Assembly: GCA_044229975.1 (NCBI GenBank)
Contig: JBGARZ010000008.1
Span: 160,001 to 224,000, forward strand
Direction of reading: 5' to 3'
Source of the DNA: Polyangiales bacterium
GTDB taxonomy: Bacteria > Myxococcota_A > Polyangia > Polyangiales > Ga0077539
DNA: 64,000 nt
Shown here in pieces: positions 1 to 64,000 of this stretch (position 1 is its first letter; each line of letters starts with the position of its first letter). Under the pieces are notes generated by a model, which made no database searches, was not told the origin of the DNA, and worked only from the letters and a program-made list of their open reading frames with translations. The translations under genes and the position numbers were made by a program.

Positions 1-101
1 ACCACGGAGACGGCCACGCGGCGCTTCGGGCTGCGTTAACAGCGGGTCGTGTCGCGGTGCAGCAACGGCCGGGCGCTGTGATAGCGTCCGCGCCGCCGAC
101 G

Positions 102-1136
102 ATGACCGACCCCAAAGACCACGATTCCCATTCCGTCATCCGGGTGACTCCGCCGGGCAAGGTGGTGGCACTCACCGGGGCCAACGGCTTCCTGGGCAGC
201 AACCTCATCGGCCTCCTGGAGGACGACGACCGCGTGTCGCGAATCGTCGCGCTCGACGTCGAGCGACCCACCACGGCCGGCCGCAAGACCCGCTTCTACA
301 AGGTCGACCTCACGCAGCCGCGGGTCGACTCGCGGCTCGCGGAGATCTTCGCCAGCGAGCAGGTCGACACGCTCCTGCACATGGCCTTCCTGTCGTCGCC
401 GACGCACGCGAGCGCCTGGGCGCACGAGCTGGAGAGCGTGGGCACCGCGCACCTGCTCAACGCGTGTCGCGAGCGGCCGGTGCGAAAGTTCGTGCTGTGG
501 TCGCACACGATTCTCTACGGGGCGTCGCCGCGTAACCCCAACTTCCTCCCGGAGACGCACCCGCTGCGGGGCCGCGCGGAGAGCCGCTTCCTGCGCGACA
601 AGATCGAGGCCGAGCAGGTCGTCGCCAGCTTCGCCCGCACCTCGCCCGGAACCATCGTCACGGTGCTCCGCCTCGCCTCGCTGCTCGGCCCGACGGTGAA
701 CAACTACCTCACGCGCTACCTCGGTCGATCGCTCGTCCCGACGGTGATGGGCTTCGACCCGCTGATGCAGTTTCTCCACGAGGTCGACGCGCTGGCGGCC
801 TTCAAGCTCGCCGTGATGCGCGACATCCCCGGCGTCTACAACATCGTCGGCGATGGGGTGCTGCCGCTGTCCACGGTGATCCAGCTCGCGGGCCGCGTGA
901 GCCTCCCGATCCCCCACCCGGTGATCTACCCCATCGCGCGCGCGCTCTGGGCGGCGCAGCTCAGCGAGGCGCCCCCCACCTTCATCGACTACGCCCGCTG
1001 GCTCTGCGTGGCCGACGGCGACAAGGCGCTGCACGAGCTGAAGTTCAGGCCCGCGTTCACGACCCGCGAGGCCGTGCTCGACTACACCAACGCCCAGCGC
1101 ATGCGCGACGCCAAGCTGCTTCGCACGACCCCGTAG
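102..1136 (+). CDS. NAD-dependent epimerase/dehydratase (extended SDR) family protein
   Basis: N-terminal Rossmann motif VALTGANGFLG; extended-SDR layout; ATG at 102 chosen. Confidence 0.85.
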   Translation: MTDPKDHDSHSVIRVTPPGKVVALTGANGFLGSNLIGLLEDDDRVSRIVALDVERPTTAGRKTRFYKVDLTQPRVDSRLAEIFASEQVDTLLHMAFLSSPTHASAWAHELESVGTAHLLNACRERPVRKFVLWSHTILYGASPRNPNFLPETHPLRGRAESRFLRDKIEAEQVVASFARTSPGTIVTVLRLASLLGPTVNNYLTRYLGRSLVPTVMGFDPLMQFLHEVDALAAFKLAVMRDIPGVYNIVGDGVLPLSTVIQLAGRVSLPIPHPVIYPIARALWAAQLSEAPPTFIDYARWLCVADGDKALHELKFRPAFTTREAVLDYTNAQRMRDAKLLRTTP

Positions 1137-1147
1137 AGAGAACACCC

Positions 1148-2488
1148 ATGGCGCGCAAAGTCCTCGGCAACGACCCCTTCAGCGCGGAGACCCCGAAGGG
1201 CGCCCCCGCGAAGAAGCCCATCCCTCCGAAGAAGGCCGCTCCCGCGAAGGCGAAGGCCCCGGTCGCTCCGGCGAAGAAGGCCGCTCCACCCGCGAAGAAG
1301 ACCGTCGCGGCGAAGCAGGTCGTCGCACCGCCCGTGGTCGAAGAGTCCATCGCGACGCCCGTGGTCGAAGAGCCCGTCGCAGCACCCGCGGAGGTCGTCG
1401 AGGCGCCCATCGTCGCGGCGTCGGATCTCATCGAAGAGGCGCCCGCCGTCGAGGCACCTTCACCGTCGCTGGAGTCCGTCGTGGCCCAGCTCGACGCGCT
1501 GCTCGACCAGGCGATGGAGCCCACCGAGCACCGCCCGCTGCTCGACCGCCTCGCGTCGCGGCTGAAGTCGCTGGTGCAGCCCGAGCGCGCCCTCGCGGTG
1601 GAGTCTCCGCCCGCCGTCACCGACCGCGAGCCCTTCGACGCCGCGCGCGAGCTGCACGCCAGCGACTACTACCTCCGTCGCTGGGGTCAGACGGCCATCC
1701 GCGATCGGTCCGAGGAGGTCGACGACTTCGGCCTCGACCCCAACTACGCGCAGCGCTGGCAGCCCGTCTGGAACCTCCTCTACGAGCACTGGTGGCGCGT
1801 CGAGGTGGAGGGCGTCGAGAACGTCCCCGCGACGGGTCGCGTGGCGCTGGTGGCCAACCACTCGGGGGCGATTCCCTTCGACGGCATCATGCTGGCGACG
1901 GCGCTGCGCAGGGAGCACCCGTCGCAGCGCACGCTCCGCTGGCTGGCGGAGGATTTCATCTTCCACTTCCCCTTCGCGGGCGCGTACCTCAACCGCCTCG
2001 GAGCCGTGCGCGCGTGCCAGGAAAACGCCGAGCGGCTGCTGTTGAAGGACGCGTGTCTGGCGCTCTTCCCGGAGGGCGTGAAGGGCATCGCGAAGCCGTT
2101 TCGCGAGCGCTACCAGCTCCAGCGCTTCGGTCGCGGCGGGCACATCAAGCTCGCCATTCGCACGGGCACACCCATCGTCCCGGTGACCATCATCGGCGCG
2201 GAGGAGGCGCACCCGATGATGTTGCCGTCGGGGCGCATCGCGAAGATGCTCGGGCTGCCGTTCGTGCCGGTGACGCCGACGTTTCCGCTGCTCGGTCCGC
2301 TCGGCCTCGCGGGGCTGCCGGCGCGGTGGAAGATCTCCTTCGGCGAGCCCATCCCGATGGACGGCTACCGCCCCGAGCAGAGCGAAGACATCGTGCTGGT
2401 CAACCGCCTCAACGAGAAGCTGCGGGAGACCATCCAGGGGTCGCTCGACCGGCTGCTGCGGGCGCGGCAGTCGGTGTTCAAGGGGTAG
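1148..2488 (+). CDS. Lysophospholipid/glycerol acyltransferase (PlsC-like) with Lys/Pro/Ala-rich N-terminal extension
   Basis: NHSGAIPFD (NHxxxxD-type) and FPEG motifs; follows the SDR gene closely. Confidence 0.85.
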   Translation: MARKVLGNDPFSAETPKGAPAKKPIPPKKAAPAKAKAPVAPAKKAAPPAKKTVAAKQVVAPPVVEESIATPVVEEPVAAPAEVVEAPIVAASDLIEEAPAVEAPSPSLESVVAQLDALLDQAMEPTEHRPLLDRLASRLKSLVQPERALAVESPPAVTDREPFDAARELHASDYYLRRWGQTAIRDRSEEVDDFGLDPNYAQRWQPVWNLLYEHWWRVEVEGVENVPATGRVALVANHSGAIPFDGIMLATALRREHPSQRTLRWLAEDFIFHFPFAGAYLNRLGAVRACQENAERLLLKDACLALFPEGVKGIAKPFRERYQLQRFGRGGHIKLAIRTGTPIVPVTIIGAEEAHPMMLPSGRIAKMLGLPFVPVTPTFPLLGPLGLAGLPARWKISFGEPIPMDGYRPEQSEDIVLVNRLNEKLRETIQGSLDRLLRARQSVFKG

Positions 2489-2566
2489 AGGGCTCTCCGC
2501 GCACTCTTGATGGGTGCGGCCGAGAGAGCGAGCACACCAGAGCCAGGACGGTCATGCCGGTGACCG

Positions 2567-4168
2567 TCAGCGCTTGAACCGCCGACGCACCCCGCCCACC
2601 AGGCGCTTCGCCTCCGGCTCGCCCAGCGCGAACCCGATCGCCAGGTACGCCGCGCCGAAGACCGCGAGCGTCGGCGGCGCCACCAGCAGCGGACGATCCC
2701 CCACCAGCGCGCGCAGCGGAACGTGCGCCGCCCACCCGAGCGCCGCCGCGGCGAACGCGCCCGCCCAGAGCCGCGTGACGACGGCGAACGCGAGCCCGTT
2801 TGGACCGACGACGCGGGTGAGCGACGCGCGCAGCAGGGCGTACTCGACCCACCCGGCGAGGCCCGCGGAGGCGGTGAGCCCGACGGTGCCCCACGAGGCG
2901 CCGAGCCCGAGCGCGCGCACCAGCGGAAACGCGAACACGTACCCGAGCCCCGCCGTCAGCGCGAGCCGCAGCAGCGCGACGCGCATCGGCGTGCGGGTGT
3001 CGCGGAGCGCGTAGAACGCCGACGAGTACAGCCGCGCCATGGTCTGCCCGAGGAGCCCGACGGCCGACCCCGCGAGCGTCGCCCAGACCCACACGGTGTC
3101 CGCGCGGTGAAACACGCCGCGCTGGAAGAGCAGGCCCGCGATGTGCTCGCCGAGCGCGACGAAGGCCACCGCCGACGGCACCACGAAGAACGCCAACCGA
3201 CGCAACCCCGCGTCGAGGCGCGCGGCGACGGCGCGGTGCACCTCCTCGGGCGTGCCGGTGGCGGAGGCCATCTCGGGGAGCTCGGCGGCGGAGATCGCGA
3301 CGCCGAAGAGGCTCACCGGCAGGAGGCTGATGGTCTGCGCGTAGCCGAGCGTGGCGACGGCGCCGAGGGGCAGCAGGCTCGCGAGGATCTGGTCGATGTA
3401 CGCGCTGAGCTGCGCGACGCCGCGCGCGAGGAGCGCCGGTCCGAAGCGGGTGACCACCGCGCGCACCTCGGGAGACGCGAGGCCGAGGGTGGGCCGCGCG
3501 CCGCCGACGAGGCGCAGCGCCGCGGGGAGCTGGAGGGCGAGCTGGAGGACGGCGCCCGCGACGGTTCCGTAGGCGGCGGCGCGGGCGAGGGCGAAGGGCC
3601 CGGCGGCGCGGCCGGTGAGGAAGAGCGCGACGACGACCGCGGCGCTGGAGACGACGGGCACGACGTAGGGGAGAAAGAAGCGGCGGTGGCTGTTGAGGAC
3701 GCCGAGGCACCACGCGGACAGGACGAGCACGCCGACGCCGGGGAAGAAGATGCGGACGAGCGCGAGGGTCTCGACGCGGCGCGCGCCCTGGAAGCCCGGC
3801 GCGACGAGCCCGACGAACGAAGGCGCGAGGAGCATCCCGAGCGCCACGAGGGCGGCGGTGACGAGCGCGAGGATCGTCGCGACGGCGGAGGCCACCACCA
3901 CGGCGTCGCGGTCGCGCCCCGCCGCGCGGAGCTTCGCGTACGCGGGGATGAACGACGCGCTGAGCGCGCCTTCGCCGAGGAGGTTCTGGAGGACGTTGGG
4001 GATGCGAAACGCGGCGGTGAAGACGTCGGCCCCGACGCTGCTCCCAAGGAAGGCAGCGAACACCGACTGCCGCACGAGGCCCGCGAGGCGGCTCGCGAGG
4101 ATGCCGGCCTGCACCATGAGCGCGCCGCGCGAGCTGGAGCGAGCGGGTGCGTCGGAAGCGTCGGGCAT
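2567..4168 (-). CDS. murJ: Lipid II flippase MurJ (MviN)
   Basis: SRLAGLVR, AFRIPNVLQNLLGEGALSASFIP, FYALRDTRTP motifs; multi-TM protein. Confidence 0.93.
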   Translation of the reverse strand: MPDASDAPARSSSRGALMVQAGILASRLAGLVRQSVFAAFLGSSVGADVFTAAFRIPNVLQNLLGEGALSASFIPAYAKLRAAGRDRDAVVVASAVATILALVTAALVALGMLLAPSFVGLVAPGFQGARRVETLALVRIFFPGVGVLVLSAWCLGVLNSHRRFFLPYVVPVVSSAAVVVALFLTGRAAGPFALARAAAYGTVAGAVLQLALQLPAALRLVGGARPTLGLASPEVRAVVTRFGPALLARGVAQLSAYIDQILASLLPLGAVATLGYAQTISLLPVSLFGVAISAAELPEMASATGTPEEVHRAVAARLDAGLRRLAFFVVPSAVAFVALGEHIAGLLFQRGVFHRADTVWVWATLAGSAVGLLGQTMARLYSSAFYALRDTRTPMRVALLRLALTAGLGYVFAFPLVRALGLGASWGTVGLTASAGLAGWVEYALLRASLTRVVGPNGLAFAVVTRLWAGAFAAAALGWAAHVPLRALVGDRPLLVAPPTLAVFGAAYLAIGFALGEPEAKRLVGGVRRRFKR

Positions 4169-4394
4169 CGGAGAGACCGTGACCTAGCGGAGAACGCCCG
4201 AGGCGACCAATTTGCCGAACGGTCAGCAGGCGAGCAGCTCGCCGAGGCCCGGCACCGGTCAGGCCCGCAGTCACCGGGGGCCACGCCGCAGCGTCAGCAA
4301 GGCGCGCAACGGTCAGGCTCGCAGCCACCGGGCCTCCCGACCGCGAGCGCGCGGCTTTGCGCCAGACCGTCGTCCCGGCCTACACCGGAGCGCG

Positions 4395-4940
4395 ATGGAT
4401 GCCCCCGACGCCCTCGCCTGCAACTTCGTCGACCCCCAGCTCTCGTCGCGGCTCGGCGACGCCCCGCTGCTCGACGCGGCGGCCCTCGACCGCGCCGTCG
4501 CAGTGCCGTGGACCGAGGGACTCCACGCCGCCATCGAGCGCTGGTCCGCGTTCGCCCGCGTCGGCGCGCCTGCGTACGACTTCTACCGTGACACCCTCCC
4601 GAAGGTCCGCGCGTGGGCGCTCGAACAGCACCCGCAGCCGCCGTTGACGCTCCTGCGGCGGGGCGAGCCGTGGAGCCTCGCGCTCTCACCGCGGCACGCG
4701 CGGCACCTCCTCGCCTGCGCCTTCTTCCTCGGCACCCTCGACACGAACACGGCGGGCGGTCTCTCGCTCGCGGGGCTCTACGAATTGGAGGAGTCCTCCG
4801 CGGTCGAGCGCATCGTCTGCCTGCTCGCCTACCTCCACACCGCCGACGCGGCCGACGATGTGCCGAGCCGATCGTTCCAGGGGAAGCCCTGCGCCTCGGC
4901 GAGCTCGCGGGAGACGCCCGTGTGGATCGCGTCGATGTAG
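4395..4940 (+). pseudogene. Truncated canonical (eukaryote-type) poly(ADP-ribose) glycohydrolase-like gene, helical accessory region only
   Basis: FYRDTLPKVRAWAL, PLTLLR, LLACAFF, ERIVCLLAYL follow the order and spacing of the PARG helical subdomain; no GGG-x-QEE catalytic motif; the tail after about 4860 is antisense of the neighbouring fragment. Confidence 0.65.
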
Positions 4941-5068
4941 ACCTCACCGTGCGCGCGCAGCAGCACGCGCGGGTCGAGCGCTGGAGGGTCGACGATCCAC
5001 GCGGCCTTCTCGACGGTCTCGAACTCGCTGCCCGGGACGAGGTACTCGGGGCTGAAGAAGACCTTCAT
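4829..5068 (-). pseudogene. Truncated histone deacetylase-like (HDAC/AcuC superfamily) gene, N-terminal ~70 aa
   Basis: MKVFFSPEY, LLRAHGEVYIDAIHTG, ELAEAQGFPW resemble bacterial HDAC-like N-termini; starts 11 bp after the stop of the nucleotidyltransferase; no HH or D-x-H catalytic motifs. Confidence 0.6.
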
Positions 5069-5079
5069 GGCCGCGCGAT

Positions 5080-6156
5080 TCAGCCGCGCAGCGCAGCGTC
5101 GACCAGCGAGACGCAGAGCGCGTCGAGCGCCTTCCGGTCGGGCGCGTGCGGCAGCGGTGATGCCTTCGCGAGCGCGTCGAGCGCGGCGTCTTCGGCCGCA
5201 ACGAACTCCCGCAGGCGGTCGAAGCTCCACGCGCCCTCGCGGATGGAGAGCAGCTCGTCGCGGTCGGGCCGCCCCACCCGCACCTCGCCCGTGGTGAGAA
5301 TCTCGCGGCACATCCGCAGGAGCCGAACGATGTGCGCGCCGAACTTGGTGTCGTAGCCGAAGCGAGACTCCAGCTCGGCGCGACGCGGGTTGCGCGCCTT
5401 CTTCCACGCCGCGTACTGCTCCCAGTCGCGCTGCCTCGCGCGGAGTTCGCGCTCGCGCAGCATCAGCCCCGCGAGGTCGTCGCCGAGGCCGAGGTGCCGG
5501 GCCGCCGCGCGCCAGGCTGGATCGTCCGCCGCGACCCGCTCGCCCAACGCGGAGGTGATGCGTTCGCGAAGGTCGTCCTGCGCGTCGCGCGGGAGCGGCG
5601 ACAGGTCGACGTCCCAGGTCTTGAGCAGGCGCTCCATCTCGGCGTGCACCGCCGCGAGCCGCGTCTGCTCCTGCTCGGTGAGGGCGTCGAGGCCGAAGTC
5701 CTCGCGCCGCGGCGGACTCACGGGCGGCGCGCTCGCCCACGCGTGGTGGCGCTCCAGGCGCTTGAGCTGCGCCATCGCGAAGCCCGAGAAGGTGTGCCGC
5801 GCCTTGCGCGAGAGGAAGAGGTCGCGCGCCGCGAGAAGCCTCTCACCAACGGGCGTGACGCCAAGGTGATCGGCGGGGTCGGTGAACAGCACCTCGATGA
5901 TGCTCGGGTTGCAGTCCGCCGCGAGCGTCATGAACTTCCGCAGCTCGTAGACGACGAGGTCGGGGTCGCTGCACTCGGCCTGCTCGAAGCGGCTCGCGAA
6001 GCCCAGGTAGTACTCGCGCGGCGCGATCGCGACGCCCTTCACGTCAAGGTCGCTGGCCGGCGTCGCGAGCCCATAGGCGTGCGAGCCGTGACGGGTGAGG
6101 AAGATGGTTCGCTCGGGCAGCCACGTCAGGTTGCCCCTGTACCCCGGTATCTCCAT
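5080..6156 (-). CDS. DNA polymerase beta-superfamily nucleotidyltransferase, RlaP/YcgL-like
   Basis: HGSHAYGLATPASDLDVKGV (GS..DxD), NPSIIEVLF, GYDTKFGAHIVRLL, LLSIREG motifs. Confidence 0.85.
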   Translation of the reverse strand: MEIPGYRGNLTWLPERTIFLTRHGSHAYGLATPASDLDVKGVAIAPREYYLGFASRFEQAECSDPDLVVYELRKFMTLAADCNPSIIEVLFTDPADHLGVTPVGERLLAARDLFLSRKARHTFSGFAMAQLKRLERHHAWASAPPVSPPRREDFGLDALTEQEQTRLAAVHAEMERLLKTWDVDLSPLPRDAQDDLRERITSALGERVAADDPAWRAAARHLGLGDDLAGLMLRERELRARQRDWEQYAAWKKARNPRRAELESRFGYDTKFGAHIVRLLRMCREILTTGEVRVGRPDRDELLSIREGAWSFDRLREFVAAEDAALDALAKASPLPHAPDRKALDALCVSLVDAALRG

Positions 6157-6254
6157 GGTGCGCAGTCTGATCGCGAGACGCGCAGGCCGCTACCCCTCTT
6201 CGGCGCGGGTGAGGTCCACCGTGCGCCCGATGTACCACCTCGCTCATCCGCGTA

Positions 6255-6289
6255 GTGTCCCAGGTTGAGTCGCGGTGTCCCAGGTTGAG
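6255..6289. repeat. 15-bp direct repeat GTGTCCCAGGTTGAG x2, 20-bp period
   Basis: Identical copies at 6255-6269 and 6275-6289. Confidence 0.9.
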
Positions 6290-6293
6290 AACC

Positions 6294-6539
6294 CGCCGCG
6301 TCCACGCCGGAGTTCACCGTGCCGCCCCCGCGCCCGTCATGCTCGGTTCACTCCGGGCTACCACACGCGGATCGCCCCGCCGAAGCGGGGCTCAGGAGGC
6401 CCACCTGAAGGCACTCGATCGTCCCTGGGTGGACGCACGGAGCCCCGCTTCGGCGGGGCGATCCGCGTGTGGTAGCCCGGAGTGAACCGAGCATGACGGG
6501 CGCGGGGGCGGCACGGTGAACTCCGGCGTGGACGCGGCG
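6294..6539. repeat. Perfect 100-bp inverted repeat with 46-bp spacer (REPIN/MITE-like)
   Basis: 6294-6393 is the exact reverse complement of 6440-6539; each arm holds an internal hairpin GCCCCGC-CGAA-GCGGGGC. Confidence 0.95.
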
Positions 6540-6645
6540 AGCTGTCCTACGTTGGAAGCGGAGGAGAAATCGGTGTCCTCAGCAGGACACCACCGCTCGT
6601 CCCGCCGGGTTGCGTGCGATCGCCGATCGCGCTCACCCTCGCGCC

Positions 6646-7137
6646 ATGATCGACACGACACTGTTCGACACCTCGGGTCGCGTCACCGACGCCATCGACA
6701 AGACCGTCGAGGTCACGGCGACGCCGCGCGCCGTCTTCGACGCGTGGACCTCATCGGAGGGACTACGTGCCTGGCTGGGCATCGACTCGCGCATCGACCT
6801 GCGCATCGGCGGCTCCTACGAGTGGATCTTCCTGGAGGACGCCGCCCCAGGAGGTCAGGGCTCCGAAGGGTGTCAGGTCCTGGCGTACGTCCCCGACGAG
6901 ATGCTCGCCTTCTCGTGGAACGCCCCGCCCGACATCCCCTTCGCCCGCACGCGCCGCGCGTGGTGCGTGCTCACGCTGACCCCCACCGCGACGGGGACGC
7001 GCGTGCGATTGCAGCACCTGGGCTTCGGCAGCGACGGTGACTGGCCCGCCGTGCGCCCGTACTTCGACCGCGCCTGGGGCCGGGTGCTCGATCGCCTCGC
7101 CGCGCACTTCGGCGCGACCTCCGACCACTCCACCTGA
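6646..7137 (+). CDS. SRPBCC (AHSA1-like) domain protein
   Basis: VFDAWTS..GLRAW, IDLRIGGSYE, LAFSWNAPP, FDRAWGRVL. Confidence 0.85.
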   Translation: MIDTTLFDTSGRVTDAIDKTVEVTATPRAVFDAWTSSEGLRAWLGIDSRIDLRIGGSYEWIFLEDAAPGGQGSEGCQVLAYVPDEMLAFSWNAPPDIPFARTRRAWCVLTLTPTATGTRVRLQHLGFGSDGDWPAVRPYFDRAWGRVLDRLAAHFGATSDHST

Positions 7138-7200
7138 AGGCGCAAGCAGAAGACCAGATCACCCGCCCACGACGTCGGGTCCATCCGTTGGACCGAATGG

Positions 7201-7905
7201 TCAGCGCCGCATCATCGGGCGGCCCATGCGCGTGTGCGCTTGCGGCGGCGGCGCCGAGGGCGGCTCCGGCGCGGCCATGTCGCCCATCATCGGCTCGCCC
7301 TGCATCACCTGCGGCTCCACGGGCGGCGCGTTGACCACCGTCGGCATCGCCACCGCCCCGCCCTGCACCATGTTCACCGACGGCGGCACGGGCTGCGGCG
7401 CGCCCATCCGCGAGAACATCATCGCCGCTGCCCCCGCGGCCAGCGCCGTGACCGCGCCCGCTGCGGCCACGAGCTGCACGCGCTTGCGGCGCACGCCCAC
7501 CGAGCAGTCCGCCGTCAGGATCGTCCCGTCCGCGCGGCGGTAGTAGCGCACGCAGAGCTTGCCCTCCTTCTCGCGCACCAGCGCCTCGGCGGCCTCGCGG
7601 GTCATCGCCGAGAGGTTGTAGACGTTCTTGTTGCAGCTCGCGCAGTGGCGTGACTGCTCGTCGCCCGTCATCGCGTCCCAGCGCTCGTGGCAGGGCGACG
7701 CCACCCGGATGTTGTCGAGCATCGGCAGGTGCCGTGGCGCCCTCGCGTGCAGCTCCCTCCGCAGCGTGTCGAGCTCGGTCACCAGGCGAGGCTCCTCCCG
7801 GGTGGTCTCCACCAGGCGGGCGCGCTCGCGCCGTACGCCGCTGAGCTCCCCTTCGAGCTGCCGAACCTGTGCCTCAAGCGCCTCGACGTCGTTGCGGTAG
7901 CTCAT
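7201..7905 (-). CDS. Hypothetical membrane protein: coiled coil + Cys/His domain (ASPCHERWDAM..RHCASC) + TM helix
   Basis: Coding-like composition; recognisable Cys-rich motif. Confidence 0.7.
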   Translation of the reverse strand: MSYRNDVEALEAQVRQLEGELSGVRRERARLVETTREEPRLVTELDTLRRELHARAPRHLPMLDNIRVASPCHERWDAMTGDEQSRHCASCNKNVYNLSAMTREAAEALVREKEGKLCVRYYRRADGTILTADCSVGVRRKRVQLVAAAGAVTALAAGAAAMMFSRMGAPQPVPPSVNMVQGGAVAMPTVVNAPPVEPQVMQGEPMMGDMAAPEPPSAPPPQAHTRMGRPMMRR

Positions 7906-7960
7906 GGTTCGGGTCGGACGTCCCAACCCGCGAAGGGTTTTGCACCCGGCTGAGATTTCT

Positions 7961-8857
7961 TCAGCCCAACCCCGCCGCCGCCCGCGCCCAGTCCGCCGCC
8001 CGCGCGCCGTCCACCGCCGCGCCCTCCGTCGGCCACTCCGTTCCCGCGGCCAGCGCCGCGGCCAGCGCCTCAAGCCACGGCGTCGCCACCAGCGCGTCGC
8101 CGCCCAGCCAGAGTCCGCCGCCCGCTACGCGCCCCGCCTCCACGCGCCCGATCGGCACTTCGACGCCGACCACTTCCCGCGGCCCCTCCGTCGCCACCCA
8201 CGCCTCTCCCGCGGGCTCGTCCGCCATCTCTACCGCGCCCGCGCGCTCGGCCACCGCCGCCATCAGCGCGCCCAGCACCACCGTCGCGTCGCGCCCCTCG
8301 CCCACCGCCACGGGCGTCTTCCCCCGCCAGCGATCGATGCCCCGCTCGGCCTCCGTCGCCATCTCCGCTGGCAACCCGATCGCTTCGTCCCAGCCGACGA
8401 TCATCTCCATCAACAGCGCGCCCGATGGCGACAGCTCGTAGCCCAGCATCGCCGCGGGCCGATGTTTCACCGCCACCCATTCGCGCCCGAAGTACGCCGC
8501 TGCGATGCCCGATCGGGTCATCCCCCGCAGCCACGGCCGCACGTTGCGGTTGAGCAGCGTCCCGAGCGTCGTGTCGGCATACAGCGCGTCGATGGTCGGC
8601 AGCGCCACCGCACACCACAGCGCGCGCCCCCCCATCCACGCCGCCGTCCCGGTCGTTCGCCTCCGAACCACCTGGGCCGACGACGTCACCGCCTCGCGTC
8701 GCTGCCTCGCGCCGAGCACCACCACGGGCCCCTCGACCACCGACCCCGCGGACCACGCCTCACCCGCGTCCGCTCGTTGGAGCATCGCGTGCGAGAGGGC
8801 TGCTGCGTCAGTGGGAGTTCGTGCGGCGAGGGGCGCTTGTCGGAGCGGGCGCTCCAC
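7961..8857 (-). CDS. Divergent lipoate-protein ligase A-like protein
   Basis: VVVLGARQ and VVRRRTTGTA resemble the LplA N-terminal motifs. Confidence 0.5.
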   Translation of the reverse strand: MERPLRQAPLAARTPTDAAALSHAMLQRADAGEAWSAGSVVEGPVVVLGARQRREAVTSSAQVVRRRTTGTAAWMGGRALWCAVALPTIDALYADTTLGTLLNRNVRPWLRGMTRSGIAAAYFGREWVAVKHRPAAMLGYELSPSGALLMEMIVGWDEAIGLPAEMATEAERGIDRWRGKTPVAVGEGRDATVVLGALMAAVAERAGAVEMADEPAGEAWVATEGPREVVGVEVPIGRVEAGRVAGGGLWLGGDALVATPWLEALAAALAAGTEWPTEGAAVDGARAADWARAAAGLG

Positions 8858-8866
8858 GGCGACGGC

Positions 8867-9673
8867 TCAGCGGGGCGGGCGCTCGTTGTCGGTGCCGAGC
8901 GGCTGCTGCACCACCACGCCCGGACCATCGAGTCGCGGGCCGGGCTCGCGCGGAACCACCGCGTTGGTCGTCACCGGCGCGCCCACCTCGACCTGCTGAA
9001 CCCGTCCGTTGGGCAGGTGCAGCCGCAGGGTGTCCGGCGCCGCGAAGGGGGGGAAGTCCACGTAGAGGAAGTGCAGCCCCTGCGGGCCGACCTCCTGCGA
9101 GGTGCGGTGATCGACCTCGGCGCGGACATCGAGCACGAGGTCGATACCGCCGCGCACCTGACGGAGCCACGCGCGGTTGACCGGCGTACCAAAGGCTTCG
9201 GTGATGAGGGGACGGCGGTTGTTGGAGAGCGCGATGCGCCCGCCCGCGATGTGCACCACGCGCTGGAGGGCGGTGCGCGACTCGGTCACCACCGCAGGCT
9301 GCGTGAGCGCCACGAACACCCGGCTGCCGCCCGGCTGCATCTGGAAGCCCGGCCACGCCGCCACCGGGACCCGCGTGCGACCCAGGCGCGCCATGCGGCG
9401 GAAGCCCGGCGCGATCGATCGCAGACCCGGCGTCACGCCGCCGTACTCCTCGGGGCGATGCACGTCGCGGCCGTCGATGAAGCGCCGCGTGCCCATCGAG
9501 CGCGCCCGCGGCTCGTCCCCCGCCTGCGGAACCACCCCGATGGAGTTGCCGTTGGGCGTCGCCCCCACGACGGTGTACCCGCCCTGCTGTTGTGCCTGCG
9601 CCGCCGTCGCACCCAGCGCGACCACACCCACCGCCAGCAGCCGCCGCACCCACGCTTGCATCGAGTATCTCAT
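8867..9673 (-). CDS. Secreted AMIN-like domain protein
   Basis: Signal peptide (..AAQA|QQ); SRVFVALT, NNRRPLITEAFGTPV..A.L beta-rich domain. Confidence 0.55.
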   Translation of the reverse strand: MRYSMQAWVRRLLAVGVVALGATAAQAQQQGGYTVVGATPNGNSIGVVPQAGDEPRARSMGTRRFIDGRDVHRPEEYGGVTPGLRSIAPGFRRMARLGRTRVPVAAWPGFQMQPGGSRVFVALTQPAVVTESRTALQRVVHIAGGRIALSNNRRPLITEAFGTPVNRAWLRQVRGGIDLVLDVRAEVDHRTSQEVGPQGLHFLYVDFPPFAAPDTLRLHLPNGRVQQVEVGAPVTTNAVVPREPGPRLDGPGVVVQQPLGTDNERPPR

Positions 9674-9772
9674 CGCGGCCGCGATTCCATCACGCCCTCA
9701 CCCCCCGCGGCAACTTCGCGTCACCTCACTCGCCCACAGCGTCCTCGCCTATCATCCGCGGTCGATCATCCC

Positions 9773-11197
9773 GTGAACCCCTTCGCGAGCGTCACCTTCG
9801 CGTGGCTGACCGTCTGCGTCTTCCTGCTCGCGATGTTCGCGTTCATGGGGCTCTTCCGCCGCGTGCCGGGCGACGCGCCCCGCTTCGGCGCGCTGCTGCT
9901 GCTCGCCAGCCTCTATGACCTCGCGTCGGTGCTCCGCTACGGCCACCGCCCGATCAGCTCCATCCCCTGGGAGCACCTCCGCGTCGCCTCGGGCCTCGCC
10001 ATCATGCCCGTCGCCCTCGACCTCGCGATGCGCTTCGCCCACGTCGCCGAGCGCCCGCGCCAATGGCTCAAGCTGGCCTACGCCTGGTTCGCCGTCATCT
10101 GCCTGCTCAACCTCTTCGGCGTCGTCGTGGTCAACGACGCCCACGTCCAGCGCGCCGTGCTCGGGCCCTTCACCATCGACTACCGCGAGGCCGTCATCTC
10201 CCACGCCGGGCACGCGATGATGTTTCCCGCGGTGCTCATCGCCCTCGTCGCCACCGTCTTCTATTACGTCCGCGCGGCGCGGGCCCACGGCGGCTGGGGC
10301 TGGGCCGTCGCCGTCACCTTCCTCCTCGTCGCGTGCGCCGTCGTCCACGACGCCACCACCAGCATCACCCACCTCCCGTCGCCCTTCCTCGCCGAACACT
10401 TCATGTTCATCCACCTCGGGGCGCTGTCCTTCGCCTTCACGGCGCGCCTCTCCGAGGAGTCCGCCCGCCGCGACGACGAGCTCGCCCGCGTGCGCGGCGC
10501 CCTCCAGGAACGCGAGGCCCTCGCCGCCATCGGCGAGCTCGCCGCCATCGTCGCCCACGAGGTGCGCAACCCCATCACGGTCATCAACAACTCCGTCGCC
10601 TCGCTCCGTAAAGCGGAGCTCCCCAGGCGCGAGCGCGACCTCCTCCTCAGCATCCTCGAAGAGGAGTCCGAGCGCATCAGCCGCATCGTCACCGACCTGC
10701 TCACCCTCGCCCGACCGCTCCACCCGCAGCCCTTCGAGACCCTGCCCAAGGAGCTCATCCTCCGCTGCCTCGGCCCCGCCGAGCGCGCCGGAACCGAGGT
10801 CGACCTGCGCACGAGCCCCGACGCCGAGACGCCCATCCAGTGCGACGCCCACCTCCTGCGCCACGCCCTGGAGAACGTCATCGAAAACGCCGTTCAGGCC
10901 ATGGGCACCGGCGGATCGCTCACCATCACCCTCACCCGCAAGACCCGCCACGCCATCGAGGGCCGCGAGATCGCCGTCATCGACACCGGCGAAGGCATGA
11001 ACACCGAGGTCCGCAACAGCGCGCGCAAGGCATTCTTCACGACGCGCACCACGGGCACCGGGCTCGGCCTCGCCATCGTCGACCGCATCCTCACCGCCCA
11101 CAAAGGCGCCGTCGACATCGAGAGCAGCCGCGGCGAAGGCACCACCGTCCGACTCTTCGTCCCGGAGCCACCGACGCCCCCAAAGCCCCCCGCATGA
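9773..11197 (+). CDS. Membrane sensor histidine kinase
   Basis: Multi-TM N-terminus; AHEVRNP H-box, ENA N-box, DTGEG, GTGLGL. Confidence 0.9.
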   Translation: MNPFASVTFAWLTVCVFLLAMFAFMGLFRRVPGDAPRFGALLLLASLYDLASVLRYGHRPISSIPWEHLRVASGLAIMPVALDLAMRFAHVAERPRQWLKLAYAWFAVICLLNLFGVVVVNDAHVQRAVLGPFTIDYREAVISHAGHAMMFPAVLIALVATVFYYVRAARAHGGWGWAVAVTFLLVACAVVHDATTSITHLPSPFLAEHFMFIHLGALSFAFTARLSEESARRDDELARVRGALQEREALAAIGELAAIVAHEVRNPITVINNSVASLRKAELPRRERDLLLSILEEESERISRIVTDLLTLARPLHPQPFETLPKELILRCLGPAERAGTEVDLRTSPDAETPIQCDAHLLRHALENVIENAVQAMGTGGSLTITLTRKTRHAIEGREIAVIDTGEGMNTEVRNSARKAFFTTRTTGTGLGLAIVDRILTAHKGAVDIESSRGEGTTVRLFVPEPPTPPKPPA

Positions 11198-11270
11198 ACG
11201 CCCCGCCCGGGCGGTGCACCTCTCTCCCTACCCAGCAACGAGAGCACCGCACCGACGACGGAGGTCACCC

Positions 11271-11984
11271 ATGCAAAGCCGTACGCCCGCGTTCATCCTC
11301 GCCACCGCGCTGATGGGCGCCCCCGGACTCGCGGCGGCCGACCCTCCCGTACACCTCCAGACCACCGTCGGCACCGACGCCCCGCTCGCCGTCAACGTCC
11401 GCGCCGACCTCGAACTCCCCGGCCGACTGCGCCTCATGGCCTCCGCCGGCATCACGCCCGACCTCTACCTCTCCGCCTTCAACGGCATCGTCAGCGCCTC
11501 CGCGGGCGGTCAGTCCGACGCGGGCCTCTCCGGCATCCGCCTCACCCGCGGAACCTCCTGGCGCATCCACGCCGGCTGGCGCCCCGCCCCCAACGCGGGC
11601 CTGCTCCTCATGGGCGGCTACGGCCGCGTCGACCTCTCTGGCGAGGTCAGCGCCCGCGAGCTCATCACCTCCGTCACCGGCCTCACGCCCCCCACCAACG
11701 TCCCCGAAGCGACCGGGATGTACGACGTCACCTCGACCCTGCACACGCTCAACGCCGAGATCGGGTGGGAGTTCTTGTTCTTCGGCGACCACCTCGCGCT
11801 GATGACCGCCGTCGGCCTCATGGGAACCATCGACTCCCGCACCACCATCACGCCCCGCTTCAGCTCCACCACGCCGGGCGCCGCCGACGCGCGCCGCTCC
11901 GCCCAGGACTCCATCGACCAGGTGCTGCGGTCGTACGCCTTCGTACCAACCCTCTCACTCTCCCTCGGCTACCGCTTCTTCTGA
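11271..11984 (+). CDS. Putative outer-membrane beta-barrel protein
   Basis: GGAGG RBS, signal peptide, C-terminal LSLGYRFF barrel signature. Confidence 0.6.
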   Translation: MQSRTPAFILATALMGAPGLAAADPPVHLQTTVGTDAPLAVNVRADLELPGRLRLMASAGITPDLYLSAFNGIVSASAGGQSDAGLSGIRLTRGTSWRIHAGWRPAPNAGLLLMGGYGRVDLSGEVSARELITSVTGLTPPTNVPEATGMYDVTSTLHTLNAEIGWEFLFFGDHLALMTAVGLMGTIDSRTTITPRFSSTTPGAADARRSAQDSIDQVLRSYAFVPTLSLSLGYRFF

Positions 11985-12689
11985 TCGTCGATCGTGGCGG
12001 TGGTGCCGCGGGTGGTGTCGCCGCCCTTCGTGATGTCCGTGCCCCTGGTGATGGTGACCGTGTCGATGCGGCCGACTCTCTCCGCCCGCCGCGGGTGACG
12101 ACCCGTCGACGACCTCGGCCCGCCACACCGGCCGCAGCTCCCACAGCGACGCCACCACCGCCGCGCGGTGCCCGCACCCGCGCCCCGCGTTGCGCTCGCA
12201 CCAGTGCGCGCCGTTCCAGAAGAGGTACCCCGTGAGCCGCACGTGCACCGGCTCGCGCAGCTCCACCTGCCCGCGCCCCGCGGCCAGCAGCCTCGCCCGC
12301 GCCTCGTCGTAGGCCGCGCCCGACGGAACGCGCACCACCACCCGCGGCGAGTCGCTCCCGGCGCGCACGGCCGTCACTTCGAGCTGAAGCTCGCAGCCGT
12401 CGTCGCCGACCTTCACCCGCCACACGTCGCCCTCCAGCGTCGCGACGGCGCCTTCCCGCTCGTCGATGGGCTCGTCGCGCTCCCGCACGCTGCCGTGCTC
12501 GACCCGCGCGGGCGGCGACCACGCCATCAGCGTCGCCACGGAGAGGTTCGGCACCGTCACCGCCGCAGGCGCCCGCCGCGTCATTGCCGCGCGGTACCCG
12601 GCCGCAACGCGCGACGGCGAACACACCTGCGCGCTCGCGGTCGATGCGGCCAGCAGCGCGGCCAGCGCGACCCCTACGCCGGGCCGCAC
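11955..12689 (-). CDS. Secreted hypothetical protein (possible OB fold) with His-rich tail
   Basis: Signal peptide VALAALLAASTASA; VRLTGYLFW..WELRPV; start overlaps the end of the upstream gene. Confidence 0.55.
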   Translation of the reverse strand: MRPGVGVALAALLAASTASAQVCSPSRVAAGYRAAMTRRAPAAVTVPNLSVATLMAWSPPARVEHGSVRERDEPIDEREGAVATLEGDVWRVKVGDDGCELQLEVTAVRAGSDSPRVVVRVPSGAAYDEARARLLAAGRGQVELREPVHVRLTGYLFWNGAHWCERNAGRGCGHRAAVVASLWELRPVWRAEVVDGSSPAAGGESRPHRHGHHHQGHGHHEGRRHHPRHHRHDRRSEEAVAEGE

Positions 12690-14749
12690 GAGACCGTCGT
12701 CTCCACCACGTTGTCGCCCTCGTCGCACTCGCGCGCCGCGCCCCCGTCGTCGACGCGGATGTAGATACGCGTGTCCCGCTGCGGCGCCTCGATCTCCACG
12801 CACACCCGCTCGCTCTGCATCGGCCCGAGCACCCGCATCGTCGACTCCGTCCCGAGCCGACGCGCGCCCATCGCCGTCGGCATCTGGTCGTACACGCCGA
12901 CGCTCACGGCGCCCACCATCGCATCGCCCTCGTTGCGAACCGTCACGCACACCGTCGCCACGCGCCCGCTGCACGTCGGCGCCTCGGGCGCGCCAGCGAG
13001 GTCGGGCGCCAGCAGCTCGCGGTCGCGCGATCGGTTGAGGCGGAAGGTGTTGTGCGTGCGCCAGGAGGGCTCCTCGCGCCGGGGGATGCTCCCGTCGTCG
13101 TTGATGTTGTCGATGTGGTAGCCGTGCTCGTTCCAGAGGGGGCGGGCGGACACCCACGAGCCGTCGCCCGAGGTCCAGATCTCCAACCCCGGGATGCGCT
13201 GCGTGGCCGTCTGCGCCGCCGGGATGGTGTTGCCCGCGAAGGCCGCGCACTGGTTGGCCCCAAAGACGATGTCCGCCTGACCGTCCCCATCGGCGTCCGC
13301 CACGATGGCCTGCTCGGTGCGCGTCTGGCTGGGGTTCCAGTCTTCAAAGACGACGCGACCGGTGCGGCCGTCGAGCACCATGAAGCGCTCCTCGTCGTTG
13401 TAGACGACCTCGCTCGCCCCATCGCCGTTGAAGTCGAACACCGTGCTCGACGTGACGTTGCTCGACGTGTCCTCCGTGACCGTCGCCCACCGCACGCCCA
13501 CCGCCAGGCACCCCGCGCCCGCCGCGCGACAGTCCGGGTCGAAGAGCGTGTACCGATCGCCGCCCGCGACGCCCACCTCGGCGTGTCCGTCGCCGTCGAA
13601 GTCCGCCACCGTCGGCGCACCGCCCAACGCCATCGCCCCCTGCAAGCGCTCGCTCCACCGCGATGCGCCCGTGCGACCGTCGTAGAGGGTGAGCGTTCCG
13701 CCCTGCATGACGGCGACCTCGGGCTGGCCGTCGGTTCCGCCTGCGCCGGATGCGTCGAGGAGGTCGCCCACGGCGGCGAAGCCCTCGCCGTTGCCCATGC
13801 GGAAGCGCTGAACCCCGCGCGCGTCATACACCGTCGCCCCGGTGATGACCTCCAGGCTGCCGTCACCGTCGAGGTCGATCACGACGCTGAGCGGTCCCTG
13901 TCCGTTGGCGCCGCGCGTGGCAGCCTGCCAGCGAGTGGCGCCCGTTCGGCCGTTGACCACGGCGCCGCCAGCGATGACCTCGGGGGTTCCATCGCCGTCG
14001 AGGTCGGCGATGTTGACGGAGGGATTGGCGCCGTTGGCTCCCATGAGCATCGCCGACGATTGCCAGTAGAGGCGGCCGTTGCTGCGGAAGGCAGCGAGCC
14101 CGAGGCCCGCGGTGACGGCGACGACTTCGAGGCCGTTGGTGAGGTCGCCATCGAGATCACCGACGGCGGGGTGGCCATCCCAGCGCAGGCCGAAGTCGGC
14201 GGTCTCGGTGTTGGGTGCGCCGACGCCGTTTTGCGACCAGAGCAGGCGGTGGGGCGCGCGGCCGGAGATGACCCGCAGCACCGAGCGCGGATAGCCCGAC
14301 TCGCACGAGAAGGTCATGAAGGCGACCTCGGGGACGGCAGCGGTTCCGGCGGGTTCGCGGACGATGTCGGCGACGACCGGGGTGGAGCACACCTGGTCGG
14401 CGCCCGCGAAGGCCATCCCCGCGGTGGCGCGCCAGTGGAGCCGGAGCGCGGGGCTGCGAAAGGGCTCGGCCGAGGGTGTGACCGTGCAGCGACGAGGACC
14501 AGCGTCGACCGCGGGCGCATCGGCGGGTGCGGTGGTGACGTCGGCGGTGGGCACGTCGGTGGTGGGCACGTCGGTGGCATCGAGGCGGGCGTCGAGGCGG
14601 GCGAGGTCGTTGGTGGACGGACGATCGGTGGCGGAGGGGCGGGCGTCGAGGCGGCCGGCGTCGAGGGGGACGATGCCTTCATCGGGCGCGCAGCCGAGCG
14701 CGACGGCGGTCAGGGCGACGGCACGGAGCGAAAGGGCGCGAGAGGACAT
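12674..14749 (-). CDS. FG-GAP/VCBS repeat lipoprotein with C-terminal CARDB-like domain
   Basis: Lipobox ALGC; repeated DLDGDG/DFNGDG motifs; VRNEG..ECDEGDN. Confidence 0.85.
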   Translation of the reverse strand: MSSRALSLRAVALTAVALGCAPDEGIVPLDAGRLDARPSATDRPSTNDLARLDARLDATDVPTTDVPTADVTTAPADAPAVDAGPRRCTVTPSAEPFRSPALRLHWRATAGMAFAGADQVCSTPVVADIVREPAGTAAVPEVAFMTFSCESGYPRSVLRVISGRAPHRLLWSQNGVGAPNTETADFGLRWDGHPAVGDLDGDLTNGLEVVAVTAGLGLAAFRSNGRLYWQSSAMLMGANGANPSVNIADLDGDGTPEVIAGGAVVNGRTGATRWQAATRGANGQGPLSVVIDLDGDGSLEVITGATVYDARGVQRFRMGNGEGFAAVGDLLDASGAGGTDGQPEVAVMQGGTLTLYDGRTGASRWSERLQGAMALGGAPTVADFDGDGHAEVGVAGGDRYTLFDPDCRAAGAGCLAVGVRWATVTEDTSSNVTSSTVFDFNGDGASEVVYNDEERFMVLDGRTGRVVFEDWNPSQTRTEQAIVADADGDGQADIVFGANQCAAFAGNTIPAAQTATQRIPGLEIWTSGDGSWVSARPLWNEHGYHIDNINDDGSIPRREEPSWRTHNTFRLNRSRDRELLAPDLAGAPEAPTCSGRVATVCVTVRNEGDAMVGAVSVGVYDQMPTAMGARRLGTESTMRVLGPMQSERVCVEIEAPQRDTRIYIRVDDGGAARECDEGDNVVETTVSCGPA

Positions 14750-14837
14750 GCGGACGAAGGGATCACACCGGCAGCGGACGTCAACGGGCAACGAGCGCAG
14801 TGCGACCGTGTCCTCTCCACGAGCACCGGGCGATCGC

Positions 14838-15066
14838 TTGGCCCCCTCACCGCGCTGCCGCGCGCCCTCACCCCCGCGGGAGCGGGGGCAAGGGCTCCGA
14901 TGACCGCAACCCCGGCGCGCGTCCGACAGCATCCAGAGCTGGCGATGGTCGTGGGTCGCTCACCGCCCGATCACGTCCCCAACCCGCGCGCGCCTGACAG
15001 TATCCGGAGCCCTTGCCCCCGCTCCCGCGGGGGTGAGGGCGCGCGGCAGCGCGGTGAGGGGGCCAA
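14838..15066. repeat. 62-bp perfect inverted repeat with 105-bp spacer (REP doublet/REPIN-like)
   Basis: 14838-14899 is the reverse complement of 15005-15066. Confidence 0.9.
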
Positions 15067-15099
15067 CCGCCCTTCACCCCATGCCACCATCGCTCCCCA

Positions 15100-15429
15100 A
15101 TGCTCACGCTCGTCGTCCCAGCGATCGACACCGATACCGATCCCCCGCGGCGCATCGCGGTCGACCGCACCCCGTTCACGCTCGGCGCCCACCCCGACAA
15201 CGACCTCGTGCTGCCCCGCGGCACCGTCGACCGTCACCACGCCCGCATCGAGCTGCACGACGGGCGCCACGTCATCATCGATCACCACACCACCCACGGA
15301 ACCACCCTCAACGGCCGACGTGTCCTCGCCCCGACCGAGCTCCGCCCTGGTGACCAGCTCACCGTCGGTGAGCAACACGACATGACCGTCGAGTTCGCCT
15401 CGCCCGACACTCCGCCAGTCGCTCACTGA
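15100..15429 (+). CDS. Stand-alone FHA domain protein
   Basis: LGAHPDNDLVL, VDRHHARI, THGTTLNG, LRPGDQL. Confidence 0.85.
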   Translation: MLTLVVPAIDTDTDPPRRIAVDRTPFTLGAHPDNDLVLPRGTVDRHHARIELHDGRHVIIDHHTTHGTTLNGRRVLAPTELRPGDQLTVGEQHDMTVEFASPDTPPVAH

Positions 15430-15440
15430 CGGTCCGACCC

Positions 15441-15635
15441 CTCCCATTTCACTCCCGGAGTGACGTCCGACCGTTCTGAGCCCTCCCGTTTCACTCCCGG
15501 AGTGACCCGCGACCCATTCCGAGCCCTCTCATTTCACTCCCGGAGCGACCGACCGTCTGCTTGAGCAGACCCATTTCACTCCCGGAGTGACGTCCGACCG
15601 TTCCGAGCCCGCCAGGGTCACTCCCGAAGTGACTC
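15441..15635. repeat. Degenerate tandem array, 5 units of 42-43 bp with palindromic core TCACTCC-C-GGAGTGA
   Basis: Cores start at 15449, 15491, 15534, 15576, 15618. Confidence 0.9.
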
Positions 15636-15770
15636 ACCCGCTTCGTCATCGTCCGCCTTTCCCGGTTCGGTGCGGCGCTTTGTGGAGCCTCTGCCACCCG
15701 CTGCAATCCCGTCCGATCGTGGTAATCGGGGAGTGCGCCCGCTCGCGACGGTCGTCCATCGAAAGGTTGC

Positions 15771-16550
15771 ATGGCCAGCATTCCCCCGCGGCATCGATCG
15801 AGGCCCTTCGCGTGGACCCACCAGGACGTCCGCATCCCCGGGCCGCGCACCGTGCGGAGCATCGAGAAGCACGAGCTCAACGTGGTGTTCCAGCCGATCG
15901 TGTCGCTGCTCGACGGGTCGACGTACTCCTGGGAGACGCTGGTGCGGTGCACCGTTCCGGGCTTCGAGGCGCCGCCCGTCCTCTTCCAGGCGGCCGTCGC
16001 GGAGAAGGCGTGCGGGCGCCTCGGTCGGCTCATCCGCGAGGTCGCCTTCGAGCGCGGCGCAGGCCACCCCCTCTTCGTCAACATCCACCCCGCCGAGCTC
16101 GCCTCGCGCTGGCTCGTCCAGCCCGACGACCCGATGAACTTCCACGACGCCGGGGTCTTCCTGGAGATCACCGAGTCAGCCACCTTCGAGCACTTCGAGC
16201 TCTGCTGGAACGTCCTCCGCGAAATCCGTCAGCGCGCCTCGGTGCGCTTCGTCGTCGACGACCTCGGCGCGGGCCACTCCAACCTCAAGCGCGTGCTCGA
16301 CCTCGAACCCTCCGTCGTGAAGCTCGACATCTCCCTCGTGAAGGGCATCGACCGCAGCGCCCGGCAGTTCGCCCTCGTGCGCTCACTGGTCTCCCTCTTC
16401 GCCGACCTCGGCGCGACCGTGGTCGCCGAGGGCATCGAGACGCTGCAAGAGCTACGGAAGGTCCGCGAGGCCGGCGTGCACTTCGGCCAGGGGTACTTCC
16501 TCGCGCGCCCGGCGTGGCCGATGCCCGAGATCCACTGGCCCTTCCGCTGA
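15771..16550 (+). CDS. EAL-domain c-di-GMP phosphodiesterase (stand-alone)
   Basis: FQPIV, ETLVR, LEITE, DDLGAGHS, KLD, AEGIE, QGY. Confidence 0.9.
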   Translation: MASIPPRHRSRPFAWTHQDVRIPGPRTVRSIEKHELNVVFQPIVSLLDGSTYSWETLVRCTVPGFEAPPVLFQAAVAEKACGRLGRLIREVAFERGAGHPLFVNIHPAELASRWLVQPDDPMNFHDAGVFLEITESATFEHFELCWNVLREIRQRASVRFVVDDLGAGHSNLKRVLDLEPSVVKLDISLVKGIDRSARQFALVRSLVSLFADLGATVVAEGIETLQELRKVREAGVHFGQGYFLARPAWPMPEIHWPFR

Positions 16551-16599
16551 GCCGGGATTGACGTCCGCGGCGCTGCTCCGAATACGGGAGCACCGCGCC

Positions 16600-17058
16600 A
16601 TGACCGACCCCGCCGACGAGGAGACCGAGAAGGAGCGCGTCGAGCGCGAGTACTGCGAGCTCCTCGACGAGATCCGCATCGCCCTGCCCGGCGGTGAGGT
16701 GATGCTGGGCTTCCTGCTCACCGCCCCCTTCAGCGATCGCTTCTCCAACCTCACCGAGGCCCAGAAGCTCATCTACCTCGTGTCGCTGCTCTGCGTCGCC
16801 GCGGCCACGGCGCTGCTGCTCGCGCCCACCGCGTACCACCGCATCCGCTTCCGCGCGGGCGACAAGCCCTGGATCACCCGCCGCGGCAACGCCCTCGTCA
16901 TCGCCGCCATGATCGCGATGGTGCCCGGCATCGCGGGGACGATGTTCGTGGTGACGGACGTGATCTTCTCGCGCGTCGCCGCCGCGCTGGTGAGCGGCGG
17001 GACGGCGGCGTTTCTGGTGGGGCTGTGGTTCGCGGTGCCGCTGCTGCGACGGCGGTGA
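16600..17058 (+). CDS. DUF6328-like membrane protein
   Basis: ELLDEIRIALPG..GFLLTAPF, LLLAPTAYHR. Confidence 0.75.
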   Translation: MTDPADEETEKERVEREYCELLDEIRIALPGGEVMLGFLLTAPFSDRFSNLTEAQKLIYLVSLLCVAAATALLLAPTAYHRIRFRAGDKPWITRRGNALVIAAMIAMVPGIAGTMFVVTDVIFSRVAAALVSGGTAAFLVGLWFAVPLLRRR

Positions 17059-17059
17059 G

Positions 17060-19918
17060 CTACGGGGTCATCCCCTGCCAGCCGTTGCCATCGATGTCGA
17101 CGTACACGGGGTTGGTGTACCCGATGGCGCTGCCCGCGCCGATCGGCGACAGCGACCCGCCGCGCGACAGCACCACGTAGAAGCTGTCCCGCGTCGGACG
17201 CGCCCGCACCGTCGCGTGCCAGCGCACCACGCCCGAGCGCCCCGGCGACGCGTCGCCCACCGTCTGCACGAAGGGATCGGTCACGGCAGTCGCCACCGCC
17301 GCGGTAAACGCGTCCTCGGTGCCCACGCGCGTCAGCGCCAGCGGGCGCCCGTTTTCGAACACCACCAGGTCGCGCGGGTTGACCCACGGCGCCGCCTGGA
17401 GGGTGATCTCCAACGGCACCGTCCCATCCGCGCCCGGCCTGACGACCTCCTGCCAGCCCATGCGCGCCATGCCGTTGACGCGCACGCTGAGCACGATGCC
17501 CGAGGCCACCACCACGCGCTGTCCCCGGATGGCGTCGGTGACCATCGCCTGCGTCACGCGCTCGGGCTGGTCGTCGTTGACGCGCAGCAGGTTGTGCGGC
17601 CACCCGGAGCCGCCGTTGCGCGAGTGCGTGTCGCTGTTGCCCAGCGCGCACGTGTGATCGCCGCGTCGCAGAAACGCGAACCAGTCCTGCATGGTTGCGA
17701 CGGCGCCCGGGTCGGTCGTGGCGAGCCGGCGCAGCGCTTCGTCGTTGGAGGCGAGGTAGTCGCGGGCCTCGCCGACCTCGGTGTTGACCTCCATGGCCTC
17801 CCAGCCCGTCGCGAGCGGAATCGCCATGCCCGACACGGTGCTCCCCGCGTACGTGAACGGGTTGAGCCGGATGCTGGTGAAGTACCCCTTGAGCCCGGTC
17901 GAGCGCGGGTGCGACAGGTGCAGCACCGGGTTGCCGGCCTCGGCGCGGATGCGCGTGAAGAGCTGCTGCGCCGTCTGGTCGGCCCAGTACTGCGCCCCGA
18001 TGTTGGCCGTCGGGTCAGCCGGGTTGATGGTCAGCGGGTAGGCGTTGAAGTGCCCGAGGCCGATGACCGAGATCTCGTCGCCGCGCATCGCGCCGAACCA
18101 CCGCTGGAGGCTCTGCGACGCGATGCACGGTCCGAAGTCGCTGATGTTGTCGTGGTCGGTGGTGGCCGCGTACTCCAGGCCCTCGGCGGTGTCTTCGAGC
18201 ACGCGGTTGCAGAGGCTGCGGCCCGAGTCGATGCTGCCCACCGTGTGCTGGTGGAAGTCGCCCGCCACCTGGCCCGGCGTGTCGAGCACGCGCCGCACGT
18301 CCGCCGTCAGCGTGGCCTCACCGCCGGCCGCGAGCGTGATGTCGCGCTCGACGGTCTCGTACTCCTCGCCGCGCGAGACGATGGCCCGGTAGCGCCCCGG
18401 CTTCACCGTGACGCGATCGACGCCGCCCAGCGAGTACACCGCGCGGTAGAGGCCGTACTCCTCGCGCTCGCCTTCGAGCTCGCCCATGCCGGGGTCGGGC
18501 GCCTCGGCCTCCACGCCGCGCAGGCTCACCTTCATGGGAGCGCGGCCGCGCGTTCCGTCGCGCTCGACGGAGTTGAGATCGAGCACCAGCGTCGCGCTCT
18601 GGCCCACCGTCGGAGCGGCCGTGGCCATGCCTCCGTCGGTGACGGTGACGGTGACGGGCGTCCCGCGGTTGCGCCCCTGATCGACGGCGACGAGGGTGTA
18701 CGCGCCGGGCGCGAGCGCGAGTCGGTAGGCGCCATCGGGCGCCGAGCGGGCCATGGAGCGCACCGGGTTTCCGACGGCGTACGGGGTGGAGTACGCGTAG
18801 ACGAGCGCGCCGGGAGAGGTGGTTCCGGTGACGACGCCGTGCGGGTCGCGGCGGGCTTCCATGAGGGGCTCGACGGCGGAGGTGACGTCGCCGGTGCCGA
18901 TGGAGAAGTAGCGGGTGAAGGAGACGGGCTGGCCCGCCATCGCGGAGATGGAGGGGTAGATGGCGACGGTTCCCGAGGCGTCGACCACGGGGACGGACAT
19001 GGTGCCGGTGGCGGGCGAGACGGCGTAGGAGACGTGGCGGTTGTTCTCGCCGGGGTCGCTGACGGCGACGAGGTAGTGGGGCGGTGCGACGGCGCGCGTG
19101 GCGTCGCCGAAGCCCGTCGCGTCGGTGAAGAGCGTGAGCGCCGAGCCCGCCCCGTAGAACTCCCCCGCCACCGAGGTCGGAACCGACGCGTTGCTGTTGG
19201 ACTGCACCTCCGTGCGCGCCTCCAGCACCGAGCTGTTGGGGCGCAGGATGTAGTGCGTGACGATGCGCACGTCGCGCTCGCGAGCGAGGCCGTCGAGGAT
19301 GTTGATGAGCCGCGTGGGGACGTCGCGACCCACGACGCGGATCGCAGCCGGTCGCCCGCCCGATCCGTCGCACGCGACGGTCACTTCGGCCGCGTTGCTG
19401 ATGCGGTACCCCACCACGCCAAACATCTCGCGGAAGACGTCCCCGCCCGGCGCACCCGCCGGTCGAACGACGTCCATGTCGATGATGTTGCCGCCGTACA
19501 GGTTGTACCCGCTGGCCCGCTGCGGGGTGCCGGCCTGCACCCTCCCCTGGACGATCACCCGCACGCGGTTGTTGTAGATGCGGAGGTGTCCGATGCGCCC
19601 CGCCGCGGCCTCGCCGCCGATGAGCTCGCGCTCGTTGGTGATGACGCCCGCGCGGGCCTCCGTGGCGTCGAGCGAGTCGTCGAGCGCGCGCGGCCCGGCG
19701 GCGGGCGGGCACGCATACGGGTCGACGTAAGGCGGCAGCGGCTGGACGTCGGGCTTCGGCTCGGCGTCGACGACGGCTTCGGCATCGGGGGCCGCATCGG
19801 CGCCGAGGTCGTTGACCGTCGCGGCGTCGACCACGTCGGGCGGGGTCGCCGCGTCGGTGTTGGTCGTGGTGGAGTTGCAGGCGAGGAGCAGCGGAGCGAG
19901 ACCGAGGAGACGTCGCAT
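17060..19918 (-). CDS. CehA/McbA-family (PHP-like) metallohydrolase lipoprotein
   Basis: Lipobox LLAC; GDFHQHT, TDHDN, GHFNAYP, SHPR, GNSDTH, YTNPVYVD. Confidence 0.85.
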   Translation of the reverse strand: MRRLLGLAPLLLACNSTTTNTDAATPPDVVDAATVNDLGADAAPDAEAVVDAEPKPDVQPLPPYVDPYACPPAAGPRALDDSLDATEARAGVITNERELIGGEAAAGRIGHLRIYNNRVRVIVQGRVQAGTPQRASGYNLYGGNIIDMDVVRPAGAPGGDVFREMFGVVGYRISNAAEVTVACDGSGGRPAAIRVVGRDVPTRLINILDGLARERDVRIVTHYILRPNSSVLEARTEVQSNSNASVPTSVAGEFYGAGSALTLFTDATGFGDATRAVAPPHYLVAVSDPGENNRHVSYAVSPATGTMSVPVVDASGTVAIYPSISAMAGQPVSFTRYFSIGTGDVTSAVEPLMEARRDPHGVVTGTTSPGALVYAYSTPYAVGNPVRSMARSAPDGAYRLALAPGAYTLVAVDQGRNRGTPVTVTVTDGGMATAAPTVGQSATLVLDLNSVERDGTRGRAPMKVSLRGVEAEAPDPGMGELEGEREEYGLYRAVYSLGGVDRVTVKPGRYRAIVSRGEEYETVERDITLAAGGEATLTADVRRVLDTPGQVAGDFHQHTVGSIDSGRSLCNRVLEDTAEGLEYAATTDHDNISDFGPCIASQSLQRWFGAMRGDEISVIGLGHFNAYPLTINPADPTANIGAQYWADQTAQQLFTRIRAEAGNPVLHLSHPRSTGLKGYFTSIRLNPFTYAGSTVSGMAIPLATGWEAMEVNTEVGEARDYLASNDEALRRLATTDPGAVATMQDWFAFLRRGDHTCALGNSDTHSRNGGSGWPHNLLRVNDDQPERVTQAMVTDAIRGQRVVVASGIVLSVRVNGMARMGWQEVVRPGADGTVPLEITLQAAPWVNPRDLVVFENGRPLALTRVGTEDAFTAAVATAVTDPFVQTVGDASPGRSGVVRWHATVRARPTRDSFYVVLSRGGSLSPIGAGSAIGYTNPVYVDIDGNGWQGMTP

Positions 19919-20014
19919 GGGGCGCGCATGGTGCCAGCGAGACGGCCGTCACCGCAAAGGTCCGCGGCATGGACTCTGACGAGTGCGTGCACTACCGTCC
20001 GCGGCGCTCCTGCC

Positions 20015-20542
20015 ATGGCGATCTCCAACGACCCACCCCTCCCCGGCGCGCTCGCCGACGACCTCCGCCCCGTCGCCCAACCCCGTCGGCGCGGGGCGCG
20101 CTCGTACCCGAAGTACATCGCGCTCGGGCTGCTGGCGCTGGTCATCGCGGCGGTGGCCTCCACGCTCGGCGGGTCGGCGCTGGTCTATTCGAAGTACGTC
20201 GACGAGGTGGCCACACCCGCCGCACGGGCGCGGTGGGTCGGCCGCACGATTCGCATCGAGGGCCTCGTGGCGCCTTCGTCCATCGCGCACCGGCCCGGCA
20301 CGCGCGACTTTGCGTTTCGCGTGGCGCGCAACCACGTCGAGCTGCCGGTGACGTACAGCGGGGTGGTTCCCGACACGTTCAGCAACTGCACCGGGGTCAC
20401 GGTGCGCGGCGTGCTCGGCCGTGACGGCGTGTTTCGCGCCGACGAGATCGTGGCCAAGTGTCCCAGCAAGTACGAAGCGGCCACAGTGGTCAACGGGGAG
20501 TGCGTCGTGGGGATGGCGCCCGAAGCGCCACGGCGACCATAA
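20015..20542 (+). CDS. ccmE: Cytochrome c maturation heme chaperone CcmE (CxxxY variant)
   Basis: N-terminal TM, YSGVVPDTF, AKCPSKY. Confidence 0.85.
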   Translation: MAISNDPPLPGALADDLRPVAQPRRRGARSYPKYIALGLLALVIAAVASTLGGSALVYSKYVDEVATPAARARWVGRTIRIEGLVAPSSIAHRPGTRDFAFRVARNHVELPVTYSGVVPDTFSNCTGVTVRGVLGRDGVFRADEIVAKCPSKYEAATVVNGECVVGMAPEAPRRP

Positions 20543-20596
20543 ACGACGGATCTTCCCGATGCGTCGGAAGGTGCGTTAGGGTAGGGTCAAGTTTCG

Positions 20597-21352
20597 ATGG
20601 GCGCGCGTACCTTCGCGATCGGCGACATTCACGGCAACCTGGAGGCGCTCAACCTCCTGTTGGATCGCATCGCGCCGGAGAAGGACGACACGGTGGTGTT
20701 CCTCGGCGACTACCTCGACCGGGGTACGCAGTCGAAGGAGACCGTCGAGCGGGTGCGGGCCTTCGTCGACGAGGCGCCGTGCAAGGCCGTCGCGCTCCGC
20801 GGCAACCACGAGGACATCTGGATCGAGTGCTTCAAGGAGCCCAACGCGGGCTTCCTCCTGCCGCGCAGCAACGGGTGCATGGACTCGTTCCGGTCGTTCA
20901 CGGGGTCCGCCCCGTTGGAGGAGGGACAGCCGCTGCGGGCCGAGGAGTTCGTGCAGTACCTCCAGGTGTCGACGTGGTTTCCGAAGGACGTCATCGAGTG
21001 GTTTGAGTCGCTGCCGCTCTGGTACGAAGACGAGCACGCCATCTTCGTGCACGCGGGCCTCGACGGTCGCGACACCGAGTGGAAGCACCCCAAGGACGGC
21101 CGCCAGAAGACCCTGATGTGGATGCGCGAGAAGGGCTTCTACAGCGGCTATGAAGGCAAGCGCGTGGTGTTCGGGCACACGCACACGCGCGACCTGCCGC
21201 AAGAGCACCGTCGCTTCCCCGAGGCGATGCCGTCGGAGCCCGACCGGGTGTGGCTGCGCGGTGAGCTCGTGGGCCTCGACACCGGCTGCGGCCGCGCGGG
21301 CGTGCTCAGCGCCATCGAGCTTCCCTCCCTGAAGATCATCGACACCCGATGA
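20597..21352 (+). CDS. Ser/Thr protein phosphatase (PPP metallophosphoesterase)
   Basis: GDIHG, GDYLDRG, RGNHE, HAG, FGHT, LDTG. Confidence 0.92.
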   Translation: MGARTFAIGDIHGNLEALNLLLDRIAPEKDDTVVFLGDYLDRGTQSKETVERVRAFVDEAPCKAVALRGNHEDIWIECFKEPNAGFLLPRSNGCMDSFRSFTGSAPLEEGQPLRAEEFVQYLQVSTWFPKDVIEWFESLPLWYEDEHAIFVHAGLDGRDTEWKHPKDGRQKTLMWMREKGFYSGYEGKRVVFGHTHTRDLPQEHRRFPEAMPSEPDRVWLRGELVGLDTGCGRAGVLSAIELPSLKIIDTR

Positions 21353-21948
21353 CGTCTCGCCTCACGTCGCCGCTGGCGCTCGTGGCGGGCGTCGCCACCT
21401 GGAGCGCCGCGGAGTACCTCCTCCACCGCTACATCGGCCACGGCCCGCGGCGTCGTCGCGCGCCGCGCTGGTACCAGCGGCTCACACCCGCGGGGCTGCT
21501 CGCGGAGTTCAACGAGGAGCACCTCGCGCACCACGCCGACCCGACGTACTTCGCGCCCACCGAGCGCAAGGCCCTCGCGGCGGTCGTCGCCGTCGCCGCC
21601 GTCGGAACGGCGGGCTCGCTGCTCGTCGGCCCGCGTCGCGCGTGGAGCTTCGCGCTGGGCTTCACCGCGGCGTACGTCGGCTACGAGACGTTGCACCGCC
21701 GCATCCACACGCACCCGCCGACGGGCGCGTACTCCCGCTGGGTGCGCCGGCACCACCTGCTCCACCACTTCCGCGCCCCGCGCGTGAACCACGGCGTCAC
21801 CTCCCCGCTGTGGGACCACGCCTTCGCCACCGAGACGCCCGACGCCGGCAAGCTGCGCGTGCCCGCGAGGCTGGCGCCCCACTGGATGATCGACCCGGCG
21901 ACCGGCGCCGCGCGCGACGCCTACGGCGACGATTACGACGTGGTGTAA
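21349..21948 (+). CDS. Fatty acid hydroxylase/sterol desaturase family protein
   Basis: His boxes EYLLHR..H, HLAHH, HRRIH, HHLLHH; GVTSPLWD. Confidence 0.88.
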   Translation: MTSRLTSPLALVAGVATWSAAEYLLHRYIGHGPRRRRAPRWYQRLTPAGLLAEFNEEHLAHHADPTYFAPTERKALAAVVAVAAVGTAGSLLVGPRRAWSFALGFTAAYVGYETLHRRIHTHPPTGAYSRWVRRHHLLHHFRAPRVNHGVTSPLWDHAFATETPDAGKLRVPARLAPHWMIDPATGAARDAYGDDYDVV

Positions 21949-21988
21949 GTCACACCGAGGCTCTACCGCGACGGGAGGGGCGTGGAGT

Positions 21989-23092
21989 ATGGTCCGCGCC
22001 ATGGGATCCCTTCGTTGCTTCGCGGCGCTCGTGTTGGTGGTGGGTTGTAGCTCCGAGTCCCCCGGCACCGGGGTGGTGGATTCGGGCACGGATGTGACCG
22101 TGGCGGTGGATGTTCCGGCGGCGACGGACGTGGCCATCGACCGGGTGGACGTCCCGCGCGACGTGGCTGGTGATGCGGGCGGGGCGGCGCTCTTCAGCCC
22201 GTGCACCCTGGCGCGCAACTGCGCGGGCATTCCGTCGGCGCAGTGCATCGCGGTGACCGAGGGGTACCCGATGGGCCAGTGCACGCGGGCGTGCACGACG
22301 GACACGCAGTGCGGCGACGGGGGCATCTGCCTGGCGTTCGGGTCGGGCCGCGTGTGCTTCCAGCGCTGCGATACGGGCACCGACTGCCGCGCGGGCTACC
22401 AGTGCTTCCTCGCGCGCGGCGAGGGAACGACCGCCGAGCGGGCGTGCTTCCCGTTCTGCACGGACGACGCGCAGTGCCCGGGCCGGGCGTGCAACCGCTA
22501 CTCGCGCTTCTGCGGGACGCTCGACAACACCCGCGGCGACAACGACGACCCCTGCGAAAACGACGTGGCGTGCCGGAGCGGTCGCTGCTTCGAGGAGTTC
22601 AACACGACGACCGAAGAGCCGAGCGGATACCTGGGCGGTCAGTGCTACTCGCGCTGCACGGTGCCCGCCGCGACGGAGTACGCGGGCTCGACGTACCCGC
22701 GCGGCGACTGCCCCGAGGGGAGCGTGTGCGTGCGCGAGTCGGGTCAGGTCGCGGGCGACACGGCGCTGTGTCGCGGCGGGTGCACGAGCAACAGCGACTG
22801 TCGCGGCGGGTACATCTGCCTGCGCTCGACGCGCCCCGGCGGCGACGCGGGGACGTACGACAACGGCTACTGCGCGCCGATGAACTGTCACTACATGACG
22901 CAGACCTGCCCGGCGGGCGCGACGTGCCTGACGACGCGCACCGACGACGCGGGCGTGCCGACGAGCGGCCGCTGCACGCGCCCGATGGACTTCGACGCGG
23001 GCACCGAGACCGATGGCTCGACCGACGCGACGACGGACTCGTCCGTGACGGACTCGTCTGCGACAGACGCGGGCGTAGCTGATGGGGGCTGA
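21989..23092 (+). CDS. Cys-rich lipoprotein
   Basis: Lipobox VVGC; many Cys repeats. Confidence 0.75.
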   Translation: MVRAMGSLRCFAALVLVVGCSSESPGTGVVDSGTDVTVAVDVPAATDVAIDRVDVPRDVAGDAGGAALFSPCTLARNCAGIPSAQCIAVTEGYPMGQCTRACTTDTQCGDGGICLAFGSGRVCFQRCDTGTDCRAGYQCFLARGEGTTAERACFPFCTDDAQCPGRACNRYSRFCGTLDNTRGDNDDPCENDVACRSGRCFEEFNTTTEEPSGYLGGQCYSRCTVPAATEYAGSTYPRGDCPEGSVCVRESGQVAGDTALCRGGCTSNSDCRGGYICLRSTRPGGDAGTYDNGYCAPMNCHYMTQTCPAGATCLTTRTDDAGVPTSGRCTRPMDFDAGTETDGSTDATTDSSVTDSSATDAGVADGG

Positions 23093-23152
23093 AAGAGGGA
23101 GTGAGGAGAGACCTGGGAACCGGCGCCCACGAGGACGCCGAACCGGTCGCCT

Positions 23153-24439
23153 CTACACGTCGAACTGGCCGGCTTCGAGGAGCTCGGTGATGCGGTAGAG
23201 GAAGTTGTTGGCGGCGACGCCGTCGACGATGCGGTGGTCGTACGAGAGCGCGACGAACATCACCGGGTGGATGGCGATGGTGTCGACGCCGTCGACCTCC
23301 ACCACCACCGGGCGCTTCACGATCTCGCCGGTGCGGAGGATGGCGACGTTGGGCTGCGAGATGACCGCGGCGCCGACGAAGTTTCCCTTCGTGCCGGGGT
23401 TGGAGATGGTGAACGTCGAGCCCGCGAGGTCGTCGGCCTCGATCTTCCCGTCGCGGGCCTTCTTGGCCACGGCGTCGATGCCCTTGGCGAGGCCCTTCAC
23501 GGTGAGCTCGTCGGCGTTGCGCACCACGGGCACCAGCAGACCTCCGGGGGTCTCCACCGCGACGCCGAGGTTGATCTCCTTGATCTTCACGTACGCGTCT
23601 TCGAGCACGCGCGCGTTGAGCATCGGGTTCTCGCGCAGCGCCCGCGCCGTCGCGGCCGCGATGAACGACAAGAACGTCAGCCCCACACCTTCAGCCTTGA
23701 GCGCCTCCTTCCGCGACTCGCGCAGGCGGGAGACCTTGTGCATGTCGATCTCCGCGAACGTGTAGACGTGCGGCGAGACGTGCTTCGAATAGACCATGTG
23801 GTCGGCGATGATTCGCCGACGGCGGTTGAAGGGGACGACCTCGTCGCCGGGCGCCTGCACGTACGGCTTCACGCTGTACCCACCGCGCGGCGCGGCCGGG
23901 ACGGCGCCCTGTGCCTGCGACGGGGGCGCGACGACCTTGATGACCTCGCTCGGAGGCGGCGGAGGCGGCGTGGCCGGACGCGCCGGAGTGGCCGCCGCGG
24001 ACTTGTCGGCAGCGGCGGCGAGGGCGTCGTCGCGGGTCACGCGGCCGTTGTCGCCGGAGCCCTTGATGGCACCGAGGTCGAGGTCGTTTTCGCGGGCGAT
24101 CTTGCGCACGACGGGCGTCGTCGGCGGCTCACGCGCGGGGGCGCTGGCGGCGGGCGCAGGCGCGGCGGCGGGCGCTGCCTTCTCAGCAGGCGCCGCCTTC
24201 GCGGCGGTGTCGATCTCCGCGATGGCAACGTTGACCGGCACGACGGCCTGCTCGGCGGCGAGGAGCTTCAGCACGAGCCCACCGACCGGCGACGGGACGT
24301 CCGTGTCGGCCTTGTCGGTGGAGACGGTGACGAGGATCTGGTCCTTGGCGATGACGTCGCCGGGCTTGACGTGCCACTTCGTGATGGTGCCTTCGACCAC
24401 GCTCTCACCGAGCTGCGGCATGACGACGGGAACTGCCAT
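23153..24439 (-). CDS. Dihydrolipoamide acyltransferase (E2 of a 2-oxoacid dehydrogenase)
   Basis: MPQLGESV..TDKAD lipoyl domain, E3-binding domain, DHRIVDG. Confidence 0.93.
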   Translation of the reverse strand: MAVPVVMPQLGESVVEGTITKWHVKPGDVIAKDQILVTVSTDKADTDVPSPVGGLVLKLLAAEQAVVPVNVAIAEIDTAAKAAPAEKAAPAAAPAPAASAPAREPPTTPVVRKIARENDLDLGAIKGSGDNGRVTRDDALAAAADKSAAATPARPATPPPPPPSEVIKVVAPPSQAQGAVPAAPRGGYSVKPYVQAPGDEVVPFNRRRRIIADHMVYSKHVSPHVYTFAEIDMHKVSRLRESRKEALKAEGVGLTFLSFIAAATARALRENPMLNARVLEDAYVKIKEINLGVAVETPGGLLVPVVRNADELTVKGLAKGIDAVAKKARDGKIEADDLAGSTFTISNPGTKGNFVGAAVISQPNVAILRTGEIVKRPVVVEVDGVDTIAIHPVMFVALSYDHRIVDGVAANNFLYRITELLEAGQFDV

Positions 24440-24557
24440 GAGATCTCTGTCCTTCTCTCCGATGAAGGTCGGCGTGGGGGATGCTGTCGGGCGGAGCGTT
24501 TCCGCGCGCCTTCGCATACCTGCAAGCGTGCGGGGAAGCAATCGCTCCCAGTAGGTG

Positions 24558-26330
24558 CTAGCGGCGCGTGGTCGTCTGGAGCACGTACCAGAGCGCGCTG
24601 CTCGCGAGCGCCAGGAACATCACCGACAGCGCGAGCATCAGCCACCCGGTGGACGACCGCTGCGGCGGCGCCAACGCGGGCACTGGTGCCGACGCGACGG
24701 CGGAGGGCGGCCATCCCGTGGGCGGCATCGTGGGCTGACCCATCGGACCATGGAGCCCAGGCGGCATCGACGGAAACGGGTCTGCCCCCATCGGCGCCAT
24801 GGGTGCCATCGGCGCGGGCATCGGATACGACGGCGCCGCGGGCTGATCCTGGATGGTGGCGGCCTCGATGTTGGCGGGCGCACGAAACTGCGCCGACGGC
24901 GGCTTCACGGTGTCGACGAAGTCCGAGGCGGAGACCTCCGCGGGGTCGTCCTGGGTGACCGGCGCGGGCGCCGACTGCGGACGACGACCGCGGATCTGCT
25001 CCATCACGGGCGACCCATGGCTGAAGAGCGCGGTGTCTCCGTCTTCGTCGTAGTCGGGGTGATGCGACACCGCCTTCGTCGCGGGTGCGACAGGCGCCGA
25101 CGGTCGCAGCGGCGCCGGGCTCATGGTGGGGGTTCGCACCTTCGCCGGGGCGGCCTTGCGCTCGGAGGGCGCGGGCATCGCCATGGTGGGCTGACGCAGC
25201 TTCGAGGTCGGTCGCGGGCCCGACTCCTCCTGGCGCGCGCGCGGCGCAGCCGTGGACGGGAGCACCGCCGGCGGAACATCCGGGTCGGTATTGGAGTGGC
25301 GGACGTGCTCGACGACGGTGGACGACATCGGGTCGAAGTCGACGTCGTTGGTGACGCTCTCGCGCATGGCGCGGCGCTCACGTTCGAGCTTCTGCGAGGC
25401 GACGCCGGAGATGAAGGCGGCGACGTCGCGCCCCGAGGCGACGGACGCAGCGAGGTGCGTCTCGATGGCGTCGGCGAACTCGTCGGCCGAGAGAAAGCGC
25501 TGGTCGGGGTCGGGGTGGAGCGCCTTGCGGCAGATCTCGTCGAGCACGGGCGGCAGCCGCGGGTCGAAGTCGAGGAGCGCCGGGTACTCGCCGGTGAGGA
25601 TGCGGCGCGCGGTGTCGAAGTCGTTTTCGCCCGCGTACAAGCGGCGCAGGGTGACGGCCTCCCAGAGCGTGACGCCCATGCCGAAGACGTCGACGCGGCG
25701 ATCGAGCTGCGCGCTGCGGAGCTGCTCGGGGGCCATGAAGTTCAGCTTGCCCTTGATCATCCCCACCTTGGTGGTGGTGACGCGGGACTCGGCCTTGGCG
25801 ATGCCGAAGTCGACGATGCGCGAGACGCCGTCGACGCCCACCACGATGTTCTGGGGAGAGACGTCGCGGTGGATGATCTTGAGGTGATTGCCTTCGAGGT
25901 CACACAGCTCGTGGGCGGCGTGGAGGCCCGCGAGCGCGTCGAGCACCACGCGCAGGGTGATGCCGAGGGGGATGCGGCGGCGCAGCGAGATGGCGACCTT
26001 CTCCACGTTGGAGAAGCTGTCGCCCTCGATGTAATCCATGATGAGGAAGACGAGGCCGTCTTCGAAGCCGACGTCGATGATGGGGACGACGTTGGGGTGA
26101 TGGATGGTCGCCGCGACGCGCGCCTCGTCGAGGAACATATCGACGAAGGACTCGTCCGAGGTCAGGTGCGCGTGCATGACCTTGATGGCCACGAGGCGCT
26201 TGAAGCCGCCGCTGCCGGTGGAGCGCGCGACGTACACCGAAGCCATGCCGCCGGTGCCGATCTCCGCGATGACCTCGAACCGCCCGATGCGGGATCCGAC
26301 GAGGCTGTTTCGTGCGGCAGCGGGCTTCAT
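24558..26330 (-). CDS. Ser/Thr protein kinase with C-terminal TM helix
   Basis: GTGGMASV, VAIK, HRDVSPQN, DFG, APE. Confidence 0.95.
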   Translation of the reverse strand: MKPAAARNSLVGSRIGRFEVIAEIGTGGMASVYVARSTGSGGFKRLVAIKVMHAHLTSDESFVDMFLDEARVAATIHHPNVVPIIDVGFEDGLVFLIMDYIEGDSFSNVEKVAISLRRRIPLGITLRVVLDALAGLHAAHELCDLEGNHLKIIHRDVSPQNIVVGVDGVSRIVDFGIAKAESRVTTTKVGMIKGKLNFMAPEQLRSAQLDRRVDVFGMGVTLWEAVTLRRLYAGENDFDTARRILTGEYPALLDFDPRLPPVLDEICRKALHPDPDQRFLSADEFADAIETHLAASVASGRDVAAFISGVASQKLERERRAMRESVTNDVDFDPMSSTVVEHVRHSNTDPDVPPAVLPSTAAPRARQEESGPRPTSKLRQPTMAMPAPSERKAAPAKVRTPTMSPAPLRPSAPVAPATKAVSHHPDYDEDGDTALFSHGSPVMEQIRGRRPQSAPAPVTQDDPAEVSASDFVDTVKPPSAQFRAPANIEAATIQDQPAAPSYPMPAPMAPMAPMGADPFPSMPPGLHGPMGQPTMPPTGWPPSAVASAPVPALAPPQRSSTGWLMLALSVMFLALASSALWYVLQTTTRR

Positions 26331-26405
26331 GCGAGGCGGTGTGGCGACGCTACCACAACGCCACAGTCCGCCGGAAGCTATGGACTCGCGCGATGGGAGG
26401 GCGCG

Positions 26406-27233
26406 TCAGGTGGCGACGCGGATGGGTGCGTAGAGACCTCGCGCGCGCTCCACGAGGGGACCGGCGAGGGTGCATCGATCTCCACGTTCGATGCGGCGCT
26501 GGAGGCCGATGAGGCCGCGCTCGTCGACCTTGACGTGTTGCGTCGCCTCGATGGCTGGAGGGTTTTGATCTTCGAGCACACGGCCGAGCAGGGCGGCGTC
26601 GGTACTGTGTCGATAGGTCAGCGTGCGCGGGTACGAGTGCGCCGGGGTGAACGCGGTCAAGAGCTCCAACGGGCCAAAACGGCGGTGCATGGTGAGAGCT
26701 CGGCCGTTCCATTGTGCGGCGCCGACGAGGGTCTTGGCGCGCAGCACGCGGCACCCGAGGGCCTTGGTGAAGGTGCCGAGTCCCTTGAGTCCGGCCTCCT
26801 TTCCGAGCGACCCGACGTTGTGTTCGAAGAACTCTCCGGGTGCCACGGTGGGGATGGCGACGTGGAGCGAGAGCGGCACCCAGACGTTCTCCTGGGGGGC
26901 GACCTCGAAGCGCTCGCGGAGCATCGGGGAGACGTCCTTCGGTCGCACGGCGAGGCCGAAGAGGGCGCTCGGCCACTCGGCGCAGTCATAGAAGACCCAG
27001 CGCTCCATGGCCATCGCCTGCGGGCCGAAGGTCTGCGCGTCGAGGCGCTCGATCCAGGTGAGAAACCTCTGCGACGCGAGCATCGTCGGGTCGATGCGCA
27101 GCGTCTTCGGAACCTTGATGCCGAAGGGCGACAGGTCGAGGTGTTCCCAGTGGGCGCGCGGCGCGACCACGAAGGGTCGGCAGATGCGGAGGACGTCGCG
27201 GTAGATGGGCGAGAGTTCGGGCGTGGCGGCCAT
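26406..27233 (-). CDS. Hypothetical protein
   Basis: Globular, coding-like ORF upstream of and co-oriented with the kinase. Confidence 0.65.
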   Translation of the reverse strand: MAATPELSPIYRDVLRICRPFVVAPRAHWEHLDLSPFGIKVPKTLRIDPTMLASQRFLTWIERLDAQTFGPQAMAMERWVFYDCAEWPSALFGLAVRPKDVSPMLRERFEVAPQENVWVPLSLHVAIPTVAPGEFFEHNVGSLGKEAGLKGLGTFTKALGCRVLRAKTLVGAAQWNGRALTMHRRFGPLELLTAFTPAHSYPRTLTYRHSTDAALLGRVLEDQNPPAIEATQHVKVDERGLIGLQRRIERGDRCTLAGPLVERARGLYAPIRVAT

Positions 27234-27323
27234 CGGTAGGCCCCGGACGCTACCGCGAAGTGGCCGTGACGCGGTGGCCCTTCCCACCGGAGGTCGAGGT
27301 CTCTACGCTCCGCGTCAAAGACG

Positions 27324-28688
27324 ATGAGCAAAGCGCACGTGGTGATTCTGGGCGGGGGCTTCGGGGGTCTGGCGGTGGCGAGGGCGCTGGCGGATGCGCC
27401 GGTGAAGGTGACGCTCGTCGACCGGCAGAACCACCACCTGTTTCAGCCGCTGCTCTATCAAGTGGCGACGGCGGGGCTGAACCCGAGCGACATCTGCGCG
27501 CCCATCCGCGGCCTGCTCAGCGAGCAGAAGAACGCCACGGTGCTGCTCGCCGAGGCGACGTCCATCGACGTGGCGAAGCGGGCCGTGCGCATGACCGAGG
27601 GGGAGCTCGCGTACGACTATCTCGTGGTGGCGACGGGGGCGACGCACGCGTACTTCGGCCACGACGAGTGGGCGTCGCGCGCGCCGGGGTTGAAGACGCT
27701 CGAAGACGCGGTGGAGATCCGGCAGAGGTTCCTGCTGGCCTTCGAGGCGGCGGAGCGGGAGACCGACCCGGTGCGTCGGCGGGCGTGGCTGACGTTCGTG
27801 GTGGTGGGCGCGGGTCCGACGGGCGTCGAGCTCGCGGGGGCGATGGCGGAGGTGGCGCACCACGCGCTCCGCAACGACTTTCGCTCGATCGACCCAGCGG
27901 ACGCGCGGGTGATCCTGGTGGAGGGCCTCGACCGGGTGCTGCCGACGTACTCGAAGGAGCTGTCGGCGAACGCGCTGGAGGCGTTGAAGGAGCGCGGCGT
28001 CGAGGTGCGGCTCAACACGCGGGTGACGCACATCGACGAGGACGAGGTGCAGATGAGCGGCGAGGTGGTGCGCGCGCGAACCGTGGCGTGGGCCGCGGGC
28101 GTCGCGGCGTCACCGCTAGCGAAGAGCCTCGGGGTCCCGCTCGACCGCGCGGGTCGGGTGAAGGTGGAGCCGGCGCTCAACATTCCCGGGCATCCGGAGG
28201 TGTTCGTCATCGGCGACCTCGCGACGATCACGGTCGATGGGGTGATGGTTCCGGGCGTGGCGCAGGGGGCGATTCAAGGCGGCAAGCAGGCGGCGGCGAA
28301 CATCGTCCATCTCATCGACGGCGAGACGCCGCGGGCGTTCAACTACGAAGACCTCGGGTCGATGGCGACCATCGGCCGCAACGCCGCGGTGGCCGCGGTG
28401 GGACGGGCGGAGTTCACGGGCTTCCTCGCGTGGCTGATGTGGCTCTTCGTGCACGTGATGGCGCTGGTGGGGTTCCGCAACCGGGTGGCGGTGATCTTCT
28501 CGTGGGCGTGGTCGTACGTGACCTTCAACCGGGGTTCGCGGCTCATCACACGGAGGGTTCCGCCGACGCTGCTGTCGCACGACGATGACGACGACGTGAT
28601 CGCTCAGCCGGGCTCCCGCCAGAGCACCGCCTCCATCGGAACCTTGGAGAGGGAGAAGCCCTCCGCCGCCGCGCGCAGCGTCCCCTGA
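27324..28688 (+). CDS. ndh: Type II NADH dehydrogenase
   Basis: GGGFGG, FQPLLYQVATA, GAGPTGVELAG, MATIGR. Confidence 0.9.
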   Translation: MSKAHVVILGGGFGGLAVARALADAPVKVTLVDRQNHHLFQPLLYQVATAGLNPSDICAPIRGLLSEQKNATVLLAEATSIDVAKRAVRMTEGELAYDYLVVATGATHAYFGHDEWASRAPGLKTLEDAVEIRQRFLLAFEAAERETDPVRRRAWLTFVVVGAGPTGVELAGAMAEVAHHALRNDFRSIDPADARVILVEGLDRVLPTYSKELSANALEALKERGVEVRLNTRVTHIDEDEVQMSGEVVRARTVAWAAGVAASPLAKSLGVPLDRAGRVKVEPALNIPGHPEVFVIGDLATITVDGVMVPGVAQGAIQGGKQAAANIVHLIDGETPRAFNYEDLGSMATIGRNAAVAAVGRAEFTGFLAWLMWLFVHVMALVGFRNRVAVIFSWAWSYVTFNRGSRLITRRVPPTLLSHDDDDDVIAQPGSRQSTASIGTLEREKPSAAARSVP

Positions 28689-29551
28689 TCGCGCGCCCCG
28701 AGGCTCTCCAGCAACCATCCGCGCAGCCATGACGCCGTGACGCCGCGCTCGCGCAGGGTCGCGATGCCCATGGAGCCGTGGCGCTTGGCGAGGCGCGCGC
28801 CGTCGTCGCCGAGCACCAACGGGAGGTGCGCCCAGGTCGGCGGGGTCGCGCCGAGCGCCTCGTAGAGCAGTACCTGGCGCGGTGTGCTGGCGAGGAGGTC
28901 GTCGCCGCGCACGACCTCGGTGACGTCCATGGTGATGTCATCGACGACCACGGCGAGCTGATACGAAGCGACGCCGTCGGCGCGGGCGATGACGAAGTCG
29001 CCGACGTCGCGATGCACCTGCTGGACGAAGGGCGGCGCGAGGCGGTCGTTGATGACGATCGCGGGCGCGGCGGGGTCGGTGCGAAGGCGCCACGAGACAC
29101 CACGACCGAGCGAGCGGGCACGGGCGATGACGGCCTCGGGGTCGAGGTCGCGACAGGTGTTGGGGTAGACGGGTTCGGCGCCGTGGGGGGCCTGCGCGGC
29201 GAGCTCGACGTCGCGACGACTGCACGCGCAGGGGTAGACGAGGTCGAGGTCGCGGAGGTGCGCGAGGGTCGTGTTGTAGAAGGCGGCGCGATCGCGTTGC
29301 GCGTAGGGAGCGGAGGGTCCGCCGACGTCGGGGCCTTCGTCCCAGTCGAGGCCGAGCCAACGGAGGTCGGCGAGCATGGCGGCGGTAGCACCGGGTGCGG
29401 CGCGGACGGCGTCGAGGTCCTCGACGCGGAGGAGGTAGCGGCCGCCGACGGACCAGACCGAGAGCGCGGCGGCGAGCGCGGTGCGGGCGCTGCCGACATG
29501 GAGCGCGCCGGAGGGTGTGGGGGCGAAGCGGCCGCGGGCGATGGAGGGCAT
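28604..29551 (-). CDS. gluQ: Glutamyl-Q tRNA(Asp) synthetase
   Basis: RFAPTPSG.LHVG, YPCACSR, YQLAVVVDD, RLAKR; no anticodon domain. Confidence 0.88.
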   Translation of the reverse strand: MPSIARGRFAPTPSGALHVGSARTALAAALSVWSVGGRYLLRVEDLDAVRAAPGATAAMLADLRWLGLDWDEGPDVGGPSAPYAQRDRAAFYNTTLAHLRDLDLVYPCACSRRDVELAAQAPHGAEPVYPNTCRDLDPEAVIARARSLGRGVSWRLRTDPAAPAIVINDRLAPPFVQQVHRDVGDFVIARADGVASYQLAVVVDDITMDVTEVVRGDDLLASTPRQVLLYEALGATPPTWAHLPLVLGDDGARLAKRHGSMGIATLRERGVTASWLRGWLLESLGARDQGTLRAAAEGFSLSKVPMEAVLWREPG

Positions 29552-29606
29552 CGACGTGGCCGGGTGGTGTACCCCGCTCCCGCGTGACGCGGTACTCATC
29601 GGGGTC

Positions 29607-30341
29607 GTGGAAGACCCAGACGACCCGTCCCCCTCGCTGCGCGCCGACGCGCTCCTCCACGTGGGCCAGCTCGCGGCGGGTGTCGCGCATGAGCTGCGCA
29701 ACCCGCTCTCGGTGATGGAGACCTCCGTCTACCTGCTCAACGACTACGTCGGCGAAGACCCGCGCGCGGCGAAGCAGCTACGGCGCATCACCGAGCAGCT
29801 CCGCATCGCCAACGCCATCGTCACCGACCTGCTCGACACCGTGCGCGGCCGTCACGCACCACCTTCGCTCGCGACCGTCTTCGACCTCGCCCGCGTGGCG
29901 CGCGAAGCCGTCGCATGGGTGCCCCGACCGCCGCGCCTCACCATCGCGCTCACGTTGCCCGACGACCCGGTGACCGTCGCGGGTGACGCGCGACGCATCC
30001 GCCAGGTGGTCATCAACCTCGTCGCCAACGCGGTGCAGATCCTCGACGGCCACGACGACTCGCCCGGCATCGCGGTGACGCTGACCGCCGACGAGAGCAC
30101 CACCCACCTCGCCGTGCGCGACCACGGGCCAGGCATCGCGCCGGAGCTTCTCCCGCGCCTCTTCGAGCCCTTCGTGACGACCCGCGCACAAGGCAACGGC
30201 CTCGGCCTCGCCCTCTCGCGACAGATCGCCCTCGACCATCATGGCGAGCTCCGCGCGGAGTCCGTGGCGCAGTCTGAGGGCGGTGGGGCCCGCTTCACGC
30301 TCACCCTCCCACGCACCGATTCGTCGACCGTCTCCGGCTGA
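29607..30341 (+). CDS. Histidine kinase transmitter module without sensor domain
   Basis: AHELRNP, NLVANA, DHGPG, GNGLGL; start uncertain (29541 or 29607). Confidence 0.8.
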   Translation: MEDPDDPSPSLRADALLHVGQLAAGVAHELRNPLSVMETSVYLLNDYVGEDPRAAKQLRRITEQLRIANAIVTDLLDTVRGRHAPPSLATVFDLARVAREAVAWVPRPPRLTIALTLPDDPVTVAGDARRIRQVVINLVANAVQILDGHDDSPGIAVTLTADESTTHLAVRDHGPGIAPELLPRLFEPFVTTRAQGNGLGLALSRQIALDHHGELRAESVAQSEGGGARFTLTLPRTDSSTVSG

Positions 30342-30422
30342 CGATTTCCCGCAACCCTTCCCAGCAGCGCTCCCGACAAGCACCCGCGCTCGGCTCTTCC
30401 CCGCCGACCGCCAGGAGCGCCC

Positions 30423-31529
30423 ATGCCGTCACACCGTCCATCGAGCCACCCCTCCGGCCTTTCATCCCTCGCCGTTGTCGCCGCGGTGATCTTTGCGCTC
30501 GTCGGCCTCGCAGCGCTCGCCTGCGTCGCGGGGGTCGTGTTCGCCCTCGACCGATCGCACCCCCAGAACCACGCACCGCAACTGCGCACCCGAACCCTTC
30601 CCCGGCCGTTCCTGATCTACGCCACCGGGCAGGTCAGCGACCCGGGGCTCAACGCTCGGTTCGACCCGGTCATCGAGCGATGCCTCGACGGCTTCTCCGC
30701 GCATGTGAACAGCTCCCACCGGCTCTACATGGCCCGCATCGGCCGCGCCCTTCCTCCCGTCGGCAACGGCCCACCGCTACTGCCTCTTCTCAGGGTCTCC
30801 GAAGACCCCGCGGAGTGCGAGACCGCCCTGCGCTCGGCCGCGGCCATGGCGCCCGACGACCCCGCGTTCGGCGACGCCGCCCGACGCTACGCCGTCGAAC
30901 TCCGCGCAGTTGTCGTCGCTCTCAATGACGCAGACCCCTACTACCGCCAGGAAGACTGGCGCGACGACTCGATGGCCCGCGGGCGACTCATGCACGGCGT
31001 GCTGATCCAACGCTTCGAAGCCACCGCGCGAGCCCACAGCGCCCTCGCGAGCTACATCGAGCGCGCCCAGCGGGACCATCCAACGACGCCGTGTCGGGGC
31101 GCCGCGGAGGGCGGCTCCGTCCGCTGCGACTTCGCGCGCCATCACGCGGTCGCGCGCCGGGTGACGGTCGCCGCTGTGCACGCCACCATCGCGCCCGATG
31201 GCACCGTCGCCGGGCTCGACCTGCCACGTCTTGCCGAGGATATCGAGGCGCTTGAAGCGTCGATGCGTGTCCTGTTGGCCATCGAGTCTGGCGCCGTCGA
31301 GACGACCGCCGAACGCAGCGAGGTCCGGTCGTATCTGCAACAGGCCGGAGAGCACCTGCGGCACATCAAGACGCTCCACCGTATCGCGCGCGACCGCACG
31401 CAGGTGGACGCCGAGCAGTGGAACGACGTCGGCCCGAACCCCCCCGGCTCGCCGGCTCGCATCGCCTGGGAGTTCAACCGCGTGGTCTCCATCCACAACG
31501 ACGAGGTGCACTTCACCGGGTCGCCCTGA
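30423..31529 (+). CDS. YiiG/DUF3829-like membrane-anchored helical protein
   Basis: N-terminal TM; DPYYRQEDWRDD.MARGR.MH motif. Confidence 0.6.
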   Translation: MPSHRPSSHPSGLSSLAVVAAVIFALVGLAALACVAGVVFALDRSHPQNHAPQLRTRTLPRPFLIYATGQVSDPGLNARFDPVIERCLDGFSAHVNSSHRLYMARIGRALPPVGNGPPLLPLLRVSEDPAECETALRSAAAMAPDDPAFGDAARRYAVELRAVVVALNDADPYYRQEDWRDDSMARGRLMHGVLIQRFEATARAHSALASYIERAQRDHPTTPCRGAAEGGSVRCDFARHHAVARRVTVAAVHATIAPDGTVAGLDLPRLAEDIEALEASMRVLLAIESGAVETTAERSEVRSYLQQAGEHLRHIKTLHRIARDRTQVDAEQWNDVGPNPPGSPARIAWEFNRVVSIHNDEVHFTGSP

Positions 31530-31544
31530 CGCCTCGTCGTCCCC

Positions 31545-33113
31545 ATGTCCGTCGTGGTGTACTCCGACACCCCGATGGACGAAGCCCCGATCGCGCCGCC
31601 CCACGCCTCCCGCGCGCCACAACCCGCGCGCCACCCGCAGCTCCTGATCGTCGACGACAACCGCGACCTCGCCGAGAACCTCCAGGACATCTTCGAGCCG
31701 CGCGGCTTCGTCGTTCGCTTCACCCCGAGCGCCCGCGAGGCCCTCGCGCTCGCCCGCATCGAGGGCTTCGACCTCGCCCTGGTCGACGTCAACCTGCCCG
31801 ACGCCAGCGGCGCCGACCTCCTCCCCGCCCTCCGCGACGCCTCACCGCTCGGTGAGGTCGTTCTCATCACGGGGCACGCCACCCTCGACTCGGCCGTCGC
31901 TGCCGTGCGTGGCGGGGCGTTTCAGTATGTGGTGAAGCCCTTCAAGGTCGACGAGCTGGTCGCCACCGTCGAGGGCGCGCTCCGCCAGGCCACGCTTCGC
32001 CGTGAGCGCGAAGCACTCGCCCGTCAGCTCGCCGCCTCCGAGCGGCGCTACCGCGACGTGGTGGAGTCGTCCAAGGTGCTGGTCGTCGGCATCGACGTGC
32101 GCGGCGTGATGCACCTCTTCAACCGCCGCGCGGCGGAGCTCACCGGGCTCTCCCCCGACGAAGCCCTCGGCCACCTCGCCCTCGATCTCCTCATCGTTCC
32201 CGACTCGCGCGAGCGTGTGCAGAGCCACGTCCGCGCGACGCTCGCGGGCGCACCACCCGGTGAGTTCGAGGCCGCGCTCATCACGAAGGAGGGACGCACG
32301 CGCATGGTGCGCTGGCACGTCGTCGCCGCCGGGGCCGAGCGCCCGACGCCGCACGACGAGATCGCGGCCTACGCCCTCGGCACCGACGTCACCGACCGCC
32401 GCGCCCTCGAACGCCGCGCCGCCGAAGCCGAAGCCCTCGCCCACATGGGAACGCTCGCCGCCGGCCTCGCCCACGAGGTTCGCAACCCACTCAACGCCGC
32501 GCTCCTGCAACTGCACCTGCTCGGGCGCGGCATCGCGAAGGTGGTCACCGAGGAGCGTGATCCGTTGCTGGCCCGCGCGCGCATCGTGGAGGGCGAGCTC
32601 AAGCGCCTCGAACACCTGCTGTCCGACTTCCTCGAACTCGCGAGACCGCGCCCGATGGCGAGAGAGCCCATCGATCTGGCGGCGTTGCTGGATGACGTGA
32701 CGTCGTTTCAGGAGCCGGCGGCCGCGGCGGCGGGAGTGACGCTGGTGCGGCGCATCGGCGAGGCGCGCGCGGTGGGTGATCGCGAGCGGCTGAAGCAGGT
32801 GTTTCACAACCTGCTGGTCAACGCGCTGGAGGCGACGCCGCTCGGGGGCGTGGTGACCGTGTCGTGCCACCGCAACGCGGACGAGCCCGACACGACGGTG
32901 ACCATCGCCGACACCGGCAGGGGCATCCCCGGTGGGACGGTGGAGAAGGTGTTCGAGCCGTTTTTCACGACGAAGGAGGCGGGGACGGGATTGGGATTGT
33001 CCATCGTTCGACAGATCGTCGAGCGACACGGCGGCGGGGTCGACCTGGAGAGCACCGAGGGCAAGGGGACGCGCGTGACGCTCAGCCTCCCCGCCACCGG
33101 CAGGGCGTACTGA
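31545..33113 (+). CDS. Hybrid histidine kinase (REC-PAS-HisKA-HATPase)
   Basis: LIVDD..DVNLPD..KPF; PAS; AHEVRNP; GTGLGL. Confidence 0.92.
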   Translation: MSVVVYSDTPMDEAPIAPPHASRAPQPARHPQLLIVDDNRDLAENLQDIFEPRGFVVRFTPSAREALALARIEGFDLALVDVNLPDASGADLLPALRDASPLGEVVLITGHATLDSAVAAVRGGAFQYVVKPFKVDELVATVEGALRQATLRREREALARQLAASERRYRDVVESSKVLVVGIDVRGVMHLFNRRAAELTGLSPDEALGHLALDLLIVPDSRERVQSHVRATLAGAPPGEFEAALITKEGRTRMVRWHVVAAGAERPTPHDEIAAYALGTDVTDRRALERRAAEAEALAHMGTLAAGLAHEVRNPLNAALLQLHLLGRGIAKVVTEERDPLLARARIVEGELKRLEHLLSDFLELARPRPMAREPIDLAALLDDVTSFQEPAAAAAGVTLVRRIGEARAVGDRERLKQVFHNLLVNALEATPLGGVVTVSCHRNADEPDTTVTIADTGRGIPGGTVEKVFEPFFTTKEAGTGLGLSIVRQIVERHGGGVDLESTEGKGTRVTLSLPATGRAY

Positions 33114-33557
33114 CTACCGCGGGAGGCGCGCGTCGACGGCGTCCCGCATCCAGTCGGGGACCTCGTCTTCCTTGTCGCAGTTGAGCAGCACGCGCTCGCC
33201 GCTCGCGCGCACGTCGTCGTTGGCCTTGAGCAGCAGGTCGCCTTCGGTGGACTCCACCGTGGTGGCGGGCGAGCTCAGCGTCGCGGACTCGCGGGCGTGT
33301 ACCGAGAAGCGGTCGCACTCGGCGGAGACGGTTCCCTTCGCGCGGAGGGAGATGTCGATGGCGTCGAGGTGGAGCTTCGCGCCGGTGGGGGTGAGCTCGA
33401 TGGTGAGTTCGAGGGTTCCGCCGAGGGCGCGCACCTCGACGCGCTCGCCGTGGTCGTCGGCGAGCACCGTCACCGAACGCCCGGAAGGGAGCGCCGTGCG
33501 GTGGTGCTGGGCGTTGAGCGCGGCGGTCAGCAGATCGAAGTCGGGGTGGTTGTTCAT
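33114..33557 (-). CDS. Hypothetical beta-rich protein of the vgrG cassette
   Basis: Last gene of the operon; repetitive beta-strand pattern ending GERVLLNC. Confidence 0.7.
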   Translation of the reverse strand: MNNHPDFDLLTAALNAQHHRTALPSGRSVTVLADDHGERVEVRALGGTLELTIELTPTGAKLHLDAIDISLRAKGTVSAECDRFSVHARESATLSSPATTVESTEGDLLLKANDDVRASGERVLLNCDKEDEVPDWMRDAVDARLPR

Positions 33558-33575
33558 GGTGGTGTCTCGTGTTGG

Positions 33576-34712
33576 CTATCGTTGTTGCCAATCGATCTCA
33601 TGGGACATGTCGGCGACGTCGGCGCGGCCGCGCACCCACGGAAGGGCGACGGTGGTCGTCCAGACGAGGGCGACGGTTTCCGCCTCGACGTCGATTTCCA
33701 CGGTGCGGAGCGACGGGGTCATCGCCTCGACGTGGGTGCCCGCGCGCAGCGTCACCTGGGGGCGCTCGTCGGGAAGCGTGAACACCACCTGTCGACGACG
33801 CGGGTGCATCCCGGTGAGGACGACGGTCTCGTCGCCGCGGAGCGTGTCGCACCAGAGGCCCGGCGCGGCGGTGTGAAACCAGCGACGGTCGCGGCGGCTC
33901 CCGAGCTGCTCCAGCGACTCGCAGGCGACGAGCTCGGCGGGGATGGCGCCGTCGCGTACTTCGGAGAAGTCGTCGGGAGAAACGGTCGAGCCGGAGCCGA
34001 GGCCCAGCCACGCCGATCGGGGCCACCAGTGCGCGGGCACGGCGTCGAAGCCGGCGGACACCGGCAGGCGGGGCCAGTGGTCGGGGTTGCGGAGAATGAG
34101 TCGGTCGGGCGTGAGGAGGTCGGTGGGGTCTTCCACGTTGGGCAGACGGAGTGCGGAGAGGTCACCGGACACCGTGTATCCACAGCCGACATCGTTGCGG
34201 GGATAGCGGTAGAGGTCGGAGGTTCCGAGGAGTTCGTCGACCTCGGTGGGGACGTGGCGAGCGAGCGCGGCGGCGTCACGGCCGCCGTAGGCGCGGTCCC
34301 AGGTGAGGGGCATCTCCACGAAGGGAGCAGGGGCCGAGAAGACGGGGGCGGCGGCGATGGAGTCGACGGAGACGGAGCGATCGCCGAAGACGCGAAGGCG
34401 CTTGAAGAGGCGCGGACGGAGGGAGGAGCCGACGTCATGGACGGCGACGGAGACGTCCATGGTGGGGACAGGGCCGTCGAGGCTGTGGGCGTGAGCCTTG
34501 ATGACAACATCGGTCCCGGGGCGGGCGACGGCGAAGAGGTCGCCACCGGCCGAGAGCGGGTCGGCGGGGTCGGCAGAGACCAGCGGGCTTGGGGCGCCGT
34601 GGGTGAGCGCGCCGTCGAAGGACGGGAGCGCGTAGACGCGGCGGGTGACCACGGTGGCGTAGACGGAGCCGTCGTCGCCCGTGTGGACGGACTGGTGGGA
34701 AGTGGGGTTCAT
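33576..34712 (-). CDS. DUF2169 family T6SS adaptor/chaperone
   Basis: LRVFGDR, PAPFVEMPLTWDRAYGG, NDVGCG, LPNVEDP, WWPR. Confidence 0.88.
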   Translation of the reverse strand: MNPTSHQSVHTGDDGSVYATVVTRRVYALPSFDGALTHGAPSPLVSADPADPLSAGGDLFAVARPGTDVVIKAHAHSLDGPVPTMDVSVAVHDVGSSLRPRLFKRLRVFGDRSVSVDSIAAAPVFSAPAPFVEMPLTWDRAYGGRDAAALARHVPTEVDELLGTSDLYRYPRNDVGCGYTVSGDLSALRLPNVEDPTDLLTPDRLILRNPDHWPRLPVSAGFDAVPAHWWPRSAWLGLGSGSTVSPDDFSEVRDGAIPAELVACESLEQLGSRRDRRWFHTAAPGLWCDTLRGDETVVLTGMHPRRRQVVFTLPDERPQVTLRAGTHVEAMTPSLRTVEIDVEAETVALVWTTTVALPWVRGRADVADMSHEIDWQQR

Positions 34713-35635
34713 AGGGACTCCGCGCAGAGGTCCCAGAGGTCGGCGATCTGATCGTCGCCATCGGAGGGGTCGGTGCGCAGGTCGCGACCGTCGTGGGCGA
34801 GGCGGGTAGCACCCTTGATCAACGCCTTGAGACCAGCCTTCAGGCCATTGTTGATGGCCTGCTGAAGCAACCCGCGTATCGAAGCGATGACCAGAGGACC
34901 GCACCAGCGGGCGAGCGCAAGTTCGGCGAGTTCGACCAGCAGAGGCCCTCCCAGTTCGACGAGGGCCCCGGCGAGCGCAGCGATGAGGAGGTCGATGACG
35001 AAATCAGTGACGATGGACACGATGGTCGAGATCCAGGCAGCGGCGGTGTCACCGTTGCTCATCCCCAGAAACACGGAGCTAGGTGTCTGCGACGCGCGGC
35101 TCACCGGGTGCCTCATCGGCAGTGAGCACACCGTGAAGTTGAACCTCCCGGTGTTGGAGCCTGCGCCGTAGCGGATGACGGCCACTGGCTGTGTGCCCTC
35201 GACTGCCGCGAGCACGTCGCGTGGGCCGAAGATGGCTTCCGACTTCCCGTTGTCACTGCCTTCGAACGGGCTCGTCCGAGCGGCCCTTGAGTCCTCCATG
35301 CAGGATGCAAGGACGCCGGGAATGGTGGTGAGCGCGATGCCCATCGCCTGCGTCAGGTGATGTCGACGCTTCGTCGCCTTCGTGTGCTGCTGAAGCAGGG
35401 CATCGTGGGCGGCGATCACAGTCGGTGACTTCCTCGTTGCTTCGGGTCCCTGATCCCAGGCGGTCCCCTCGGACCACCAGGTTCCGACCCCAACCATGAG
35501 ACAGTCTGCCGTCCCCAGTGCCTTGCCAGGTCCGAAGTAGGGGTGAACTTCGAGCCTTCCGATGACCTCACAGTCCGGCCGAAGCGCCTGGGTCATCAGC
35601 GCGGTGGGTGGACGATGTCGAATGGGGTTCGTCAT
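34709..35635 (-). CDS. Hypothetical protein, candidate VgrG-associated spike tip/effector
   Basis: Lies between two DUF2169 genes; stop overlaps the next start; long hydrophobic C-terminal helices. Confidence 0.65.
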   Translation of the reverse strand: MTNPIRHRPPTALMTQALRPDCEVIGRLEVHPYFGPGKALGTADCLMVGVGTWWSEGTAWDQGPEATRKSPTVIAAHDALLQQHTKATKRRHHLTQAMGIALTTIPGVLASCMEDSRAARTSPFEGSDNGKSEAIFGPRDVLAAVEGTQPVAVIRYGAGSNTGRFNFTVCSLPMRHPVSRASQTPSSVFLGMSNGDTAAAWISTIVSIVTDFVIDLLIAALAGALVELGGPLLVELAELALARWCGPLVIASIRGLLQQAINNGLKAGLKALIKGATRLAHDGRDLRTDPSDGDDQIADLWDLCAESL

Positions 35636-35671
35636 GGTGGGTCCTCGTCGTTGCTGGATGGGAGGTCGCCG

Positions 35672-36655
35672 CTACGCAGCGATCGCGCGGAGCGTGGCCG
35701 ACCGCGTCTCTCGCGGACGAATCACGTAGCGCCACCATGATCGGAACGAGACGACCAGGAGTTGCGTGTCCGCGAGGAACCACAGCCCGGAAATCGACGT
35801 CCGCTGCCGAGATCGCTCCGCGCCGACCTGCACGTCGACCTTGAGGTTCCAGCCTGGGAGCTTGAAGTCCCACCGGTCGTCGCCCAGCGCGATGGCCACC
35901 GACTCGTCGCCGCGCACCTTCGGGGCGGCGTTGCGGGGCACGGCCGCCGAAGGGGTGCAGCTCCGCGCCAGCGCGTCGAAAGCTTCGTCGGTCGGAGGGT
36001 TGTCGAGTCCCCACCCCTGCCGCTTCACCCCTTCGGTCATCTGCCATGGGACCGACCGCGCGACGGGCCCCCACGCAGCGGGCACGGGCGAGTCCGTCCA
36101 CGAACGGATCGGCTCGGCCGGGTCTTCGAGGTTCGGGAGGAGACCTCCCTCGGCGTGTTCTTCATCCCCGTAGGCGCCCCTCCCCACGGGGTTGAGCGGA
36201 TGTTCGATGGTTTCGCCGTGGGTCTCGCTGCGACCACCGAGGGCCCTGGTCCAGTCGAGGTTCATCTCTGCGAATGGCTCGGGCGCGGACGGAACGAGCG
36301 TCCCATTGGCGCCGCGGACCCAGCGGCGATCGCCGATCACGTCAATCGAGCGGGTGAAGTCTCCAACGGAGAACGATGCCTGCGTGCGCCGGGTGGGCTG
36401 CCGACAACGGGCGCTGCCGAGCACCACCAGTTCGCAACCGCGGGGGATGGGGTAGTTGTCCGAGGGAAAGGTCCCGTAGCGGGTGGTGACCTTCTCGTGA
36501 AAGATCGGCCACCGCACCTCGGTGGGGATGAGCCGCCGACGCGATTGGTCAACCTCGAAGGTTGCACGCGCGACGAGCCACGCGCCGAGCTGCACATCGT
36601 CGAGGGCGCCCGTGAAGAGACGCGCCTCCCAGTTGGTGTCGTTGGTGAAGTGCAT
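35672..36655 (-). CDS. DUF2169 family T6SS adaptor/chaperone (second copy)
   Basis: VIGDRRW, PEPFAEMNLDWTRALGG, NPVGRG, LPNLEDP. Confidence 0.88.
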   Translation of the reverse strand: MHFTNDTNWEARLFTGALDDVQLGAWLVARATFEVDQSRRRLIPTEVRWPIFHEKVTTRYGTFPSDNYPIPRGCELVVLGSARCRQPTRRTQASFSVGDFTRSIDVIGDRRWVRGANGTLVPSAPEPFAEMNLDWTRALGGRSETHGETIEHPLNPVGRGAYGDEEHAEGGLLPNLEDPAEPIRSWTDSPVPAAWGPVARSVPWQMTEGVKRQGWGLDNPPTDEAFDALARSCTPSAAVPRNAAPKVRGDESVAIALGDDRWDFKLPGWNLKVDVQVGAERSRQRTSISGLWFLADTQLLVVSFRSWWRYVIRPRETRSATLRAIAA

Positions 36656-36668
36656 GGCTGCTCCCCCT

Positions 36669-38831
36669 TCAGCTATTGAGGCGAACGCGGCCGTTCAGGA
36701 GGAGGATGTTGCCGCCCCCCGGCTCGTGCATCTCGACGTGGTCGGGTTGGAGTTCGAAGCGGGCCTCTCCGTTGTTGTCGGCCTTGACCCGCGTCGCGCC
36801 GTGAATGCTGATGCCACCGCGGTCGATCAGCAGGTAGCTCTCCCCGACCTGGAGTCGGATGGAGTGCCCCGCCCTGATGACGATGTCGCGTCCGACCTTC
36901 ATCGTGTGGTCGTTCTGGACGTCGACGGTCTGGGATCCGGCTCCTGGGGCGGGGCTGTCAGCAGCGCCCACCACCACTGAGCGGCAGCCGGCGGTGATCG
37001 ACTCTCGCTCACCTACGCTCGCGACCCGGTTCCCGTCGACCGTGAGAAGCTCATCGACTTTGATCTCCGTGCTTCGGGTCCCGCCGATCGCGTTCGTCTC
37101 GTTGCACGCGACCGTGAGGAGGTGGCCCTTCTGGATGACTTCGTGGTGGTCCCGCCCCACCGTCATCCGGTGATCCCGCCCGATGCTCTCCGTGCGGTCG
37201 TGGCCCACCGTCGCTAGGTGGTCGCTCAGCACCTGCTCCCGCAGGTTGCGTTGCGCCCGCAAGAACACCTCCTCCCGGTGCGTCTCATCATCGAAGACCA
37301 GCTCGTTGTAGCGGCTCACGTCGTCCAGGCTCGCGGTGCGAATCCCGCTGCGTGACCGGTGCTGCGGCAGCTCCTCGGCGTGATGGTTCTCCCCGTTGTA
37401 GATGGCGCCCACCACGATGGGCCGGTCGGGATCACCCCCCACGAAGTCCACCGCCACCTCCATCCCCGCCCGCGGGATGAACGTGAACCCGTACCCAGTG
37501 CCCGCCCAGCTCTGCACCACCGGAACGAAGCAGCTCGTCGTCGCGGGCGACTCTCCCCGCTCGTCCCACTTGAAGCGCACCTTCACCCGCCCGTGAAACT
37601 CCGTCGCGGGCGCCTGCGCGTCGGGTCCCTCCACCCGCGCGAGCTCCACCCCCGAGACCCGCGGCCACGGCGTCACCCGCTCCGGCCGAAACCCACCCTC
37701 CGCCACAACGCACACCACAGTGTTCGCGTACCGCGACTCGTCGCCGCGCTCGTCGGGCCGATCGGTCAGCACCTCCGGCGCGTGTCCCTTGTGCGTCACC
37801 GCGATCACCAGCACCGCCTCGTGGTCGCCATCCAGGCCCTCGGCCGACAGCCGCTGACCCGCCGACAACCCCGTCACGTTGCCCGTCGCCGTCGCCACAC
37901 GTGATCGCGACCGCGCGCCCTCCATCCGTAGCGTCGACTGCGCCGCCGCGTCGTCTTGCGAGTACGCGTGCCCCTCGTAGCCGCCCAACGCCAACCCCGT
38001 CGTGCACTCCCGCCGAATCCGCCGACCGCTTCGGGCCCGGCTGGCATTGGCGTCGTAGCTCGGGCGGCTCCAATCATGGTCGGCCACCAGCGCGCTCGTG
38101 GTCGTCGCCCGCCGCTCCCATTGCCACGACCGGAACGTCTCGCTCGCGCTCAACGCTCCTTCCGCTCCAGCGAGCGAGACCGCGCGCCCGTCCATCGTCG
38201 GCGTCACAGCCCAGGGCTCCGCATGATCGCTCAGCACCAGCACCTCGCCCCGCTCGGCGTCGTGGCGAACGAAGAAGGTGATGCCCTCGCGCTCCAGCCA
38301 GCGCTTCACGAAGTCCAGGTCGCTCTCCCGATACTGGGTGAGGTATTCGTGAACGGGCAGCGATCGCGTCACGTGGACATCGAGGCGTCCCACGTAGAGG
38401 TCAGCCTGGCGCAGCACCTCGCGCGTCAGGGCCACCGCGTCGCGATCGACGAACACGCGCGAATCGAAGCGTTCCGAAAGGCACCACAGCTCGGGCACCA
38501 GCACCGCCCTCGCGATGCGATGGTTGTGGGCGACGCCCAGATCGGTCGCCGCGCGGACGATGCCGGACACGGTGCGCGCGTGGCCGGCGCGGGCGATGGT
38601 GAGCTCGGCCACGCAGTCGATGAAGTCCTCGGCGCGCATCTCGGCGTCCGTGGTGGCCAGCTCGATGGTGTATTCGAAGCCCTCGGACAGAGCCTCGCGA
38701 CCGTCGAAGCGAACAACCTGCCAGCGCTCCTCGGTGAGCACCTTGAAGGTGAAGGTCGCCTCGGGGAGCGGAGCGGCGTGGCGGTCCATGGCGTCGATCA
38801 GGGTGTTGGCGTCGGTGGGCAAGCGGCTCAT
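36669..38831 (-). CDS. vgrG: Type VI secretion spike protein VgrG (TssI)
   Basis: QYRESDLDFVKR, GRVKVRFKWD, IPRAGMEVAVDFVGGDPDRPIVVG, NELVFDD; gp5-like beta repeats. Confidence 0.93.
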   Translation of the reverse strand: MSRLPTDANTLIDAMDRHAAPLPEATFTFKVLTEERWQVVRFDGREALSEGFEYTIELATTDAEMRAEDFIDCVAELTIARAGHARTVSGIVRAATDLGVAHNHRIARAVLVPELWCLSERFDSRVFVDRDAVALTREVLRQADLYVGRLDVHVTRSLPVHEYLTQYRESDLDFVKRWLEREGITFFVRHDAERGEVLVLSDHAEPWAVTPTMDGRAVSLAGAEGALSASETFRSWQWERRATTTSALVADHDWSRPSYDANASRARSGRRIRRECTTGLALGGYEGHAYSQDDAAAQSTLRMEGARSRSRVATATGNVTGLSAGQRLSAEGLDGDHEAVLVIAVTHKGHAPEVLTDRPDERGDESRYANTVVCVVAEGGFRPERVTPWPRVSGVELARVEGPDAQAPATEFHGRVKVRFKWDERGESPATTSCFVPVVQSWAGTGYGFTFIPRAGMEVAVDFVGGDPDRPIVVGAIYNGENHHAEELPQHRSRSGIRTASLDDVSRYNELVFDDETHREEVFLRAQRNLREQVLSDHLATVGHDRTESIGRDHRMTVGRDHHEVIQKGHLLTVACNETNAIGGTRSTEIKVDELLTVDGNRVASVGERESITAGCRSVVVGAADSPAPGAGSQTVDVQNDHTMKVGRDIVIRAGHSIRLQVGESYLLIDRGGISIHGATRVKADNNGEARFELQPDHVEMHEPGGGNILLLNGRVRLNS

Positions 38832-38992
38832 CGCGAACTCCTCGGGTTGGGCCCGGAAGTGGGCCGTGGGTTGCGGTGCGCGCTCTTGTCGAAACCGACC
38901 CCGACAAAGGTTTCCGGTCCCCTGTAAGCCGAGACCCCCAAGGGGCGTTGTGCGTCGGAGATCCACAGTTTCCGAGGAGCACCCGTACCGCC

Positions 38993-41413
38993 ATGATCTC
39001 CCTGCCCCGCCTCCGCGTCGTCCGCCTCGCCCTGTGCCTGCTGGCCCTCGCCCTGTCCCTCATCGGGCAGGCCCGCAGCGCCCACGCCACCGGGCTCCTC
39101 CTACCCGCCGACGGCTCGCTCGGGCCGCTCGCGATCCGCTCGCACCGGGTAACAGTCGGCATCCACGAGCGCGTCGCCGAGACCCGCGTGGTGCAGGTGT
39201 TTCGCAACCAGACCGACCGCGTGCTCGAAGGCACGTACGTCTTCCCGCTGCCCCCCGGCGCCTCGGTCTCGGGCTTCGCCATGACCGTCAACGGCCGCCG
39301 CGTCGAGGGCTCCGTCCTCGAAGCCAACGAGGCTCGAACCATCTACGAAGGCATCGTCGCCCGCATGCGCGACCCCGGCCTCGTCGAATACATGGGAGGC
39401 AACCTGTTCAGGGCGAGGGTGTTCCCCATCCCCGCCAGCGGCGACCAGACCGTGGAGCTGCGCTTCACCCAGACCGTCGACTACCAGGGCAGCACCATCC
39501 ACTACCGCTACCCCCTCCGCACCGCCGGACCGCAGGCGCGCACCATGGAGGACTTCACCCTCTCGGCCACGCTCGAATCGAGCGCCCCCATCCGCGCGGT
39601 CTACTCGCCCACGCACCGCATCGACACCACCCGCCGCAACGCCCGCCAGGCCACCGTCGGCTTCGAGCTCGGCAACGCCGTCCTCGATCGCGACTTCGAC
39701 CTCTACTACACGGTCGCCGACAGCGACGTTGGGATGAGCGTCCTGACCCACCGCGAGCAGGGCGAGGACGGCTACTTCCTCATGATGCTCGCCCCGCGCA
39801 GCGAGTCGACCGACCGCGAGGTCATTGGCAAGGACATCCTCTTCGTCTGCGACACGTCGGGCTCCATGGCCGGGGAGAAGATGGCCAACGCCCGGCTCGC
39901 CCTCCGCGCCTGGGTCAACCGCCTCAACCCCGACGACACCTTCAACGTCCTGCGCTTCAGCACCGACGTGGAGTCCTTCTCCGAAGCCTCGGTCAATGCC
40001 TCGCCCGAAAACCGCGCCCGCGCCATCCGCTTCATCGACGGCTTCGAAGCCTCCGGTGGAACCGCCATCTCCCCCGCCCTCACCCAGGCGCTCGACGTGC
40101 CCGTTCGACGCGGCGCGCCCCGCACCATCGTCTTCCTCACCGATGGCATGCCCACGGTCGGCGAGACCAACACCACCGCCATCATCCGCGCGGCCGCCGA
40201 GCGCAACGCGGGCCGCGCGCAGATCTTCACCTTCGGCCTCGGCGACGACGTCAACACCACCTTCCTCGACCTGCTCGCCCAGCAGAACCGCGGCTCGGCC
40301 GACTACGCCCGCTCCGGCGCCGAGATGGCCACGCTCCTCGAAGGCTTCTACAACCGCATCGCCTTCCCGATGCTCGCCGACCTGCGGCTCGCGCTCCGGG
40401 GAGCCGACGCCTTCGACGTCTACCCCCGCGACCTCGGGACCCTCTACCGCGGCGGTCAGCTCGTCGTGACCGGCCGCTACCGCACCGCGGGCGCCGCCAA
40501 CGTCGCCCTCACCGCCACCGTCGCCGCGCAGGAAGCGCCGCGCACCTTCGAGTGGCCCGTGACCCTGCCCGCCCGCGAGGAAGGCAACGGCTTCATCCCG
40601 CGCGTCTGGGCCACCAGGAAGGTGGGCTACCTGCTCGATGAGATCCGGCTGCGCGGCGAGAACCCCGAGGTGCGCGAGAGCGTCGTGCAGCTCGCCCGCC
40701 GCTTCGGCATCGTCACGCCGTACACCAGCTACCTCGTCACCGAAGAGTCGCAGCCCGTCGACGAGATCGCGGAGCGCCCAGCGTCGCGCGGCGTCCAGAC
40801 GGGGAGCGCCGACGGGACGCGCATCAACCGCGGGCCGGTGCCGACCACCGCCAGCACGACGCCGCGTCGCCCCATGGGCAGCAACACCGACTCGCTGATG
40901 AATCAGGTGGCCGTCCCGACCGCGATGCCGAGCCCGCCCGCAGCCGCAGCACCCGCGGAGGACTTCCGCGCCTTCCAGTCGCTCGGCGGCAACGGCGCCG
41001 CGGCGATCCAGCCCAGCATCGTCGCGGCCACGCCGTCGGCAGCACCGCCCGCACCGCCTCGCGTCGACGCCACGGGCGAGGCCGGGCGTCGGGTGGCCAA
41101 CCGCCTCCGCGATCTCCGCGAGGCCGAGCGGGCCGACGTCGGCGCGGGCGGCACCCGCTTCGTCGCCGGGCACGCGCTCGTCCTCCGCAACGGAACCTGG
41201 ACCGAAGACAACCTCCCCGCCAACGCCCGCGTGCTCCGCGTGCGCGCCATGGGGCGGAGCTGGTTCACCCTCCTGCGCCTTCGCCCCGCCCTGCGCGCGG
41301 TGCTCTCCGTCGGCCACGCCGTGCGCTTCCGCCTCGACGGCGGCCGCGTCATCGAGGTGGGCGACGCCGCGCCCGACACCGCCGACTCCGAGATCGAAGC
41401 CTTCCTCCGCTGA
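38993..41413 (+). CDS. Secreted VIT + vWA domain protein
   Basis: Signal peptide; VIT domain; MIDAS DTSGSM, GGT, LTDG; IVTPYTSYLV. Confidence 0.9.
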   Translation: MISLPRLRVVRLALCLLALALSLIGQARSAHATGLLLPADGSLGPLAIRSHRVTVGIHERVAETRVVQVFRNQTDRVLEGTYVFPLPPGASVSGFAMTVNGRRVEGSVLEANEARTIYEGIVARMRDPGLVEYMGGNLFRARVFPIPASGDQTVELRFTQTVDYQGSTIHYRYPLRTAGPQARTMEDFTLSATLESSAPIRAVYSPTHRIDTTRRNARQATVGFELGNAVLDRDFDLYYTVADSDVGMSVLTHREQGEDGYFLMMLAPRSESTDREVIGKDILFVCDTSGSMAGEKMANARLALRAWVNRLNPDDTFNVLRFSTDVESFSEASVNASPENRARAIRFIDGFEASGGTAISPALTQALDVPVRRGAPRTIVFLTDGMPTVGETNTTAIIRAAAERNAGRAQIFTFGLGDDVNTTFLDLLAQQNRGSADYARSGAEMATLLEGFYNRIAFPMLADLRLALRGADAFDVYPRDLGTLYRGGQLVVTGRYRTAGAANVALTATVAAQEAPRTFEWPVTLPAREEGNGFIPRVWATRKVGYLLDEIRLRGENPEVRESVVQLARRFGIVTPYTSYLVTEESQPVDEIAERPASRGVQTGSADGTRINRGPVPTTASTTPRRPMGSNTDSLMNQVAVPTAMPSPPAAAAPAEDFRAFQSLGGNGAAAIQPSIVAATPSAAPPAPPRVDATGEAGRRVANRLRDLREAERADVGAGGTRFVAGHALVLRNGTWTEDNLPANARVLRVRAMGRSWFTLLRLRPALRAVLSVGHAVRFRLDGGRVIEVGDAAPDTADSEIEAFLR

Positions 41414-41497
41414 GCGTCCGCGAGACCCTCCGCCCGCGTGGCGCGTCTCTCCGCTCACCACTTCCACCAACGTCAGCGCCTTGAGTGAGGTTCAGCC

Positions 41498-42235
41498 ATG
41501 AAGCCTTCTGTCCTGTCGTGTGCCCTGTTCCTGTCGGCCCTGGCGTTTGCCCCCGTTGCGGGCGCCGTCGAGGTCTATGTCTCCGGGGTCGTGAGCCCGC
41601 CCCCGCGGGTCGTGTACGTCCCGTCGCCGCGGGTCTACGTCCCGTCGCCGCGGGTGTATGTGCCGCCGACGGTGGTCCACCTCGCGCCGCAGCCCGTCGT
41701 CATCGAGCAGCCCGCCCCCATCGCCCCGCCGGACGCGCCCACGCACCCGCAGCCGCAGGAGCGACGTGACCCGCGCGCGTCGTTCTTCGTGGGCGCCGGG
41801 TACGGCGGCATCACCAGCGACCGCGGCACCGCCGGCACCTGGCGACTCCACCTCGGGCTCGGCCTCGGCGCGACCGAGCTCGGCCTGCGCGCCGACATCG
41901 CCGACCGCTCCATGGCCACGATGTCCAACCGCGAGGGCAGCGCCTACCGCGTCGGCGCGGAGGTCGCGCACCGCTTCCTCGAAGGCGCCACCGTGCGACC
42001 CGTCATCGGCGCGTCCTTCGACCGCTGGCAGTTTGCGCCCGACGGCGCACCGGGCTCAGGCGCGTTTGGCGTCGGCGCGCGCGGGGGCGTCGAGGTGCAC
42101 TACCACCTCAACCCGGGCGCGGCGCTCGTGTTCGGTGCTGACATTGGATACCACCGCATCCTCGCTGCCATCGACGACGCCGACGTCTCGCGCGACCTGC
42201 TCACCTTCGGCGCCACCATGGACATCCGCCTGTAG
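41498..42235 (+). CDS. Putative outer-membrane beta-barrel protein with PRVYVPS repeats
   Basis: Signal peptide, Pro-rich tandem repeats, amphipathic beta strands. Confidence 0.6.
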   Translation: MKPSVLSCALFLSALAFAPVAGAVEVYVSGVVSPPPRVVYVPSPRVYVPSPRVYVPPTVVHLAPQPVVIEQPAPIAPPDAPTHPQPQERRDPRASFFVGAGYGGITSDRGTAGTWRLHLGLGLGATELGLRADIADRSMATMSNREGSAYRVGAEVAHRFLEGATVRPVIGASFDRWQFAPDGAPGSGAFGVGARGGVEVHYHLNPGAALVFGADIGYHRILAAIDDADVSRDLLTFGATMDIRL

Positions 42236-42251
42236 CGACGTGGTCTCTGCT

Positions 42252-42267
42252 GGGCATCGCCGATGCA
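42252..42267 (+). promoter_or_regulatory. Possible sigma-54 -24/-12 promoter
   Basis: GGCATCGCCGATGCA fits GG-N10-GC just upstream of ATG 42281; weak evidence in GC-rich DNA. Confidence 0.25.
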
Positions 42268-42280
42268 ATGCCCGCCTCGC

Positions 42281-42910
42281 ATGAACCTCCTTCCCTACTC
42301 CGTCGCCCTCTCGCTCACCCTCGTCGCCTCGACCGTCCGCGCCGACCCCGGCACCGACGCGGACCACTTCGAAGCCACCATGGGATTCCTCGCCACCGCG
42401 CAGGATCACCGCGCCACCGGCTTCGCCAACGACGGCAGCGGGCCCGCCCTCGCGCAGACCTTCGCGCGAGCCCCGTACGACCGCGCCCTCGGACTCGGCC
42501 TCCGCTACGACGCGCGCGCCGTCATCTCGCACGTCCGCATGACCGCGGGCTTCGACCTCCCGTTCACGTCGTTTGACGGAACCGCACCCGCGCGCATCGA
42601 CGAGCACGACGTGACGGCGCGCTCGCTGTGGAGCTGGGGCCTGCGCTTCGGCCTGGGTGGCGAGTACGGCTTCGGCGCGGTGACACCCTTCGTCGATCTT
42701 CAGGGGTCGGTGCTGGGCGTGTCCACCACGGTCAACGTCGACGGGCGCGCCGCCGAGTACGACGCGCTGCGCTTCGGCTTCTCGGCGCGGGCGGGCGTGC
42801 GCATCCATCTGCGGCGGTGGTTCTTCGTGACGGCGTCGGGCGAGGTCGGAATCATCGGGCCGACGCTCTGGAGCGCCGACGTCGGCGTGGGCTTTCGCAT
42901 CGGGTCATGA
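42281..42910 (+). CDS. Putative outer-membrane beta-barrel protein
   Basis: Signal peptide; alternating beta strands; C-terminal VGVGFRIG. Confidence 0.6.
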   Translation: MNLLPYSVALSLTLVASTVRADPGTDADHFEATMGFLATAQDHRATGFANDGSGPALAQTFARAPYDRALGLGLRYDARAVISHVRMTAGFDLPFTSFDGTAPARIDEHDVTARSLWSWGLRFGLGGEYGFGAVTPFVDLQGSVLGVSTTVNVDGRAAEYDALRFGFSARAGVRIHLRRWFFVTASGEVGIIGPTLWSADVGVGFRIGS

Positions 42911-43140
42911 CCGCGCCGTCATGGCGACGACACGCGCCGCGGTGGCCACGGCGGGAGCCATCGGTGGTGGCCGGAGCGCGACCTCGGAGGACCTCACCGC
43001 CCCGTGATTCGTGGCCTTGTCGAACTCGACACTTCGGTCGTGATGATGGCCGTTTGTCGCGAGCCGCGAGAGAGGCACCGCTCATTGGCGACGTGTGCAT
43101 CCTTTGCGCGGGGACTGGGGTTCCCATCGGAGGTCCATTC

Positions 43141-45651
43141 ATGCGCACGCCCCTTTCGCTCGCCACTCTCGTCGTGATCGCCGCGGCGTGTAGCCCCTCC
43201 GCCGTGGGCCTCCTTCCTCCTGGCAGCGATGTTCCTGCGGGCTCCGATCGACCCGCGGTCCTCGACGCCGCCGTCACGGACGTCTCCTTCGACGTCCCCA
43301 ACGACGTTGGCTTCACCTGCGTCTCGTCGCACATGTGCCCCGGCAACGTGTGCGACACCGTCCTCGGCCGCTGCGTCGACTGCGTTGGCGACCGCGACTG
43401 CACCGGCGGCCTCGTGTGCACCCGCAACCGCTGCATGCCGCCTCCCCTCTCCTGCCGCTCGGATCGCGAGTGCGGCGCCAGCAACCAGGTGTGCGACGCC
43501 TCGCGCGGCGTCTGCGTCGACTGCATCTCCGACGCCGACTGCCCGAGCGAGCAGTTCTGCACGGCCGATCGTGCGTGCGTTGCGCGGGTGTGTGTTCCTG
43601 CGGCGCGGGAGTGCGCCGACCTGCGGCAGCTCCGCGTGTGCAGCACCAACGGCAGCGCGTGACAGACCACCGCGTGCCCGAGCGCGACCTCCTGCGTCGA
43701 CGGTCAGTGCCGATCGCGCGTCTGCACTCCAGGGACGGCGAGCTGCGAGTCGACCTCCCAGCGCCGCGAATGCAACGCCGACGCCCTCGGCTACACCGCC
43801 ACCGCCTGCGCCCCGATGGAGACCTGCTCTGTCGGAACCTGCCGCGCGTGGACCTGTACCCCTGGCGCCGCGGTCTGCGCGTCGACCACCTCGTTGAACA
43901 TCTGCAACGCCGACGGGCTCGGCGCCCGGACGGCCACCTGCCCCAGCACTTCGGGCGCGACCGGGACGTGCGACGCGGACGCCTGCGGAGTGACCTGCTC
44001 CGCGGGATTCGCCGATTGCGATGGCATCGCCACCAACGGCTGCGAGGCGACGACGGCGAGCGACGTTCGTCACTGCGGCGGCTGCGGGATGGCGGGCGCG
44101 TCGCGGCCCAACAGCGTCGCGTCGTGCGCGGCGGGTCGATGCGCGCTGGTCTGCACGAGCGGCTACGGCGACTGCGACGGGGACGCGAGCAACGGCTGCG
44201 AGCGGACGCTCGGCGCGGACGCCGCGAACTGCGGGCGCTGCGGGACGGTGTGCCCGGCGGGCCCCAACACGCGGGCGAGCTGCGCATCAGGCGTGTGCGC
44301 GTCGGCCTGTGAGATGGGATACGGCAACTGCGACGGCAGCACGAGCAACGGGTGCGAGGCCAACCTCTTCACCGACCTCAACCACTGCGGCGGGTGCGGG
44401 CTGCGCTGCGCTCCGATCAGCGGCACGGGCGCGTGCACGGCGGGCCGGTGCACCATCACGGCCTGCAACGCGGGTTACGCCGACTGCGACGCCATCGCGT
44501 CCACCGGGTGTGAGGTGAACCTCGCGCTCGCTACGGGTCACTGCGGGATGTGCGGGCGCGCATGCCCCGGCGCGGGCACGGCGGGGACGTCGGTGACGTG
44601 CAGCGCGGGCACCTGCACCTTCGCGTGCATGACGGGTCGCACCAACTGCGACGCCAACCAGGCCAACGGATGCGAGGCCAGCCTCGCGAGCGACGTGCGC
44701 AACTGCGGCGCGTGCGGCGTGGTGTGCGCCGCGGGACAGAGCTGCCTCGCAGGGACGTGCTCGACCTCGCCGCCGGGACAGCTTGCCCTCGCGCGCTACG
44801 GGCTCGCGGGCGCCAGGGCGACGGACGGGCGGGTGTATGTGTTCGGGGGTTCGAGCGCCTCAGCCATCGTCGCGAACACGGAGATGTTCGACCCGTCGAC
44901 CAACGAGTGGACCACCCGCGCGCCGATGCCCGCTGCGCGCTACCTGCCGGTGGCGGCCGCGCTCGCGGACGGGCGGGTGCTGGCGATCGGCGGGTACAAC
45001 GGGACGGCCACCATCGGGGTGTACGCGTACACGCCTTCGACGAATACGTGGGCGACGCTTCCGTCGCTGGCGACGGCCCGCTATGGGGCAGCGGCGGCGG
45101 TGGGGCTCGACGGGCGGGTGTACGTGTTCGGCGGAAGCGCCAACAGTTCGTCGCTGGGGATGACCAGCGCGGTGGTGTTCAACCCGGCGACCAACGCGTG
45201 GTCCAACATCCGGTCGGTGAGCGTGATTCGCACCGGCGGCTCGGCGGTCACCGCGCCCGATGGTCGCATCTACCTCTTCGGCGGAACCGTGCAGGATGGC
45301 GGCGGGACCCTGGCGGTCTTCGTGGAGATCTACGACCCGGTCAGCGACACGTACACCCTCGGTCCCAACTGGGCCCAGGCCCGTCCGATGATGGGCGCCG
45401 CCGTCGGCGCCGACGGGCGGGTGTATCTCGCGGGCGGCTACAACAGCACGTACCTCACGACGCTCTCGACGTTCAGCTTCGCGACGGGATCGTTCGGCGC
45501 CGCGGCGCCGATGAACATCGCCCACTCGTACTTTCCGCTCGTGAGCCTCGTGGACGGGAGGCTCCTCGCGATCGGCGGGCGCAGCAGCAACAGCGTGCTG
45601 GTGACCAACCGCGTCGAGGCCTACGACATCGGCACCAACACCTGGCGTTGA
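43141..45651 (+). pseudogene. Cys-rich repeat + Kelch beta-propeller lipoprotein interrupted by in-frame TGA at 43660-43662
   Basis: Lipobox AAAC; Cys repeats continue in the same frame across the stop; DGRVYVFGG Kelch repeats at the C-terminus. Confidence 0.85.
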
Positions 45652-45682
45652 ACGTCGGTCGAAGGTCCCGAGAGCGGGGGGG

Positions 45683-46540
45683 CTACGGAAGAGCCTCTTC
45701 GTGAACGTCGCTCACGGCCATCATCTCGTCGCGTGCGATGGGCGGCAGCCCGAGCTCCGCGACTCGCTCGGCGTCATAGGCGCCAGAGAGCAGGGAGATG
45801 CCGTTTCGACGGAGGAGGTCGCGCGCGCCCCCGTTTCCCCGAAGTCGCTTCATGTAGTCGTCCTGATCGAACAGGAGCGCTTGCACGATCGTGCGGTGGA
45901 CGGGGCGACCGAGGTTCTCACGGAAGAAGTCCGCCGCCCGCCGGGTGCCGCCCTTGACCTTGCGGAGCGCGCGGAAGCGTTCCATGTCGAGGCCCTCCCA
46001 ACGACTGCAAGGGAACCGGATCCCGTCGGCAAGCCACAGGATGTGCTCGAAGGCCCCGCTGCTCACCGAGCACTTCTGATCGCGGTTGGGTGCATTGAGG
46101 TACTCGGGCCGCGCGACGAGCAGACCGAGCCAACATCTACCGTCCTCCTCGGCGGTCGCGATCAGCAGGCACGGATCGGAGTTCTTGTACGTCTCCGGGG
46201 GGATCATCCACGTCGTGCCGACGGTGTTCTTCACGTCGACGTCGAGCCCGTCGATGACGAGGTCGCGGAGGCCCTTCGGCACGTCGAGGAGGTCGCGGAA
46301 ATAGTGCTCGACCTTGAGCCCGACGAAGGTCTTTTCGACGTTGTCGAGGTCGCGAATACGCGTCCGCGCGGTGCGCACCGGGTCGATCACGAAGTCGATC
46401 GCGTCGCGGATGAGCAGGGGCAACGCCCGATGCATCTCGGCCTCGCCACCTACCTTCTGGAGGATCGCCGCCCGAACCCGCTCAAGGACCGCGTAGTCCT
46501 GATGTCCGGGGACAACCTTGGACGGAAGGACTCGCTTCAT
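45683..46540 (-). CDS. NaeI-family type II restriction endonuclease
   Basis: EKTFVGLKVE, DVDVKNT, WMIPPE, NRDQK, DYMKRLRGNGGAR. Confidence 0.85.
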   Translation of the reverse strand: MKRVLPSKVVPGHQDYAVLERVRAAILQKVGGEAEMHRALPLLIRDAIDFVIDPVRTARTRIRDLDNVEKTFVGLKVEHYFRDLLDVPKGLRDLVIDGLDVDVKNTVGTTWMIPPETYKNSDPCLLIATAEEDGRCWLGLLVARPEYLNAPNRDQKCSVSSGAFEHILWLADGIRFPCSRWEGLDMERFRALRKVKGGTRRAADFFRENLGRPVHRTIVQALLFDQDDYMKRLRGNGGARDLLRRNGISLLSGAYDAERVAELGLPPIARDEMMAVSDVHEEALP

Positions 46541-46554
46541 GGCGAGGGCATCGA

Positions 46555-47616
46555 TCAGCCCGCGACTGCGGTCGCGACGCGACGCCCGGCGGTGAGCGCG
46601 CTCATGATGCGAGCGGCGATGGCGCCCGCGAACGGCGGCGGGAACGCGTTACCGACCTGACGATAGGCGGCCGTCTTCCCACCCGAAAACTCCCAGGTGT
46701 CGGGGAACCCCTGAATGCGCGCGACCATCCTCACCGTGAGACGCGGCATTCCGACGAACTCAGGCCCTGGAGCTTCGTTGGCTATGCCGAGACCATCAAC
46801 GCCCAGCTCAGCCCACGCCTTGCGCGCGCGGGTAGGCCCCAGGTCGGGGCCCCCGTGCTTCTTGGAGCCGCCTACGATCGTGGGTGCGATGCGGCTAGCG
46901 CCCGCGGCCCAGGCGTCGACACCTGACCAACCCTTCGCTCCCATCAAGTCACGCAGGGTGTCACCGACGCTGCGCGGCGCGACAGTGTGTTCGGGCCACG
47001 CGAACCCCGACGCGATCTCCCTCTTCAGAGCCACGAGGACCACGCGCGGACGGAGCTGGGGAACGCCGAACTCCGATGCGTGGCGCAGACACCAGCTCGA
47101 CTCGTAGCCCATCCGACGCAGCCGCTCTTCGATGTGGGCCCGGTACGGGGCGAACGCCGCATCGAACATCCCTCGGACGTTTTCGAACATCACCGCGCGA
47201 GGTCGGAGGGCGTCGACATACTCGACTCCGACGTTGAAGAGATTGCGCTCGTCCTGCTCGCCGAGCTGTTTGCCAGCCACCGAGAAGGGAGGGCACGGCA
47301 GGCCGCCCGCTAGGAGATCAACGCCCCGAAAACGTGCGAGGTCGAGGTGCTGAAAGAGGTCGTGCTCGATGACGTCCCAGTGCGGCCGGTTGGCCCGCAG
47401 CGTGGCGCAGGCGAACGCGTCGTTCTCGATCAGACCGACGTGCCCGAAACCCGCCGACTCCAACCCAAGGGCCTGCCCGCCAGCCCCCGCGCAGAGTTCA
47501 AGCGCGGTCGGACCCTCGACCCGCGCGATCACGGCAACGTCCTTGCGTGCGGACGGAAATGGGAGCGTGCGCTGCGCTGCTTGAGTGCCCCGATCCAAGA
47601 GTTGCGCGCGCGTCAT
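46555..47616 (-). CDS. C5-cytosine DNA methyltransferase, M.NaeI/NgoMIV-like (likely GCCGGC)
   Basis: CAGAGG, GLPCPPFS, ENV, PQLRPR, GGSKKHGGPDLGPTRA, YRQVGNA; start uncertain. Confidence 0.92.
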   Translation of the reverse strand: MTRAQLLDRGTQAAQRTLPFPSARKDVAVIARVEGPTALELCAGAGGQALGLESAGFGHVGLIENDAFACATLRANRPHWDVIEHDLFQHLDLARFRGVDLLAGGLPCPPFSVAGKQLGEQDERNLFNVGVEYVDALRPRAVMFENVRGMFDAAFAPYRAHIEERLRRMGYESSWCLRHASEFGVPQLRPRVVLVALKREIASGFAWPEHTVAPRSVGDTLRDLMGAKGWSGVDAWAAGASRIAPTIVGGSKKHGGPDLGPTRARKAWAELGVDGLGIANEAPGPEFVGMPRLTVRMVARIQGFPDTWEFSGGKTAAYRQVGNAFPPPFAGAIAARIMSALTAGRRVATAVAG

Positions 47617-47748
47617 GACGAACCGAACCAAATCGCTTTCTTCTCTGACATTGTCGCGCCGAGGGTGCTTGTCACCGGAGAGCCACCGATCGCTCGGCTG
47701 ACTCTGGCACGGAACCAACGATGCCGACAGTTCCACGACCTTCCGGAG

Positions 47749-49185
47749 CTACGCCCGCAAACTCGCCCCGTAGCGCGCCACAGCGCCCGCCCGGTCGGGC
47801 TTGCCGCTCGGCAGCGTCGCGATCGCCTCCACCCGCACCAGCAGCCGCGGGCGCTTGAAGTCCGCCAGCGATGCGCGCGCATGCTCCATCACCGACGCCC
47901 GCCACGCCGCCTCGTCGCGCACGTCGCCGCGCGCCACGATCGCAGCCGCCACTCGCTGTCCCCACACTTCATCGTGCACGCCAAACACCAGCGCCGCCGC
48001 CACCGCCGGGTGCCGCTCCAGGCACTGCTCGACCTCCACGGGATAGACGTTTTCCCCACCGCTCACGATGAGGTCCGTCCGGCGCGCGTGCAGGTGCAGC
48101 GTCCCGTCGTCGTCGAGCGATCCTAGGTCGCCCGTGTCGAACCACGCGTCGTCCGCGAGGGCATCCTGCCCCCAGTACCCGCGCATCCGCATCGGCCCTC
48201 GCACCGCGATGCGCCCCACCTCGCCCACTCGCACCGCCGCGCCATCACCGTCCGTCAGCCGCAGCGCCACGTCCGCCAACGGACGCCCCACGCCGCGCTG
48301 CACGACCACCACCCCTGGCTGGTACGACTGCGTCGCGACCTGCGAGCACATCTCCGTCATCCCGTACGTCGCCAGCGCCCGAACGCCCCGCGCCGCGCTC
48401 TCCTGCAACAGCTCCGGCGAACACGCCGCGCCGCCCACCAGCACGGACCGCGCGCGCGCCAGCACGTTGCCGGTGTCCGCCTCCAACAGCCCCCGCAGCA
48501 TCGTCGGAACCACGCTCACCAGCGTCCCGCCCGCCCTCACCGCGTCGAGCACGGCGCCCGCGTCGTAGCGCGGCAGCAGCACCACCGGCCGACGCGCGCA
48601 CCAGCAGCGCGTGAGCACCGAGAGCCCGCCCACGTGCGCGACGGGCAACGGCGCGACCCAGCGGTCGTCGAGGGTCCACGACAGGTTGCGAGCGCTCGCC
48701 ACGGCGCTCGCCGCGAAGGCCCCGTGGGTGAGCACCGCGCCCTTCGCGCGACCCGATGTGCCCGAGGTGTAGATGATCGCGAGGGCGTCTGCCTCCGAAG
48801 GCGATGGCACGATCGGCCATGGTCGGTCGCCGCCCTCGCGCATCAACGCGTCGACCGCAGCGTCGTCGAGCGACGTCGCCACCTGCGCGTCGTCGATGAG
48901 CACCCGTGCCTCTGCGTCGGTCAACCGCGGATGAACGAGCACCGCCGTCACGCCCGCCGCCGCCATCCCGAGCAGCGCGACGACCGTCTCGGCGCGGTTG
49001 CTGCCACGCAGGGCCACGCGGTCTCCTCGAACGACGCCCGCCCCCAAGAGCGCCGCGATGAAGGCGCCCATCCGAGCGTCGAGCTCCGCGAAGCTCCACG
49101 CGCGACCGTCGGCGATGAGCGCGGTCGTTGGAGAGCGCTCTCGTCGCGCAAAGGGGGACGTCTGGGCGGTGCGGCCCACAGCCAT
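47749..49185 (-). CDS. menE: o-succinylbenzoate--CoA ligase
   Basis: YTSGTSGRAKG, YGMTE, TGDLG, SGGENVYP; adjacent to menC. Confidence 0.8.
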   Translation of the reverse strand: MAVGRTAQTSPFARRERSPTTALIADGRAWSFAELDARMGAFIAALLGAGVVRGDRVALRGSNRAETVVALLGMAAAGVTAVLVHPRLTDAEARVLIDDAQVATSLDDAAVDALMREGGDRPWPIVPSPSEADALAIIYTSGTSGRAKGAVLTHGAFAASAVASARNLSWTLDDRWVAPLPVAHVGGLSVLTRCWCARRPVVLLPRYDAGAVLDAVRAGGTLVSVVPTMLRGLLEADTGNVLARARSVLVGGAACSPELLQESAARGVRALATYGMTEMCSQVATQSYQPGVVVVQRGVGRPLADVALRLTDGDGAAVRVGEVGRIAVRGPMRMRGYWGQDALADDAWFDTGDLGSLDDDGTLHLHARRTDLIVSGGENVYPVEVEQCLERHPAVAAALVFGVHDEVWGQRVAAAIVARGDVRDEAAWRASVMEHARASLADFKRPRLLVRVEAIATLPSGKPDRAGAVARYGASLRA

Positions 49186-49190
49186 CGCCC

Positions 49191-50243
49191 TCACCCGAGC
49201 TCCTCCAACCCGAGCCCCGCCCTCGTCGCGCGCATCACCCTCGCGCCCGCCGCCTGCGCCACGTCCACCTTCGGCCACGCGTCGAGACCCGCGTGTCGAT
49301 CGAGCCCGCACGCCCACGCCCCCGACACCGACCGCGCCAGCTCGCACGCCGCCGCCAGCGCCACCGGTCCGTCGAGCAGGTGTGTCACCACCACGCCCAA
49401 CCCCAGCGCGCTCGCGGCCGACGCCGTCTCTCGCGCCCGCAGCCACCCCAGCGCCATCGGCTTCAACACCACCGCCGCACACCCGCGCCGCACACCCGCG
49501 TCCGCCAGGAAGCGCGACCGCGCCGCCTCGTCGATGAGCACCTCATCGGCCGCCCATGGCACCGCGCGTTCACCCAGCGCGAAGACCCCGTCGCCCGCGC
49601 ACGGCTGCTCGACGTACGCCACGTTCAGGCCCGCCAGCGTGTCCAGTCGACGACGGGCTTCGTCGACGGTCCATGCGCCGTTGGCGTCGAGGCGCCACGT
49701 CACCGCGGGCCAGCGCGCGTGCAGCTCCGCGAGCACCTCGCGCTCGCGACCGAAGTCAGCGCCCGCCTTGAGCTTGAGCACGTCGAAGCCTCGCCCGATG
49801 GCAGCGGCGCAGCGCTCCGTGATGTCCGCGTCGAGCAGCGCGCCCGGCTGCGCGTTGCAAACCACCGCGTCGGCGTCGTGGCCGACGAGCGCGGCGAGGG
49901 ACACTCCCGCCCGTCGTGCCAGCAGGTCGAGCAGCGCGACCTCCAGCGCGCACCGCGCCGACGGCAGCGCATCGAGCGTCGGGAAGCGTTGCATCGTGGC
50001 AGCGACGTCGTCGTCCGCTTCGCCGAGTCGCGGGATCACGTCGATGAGCGCGCGGGTGACGTCCGCGAGCTTGTCGAGGGAGTGCCGTGGCAGCGGCGAG
50101 GCTTCGCCCTGACCGATGTTGCCGTCGCGGTCGCGGATGGTGAGCAGCAGGCCCTCGCGCCACGTCGAGTGGCGACCCGCGGCCCCCGATGGACGTCCGA
50201 GCGCGCCGCCGTAGCGACGCAGCGAGCGGGCGGCGAGGCGCAC
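49191..50243 (-). CDS. menC: o-succinylbenzoate synthase (enolase superfamily)
   Basis: GEASPLP, KLK, RLDANG, VEQP, ADE, LKP. Confidence 0.82.
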   Translation of the reverse strand: MRLAARSLRRYGGALGRPSGAAGRHSTWREGLLLTIRDRDGNIGQGEASPLPRHSLDKLADVTRALIDVIPRLGEADDDVAATMQRFPTLDALPSARCALEVALLDLLARRAGVSLAALVGHDADAVVCNAQPGALLDADITERCAAAIGRGFDVLKLKAGADFGREREVLAELHARWPAVTWRLDANGAWTVDEARRRLDTLAGLNVAYVEQPCAGDGVFALGERAVPWAADEVLIDEAARSRFLADAGVRRGCAAVVLKPMALGWLRARETASAASALGLGVVVTHLLDGPVALAAACELARSVSGAWACGLDRHAGLDAWPKVDVAQAAGARVMRATRAGLGLEELG

Positions 50244-50245
50244 TC

Positions 50246-51415
50246 CTATTGACCTGATCCACCGAGGGAGCGGCGCAGCTCCCCGGTGGCCGTGAACATC
50301 CGCCCGTCGACGCGGAAGGTCTCGCTGTCGTCGCCGCGCACCAGCACCACCGCGCGCTGCGACGGATCAGCCGTGTCGAGCTCGCCGCCCACCGCCACCA
50401 CCACCGTGCTCGCGCCGCCCGGCGCCGACCAGCCGCCCACTGCGTGCAGCGTCGCCGGGGTGAGCGATCGCCCCGTAAACGACCGCAACCCGTTGGTGTG
50501 CAGCGTCTGGCCGTTGACCCCCACGATGAACGTGTTGGCGGGGTCGCTGAACCAGACGCCGTTCCAGCCGCGGAGCTCGTCGAAGACGCGCGGCATCCAG
50601 CGCCAGGTGGTGGTGCCGTCGCCGTTGGTCTCCATCGTCCCCTGGAGGATGACGCCGGTGTTCTGACCGCCGACGGCCCAGCACGCGCCGCCCGCGCAGC
50701 TCGTCGTGAAGAGCCGGTTGTCCGTGCTCGCGATGTGGGTCGCGTCGACCGTCGCCACGCCGTCGCGCAGCCGCAGCGCCACCCCGCGCTCGCCCACCAC
50801 CACGAGCTCGTCGGCGGTGCGCGCGGCGATCTTGTAGAGGTTCGCGTCGCGCGCCTCGGGCGGAACCTCCACCCGCGCAAACGTCGTCCCGTCGTAGCGC
50901 ACGAGCACGCCCTTCGGGCCCGTCGGGGAGGCCGATCCGCCGACGAACCACGTCACGCCGCCGACCTGCGTGAAGCCCCAGAAGGTCGGCGCTCCCTCCG
51001 CGAAGGTGAGCCCGGTGTCGACCACGTCGCAGGTACCGCCGTCGCGGTAGCGCACGATGGTCCCGCGCTCGCCCGCGGCCCACGCGACGCCGTCGACGGG
51101 CGCCGTCCACCAGAGCACGGCGTCGGCGGTGCAGACGGTGCGGAAGGTTCCGCGGCCGTTGTACGTGAGCATGCGGCCCGCGGGCTCCGCGCCGAGGCGC
51201 GCCGGGTCGACGCCGACGTAGCCGCCGACGAGGTACATGGTGCGTGTGCGTTCGTCGCCGTAGACCGAGAGCAGCGCGCCGCCGGGGAGGCCGTTGACCG
51301 CGAGGCGGAAGAGGTCGGGCGCGGTGTCGGGGGGAACGTCGGGGCCGCACGCGAGCGCGAAGGCCGCGGTGGTGACGGCGAAGGCGGTGGTGACGACGGT
51401 CTGCCAGGGTCTCAT
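50246..51415 (-). CDS. Putative beta-propeller lipoprotein
   Basis: Lipobox ALAC; repeated W.VG..G..L.Y.G units. Confidence 0.65.
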   Translation of the reverse strand: MRPWQTVVTTAFAVTTAAFALACGPDVPPDTAPDLFRLAVNGLPGGALLSVYGDERTRTMYLVGGYVGVDPARLGAEPAGRMLTYNGRGTFRTVCTADAVLWWTAPVDGVAWAAGERGTIVRYRDGGTCDVVDTGLTFAEGAPTFWGFTQVGGVTWFVGGSASPTGPKGVLVRYDGTTFARVEVPPEARDANLYKIAARTADELVVVGERGVALRLRDGVATVDATHIASTDNRLFTTSCAGGACWAVGGQNTGVILQGTMETNGDGTTTWRWMPRVFDELRGWNGVWFSDPANTFIVGVNGQTLHTNGLRSFTGRSLTPATLHAVGGWSAPGGASTVVVAVGGELDTADPSQRAVVLVRGDDSETFRVDGRMFTATGELRRSLGGSGQ

Positions 51416-52602
51416 CGGTGGGGCTGCTTCAGGGTCGGGCCGTTGAGCTCGGCGCGGAGCTGGGCGATGCGCTCGCGGAGCGGGACGATGAAGTCGAAGC
51501 TGATGGTTCGCATCTGGCCCTTCATGGCGCGCGTGGCGTGCCACTTGGAGAGCGCGAGGCGGGCGGCGGTGGCGATGAGCTCGCCGCGGAGCTTTCCCTG
51601 CGGGCCGGTGCGCGCGCGAAACTGACCGAAGGCCGAGCCGACGAGGGCGTACTCCTCGCGGGAGAGCGTTCCGATGATGACCTCGTCCTGGAGGTACTCG
51701 CGGATGATGCGACCGCGGCGCAGCGCGAGCGAAAACACGATCGCGAGGAAGGCCGCCACGAAGAGGAACCACAGCGGCAGGAGCAGCAGCACGAGCGGCA
51801 CCTGCATGGCGGTGGAGAGGACGGCGGCGCCGTTCCAGACGGCGTGGAGGAAGACCGCGGCGCCGTAGCCGAGGAGGGGGAAGAGCCAGCGGCCGCCGGT
51901 GCTGGTGCTCTCGCGCGAGAGGCCAAAACCGATGCCAGTCATCGACGTGAAGAGCGGGTGCGCCCACGGGGTCACGACGCCGCGCAGGATGAACACGCTG
52001 GTGAGATCGGTGTCGGAGTGAACGCCCGCGCGGGCGTAGTAGACGACGTTTTCGACGGCGGCGAAGCCGAGGGCGGCGAAGGTCGCGTAGATGATGCCGT
52101 CGATGACGCCGTCGAACTCGCGGCGCCAGAAATAGAACATCCCGAAGAGCGCGAGGCCCTTGAAGAACTCCTCGACGATCGGCGCGCACACCGCGGCGCC
52201 GACGGCCTCGGAGGAGAGGGCCGCGACGACGCTGTTGATGGGCGCGGAGAAGCCGCACGCGCCGAGGGCGCCCCAGGTGAAGACGAGCGAGAGGGCCCAC
52301 GCGGGCTCCGGGTCGTACCGATCGAGCAACCGCGGAATGGTCATGTAGACGAGCACCGCGGGGAAGGCGAGCGCGGCCCCGGCGGCCATGGCCGTGTACT
52401 GCGAGATGGCGTTGTTTCCGAGCAGCGGCGGCAGCAGGAAGATGATGTGCAGGAGGAGGCCCCCTGCGAGCGTGCCGAGGGTGAAGAGCACGAGGCCGAC
52501 CATGCGGCGGACACGCTCGGGATCGCGGGCGGCGGGGACGACCATCGGCGCGGACCATAGCGCAACGGGCGACGGCGCATGGCGCTGGGAGGGAGTCCAC
52601 AA
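51412..52602 (-). CDS. PrsW-family intramembrane metalloprotease
   Basis: EEFFK, FAAVEN, HPLFT, HAVWN; start may lie further downstream. Confidence 0.88.
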   Translation of the reverse strand: MWTPSQRHAPSPVALWSAPMVVPAARDPERVRRMVGLVLFTLGTLAGGLLLHIIFLLPPLLGNNAISQYTAMAAGAALAFPAVLVYMTIPRLLDRYDPEPAWALSLVFTWGALGACGFSAPINSVVAALSSEAVGAAVCAPIVEEFFKGLALFGMFYFWRREFDGVIDGIIYATFAALGFAAVENVVYYARAGVHSDTDLTSVFILRGVVTPWAHPLFTSMTGIGFGLSRESTSTGGRWLFPLLGYGAAVFLHAVWNGAAVLSTAMQVPLVLLLLPLWFLFVAAFLAIVFSLALRRGRIIREYLQDEVIIGTLSREEYALVGSAFGQFRARTGPQGKLRGELIATAARLALSKWHATRAMKGQMRTISFDFIVPLRERIAQLRAELNGPTLKQPHR

Positions 52603-52622
52603 CGGCGTTACGGTCGCTGGCC

Positions 52623-53264
52623 ATGAGCGACCTCACCCTGTATCGCGACGACTTCTGGATCAGCCCCTATGTGTTCTCGTGCGACGTGACGCTGCGCGAG
52701 AAGGGACTCGCGTACGAGACGGTGGTGGTGGCGTTGCAGCGGGGCGAGCAGCGCGTCGAGGACTACGCGGCCCGGTCGCTGATGGGGAGGGTTCCGGCGC
52801 TGCGGCACGGGGACTTCATGCTGGCGGAGTCGAGCGCCATCATCGAGTACCTGGAGGATGCCTTCCCCAAGAGGACGCGCGTGCTGCCGACGAGCCGGAA
52901 GGAGCGGGCGCGGGCGCGGCAGGTGATGTCGTGGATTCGCAGCGACGACACGCTCCCGATCAGGATCGAGCGGTCGACGACGACGATGTTCTACGAGCGC
53001 GCGACGAAGCCCTTGAGCGACGAGGCGCAGGCGGCCGCGACGAAGCTGGTGACGGTCGCGACGCGGCTGCTGGCGCACGGCGGCGGGTACATCGGCAAGG
53101 CGTGGAGCATCGCCGACGCCGACCTGGCGTTCATGCTGCAACGGCTGGTGATCAACGGGGACGAGGTTCCGGAGGCGGTGCGGGAGTACGCCGATCGGGT
53201 GTGGCAGCGACCGACGGTGCGGGAGTTCGTCGAGCGCGAGCGGCCTCCGTACGTGCCGCACTGA
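52623..53264 (+). CDS. Glutathione S-transferase, YfcF-like
   Basis: SPYVFS, RVPAL, ESSAIIEYL, WSIADADLA. Confidence 0.88.
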   Translation: MSDLTLYRDDFWISPYVFSCDVTLREKGLAYETVVVALQRGEQRVEDYAARSLMGRVPALRHGDFMLAESSAIIEYLEDAFPKRTRVLPTSRKERARARQVMSWIRSDDTLPIRIERSTTTMFYERATKPLSDEAQAAATKLVTVATRLLAHGGGYIGKAWSIADADLAFMLQRLVINGDEVPEAVREYADRVWQRPTVREFVERERPPYVPH

Positions 53265-53305
53265 CCGTTCGCGCGGGCGTCGGCGATGCGCTACGACGCG
53301 CGGCG

Positions 53306-53698
53306 ATGCCCTGGCTGCTGCTCGCCCTCGTCGGTGCCGTCGCGATCTTCGGCTGGCACCTGCTCCACGAAGACCTCTTCTGCCTCTCCGTGCGCGACAA
53401 CCGCATCCTGGTCGTTCGGGGTCGCGTGCCCGCGCGCTTCGTCTCGGACGTGCGCGACGTGCTCTCCCGCGTCCGCGTCGCGAGCGCCACCATCCGCGCG
53501 CAGCCCACCGACGGCGGAGGGAGGCTGGTGTTTTCGGGCGACCTCGACGACTTCACCCAGCAGCGGCTGCGCAACGTGTTCGGGCTCATCCCGGCGGTGC
53601 AGCTCCGCACGGCGCCGCCCATCGCCCAGCCGACGGTGGGCCAGCGCGTCGGGTTCGCCTGGCTCGCGTGGATGTTCGACCGTAGCGCGCGTCGTTAG
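53306..53698 (+). CDS. DUF3634-like small membrane protein
   Basis: N-terminal TM; QQRLRNV motif. Confidence 0.7.
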   Translation: MPWLLLALVGAVAIFGWHLLHEDLFCLSVRDNRILVVRGRVPARFVSDVRDVLSRVRVASATIRAQPTDGGGRLVFSGDLDDFTQQRLRNVFGLIPAVQLRTAPPIAQPTVGQRVGFAWLAWMFDRSARR

Positions 53699-53727
53699 GG
53701 CCATCCCCTCTGAAGGTGCCCGCGGGC

Positions 53728-54822
53728 TCAGTGGTCGTCGTCGGGGAGGTTCTGCGTGTAGCGCCGGCCCTCGATCTCCAGCGTGAAGCGCGCGTCGCCC
53801 GCGGGGAGCCTGAACTCCAGCACCGCGGGGAGGCGGCCGTCGTAGCGCTTCACGAGCCCGCCGCGCGCGTCGTAGACGGCCCCGCCCGACGCGACGGTCA
53901 TGGTGCCGTCCACGAGACCCGACACGAACTCCGCCATCTGGTGCGTCTCCTCCGCGACGCGGTGGCACCACAGGTGTTCGGCACCGGGCACCTCGACGTG
54001 GGCGATCTCCTCCATCTGCTTCTCGTTGACCTCCGAGCCGACGCCCACCAGCACGAGGTGCAACGGCGGGAGCCGCCCCTTCGCGATGCGCGCGGCGATC
54101 GTCCGTGACAGCTCATGCACCTCGTCCTGGTCGCTGATCTGCCCGTCGCCGACGAACACCCCGCAGCCGACCTTCCCGCCGCGCGCGCTCTGCTGCTCGA
54201 TGTAGGCGATGAAGTCCTTGAGGGCCGGTGCGAGTCGGGTTCCGGTGCCGAAGGCTTTCGGTCCTGCCACCTGCAACGTCGCGGCGTCGACGCTCGACAG
54301 CTCGCCCACGACCTCGACCTTGCTGCCGCCTCTGCCGCAGGCCCAGTACGCGAGACGGAGCTTCCCGTTGCGATCCTTCGTGGCGAGGTACTGGAGCATG
54401 CGGCGCACCTGCGGCTCGACCTGATTGGTGCGACCGCGCCTCACCGGCGCGTGATGGTTGTCTCCGTCATGGTCGTCGTCGTCATCACCATGATCGACGT
54501 CCCCATTGCCGCCGTGGTCGTCGTCGCGAAACCACCCGAACAGTCGCGCGAGCAGGCCCTGCTTTTTCGCCGGTGCCTTCGCGGGCGCGGCGGCCGTCGC
54601 GGTCTGGACGTGCGTCGGCGGTGGCACGCGCCCATGGACATCTCCGAGCGGGAGATCGTCCTGGTACTCGTACTCCTCGGTCATGCTCCCGGATCCGTCG
54701 ACGTAGATCGCCATGTCGACGCCCTCGACGACGGGGTCGTGCAGGAGCGTGACCCTCACGACGCCGTCGTCGATGTGGATGTCTGCGAAGGGCGGGGCGA
54801 GTCGTTCGTGCGCGTGGGACAT
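53728..54822 (-). CDS. vWA-domain protein with His/Asp-rich insertion
   Basis: MIDAS DGSGSM, GTRLAPAL, FVGDG, LVGVG. Confidence 0.8.
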   Translation of the reverse strand: MSHAHERLAPPFADIHIDDGVVRVTLLHDPVVEGVDMAIYVDGSGSMTEEYEYQDDLPLGDVHGRVPPPTHVQTATAAAPAKAPAKKQGLLARLFGWFRDDDHGGNGDVDHGDDDDDHDGDNHHAPVRRGRTNQVEPQVRRMLQYLATKDRNGKLRLAYWACGRGGSKVEVVGELSSVDAATLQVAGPKAFGTGTRLAPALKDFIAYIEQQSARGGKVGCGVFVGDGQISDQDEVHELSRTIAARIAKGRLPPLHLVLVGVGSEVNEKQMEEIAHVEVPGAEHLWCHRVAEETHQMAEFVSGLVDGTMTVASGGAVYDARGGLVKRYDGRLPAVLEFRLPAGDARFTLEIEGRRYTQNLPDDDH

Positions 54823-54885
54823 CGCCGCCGAGAGTACCGACGCGTCGTCGCGCCGACCATCACCCGGCGCCACGACGGTGCGGGC

Positions 54886-55284
54886 TCAGTTGAAGTGGTG
54901 CGGCTGCGACACCGGAACGTCCTCGACGTACTCCCCCGGCACCCAGCCTGCGCCGTCGGTCTCCTGCAAGGCATCGAGCACCGCCTGGAGGTGGGCCCGC
55001 GCCTGCCGCTGGGGAATGTCCCCGGCCTCGATCTCCAGCTCCGCGAGCCGCAGCGGGGTCATCTCGCGGATGGCCCACTTCACGGTCTGGGTGTCCGCGA
55101 GGCTGAGCGTGTGGTCGATGATCTCCAGGCCCATCTTCGTGGCGACGAGCGTCACGAGGCCAGCGCTCACGGCCTCACGCGCCCACTGGTCTTCCTTCGC
55201 GTCGGGCCCGGCGAACCAGGCGATGTCGCGCGTGATGTCCTGACGGGGAGCAGACGGCGAGCCGTCGTTGGATGTGGTGGTCAT
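54886..55284 (-). CDS. Hypothetical protein
   Basis: AGGAGG RBS on the minus strand; coding-like ORF. Confidence 0.65.
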   Translation of the reverse strand: MTTTSNDGSPSAPRQDITRDIAWFAGPDAKEDQWAREAVSAGLVTLVATKMGLEIIDHTLSLADTQTVKWAIREMTPLRLAELEIEAGDIPQRQARAHLQAVLDALQETDGAGWVPGEYVEDVPVSQPHHFN

Positions 55285-55368
55285 ACGATGAACCTCCTGT
55301 GAGACGACGAGGGCCACAGAGGACCCAACACCCCGAGCAGAGGCACCAACCGATGAGCGTCAAACAGG

Positions 55369-56175
55369 TCAGCCGAAAAGGCGCATGAGCGGGTCGTCGA
55401 CCTCGGTTCGCTGCGCGCACTCCTCGACGAGCTTCTGGAAGACCAGCGGGTGCGGCACGCGGTCGAGTCCCACGGTCCGCCACGCGACGAGCGAAGTGCC
55501 TCGCAGAAACACCACACGCCCCTGCTGGAAGCGCACCAGCTTCAGGTCGCTCCACCGCACCACCGGGCCGCCGAAGGAGACGCCCTCCTGGCTCAGTCGG
55601 ACGTGGTTGAAGGTCAGCGTCTCACCGTCGCGGAGAGCCGCGCGCGCCGCGTCGAGGTGCGTCGTCGAGCAGCGTCTCAAGATCGGGTTGGCGATGCGCT
55701 CGACGTCGGGCAGGCGCAGCGGGACCTTGTGCGCAACGCCCGCGTGATCGACCAGCCGCAGCGCGTCGATCTGCGCGATGCCGCCCAGGATGGAGGGTGG
55801 CTGTGACAGCTCGAACCACACCGTGTCGACCTCGTCGTAGGCCACCACGTCGCGCTTGCCCCACCGGGTGACCACCACCCCGTCGGCGTGCATGTCCACG
55901 TAGACCTTGCGCGCGTGGAGCGGCCCCAGCGCGCCGACCGCGAAGACCACGATCCCGGGCAGGATCCCGAGGAGCGACATCGCGCCGACCTTCGCCACGG
56001 CCACCATGGCGACGAACAAGGCCGCCACGACCACCCCCATCATCATCGCCGGCACCAGCGCGAGCGCGAGGCTCGGCGGGCGGTGCGACGAGCGCAGCGG
56101 ACCCAACGCTTCGACGGGATCACTCGCGGGCTCTGGGGCCGGGGCTTCGGGCGTGCGGTACGGCGGCGATGGCAT
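55369..56175 (-). CDS. DUF6585-like/PH-like membrane protein
   Basis: Two TM helices followed by two PH-like beta domains (GETLTF..VRLS, WSDL). Confidence 0.6.
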   Translation of the reverse strand: MPSPPYRTPEAPAPEPASDPVEALGPLRSSHRPPSLALALVPAMMMGVVVAALFVAMVAVAKVGAMSLLGILPGIVVFAVGALGPLHARKVYVDMHADGVVVTRWGKRDVVAYDEVDTVWFELSQPPSILGGIAQIDALRLVDHAGVAHKVPLRLPDVERIANPILRRCSTTHLDAARAALRDGETLTFNHVRLSQEGVSFGGPVVRWSDLKLVRFQQGRVVFLRGTSLVAWRTVGLDRVPHPLVFQKLVEECAQRTEVDDPLMRLFG

Positions 56176-56328
56176 CGTGTGGCGCCGATCATCGACTCCG
56201 TGAAGGCGCCGCCGCAACTTCGAGCGCTCGCCCGCGCAGACGAGCGCGACCCGCTGGGCGTCGGCATCGGCCGTTCGGGTAGACTCGCGCGCCATGCGGG
56301 GGAAGACGTTCGTGAGAGAGACTTCTTG

Positions 56329-57378
56329 ATGGCGGTCAGACGTCGCTCAGGCCCCGGTCGGAAGCGCGGCGCGTACTCGCAGGCCGAGCGCATCCTGCGA
56401 CTGCACGCGGCCCTGCTCGACGGTCGCATCGTCCGCGTCCCCGAGTTTGCCGAGGAGCTGGAGATTTCCGTTCGACAGGTGCAGCGCGACCTCGCGGTGG
56501 TGCGCGGCCACCTCGGCGACCGGCTCGCGCAGCGCGACGACGGCGCGTGGATCGTGCGGCGGGAGCTCGCGTCGGCGGCCGATCGTCGGAGCGCGCGGTC
56601 GGCGATCCTGGGCGTGGCGATCGGCGCGAAGCTGTCGTCGTCGCTGTGGGGCGAGCGGGCGGCGCGTCGGCTCCGCGCGCGGGTGGACGGGCTCATCTCG
56701 GGCCTCGGTGACTCGGACGCGTCGCGCTTCGAGGGGTGGTCCCGGCGCATCGCCGTCGTGTCGCAGGGACAGAAGAACTACGCGGGTCGCCCCGAGGTCG
56801 CGCAGCGGCTCGACCAGATGCTCGAAGCGATGATCCGTTGCAGCGTGGTGAGGCTCACGTATCTCTCGCACTCGCGGGCGATGCAGGGTCTGTCGGCGCG
56901 CGAGCTCGTCGTGAACCCGCTGGGGCTCATCCACTACCGCGACGGCGTGTACTTCGTCGTGGAGGTCACGGGTGGTGCGGATGCAGAGGAGAAGCGGGGG
57001 CGGCGCATCATGCTGGCGCTCGATCGCATCGGGGAGGTGGGCTTCGTGGGGGAGTCGTTCACGATGCCGCGGGGCTTCGACGCGCAGGCGTTTCTGGGGG
57101 AGGCGTTTGGCCTGTGGCGGGAGGGCGCGATCGAGGACGTCGAGGTCGAGGTGGACGCCGCCCACGCGCGGTGGGTGCGCGAGCGGAGCATCCACGCGTC
57201 ACAGCGCTTCGAGGAGCGCCCCGACGGGAGGCTGCGGGTGCACCTGCGCGTGGACGGACTCCACGAGGTCTCCGAGTGGGTGCTGTCGCTGGGGGACTTC
57301 GCGGAGGTCATCGGGCCGCCCGCGCTACGGGAGATGGTGGCGAAGCGCCTGCGGACGGCGGCGGCGCGGTACGAGTGA
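56329..57378 (+). CDS. HTH-WYL-WCX transcriptional regulator
   Basis: ISVRQVQRDL HTH; VNPLGL..Y; LDRI; HASQ; WVLSLG..AEVIGP. Confidence 0.9.
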   Translation: MAVRRRSGPGRKRGAYSQAERILRLHAALLDGRIVRVPEFAEELEISVRQVQRDLAVVRGHLGDRLAQRDDGAWIVRRELASAADRRSARSAILGVAIGAKLSSSLWGERAARRLRARVDGLISGLGDSDASRFEGWSRRIAVVSQGQKNYAGRPEVAQRLDQMLEAMIRCSVVRLTYLSHSRAMQGLSARELVVNPLGLIHYRDGVYFVVEVTGGADAEEKRGRRIMLALDRIGEVGFVGESFTMPRGFDAQAFLGEAFGLWREGAIEDVEVEVDAAHARWVRERSIHASQRFEERPDGRLRVHLRVDGLHEVSEWVLSLGDFAEVIGPPALREMVAKRLRTAAARYE

Positions 57379-57433
57379 GGCCGCCTTCGGACCGGGTGTG
57401 GTCGCGTCCCGCGCCTGCACCACCGGGCAAGCG

Positions 57434-59358
57434 ATCGGCATAGGGGCGGCCCCTCCGTGAGGAGGAGCCGACCCCTGCCACACCACCGGACAAGCGGGTC
57501 CGCATCCGGCGGTTCGGACGGTTGAGGTCACCTCCGTAGCCTCCACAACCCGAGGCTGTCGAACCAACTGGGTCGGAGCGTGAAGCCCAGGCGGAGCGCG
57601 CGGCGCCACCAGCCACCGGCCGAGGCCACCGACTTCCAGCTTGCTTCGTCCCCTTGTCCAAGGGCGCGCAGCGACTGGTAGATCGTGATGCCTCGCTTCC
57701 AGTGCTTCAGTTGCACCATCCGAAGGCGACGGCGAATCCACTCGTCCAGCCCCTCGAAGAGCTTCGTCTGCTGCGTGAGGCGGTAGTACGCCCACCACCC
57801 ACGCAGGTACCGATTCAGCCTCTCGATCAGTTGCACCAGACTGCGACCCGCCGTCCGGCTCGTGAGCTCCCGCACACGCGCCTTGAACGCCTCTTGCGAC
57901 TTCGCCGACACCCCTCGCTTCACTTCTCCGCCGTGCGCGTAGAACTGAAAGCCCAGGAACTTCCGTCCCTTGACCGGCGCCACCGCGCTCTTGGACTCGT
58001 TGACCCGGAGGTGCAGCGACGCGAAGCGCTCCCGCAGGAATGCCATCACTCGCTCGCCCGCCCGCTCCGACCTCACGTACACGTTGAGGTCGTCGGCGTA
58101 GCGCACGAACGCGTGACCGCGCTGCTCCAACTCCTTGTCCACTTCGTCCAGAAGCACGTTCGCCAGCAGTGGTGACAGCGGGCCGCCTTGCGGCGTTCCC
58201 TCCGTCCGCGCCGTCGCGATCCCGTCGGCCATCATCCCGGCCTCCAGGTAGCGACGGATGAGCCTCAGCAGGCGCTTGTCCTCGATGCGTTTGGCCAACC
58301 GGCCCATCAGCACGTCGTGGTTCACGCGGTCGAAGAACGCTTCGAGGTCCACGTCCACCACCACCCCGCGCCCCTCCTGGACGTAGCGCTGTGCGACGAC
58401 AATCGCGTCGTGCGCGCTGCGCCCCGGGCGGAACCCGTAGCTGTGCTGTGAGAAGGTCGGATCGAATCGAGGCTGAAGCACCTGGAGGATCGCCTGTTGG
58501 AGGAGACGATCCAGGGCCGTCGGGATGCCGAGAGTCCTCGTGCCGCCCGACGCCTTGGGGATCTCGCACGATCTCACCGGCTGCGGTTGGTAGCGCCCCG
58601 CGAGGAGGTCCTCGCGCAGACGCGGCCAGTGCACACGCAGGTGGGCCGCGAGATCCTTCGTCTCCATCCCGTCCACTCCGGGGCTGCCCCGGTTGCTCTG
58701 CACCCGCTGGAGCGCCCGCAAGAGGTTGTCCCTTCCGAGGACCGCCTCCAGCAAGGCGCTGGTGCCCGAGTGCTCGTCTCCTTTCGTCGCCGTGGGGTCT
58801 TCCTCGCGGGGCTGCGCGTTGAGGGCTTCACCCTCGTCGCGCCTCCCTCGCCCCGGTGGTGTCCCGGGCATCTGAGGCGGTTCCCTTTTGAGACTCATGG
58901 TCGATGCACCCTCCCTTCCGTTTGGTCCTTTGCGCGGCCGTCGGCCCTTCGTCGTGGCGTTCCCCGTCGTGTCTCCGACGTCGTTGGCGACGTCGGCGCG
59001 GGAGCCCAGGTTTTCGGACGCGCTACTACGACCTCTGCTGACTTCCTGCGCCGCACGTTGGTGTGTGTCGCCCTTTCAGGCGTGAAGCAGGATCTCCCCG
59101 GGTAAGAAACGCTGGCTTTCACGGCGCAACCGCCCGATCTACCGCACGGTCTCTTGGTCATTGGAGCTTCGCGGCTCCTTGCCCGCTCGCCCCAGACCGC
59201 ACGGCCTCACATCGGCTTTCTGTCCGTCGGCTCGCCGTTTCGCGTCGGGCTTCCTTCAGACAGTCCGTTGCCTCGCTGCCCTTGCCTCTCGCGTGGATCG
59301 TCATGACCTACTTTCCCGGGGACTTGCACCCCGAAGCCAACGCCCATGCCGGGCGCAC
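57434..59358 (-). mobile_element. Group II intron, bacterial class C (about 1925 nt)
   Basis: 5' end GTGCGCCCGGCATGGGCG; domain V GAACCGCCGGATGCGGACCCGCTTGTCCGGTGGTG (CGC triad); domain VI ending CCCTATGCCGAT; boundaries confirmed by the uninterrupted copy of the target at 59559-59643. Confidence 0.93.
57528..58898 (-). CDS. ltrA: Group II intron reverse transcriptase/maturase (no endonuclease domain)
   Basis: RT0 GSPGVDG, LGIPT, SYGFRPGRS, GTPQGGPLSP, RYADD, X domain GWWAYY. Confidence 0.95.
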   Translation of the reverse strand: MSLKREPPQMPGTPPGRGRRDEGEALNAQPREEDPTATKGDEHSGTSALLEAVLGRDNLLRALQRVQSNRGSPGVDGMETKDLAAHLRVHWPRLREDLLAGRYQPQPVRSCEIPKASGGTRTLGIPTALDRLLQQAILQVLQPRFDPTFSQHSYGFRPGRSAHDAIVVAQRYVQEGRGVVVDVDLEAFFDRVNHDVLMGRLAKRIEDKRLLRLIRRYLEAGMMADGIATARTEGTPQGGPLSPLLANVLLDEVDKELEQRGHAFVRYADDLNVYVRSERAGERVMAFLRERFASLHLRVNESKSAVAPVKGRKFLGFQFYAHGGEVKRGVSAKSQEAFKARVRELTSRTAGRSLVQLIERLNRYLRGWWAYYRLTQQTKLFEGLDEWIRRRLRMVQLKHWKRGITIYQSLRALGQGDEASWKSVASAGGWWRRALRLGFTLRPSWFDSLGLWRLRR

Positions 59359-59643
59359 AAAGCGAGCGCCCCTCCGGGGCTTCCGGAAGACCACCATTGC
59401 CACCAGGCCGCAAGCGGCCAGGGCCCACGCCGCGGCGTCAGCGAGGCGCGCGACGGTCGGGTCCGCAGTCGTCGGAGACTGCCAACGTTGCCGTTGCGCG
59501 CCGCGCTGACGCCGCGGCGTGGAACCAGAACCGTGAGCCTGTCCGTAGTGGTCGATCCCTTCCGGAAGCCCCGGAGGGGCGCTCGCTTTTGCTTGCCCGG
59601 TGGTGCAGGCGCGGAACGCGACCAACCCCGGTCCGAAGCGGCC
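59359..59643. repeat. Nested inverted-repeat element (left arm continues at 57379-57433 beyond the intron)
   Basis: Outer arms about 85 bp; inner arms 59425-59456 and 59491-59522 (2 mismatches). Confidence 0.9.
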
Positions 59644-59672
59644 CCAGCGACCGCCTGAGTCCACCTGTTGAG

Positions 59673-59697
59673 GGGTGCGACATAGTTCGTCGCACCC
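59673..59697. promoter_or_regulatory. Candidate operator GGGTGCGAC-N7-GTCGCACCC upstream of the VOC gene
   Basis: Perfect 9-bp dyad about 70 bp upstream of ATG 59769. Confidence 0.5.
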
Positions 59698-59768
59698 GGC
59701 GCACATCCTTCTTCTCGTCCACCGGCGACGAGTGACGTCGCCCGTCGACCATCGAGAAGGAGCCCATC

Positions 59769-60194
59769 ATGAGCCTGAGTGTCGTGACCCATCTGAACCT
59801 GCGCGGCGATGCCCGTGCGGCGCTTGAGTTCTATCGATCCGTCTTCGGTGGTGACCTGACCATCGTCTCGTACCAGGACGCTGGAAACGTGCAGAACCCG
59901 GCCGAGGCCAACCAGGTGATGTGGGGACAGGTCGCGGCCGCCAACGGCTTCCGCGTGATGGCCTACGACGTCCCGTCGAGCCGGCCATGGAGCCGCGGGG
60001 AGGACCCCTTCTTCGTCTCGCTCCGCGGCGAGACGACCGACGAGGTCACCGCGTTCTGGGAGAAGCTCGCCGTCGGCGCGACCGTCGTGCAGCCGCTGGC
60101 CCCCGCGCAGTGGGCGCCCGTCTACGGCATGCTGAAAGACCGCTTCGGCATCACCTGGGTCGTCGACGTCGTCAGCCCGTACGCCGCGCCCTGA
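59769..60194 (+). CDS. VOC/PhnB-like glyoxalase superfamily protein
   Basis: HLNLRGDARAALEFY..VFGG, YGMLKDRFGITW; AGAAGGAG RBS. Confidence 0.88.
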   Translation: MSLSVVTHLNLRGDARAALEFYRSVFGGDLTIVSYQDAGNVQNPAEANQVMWGQVAAANGFRVMAYDVPSSRPWSRGEDPFFVSLRGETTDEVTAFWEKLAVGATVVQPLAPAQWAPVYGMLKDRFGITWVVDVVSPYAAP

Positions 60195-60233
60195 CACACG
60201 CGAGCACGCGCGACTTCGAAGGGGAAGGGCCTC

Positions 60234-60746
60234 CTACGGCGCGAGCGAGTGGATCGCGTCGAGCACCTCGGTCGCGTGCACGCCCGGATCGACGTCGGGG
60301 AAGATCCGGCGAATCACCCCGTCGCGGTCGATGACGTAGGTGACGCGCGACGCGAGGCCGAAGGTGCGGCCGACGCCGTAGAGCCGCGTGATCGCCCCAT
60401 CGGGGTCGGCGAGCAATGGGAAGGGCAGGCGGTGCTCGCGCGCGAAGGCCGCGTGCGACGCCACGTCGTCGGTCGAGACGCCGAGCACCTGGGCGCCGAC
60501 CTCCACGAAGCGGCTCCACACGTCGCGGAAGGAGCACGCCTCGCGGGTGCATCCGGGTGTCGCGTCGCGCGGATAGAAGTACAAAACCACCGGGTGCCCG
60601 CGCTCGTCGGCGAGTCGGCGGTCGCGGCCGTCTTGATCGAGCGCGTGAAACTCGGGCGCCCGCGCGCCGGGCGCGAGCAAGCGCGACGACGAACATCCGA
60701 AGGTGAGCACCAGCCCGAAGGCGCCGCCGAGTCGGGCGAGGTTCAT
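60234..60746 (-). CDS. bcp: Bcp/PrxQ-type peroxiredoxin with N-terminal signal/lipobox
   Basis: YFYPRDATPGCTREAC. Confidence 0.88.
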   Translation of the reverse strand: MNLARLGGAFGLVLTFGCSSSRLLAPGARAPEFHALDQDGRDRRLADERGHPVVLYFYPRDATPGCTREACSFRDVWSRFVEVGAQVLGVSTDDVASHAAFAREHRLPFPLLADPDGAITRLYGVGRTFGLASRVTYVIDRDGVIRRIFPDVDPGVHATEVLDAIHSLAP

Positions 60747-60791
60747 GGCGCCGCAGCATAGACGACGTCGTCGCGCCCGCTCCAACAAACC

Positions 60792-60807
60792 TGACAGCCA
60801 CCTGTCA
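60792..60807. promoter_or_regulatory. Candidate operator TGACAG-N4-CTGTCA in the bcp/GST divergent promoter
   Basis: Perfect 6-bp dyad next to an A-rich stretch. Confidence 0.45.
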
Positions 60808-60864
60808 TCACCGTGCGATAGACGTCTCCCCGTGGACCCGGTGCGGTCCATCGGAGGCCCCCCC

Positions 60865-61506
60865 ATGAAGCTCTACTTCCATCCCATGTCCGGAAACTCC
60901 CGCCGCGTGCTGCTCGTCGCCACCCACCTCGACCTTCCCCTCGAACGCATCCTCGTCGACCTCACCCAGGGCGAGCAGCGCGGAGCACCCCACCTCGCGC
61001 GCAACCCCAACGGGCGCGTCCCCGTGCTCGACGACGACGGCTTCGTGCTCTGGGAGTCGCGCGCCATCATGCAGTACCTCGCCGACAAGACGCCGGGCCA
61101 GACGCTGCTCCCGACGGACGCGCGCGGTCGCGCCGAGGTCAACCGCTGGCTCTTCTGGTGCGCCGCCCACATGGCCCCGGCCAACTCCATCGTCGTCTAC
61201 GAAAACGTCGTGAAGACGCTCACCGGCCGCGGCCCGGCCGACCCCGTCGAGCTCGCGCGCGGCGAGTCGCTCATCGCCCAGTACGCGCCCGTCCTCGACG
61301 CCCACCTCGCAGGCAAGACGTGGGTCGCGCACGATCGCGTCACCCTCGCCGACTACTCGCTGGCCGCGTCGTTTGCCCTCGCCGCTCCAGCGCGCCTGCC
61401 CATCGCCGACTACGCCAACCTCCGCGCGTGGCTCTCGCGCGTGCAGGAGCTCGACGCCTGGAAGCGCACCACACCACCCGCGCCGCCTCCTGCTGTTCGC
61501 GCCTGA
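60865..61506 (+). CDS. Glutathione S-transferase
   Basis: NPNGRVPVL, LWESRAI, TLADY; GGAGG RBS. Confidence 0.92.
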   Translation: MKLYFHPMSGNSRRVLLVATHLDLPLERILVDLTQGEQRGAPHLARNPNGRVPVLDDDGFVLWESRAIMQYLADKTPGQTLLPTDARGRAEVNRWLFWCAAHMAPANSIVVYENVVKTLTGRGPADPVELARGESLIAQYAPVLDAHLAGKTWVAHDRVTLADYSLAASFALAAPARLPIADYANLRAWLSRVQELDAWKRTTPPAPPPAVRA

Positions 61507-61584
61507 CCGCACCCTTCGCTACGCACCCGCCAACGTCATGCCGCGGGCTTGCGGTGCCGCGCCTCCGTCAACAGATGGCGCCGC

Positions 61585-63123
61585 ATGCAGCTCTCTCATT
61601 CCCGCTCCCGAGGGGCGTGCGGCGCGGCCTCGTTCGTCCTCGCGCTCGCCGCGACGACGCTCGCGCCACGCCTCGCGCACGCCCAGTTCAGTTCACGGCT
61701 CGTGCTGCGCGGAGAGATCGGCGGCGGCACGATGCTCAGCACCTACCAGCGCGACCAGCTCGGCTACAACGCGCTCGTCCAGGGCGGCGGTCGCGTCGGG
61801 CTGCGACTCTTCGGGCCCGTCGAAATCCAGGCGGGCTTCGGCAGCACGTGGTTTCCCTCCAACGGCCGCGCCGCGGGCCAGCTCTACACCGTCACCGGCG
61901 GCCTCCGCGTCGCCCCGATGCTCGGCCGCGTCGGCTGGGTCTGGATCGACGGCAACGCCGGCCTCGCCCGCACCGCGACCCTCTCGCGCGTCGGCATCGA
62001 CGTCGGCCTCGGCTTCGAGTTCGCCCTCGGTCGCGCCGTCGGCGTCGGCCCCTTCGGTCGCTTCACCAACGTCTTCGCCGCGGCGACGGATCAGCAGAGC
62101 GACGCGGGCTTCTGGTCGGCCGGCCTCTCGATGTCGCTGCGGATTCCGCCCGACGTCGAGGCCCCGGTCGCTCCGCGCGACGCCGACAGCGACGGCATCA
62201 TCGACGCGCAGGATCAGTGCATCAACGTCCCCGCCGGACCACAGCCCGACCCGGCCCGACCGGGCTGTCCGCTGCGCGACGCCGACAGCGACGGCATCGC
62301 CGACGCGCTCGACCAGTGCCCGACCGTCCCCGTTGGGGCGCGACCCGACCCGGCGCGCGCGGGGTGTCCGCTCCTCGACGTCGACAACGACGGCATCGCC
62401 GACGCCAACGACAACTGCCCCGAGCTCCCGCAAGGGCCCAACCCCGACCCCGATCGTCTCGGTTGCCCCGACGGTGACGACGACCACGACGGCGTCGTCA
62501 ACCACGCCGACCAGTGCCGCGCCGAGCCCGCCGGTCCGACGCCCGACCCGGCACGACCGGGCTGCCCCAATCCCGACCGCGATCACGACAGCGTTCCCGA
62601 CGCGCAGGACGCGTGCCCCGACCAGCCCGGCGCGCCCTCCACCAACCCGCGGCGCAACGGCTGCCCCGGCCTCGTGCGCATCGACAACGGACAGATTCGC
62701 ATCAACCGCCCGGTGTTCTTCGCGACCAACCGCGACGTGGTGCTGCGCACCAGCTTCCCGGTGCTCGAAGCCGTCGCCGAAGCCCTCCGCGCGCAGCCCG
62801 GCATCCGCCGCGTCTCCGTCGAAGGACACACCGACGACGTCGGCCGCTCCGACGCCAACATGGACCTCTCGCAGCGCCGCGCCGAGAGCGTGATGGCCTG
62901 GCTCGCCGCGCACGGCATCGAAGCCGGGCGCCTCGAAGCCCACGGCTACGGGCCCACGCGCCCGCTCGTGCAGGGCACCACCCGCGCGGCGCGGGCCGCC
63001 AACCGTCGCGTGGAGTTTCACATCCTCGACCCGGCGCAGGCGACGCCTCCTCCGTCCGCGGGCACCGCCATCGTCGTGCCCTCGTCCCCCGCCACGACCC
63101 CGTCAGGAGCGACGACCCGATGA
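61585..63123 (+). CDS. OmpA-family protein: beta-barrel + thrombospondin type-3 repeats + OmpA C-terminal domain
   Basis: DADSDGI.D..DQCP repeats; EGHTD, LSQRRA, NRRVEF. Confidence 0.9.
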   Translation: MQLSHSRSRGACGAASFVLALAATTLAPRLAHAQFSSRLVLRGEIGGGTMLSTYQRDQLGYNALVQGGGRVGLRLFGPVEIQAGFGSTWFPSNGRAAGQLYTVTGGLRVAPMLGRVGWVWIDGNAGLARTATLSRVGIDVGLGFEFALGRAVGVGPFGRFTNVFAAATDQQSDAGFWSAGLSMSLRIPPDVEAPVAPRDADSDGIIDAQDQCINVPAGPQPDPARPGCPLRDADSDGIADALDQCPTVPVGARPDPARAGCPLLDVDNDGIADANDNCPELPQGPNPDPDRLGCPDGDDDHDGVVNHADQCRAEPAGPTPDPARPGCPNPDRDHDSVPDAQDACPDQPGAPSTNPRRNGCPGLVRIDNGQIRINRPVFFATNRDVVLRTSFPVLEAVAEALRAQPGIRRVSVEGHTDDVGRSDANMDLSQRRAESVMAWLAAHGIEAGRLEAHGYGPTRPLVQGTTRAARAANRRVEFHILDPAQATPPPSAGTAIVVPSSPATTPSGATTR

Positions 63124-64000
63124 AGACCTCTTCGCACTCCTTCGCCCGCGTCGCGCTCCTCGCCGCTCTCGCCCTCGCGGGCTGTGGCGACCGCGCCATC
63201 GTCGGCCCCGCCGAGACCGTCGATGCGTCGACCCTCGTCGACCAGGGTCAGGTCGTCGACACCGGAACCGACGCCGGCACCGATGCAGGCTTCGACGCGC
63301 CCGACGTCGCGACGCCCGATGTCGTCGCACCCGATGTCCCTCTCGATGTCGGGCTCGATGTCGTGACGGGGGACGTCATCCCGCTGGACATCCCCTGCGT
63401 CACCCCGCGCGCGATGTGCGGAACGGCCTGCCGCGACCTCTCCGTCGACGCGCTCAACTGCGGCGCGTGCGGTCGCTCGTGCGGCGCCGGTGAGACCTGC
63501 GTCCTCGGTGCGTGCGCGCCCACCTGCCCGACGGGCTCTGTCGCCTGCGGTCGCGCCTGCGTCGTCACCGCGACGGACGTCCGCCACTGCGGCGCCTGCG
63601 GCAACGCCTGCCCGTCGGGTCAGTCCTGCGTCGCGGGCGTTTGCGGGTGTCCGACCGGCACCACCCTCTGCGGCTCGACCTGCGTTCGGACCGCCACCGA
63701 CCCCGCCCACTGCGGCGTCTGCGACCGCGCCTGCGGGACCGACCAGGTCTGCCTCGCGGGCGCCTGCGCCAGCGCCAGCGCCGGCTGCGGAACGCTCACG
63801 GCGTGCGGTCGTTCGTGCATCGACACTGCGACCGACGCGCGCAACTGCGGCGCCTGCGGGCGTACCTGCGGCGCGCAGGAGACCTGCACCGCGGGGGCGT
63901 GCGTCGCTCTCTGCCCGCTGGGTACCGACCGCTGCGGGACGGCCTGCGTCGACCTCCGCTCGGCCGAGAGTGACTGCGGCCGCTGCGGTCAGCGCTGCCC
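63120..64000 (+). CDS. Cys-rich repeat lipoprotein (myxobacterial type), runs off the window end
   Basis: ATGA overlap with the OmpA gene; lipobox LAGC; D..NCGACG..C repeats. Confidence 0.8.
   Translation, partial: MKTSSHSFARVALLAALALAGCGDRAIVGPAETVDASTLVDQGQVVDTGTDAGTDAGFDAPDVATPDVVAPDVPLDVGLDVVTGDVIPLDIPCVTPRAMCGTACRDLSVDALNCGACGRSCGAGETCVLGACAPTCPTGSVACGRACVVTATDVRHCGACGNACPSGQSCVAGVCGCPTGTTLCGSTCVRTATDPAHCGVCDRACGTDQVCLAGACASASAGCGTLTACGRSCIDTATDARNCGACGRTCGAQETCTAGACVALCPLGTDRCGTACVDLRSAESDCGRCGQRC

Follow-up and report, generated by a model that had tools for sequence, protein, structure and literature searches.

The window, the whole 64,000-nt stretch of Polyangiales DNA that was analysed, carries a group II intron inside a long inverted repeat, and the locus raises the question of whether the intron landed there once or whether such repeats are its regular target. 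The preliminary description had placed a class C intron in one arm of the repeat, and the intron ends, the Rfam matches, the intron-encoded protein (IEP) and the identity between the arms confirmed this assignment.

The intron and the repeat arm it occupies

The intron comprises the following features:

57434..59358, minus strand: class C (group IIC) intron of 1,925 nt, present in 8 near-identical genomic copies
57528..58898, minus strand: intron-encoded RT/maturase (IEP), 456 aa, with YADD at 58089-58100
57482..57515, minus strand: domain V, carrying the CGC triad of class C; domain VI continues to 57434
59177..59180, minus strand: predicted EBS1 (AAGG) in the d3 loop of domain I, from the Rfam alignment and covariation in relatives
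59139, minus strand: candidate EBS3 (G), the predicted IBS3 partner, from the model alignment and covariation

On the minus strand, the intron starts with GTGCG at 59358 and ends with CCGAT at 57434, giving the 5' GUGYG and 3' AY ends of class C together with its D5/D6 fold. Rfam model group-II-D1D4-3 matched at 59107-59277 (105.7 bits; gathering threshold 32), and the D5/D6 model matched at 57434-57514 with 30.5 bits, under its gathering threshold of 40. Domain I carries an AGGAA motif and D5 a CGC triad, both listed as class C marks in the available text of PMC1702495, and the short EBS1-IBS1 pairing (3-4 bp) with an upstream stem-loop also agrees with this class. The EBS positions were taken from the Rfam model and covariation rather than from a minimum free energy fold, which, run on domain I alone, gave no significant result (z -0.81). 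The IEP passed TIGR04416 (417.9 bits; cut-off 300) with RVT_1 and GIIM as its only domains, and a profile search of the 456-aa protein found no endonuclease domain. Its best solved relatives in the PDB were 6AR1 (GsI-IIC RT; E = 2.6e-128) and 7UIM (E.r. maturase; E = 3.7e-93). An RT with an X domain, closest to class C proteins and free of an endonuclease, is the arrangement of B.h.I1, GsI-IIC and the E.r. intron (PDB 7UIM).

The surrounding repeat is organised as follows:

59359..59389, minus strand: inner part of the invaded arm, the 5' exon, from sequence and DNA fold
57379..57433, minus strand: outer part of the invaded arm, the 3' exon, with the IBS3 C at 57433
59559..59643, plus strand: empty partner arm, on the inferred lagging-strand sequence, with T at the IBS3 position 59590
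59425..59522, no strand assigned: nested inverted-repeat pair of a second abundant family with 170 BLAST hits in the genome
56329..57378, plus strand: flanking WYL/WCX-domain gene; the repeat starts directly past its stop codon
59673..59697, no strand assigned: palindrome, which in congener G005 lies directly after the WYL stop codon, where the repeat element is absent

Excision of the intron in silico rebuilt an arm that shares 94% identity with 59559-59643 across 85 nt. Complementarity between the two arms was 100% in the inner 31 nt and 94% in the outer 48 nt, and thus the window holds both an invaded and an empty copy of the target, as had been claimed. The 169-nt spacer between the arms contains the nested pair, whose family forms arrays around another Y1 gene (L004). 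The start of the 3' exon (57418-57433) resembles the 3' strand of the intron D5 at 15/16 nt; this likeness was treated as chance, since 4 of 150 random genomic 86-mers equalled it and only some arms have the variant.

The 5' exon consists of a 5-bp GC hairpin (59368-59380), a 5-nt spacer and IBS1 (CTTT) at 59359-59362, a geometry close to that of the E.r. structure, which is described in a passage of PMC10190682 as a stem, a 4-nt spacer and a 4-nt IBS1. EBS1 AAGG is predicted to pair with IBS1 CTTT through three Watson-Crick pairs and one G.T pair, and it pairs perfectly with the CCTT version found at the insertion in congener G007. The loop base next to EBS1 (A) is the predicted partner of position -6, which is T in 7/8 filled arms of the host genome and C in the window arm.

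In G005, the WYL orthologue (77%) is followed immediately by the palindrome that here lies past the repeat element, so the element was either inserted here or lost in G005. The repeat and intron now part the WYL gene from this palindrome, which is kept in G005 before a different downstream gene and is possibly an operator. An orthologous empty allele, with arms and no intron at the window locus, was not seen in 8 sequencing runs.

Intron copies in the host genome

The host genome (G000; 10.0 Mb, 71% GC, 39 contigs, 93% complete) holds five full intron copies plus three 5' and three 3' ends at contig edges. Pairing the edge ends by arm similarity gives a count of eight, three of which rest on such inferred joins. 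The 5' exon stops at the same arm base in 8/8 copies, and the 3' exon runs on into the arm in 7/8; in the eighth it enters an insert of 478 bp, beyond which the remainder of the arm follows. The introns are at least 99.95% identical to each other, yet the invaded arms are 87-96% identical (7 compared), and the spacers of the filled elements (45-169 nt) differ in length and sequence. Taken together, these values indicate that the insertions were independent and recent: near-identical introns appear to have invaded older, diverged repeats one at a time, and recent mobility of the intron is implied. The window element is a real, intact, recent, multi-copy IIC intron.

The genome was also scanned for competing sites that combine a hairpin with CTTT|C. 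There were 242 such sites, 12 of them in arms; outside predicted coding DNA there were 53, of which 8 lay in arms, and the ~45 other non-coding sites were all without an intron. The chance of finding 8/8 copies in arms was ~4e-10 for all sites and ~2e-5 for non-coding sites (the latter calculated with a rounded total of 65 sites), both under a loose null that has no term for selection against harmful insertions. In this genome, every copy of the intron keeps to a single Y1-associated repeat family. The preliminary description had proposed a multi-copy REPIN/MITE-like target, and had named copies at ordinary terminators together with a single-copy repeat as the pattern that would speak against it; all eight copies proved to use one multi-copy repeat family. 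Its suggestion of many landing sites was overstated, as there are 23 full arms and 8 of 11 two-arm elements are already filled.

The known types of IIC target were compared with these sites. All eight lie inside a repeat arm rather than at an intrinsic terminator (hairpin plus U-tract), the junction being preceded by three T and followed by a second hairpin. Integron attC sites, with the consensus TTGT/T, likewise do not describe them, as IBS1/IBS3 is CTTT/C in dispersed arm pairs, and site inspection in G000 revealed no cassette array.

The target repeat and the choice of arm

The 23 full arms form 11 inverted pairs plus one single arm, and shorter derivatives are also present. Matches to the arm family were found in 8 of 40 relatives searched, all within the host family. 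In congeners G007 (C794) and G001 (C223), the same arms enclose, in inverted orientation, a Y1 HUH transposase gene, and because this gene is IS200-like and flanked in both congeners, the target was regarded as a REPIN-like element. The cognate Y1 protein matched NF033573 (IS200-like; 63.8 bits, cut-off 55), had no match to NF047646 in a profile search, and carries the motifs DHAH, WQ and Y---Q--HH, as in subclass 1.2, for which Y---Q--HH is given as the signature in a passage of PMC6006769. A relaxed form of this motif occurred in 23/30 collected Y1 loci.

The element was then compared with RAYT/REPIN (TnpA-REP) systems and with TnpA-Y1 subclass 1.2 (Quentin et al. 2018). As in those systems, the arms lie on either side of a Y1 gene (in G007 and G001, not in G000 itself) and recur without the gene as dispersed inverted pairs of variable spacer. 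Unlike them, the protein is not a TnpA-REP (class 2, Y---NP motif, NF047646), and the repeat is by inspection an 85-nt two-hairpin arm (75-135 bp among the arms) in which the GTAG/GTGG foot of a 20-40 nt REP was not seen. The target element thus behaves REPIN-like but lacks two features of canonical RAYT/REP systems. Subclass 1.2 is reported in the part of PMC6006769 available to us to be without REPs or typical hairpin features, whereas flanking inverted repeats were found here at 21/30 Y1 loci.

G000 contains four Y1 genes (L001-L004; contigs C23, C34 and C26), none with the target arm, and each is bordered by an inverted repeat of its own (95-135 bp) or by a repeat array of its own, with 28-170 BLAST hits in the genome. 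These repeat families nest inside one another, and no intron copy was found in them in G000. Four G000 sites (C11:600572, C19:117454, C4:76783 and C36:424218) belong to a variant arm family, in which the inner hairpin is longer and the linker differs, likewise with no intron. The linker of another Y1 arm family holds a 2.2-kb element (L291:400-2619; G000:C39:198698-200917). It has terminal inverted repeats as well as a 4-bp duplication, and weakly matches the IS1380 family (26 bits; cut-off 180); in target arms, short derivatives with its ends occupy the site used by the intron (C34:360137-360614, C32:8732 and G005:C606).

The cognate Y1 gene for the target arms was not found in the 93% complete G000, which bears on two other readings. 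According to one, a single entry of the intron into the repeat was followed by spread of the filled element through the Y1 transposase or recombination, as might be expected of arms from a transposase-associated family with presence/absence at one locus. However, the insertion splits the arm, no cognate gene was found, and introns at least 99.95% identical sit in arms and spacers that differ; since the flanks have diverged, this reading is already largely refuted, and we consider it very improbable. According to the other, a Y1 protein recruits or licenses the intron, for example by nicking the arm or keeping it single-stranded. The clustering of insertions in the inter-hairpin linker, always outward-facing, would fit, and relaxase nicking stimulates another intron (an excerpt of PMC7306698). 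On the other hand, the burst is recent, yet the cognate gene was not found; known IIC introns need only a hairpin and IBS geometry; and the replication-strand bias agrees with fork-dependent entry. We therefore rate recruitment by Y1 as improbable.

The base immediately past the junction (IBS3) had been reported as C where the arm is invaded and T where it is empty, and had been put forward as the cause of the choice of arm. The two bases were confirmed, and the rule holds at the window element. Across the genome it fails, as 7/8 empty partner arms also have C, and in five of these the 9-mer most often invaded is intact. Where related introns have a candidate G at EBS3, IBS3 was C at 11 loci and T at 10, these 21 loci including several copies of one intron. 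IBS3 is thus refuted as a general rule here and is quite improbable as what sets the arm, although it may add to the strand bias at the window locus.

Replication strands were called with an 8-mer/KOPS score trained on intron-free contigs, plain GC skew being too noisy for this purpose; the motif in the score is the one we take to be KOPS. With calls at +/-160 kb, leading-oriented arms were filled in 8/11 cases and opposite arms in 0/12. The filled arms were positive for the leading strand in 8/8 cases at +/-160 kb, 7/8 at +/-80 kb and 6/8 at +/-40 kb. Of the three empty leading-oriented arms, one has CGTT as IBS1, one has G at -6 and a weak strand call, and one (C36:156 kb) looks perfect and well oriented but is empty. 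Judged from these orientations, replication direction seems to account for the choice of arm better than IBS3. Class C introns favour the lagging-strand template (PMC8919778, in a passage citing Robart 2007).

The best explanation, to which we give a probability of about 0.78, is that the eight arm-linker copies of an intact class C intron were placed by repeated retrohoming, with the inner hairpin of the arm replacing the terminator hairpin. Mechanistically, this is likely the usual hairpin-guided retrohoming, with the lagging-strand template as substrate. By analogy with characterised IIC introns, the RNP would bind the hairpin and the 9-nt spacer/IBS1 on single-stranded DNA, and the intron would reverse-splice into the lagging-strand template. 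A two-arm element would present one target per strand, so that only the arm co-oriented with the fork would be used.

Related introns and the breadth of a possible target preference

A quick tree of 60 IEPs placed the window IEP in an 8-row clade with 100% SH-aLRT support, and 32/32 further homologues joined it, giving a clade of 40 proteins. Junctions of the clade type matched the flanks of 30 Y1 loci in 12/14 cases at E<=1e-3 (9 at E<1e-6), compared with 2/86 for other junctions, a lenient control, given that the Y1 flanks were drawn from the host family and most controls from other taxa. The three G043 copies all occupy arms belonging to the Y1 gene of that genome itself (an arm family matched 91 times in G043), and L207 sits in the arm family of L001 of G000. 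In G007, the intron's 5' end lies at the base, and in the arm family, that it uses in G000. In the alignments examined, insertions occupy the linker between inner and outer hairpin, with the intron facing outward. Run X1 yielded a 2,140-nt contig on which the intron occupies an arm pair whose spacer (~70 nt) differs from all eight in G000. Four genomes (G007, G009, G013 and G015) were assigned to the clade by intron-end DNA alone, the junction in G006 was pieced together across two contigs, and the G262 site is not independent, as it equals a G043 site. An automated test for a partner arm spanning the junction returned nothing at 36 loci, some with visible arms, and was dropped.

EBS1 differs with each target across the clade. 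It pairs with IBS1 fully or with one wobble in 43/63 parsed loci, and the EBS1/IBS1 pairs in relatives include GGAT/ATCC, TCAT/ATGA, GCTA/TAGC, CAAC/GTTG and GGAC/GTCC. Ten positions set the clade apart from 42 outgroup proteins, three of them within the C-terminal 54 residues. The clade GG at 428-429 aligns to K388/R389 of E.r., residues contacting the EBS1 loop; GsI-IIC has KG there, so this difference is a lead only.

Several structural variants were seen among these introns. L172 (G007:C405:12553-12636), the 5' end at the shared target base in G007, has an internal deletion that removes ~60 nt from domain I past nt 18; the contig ends here, and L172 is possibly a shortened non-autonomous form. 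The closest sister intron (L116/L166; G005:C176:1207-4847) is 3,641 nt long, ~1.7 kb longer than that of the window, and is placed behind a hairpin where an IS66-like tnpB begins. L226 (G262:C713) and L174 (G043:C15) show the same intron and flank in genomes of two families, pointing to misbinning or recent transfer. Related IIC introns lie in tandem or adjoin another intron end at L022, L235, L031, L037 and L057.

All eight copies and most close relatives lie in such repeats, and thus the lineage likely lands there and not at terminators. The closest relative with known flanks (L015 in G005, 84%), by contrast, lies behind a hairpin at the start of an IS66-like tnpB, a name we presume from the reading frame of the gene. 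The L018 junction had no match among the Y1 flanks of the 30 loci. L125 (G006:C577), an IIC intron outside the clade (56%, long branch) that ends in GTT, is also in a Y1 arm, possibly by convergent targeting. By eye, IIC introns from the same order but more distantly related (L229-L250) are mostly behind terminator-like hairpins, and some distant introns are in other REP-like hairpins or attC-like sites. A metagenome pattern scan returned distant introns at 38/39 loci, only L207 being close, and a phylum search of 401 genomes found no new clade member.

Specialisation of the lineage on Y1-associated arms is plausible but unproven; the lineage would prefer these arms, with EBS1 retuned to different arm families in each host. 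A stronger form, which we regard as less likely than not, sees the IIC clade of 40 proteins as a specialist hyperparasite of a repeat system that has been little described, the long two-hairpin arms of subclass 1.2 Y1 transposases, with a DNA-binding domain changed to read arms, EBS1 freed for retuning between arm families, and the arms as a third IIC target class. Strict specialisation is weakened by the sister in IS66 and by the out-of-clade intron in a Y1 arm. The same two cases would fit an ordinary hairpin-seeking IIC intron without lineage preference, for which Y1 arms are the commonest tolerated combination of hairpin and 4-mer in GC-rich hosts while selection purges other insertions. 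The occupation of the same linker by the IS1380-like element and its MITEs is in line with this, as are the largely shape-based recognition of IIC targets (a passage of PMC10190682) and the P. putida introns, 2/9 of which are listed near REPs (an excerpt of PMC1525189). The ~45 empty non-coding sites, the terminator-like sites of the distant introns and the repeated use by one clade of different Y1 arm families with different EBS1 argue against it, and we consider landing without preference unlikely.

Compared with terminator-targeting IIC introns, the window intron shares the 4-nt IBS1, IBS3, a hairpin ~9 nt upstream and the lagging-template preference (as stated in the available part of PMC8919778, citing Robart 2007); it differs in using a GC-rich repeat arm without a U-tract terminator, with a sequence common to all copies. 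The IIC-attC introns S.ma.I2 and Ge.s.I1 (a section of PMC7923331) are likewise a sub-lineage tied to the hairpin substrate of another ssDNA recombinase, strand-specific and with some use of other hairpins, but here the substrate is a Y1 HUH transposase arm rather than an integron attC, and IBS1 varies by host instead of TTGT/T. Landing in dispersed palindromic repeats is shared with the REP-targeting ISPpu9, ISPpu10, ISPa11 and IS1397, for which up to 7/7 insertions in REPs are reported in an excerpt of PMC1525189; those are DNA transposons/recombinases, unlike the retroelement here, and for a group II intron that table records only 2/9. In reviews, IIC introns are given two kinds of target, terminators and attC sites (a passage of PMC4424553). 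A full-text literature search over the main text of open-access articles returned no description of IIC introns specialised on REP/REPIN or Y1-associated repeats, and the accessible portions of PMC8643678, PMC12584367, bioRxiv 10.1101/119735 and PMC8266576 contain none.

These results would provide a genome-resolved case of a third IIC target type beside terminators and attC. With 23 near-identical targets in both orientations, 8 of them filled, the rules for strand, IBS1, position -6 and IBS3 are directly testable, and the EBS1 series over five other IBS1 sequences offers a natural retargeting set for IIC introns. REPIN-like repeats are indicated around subclass 1.2 Y1 transposases, which had been reported without them, and one linker appears to serve two unrelated mobile elements.
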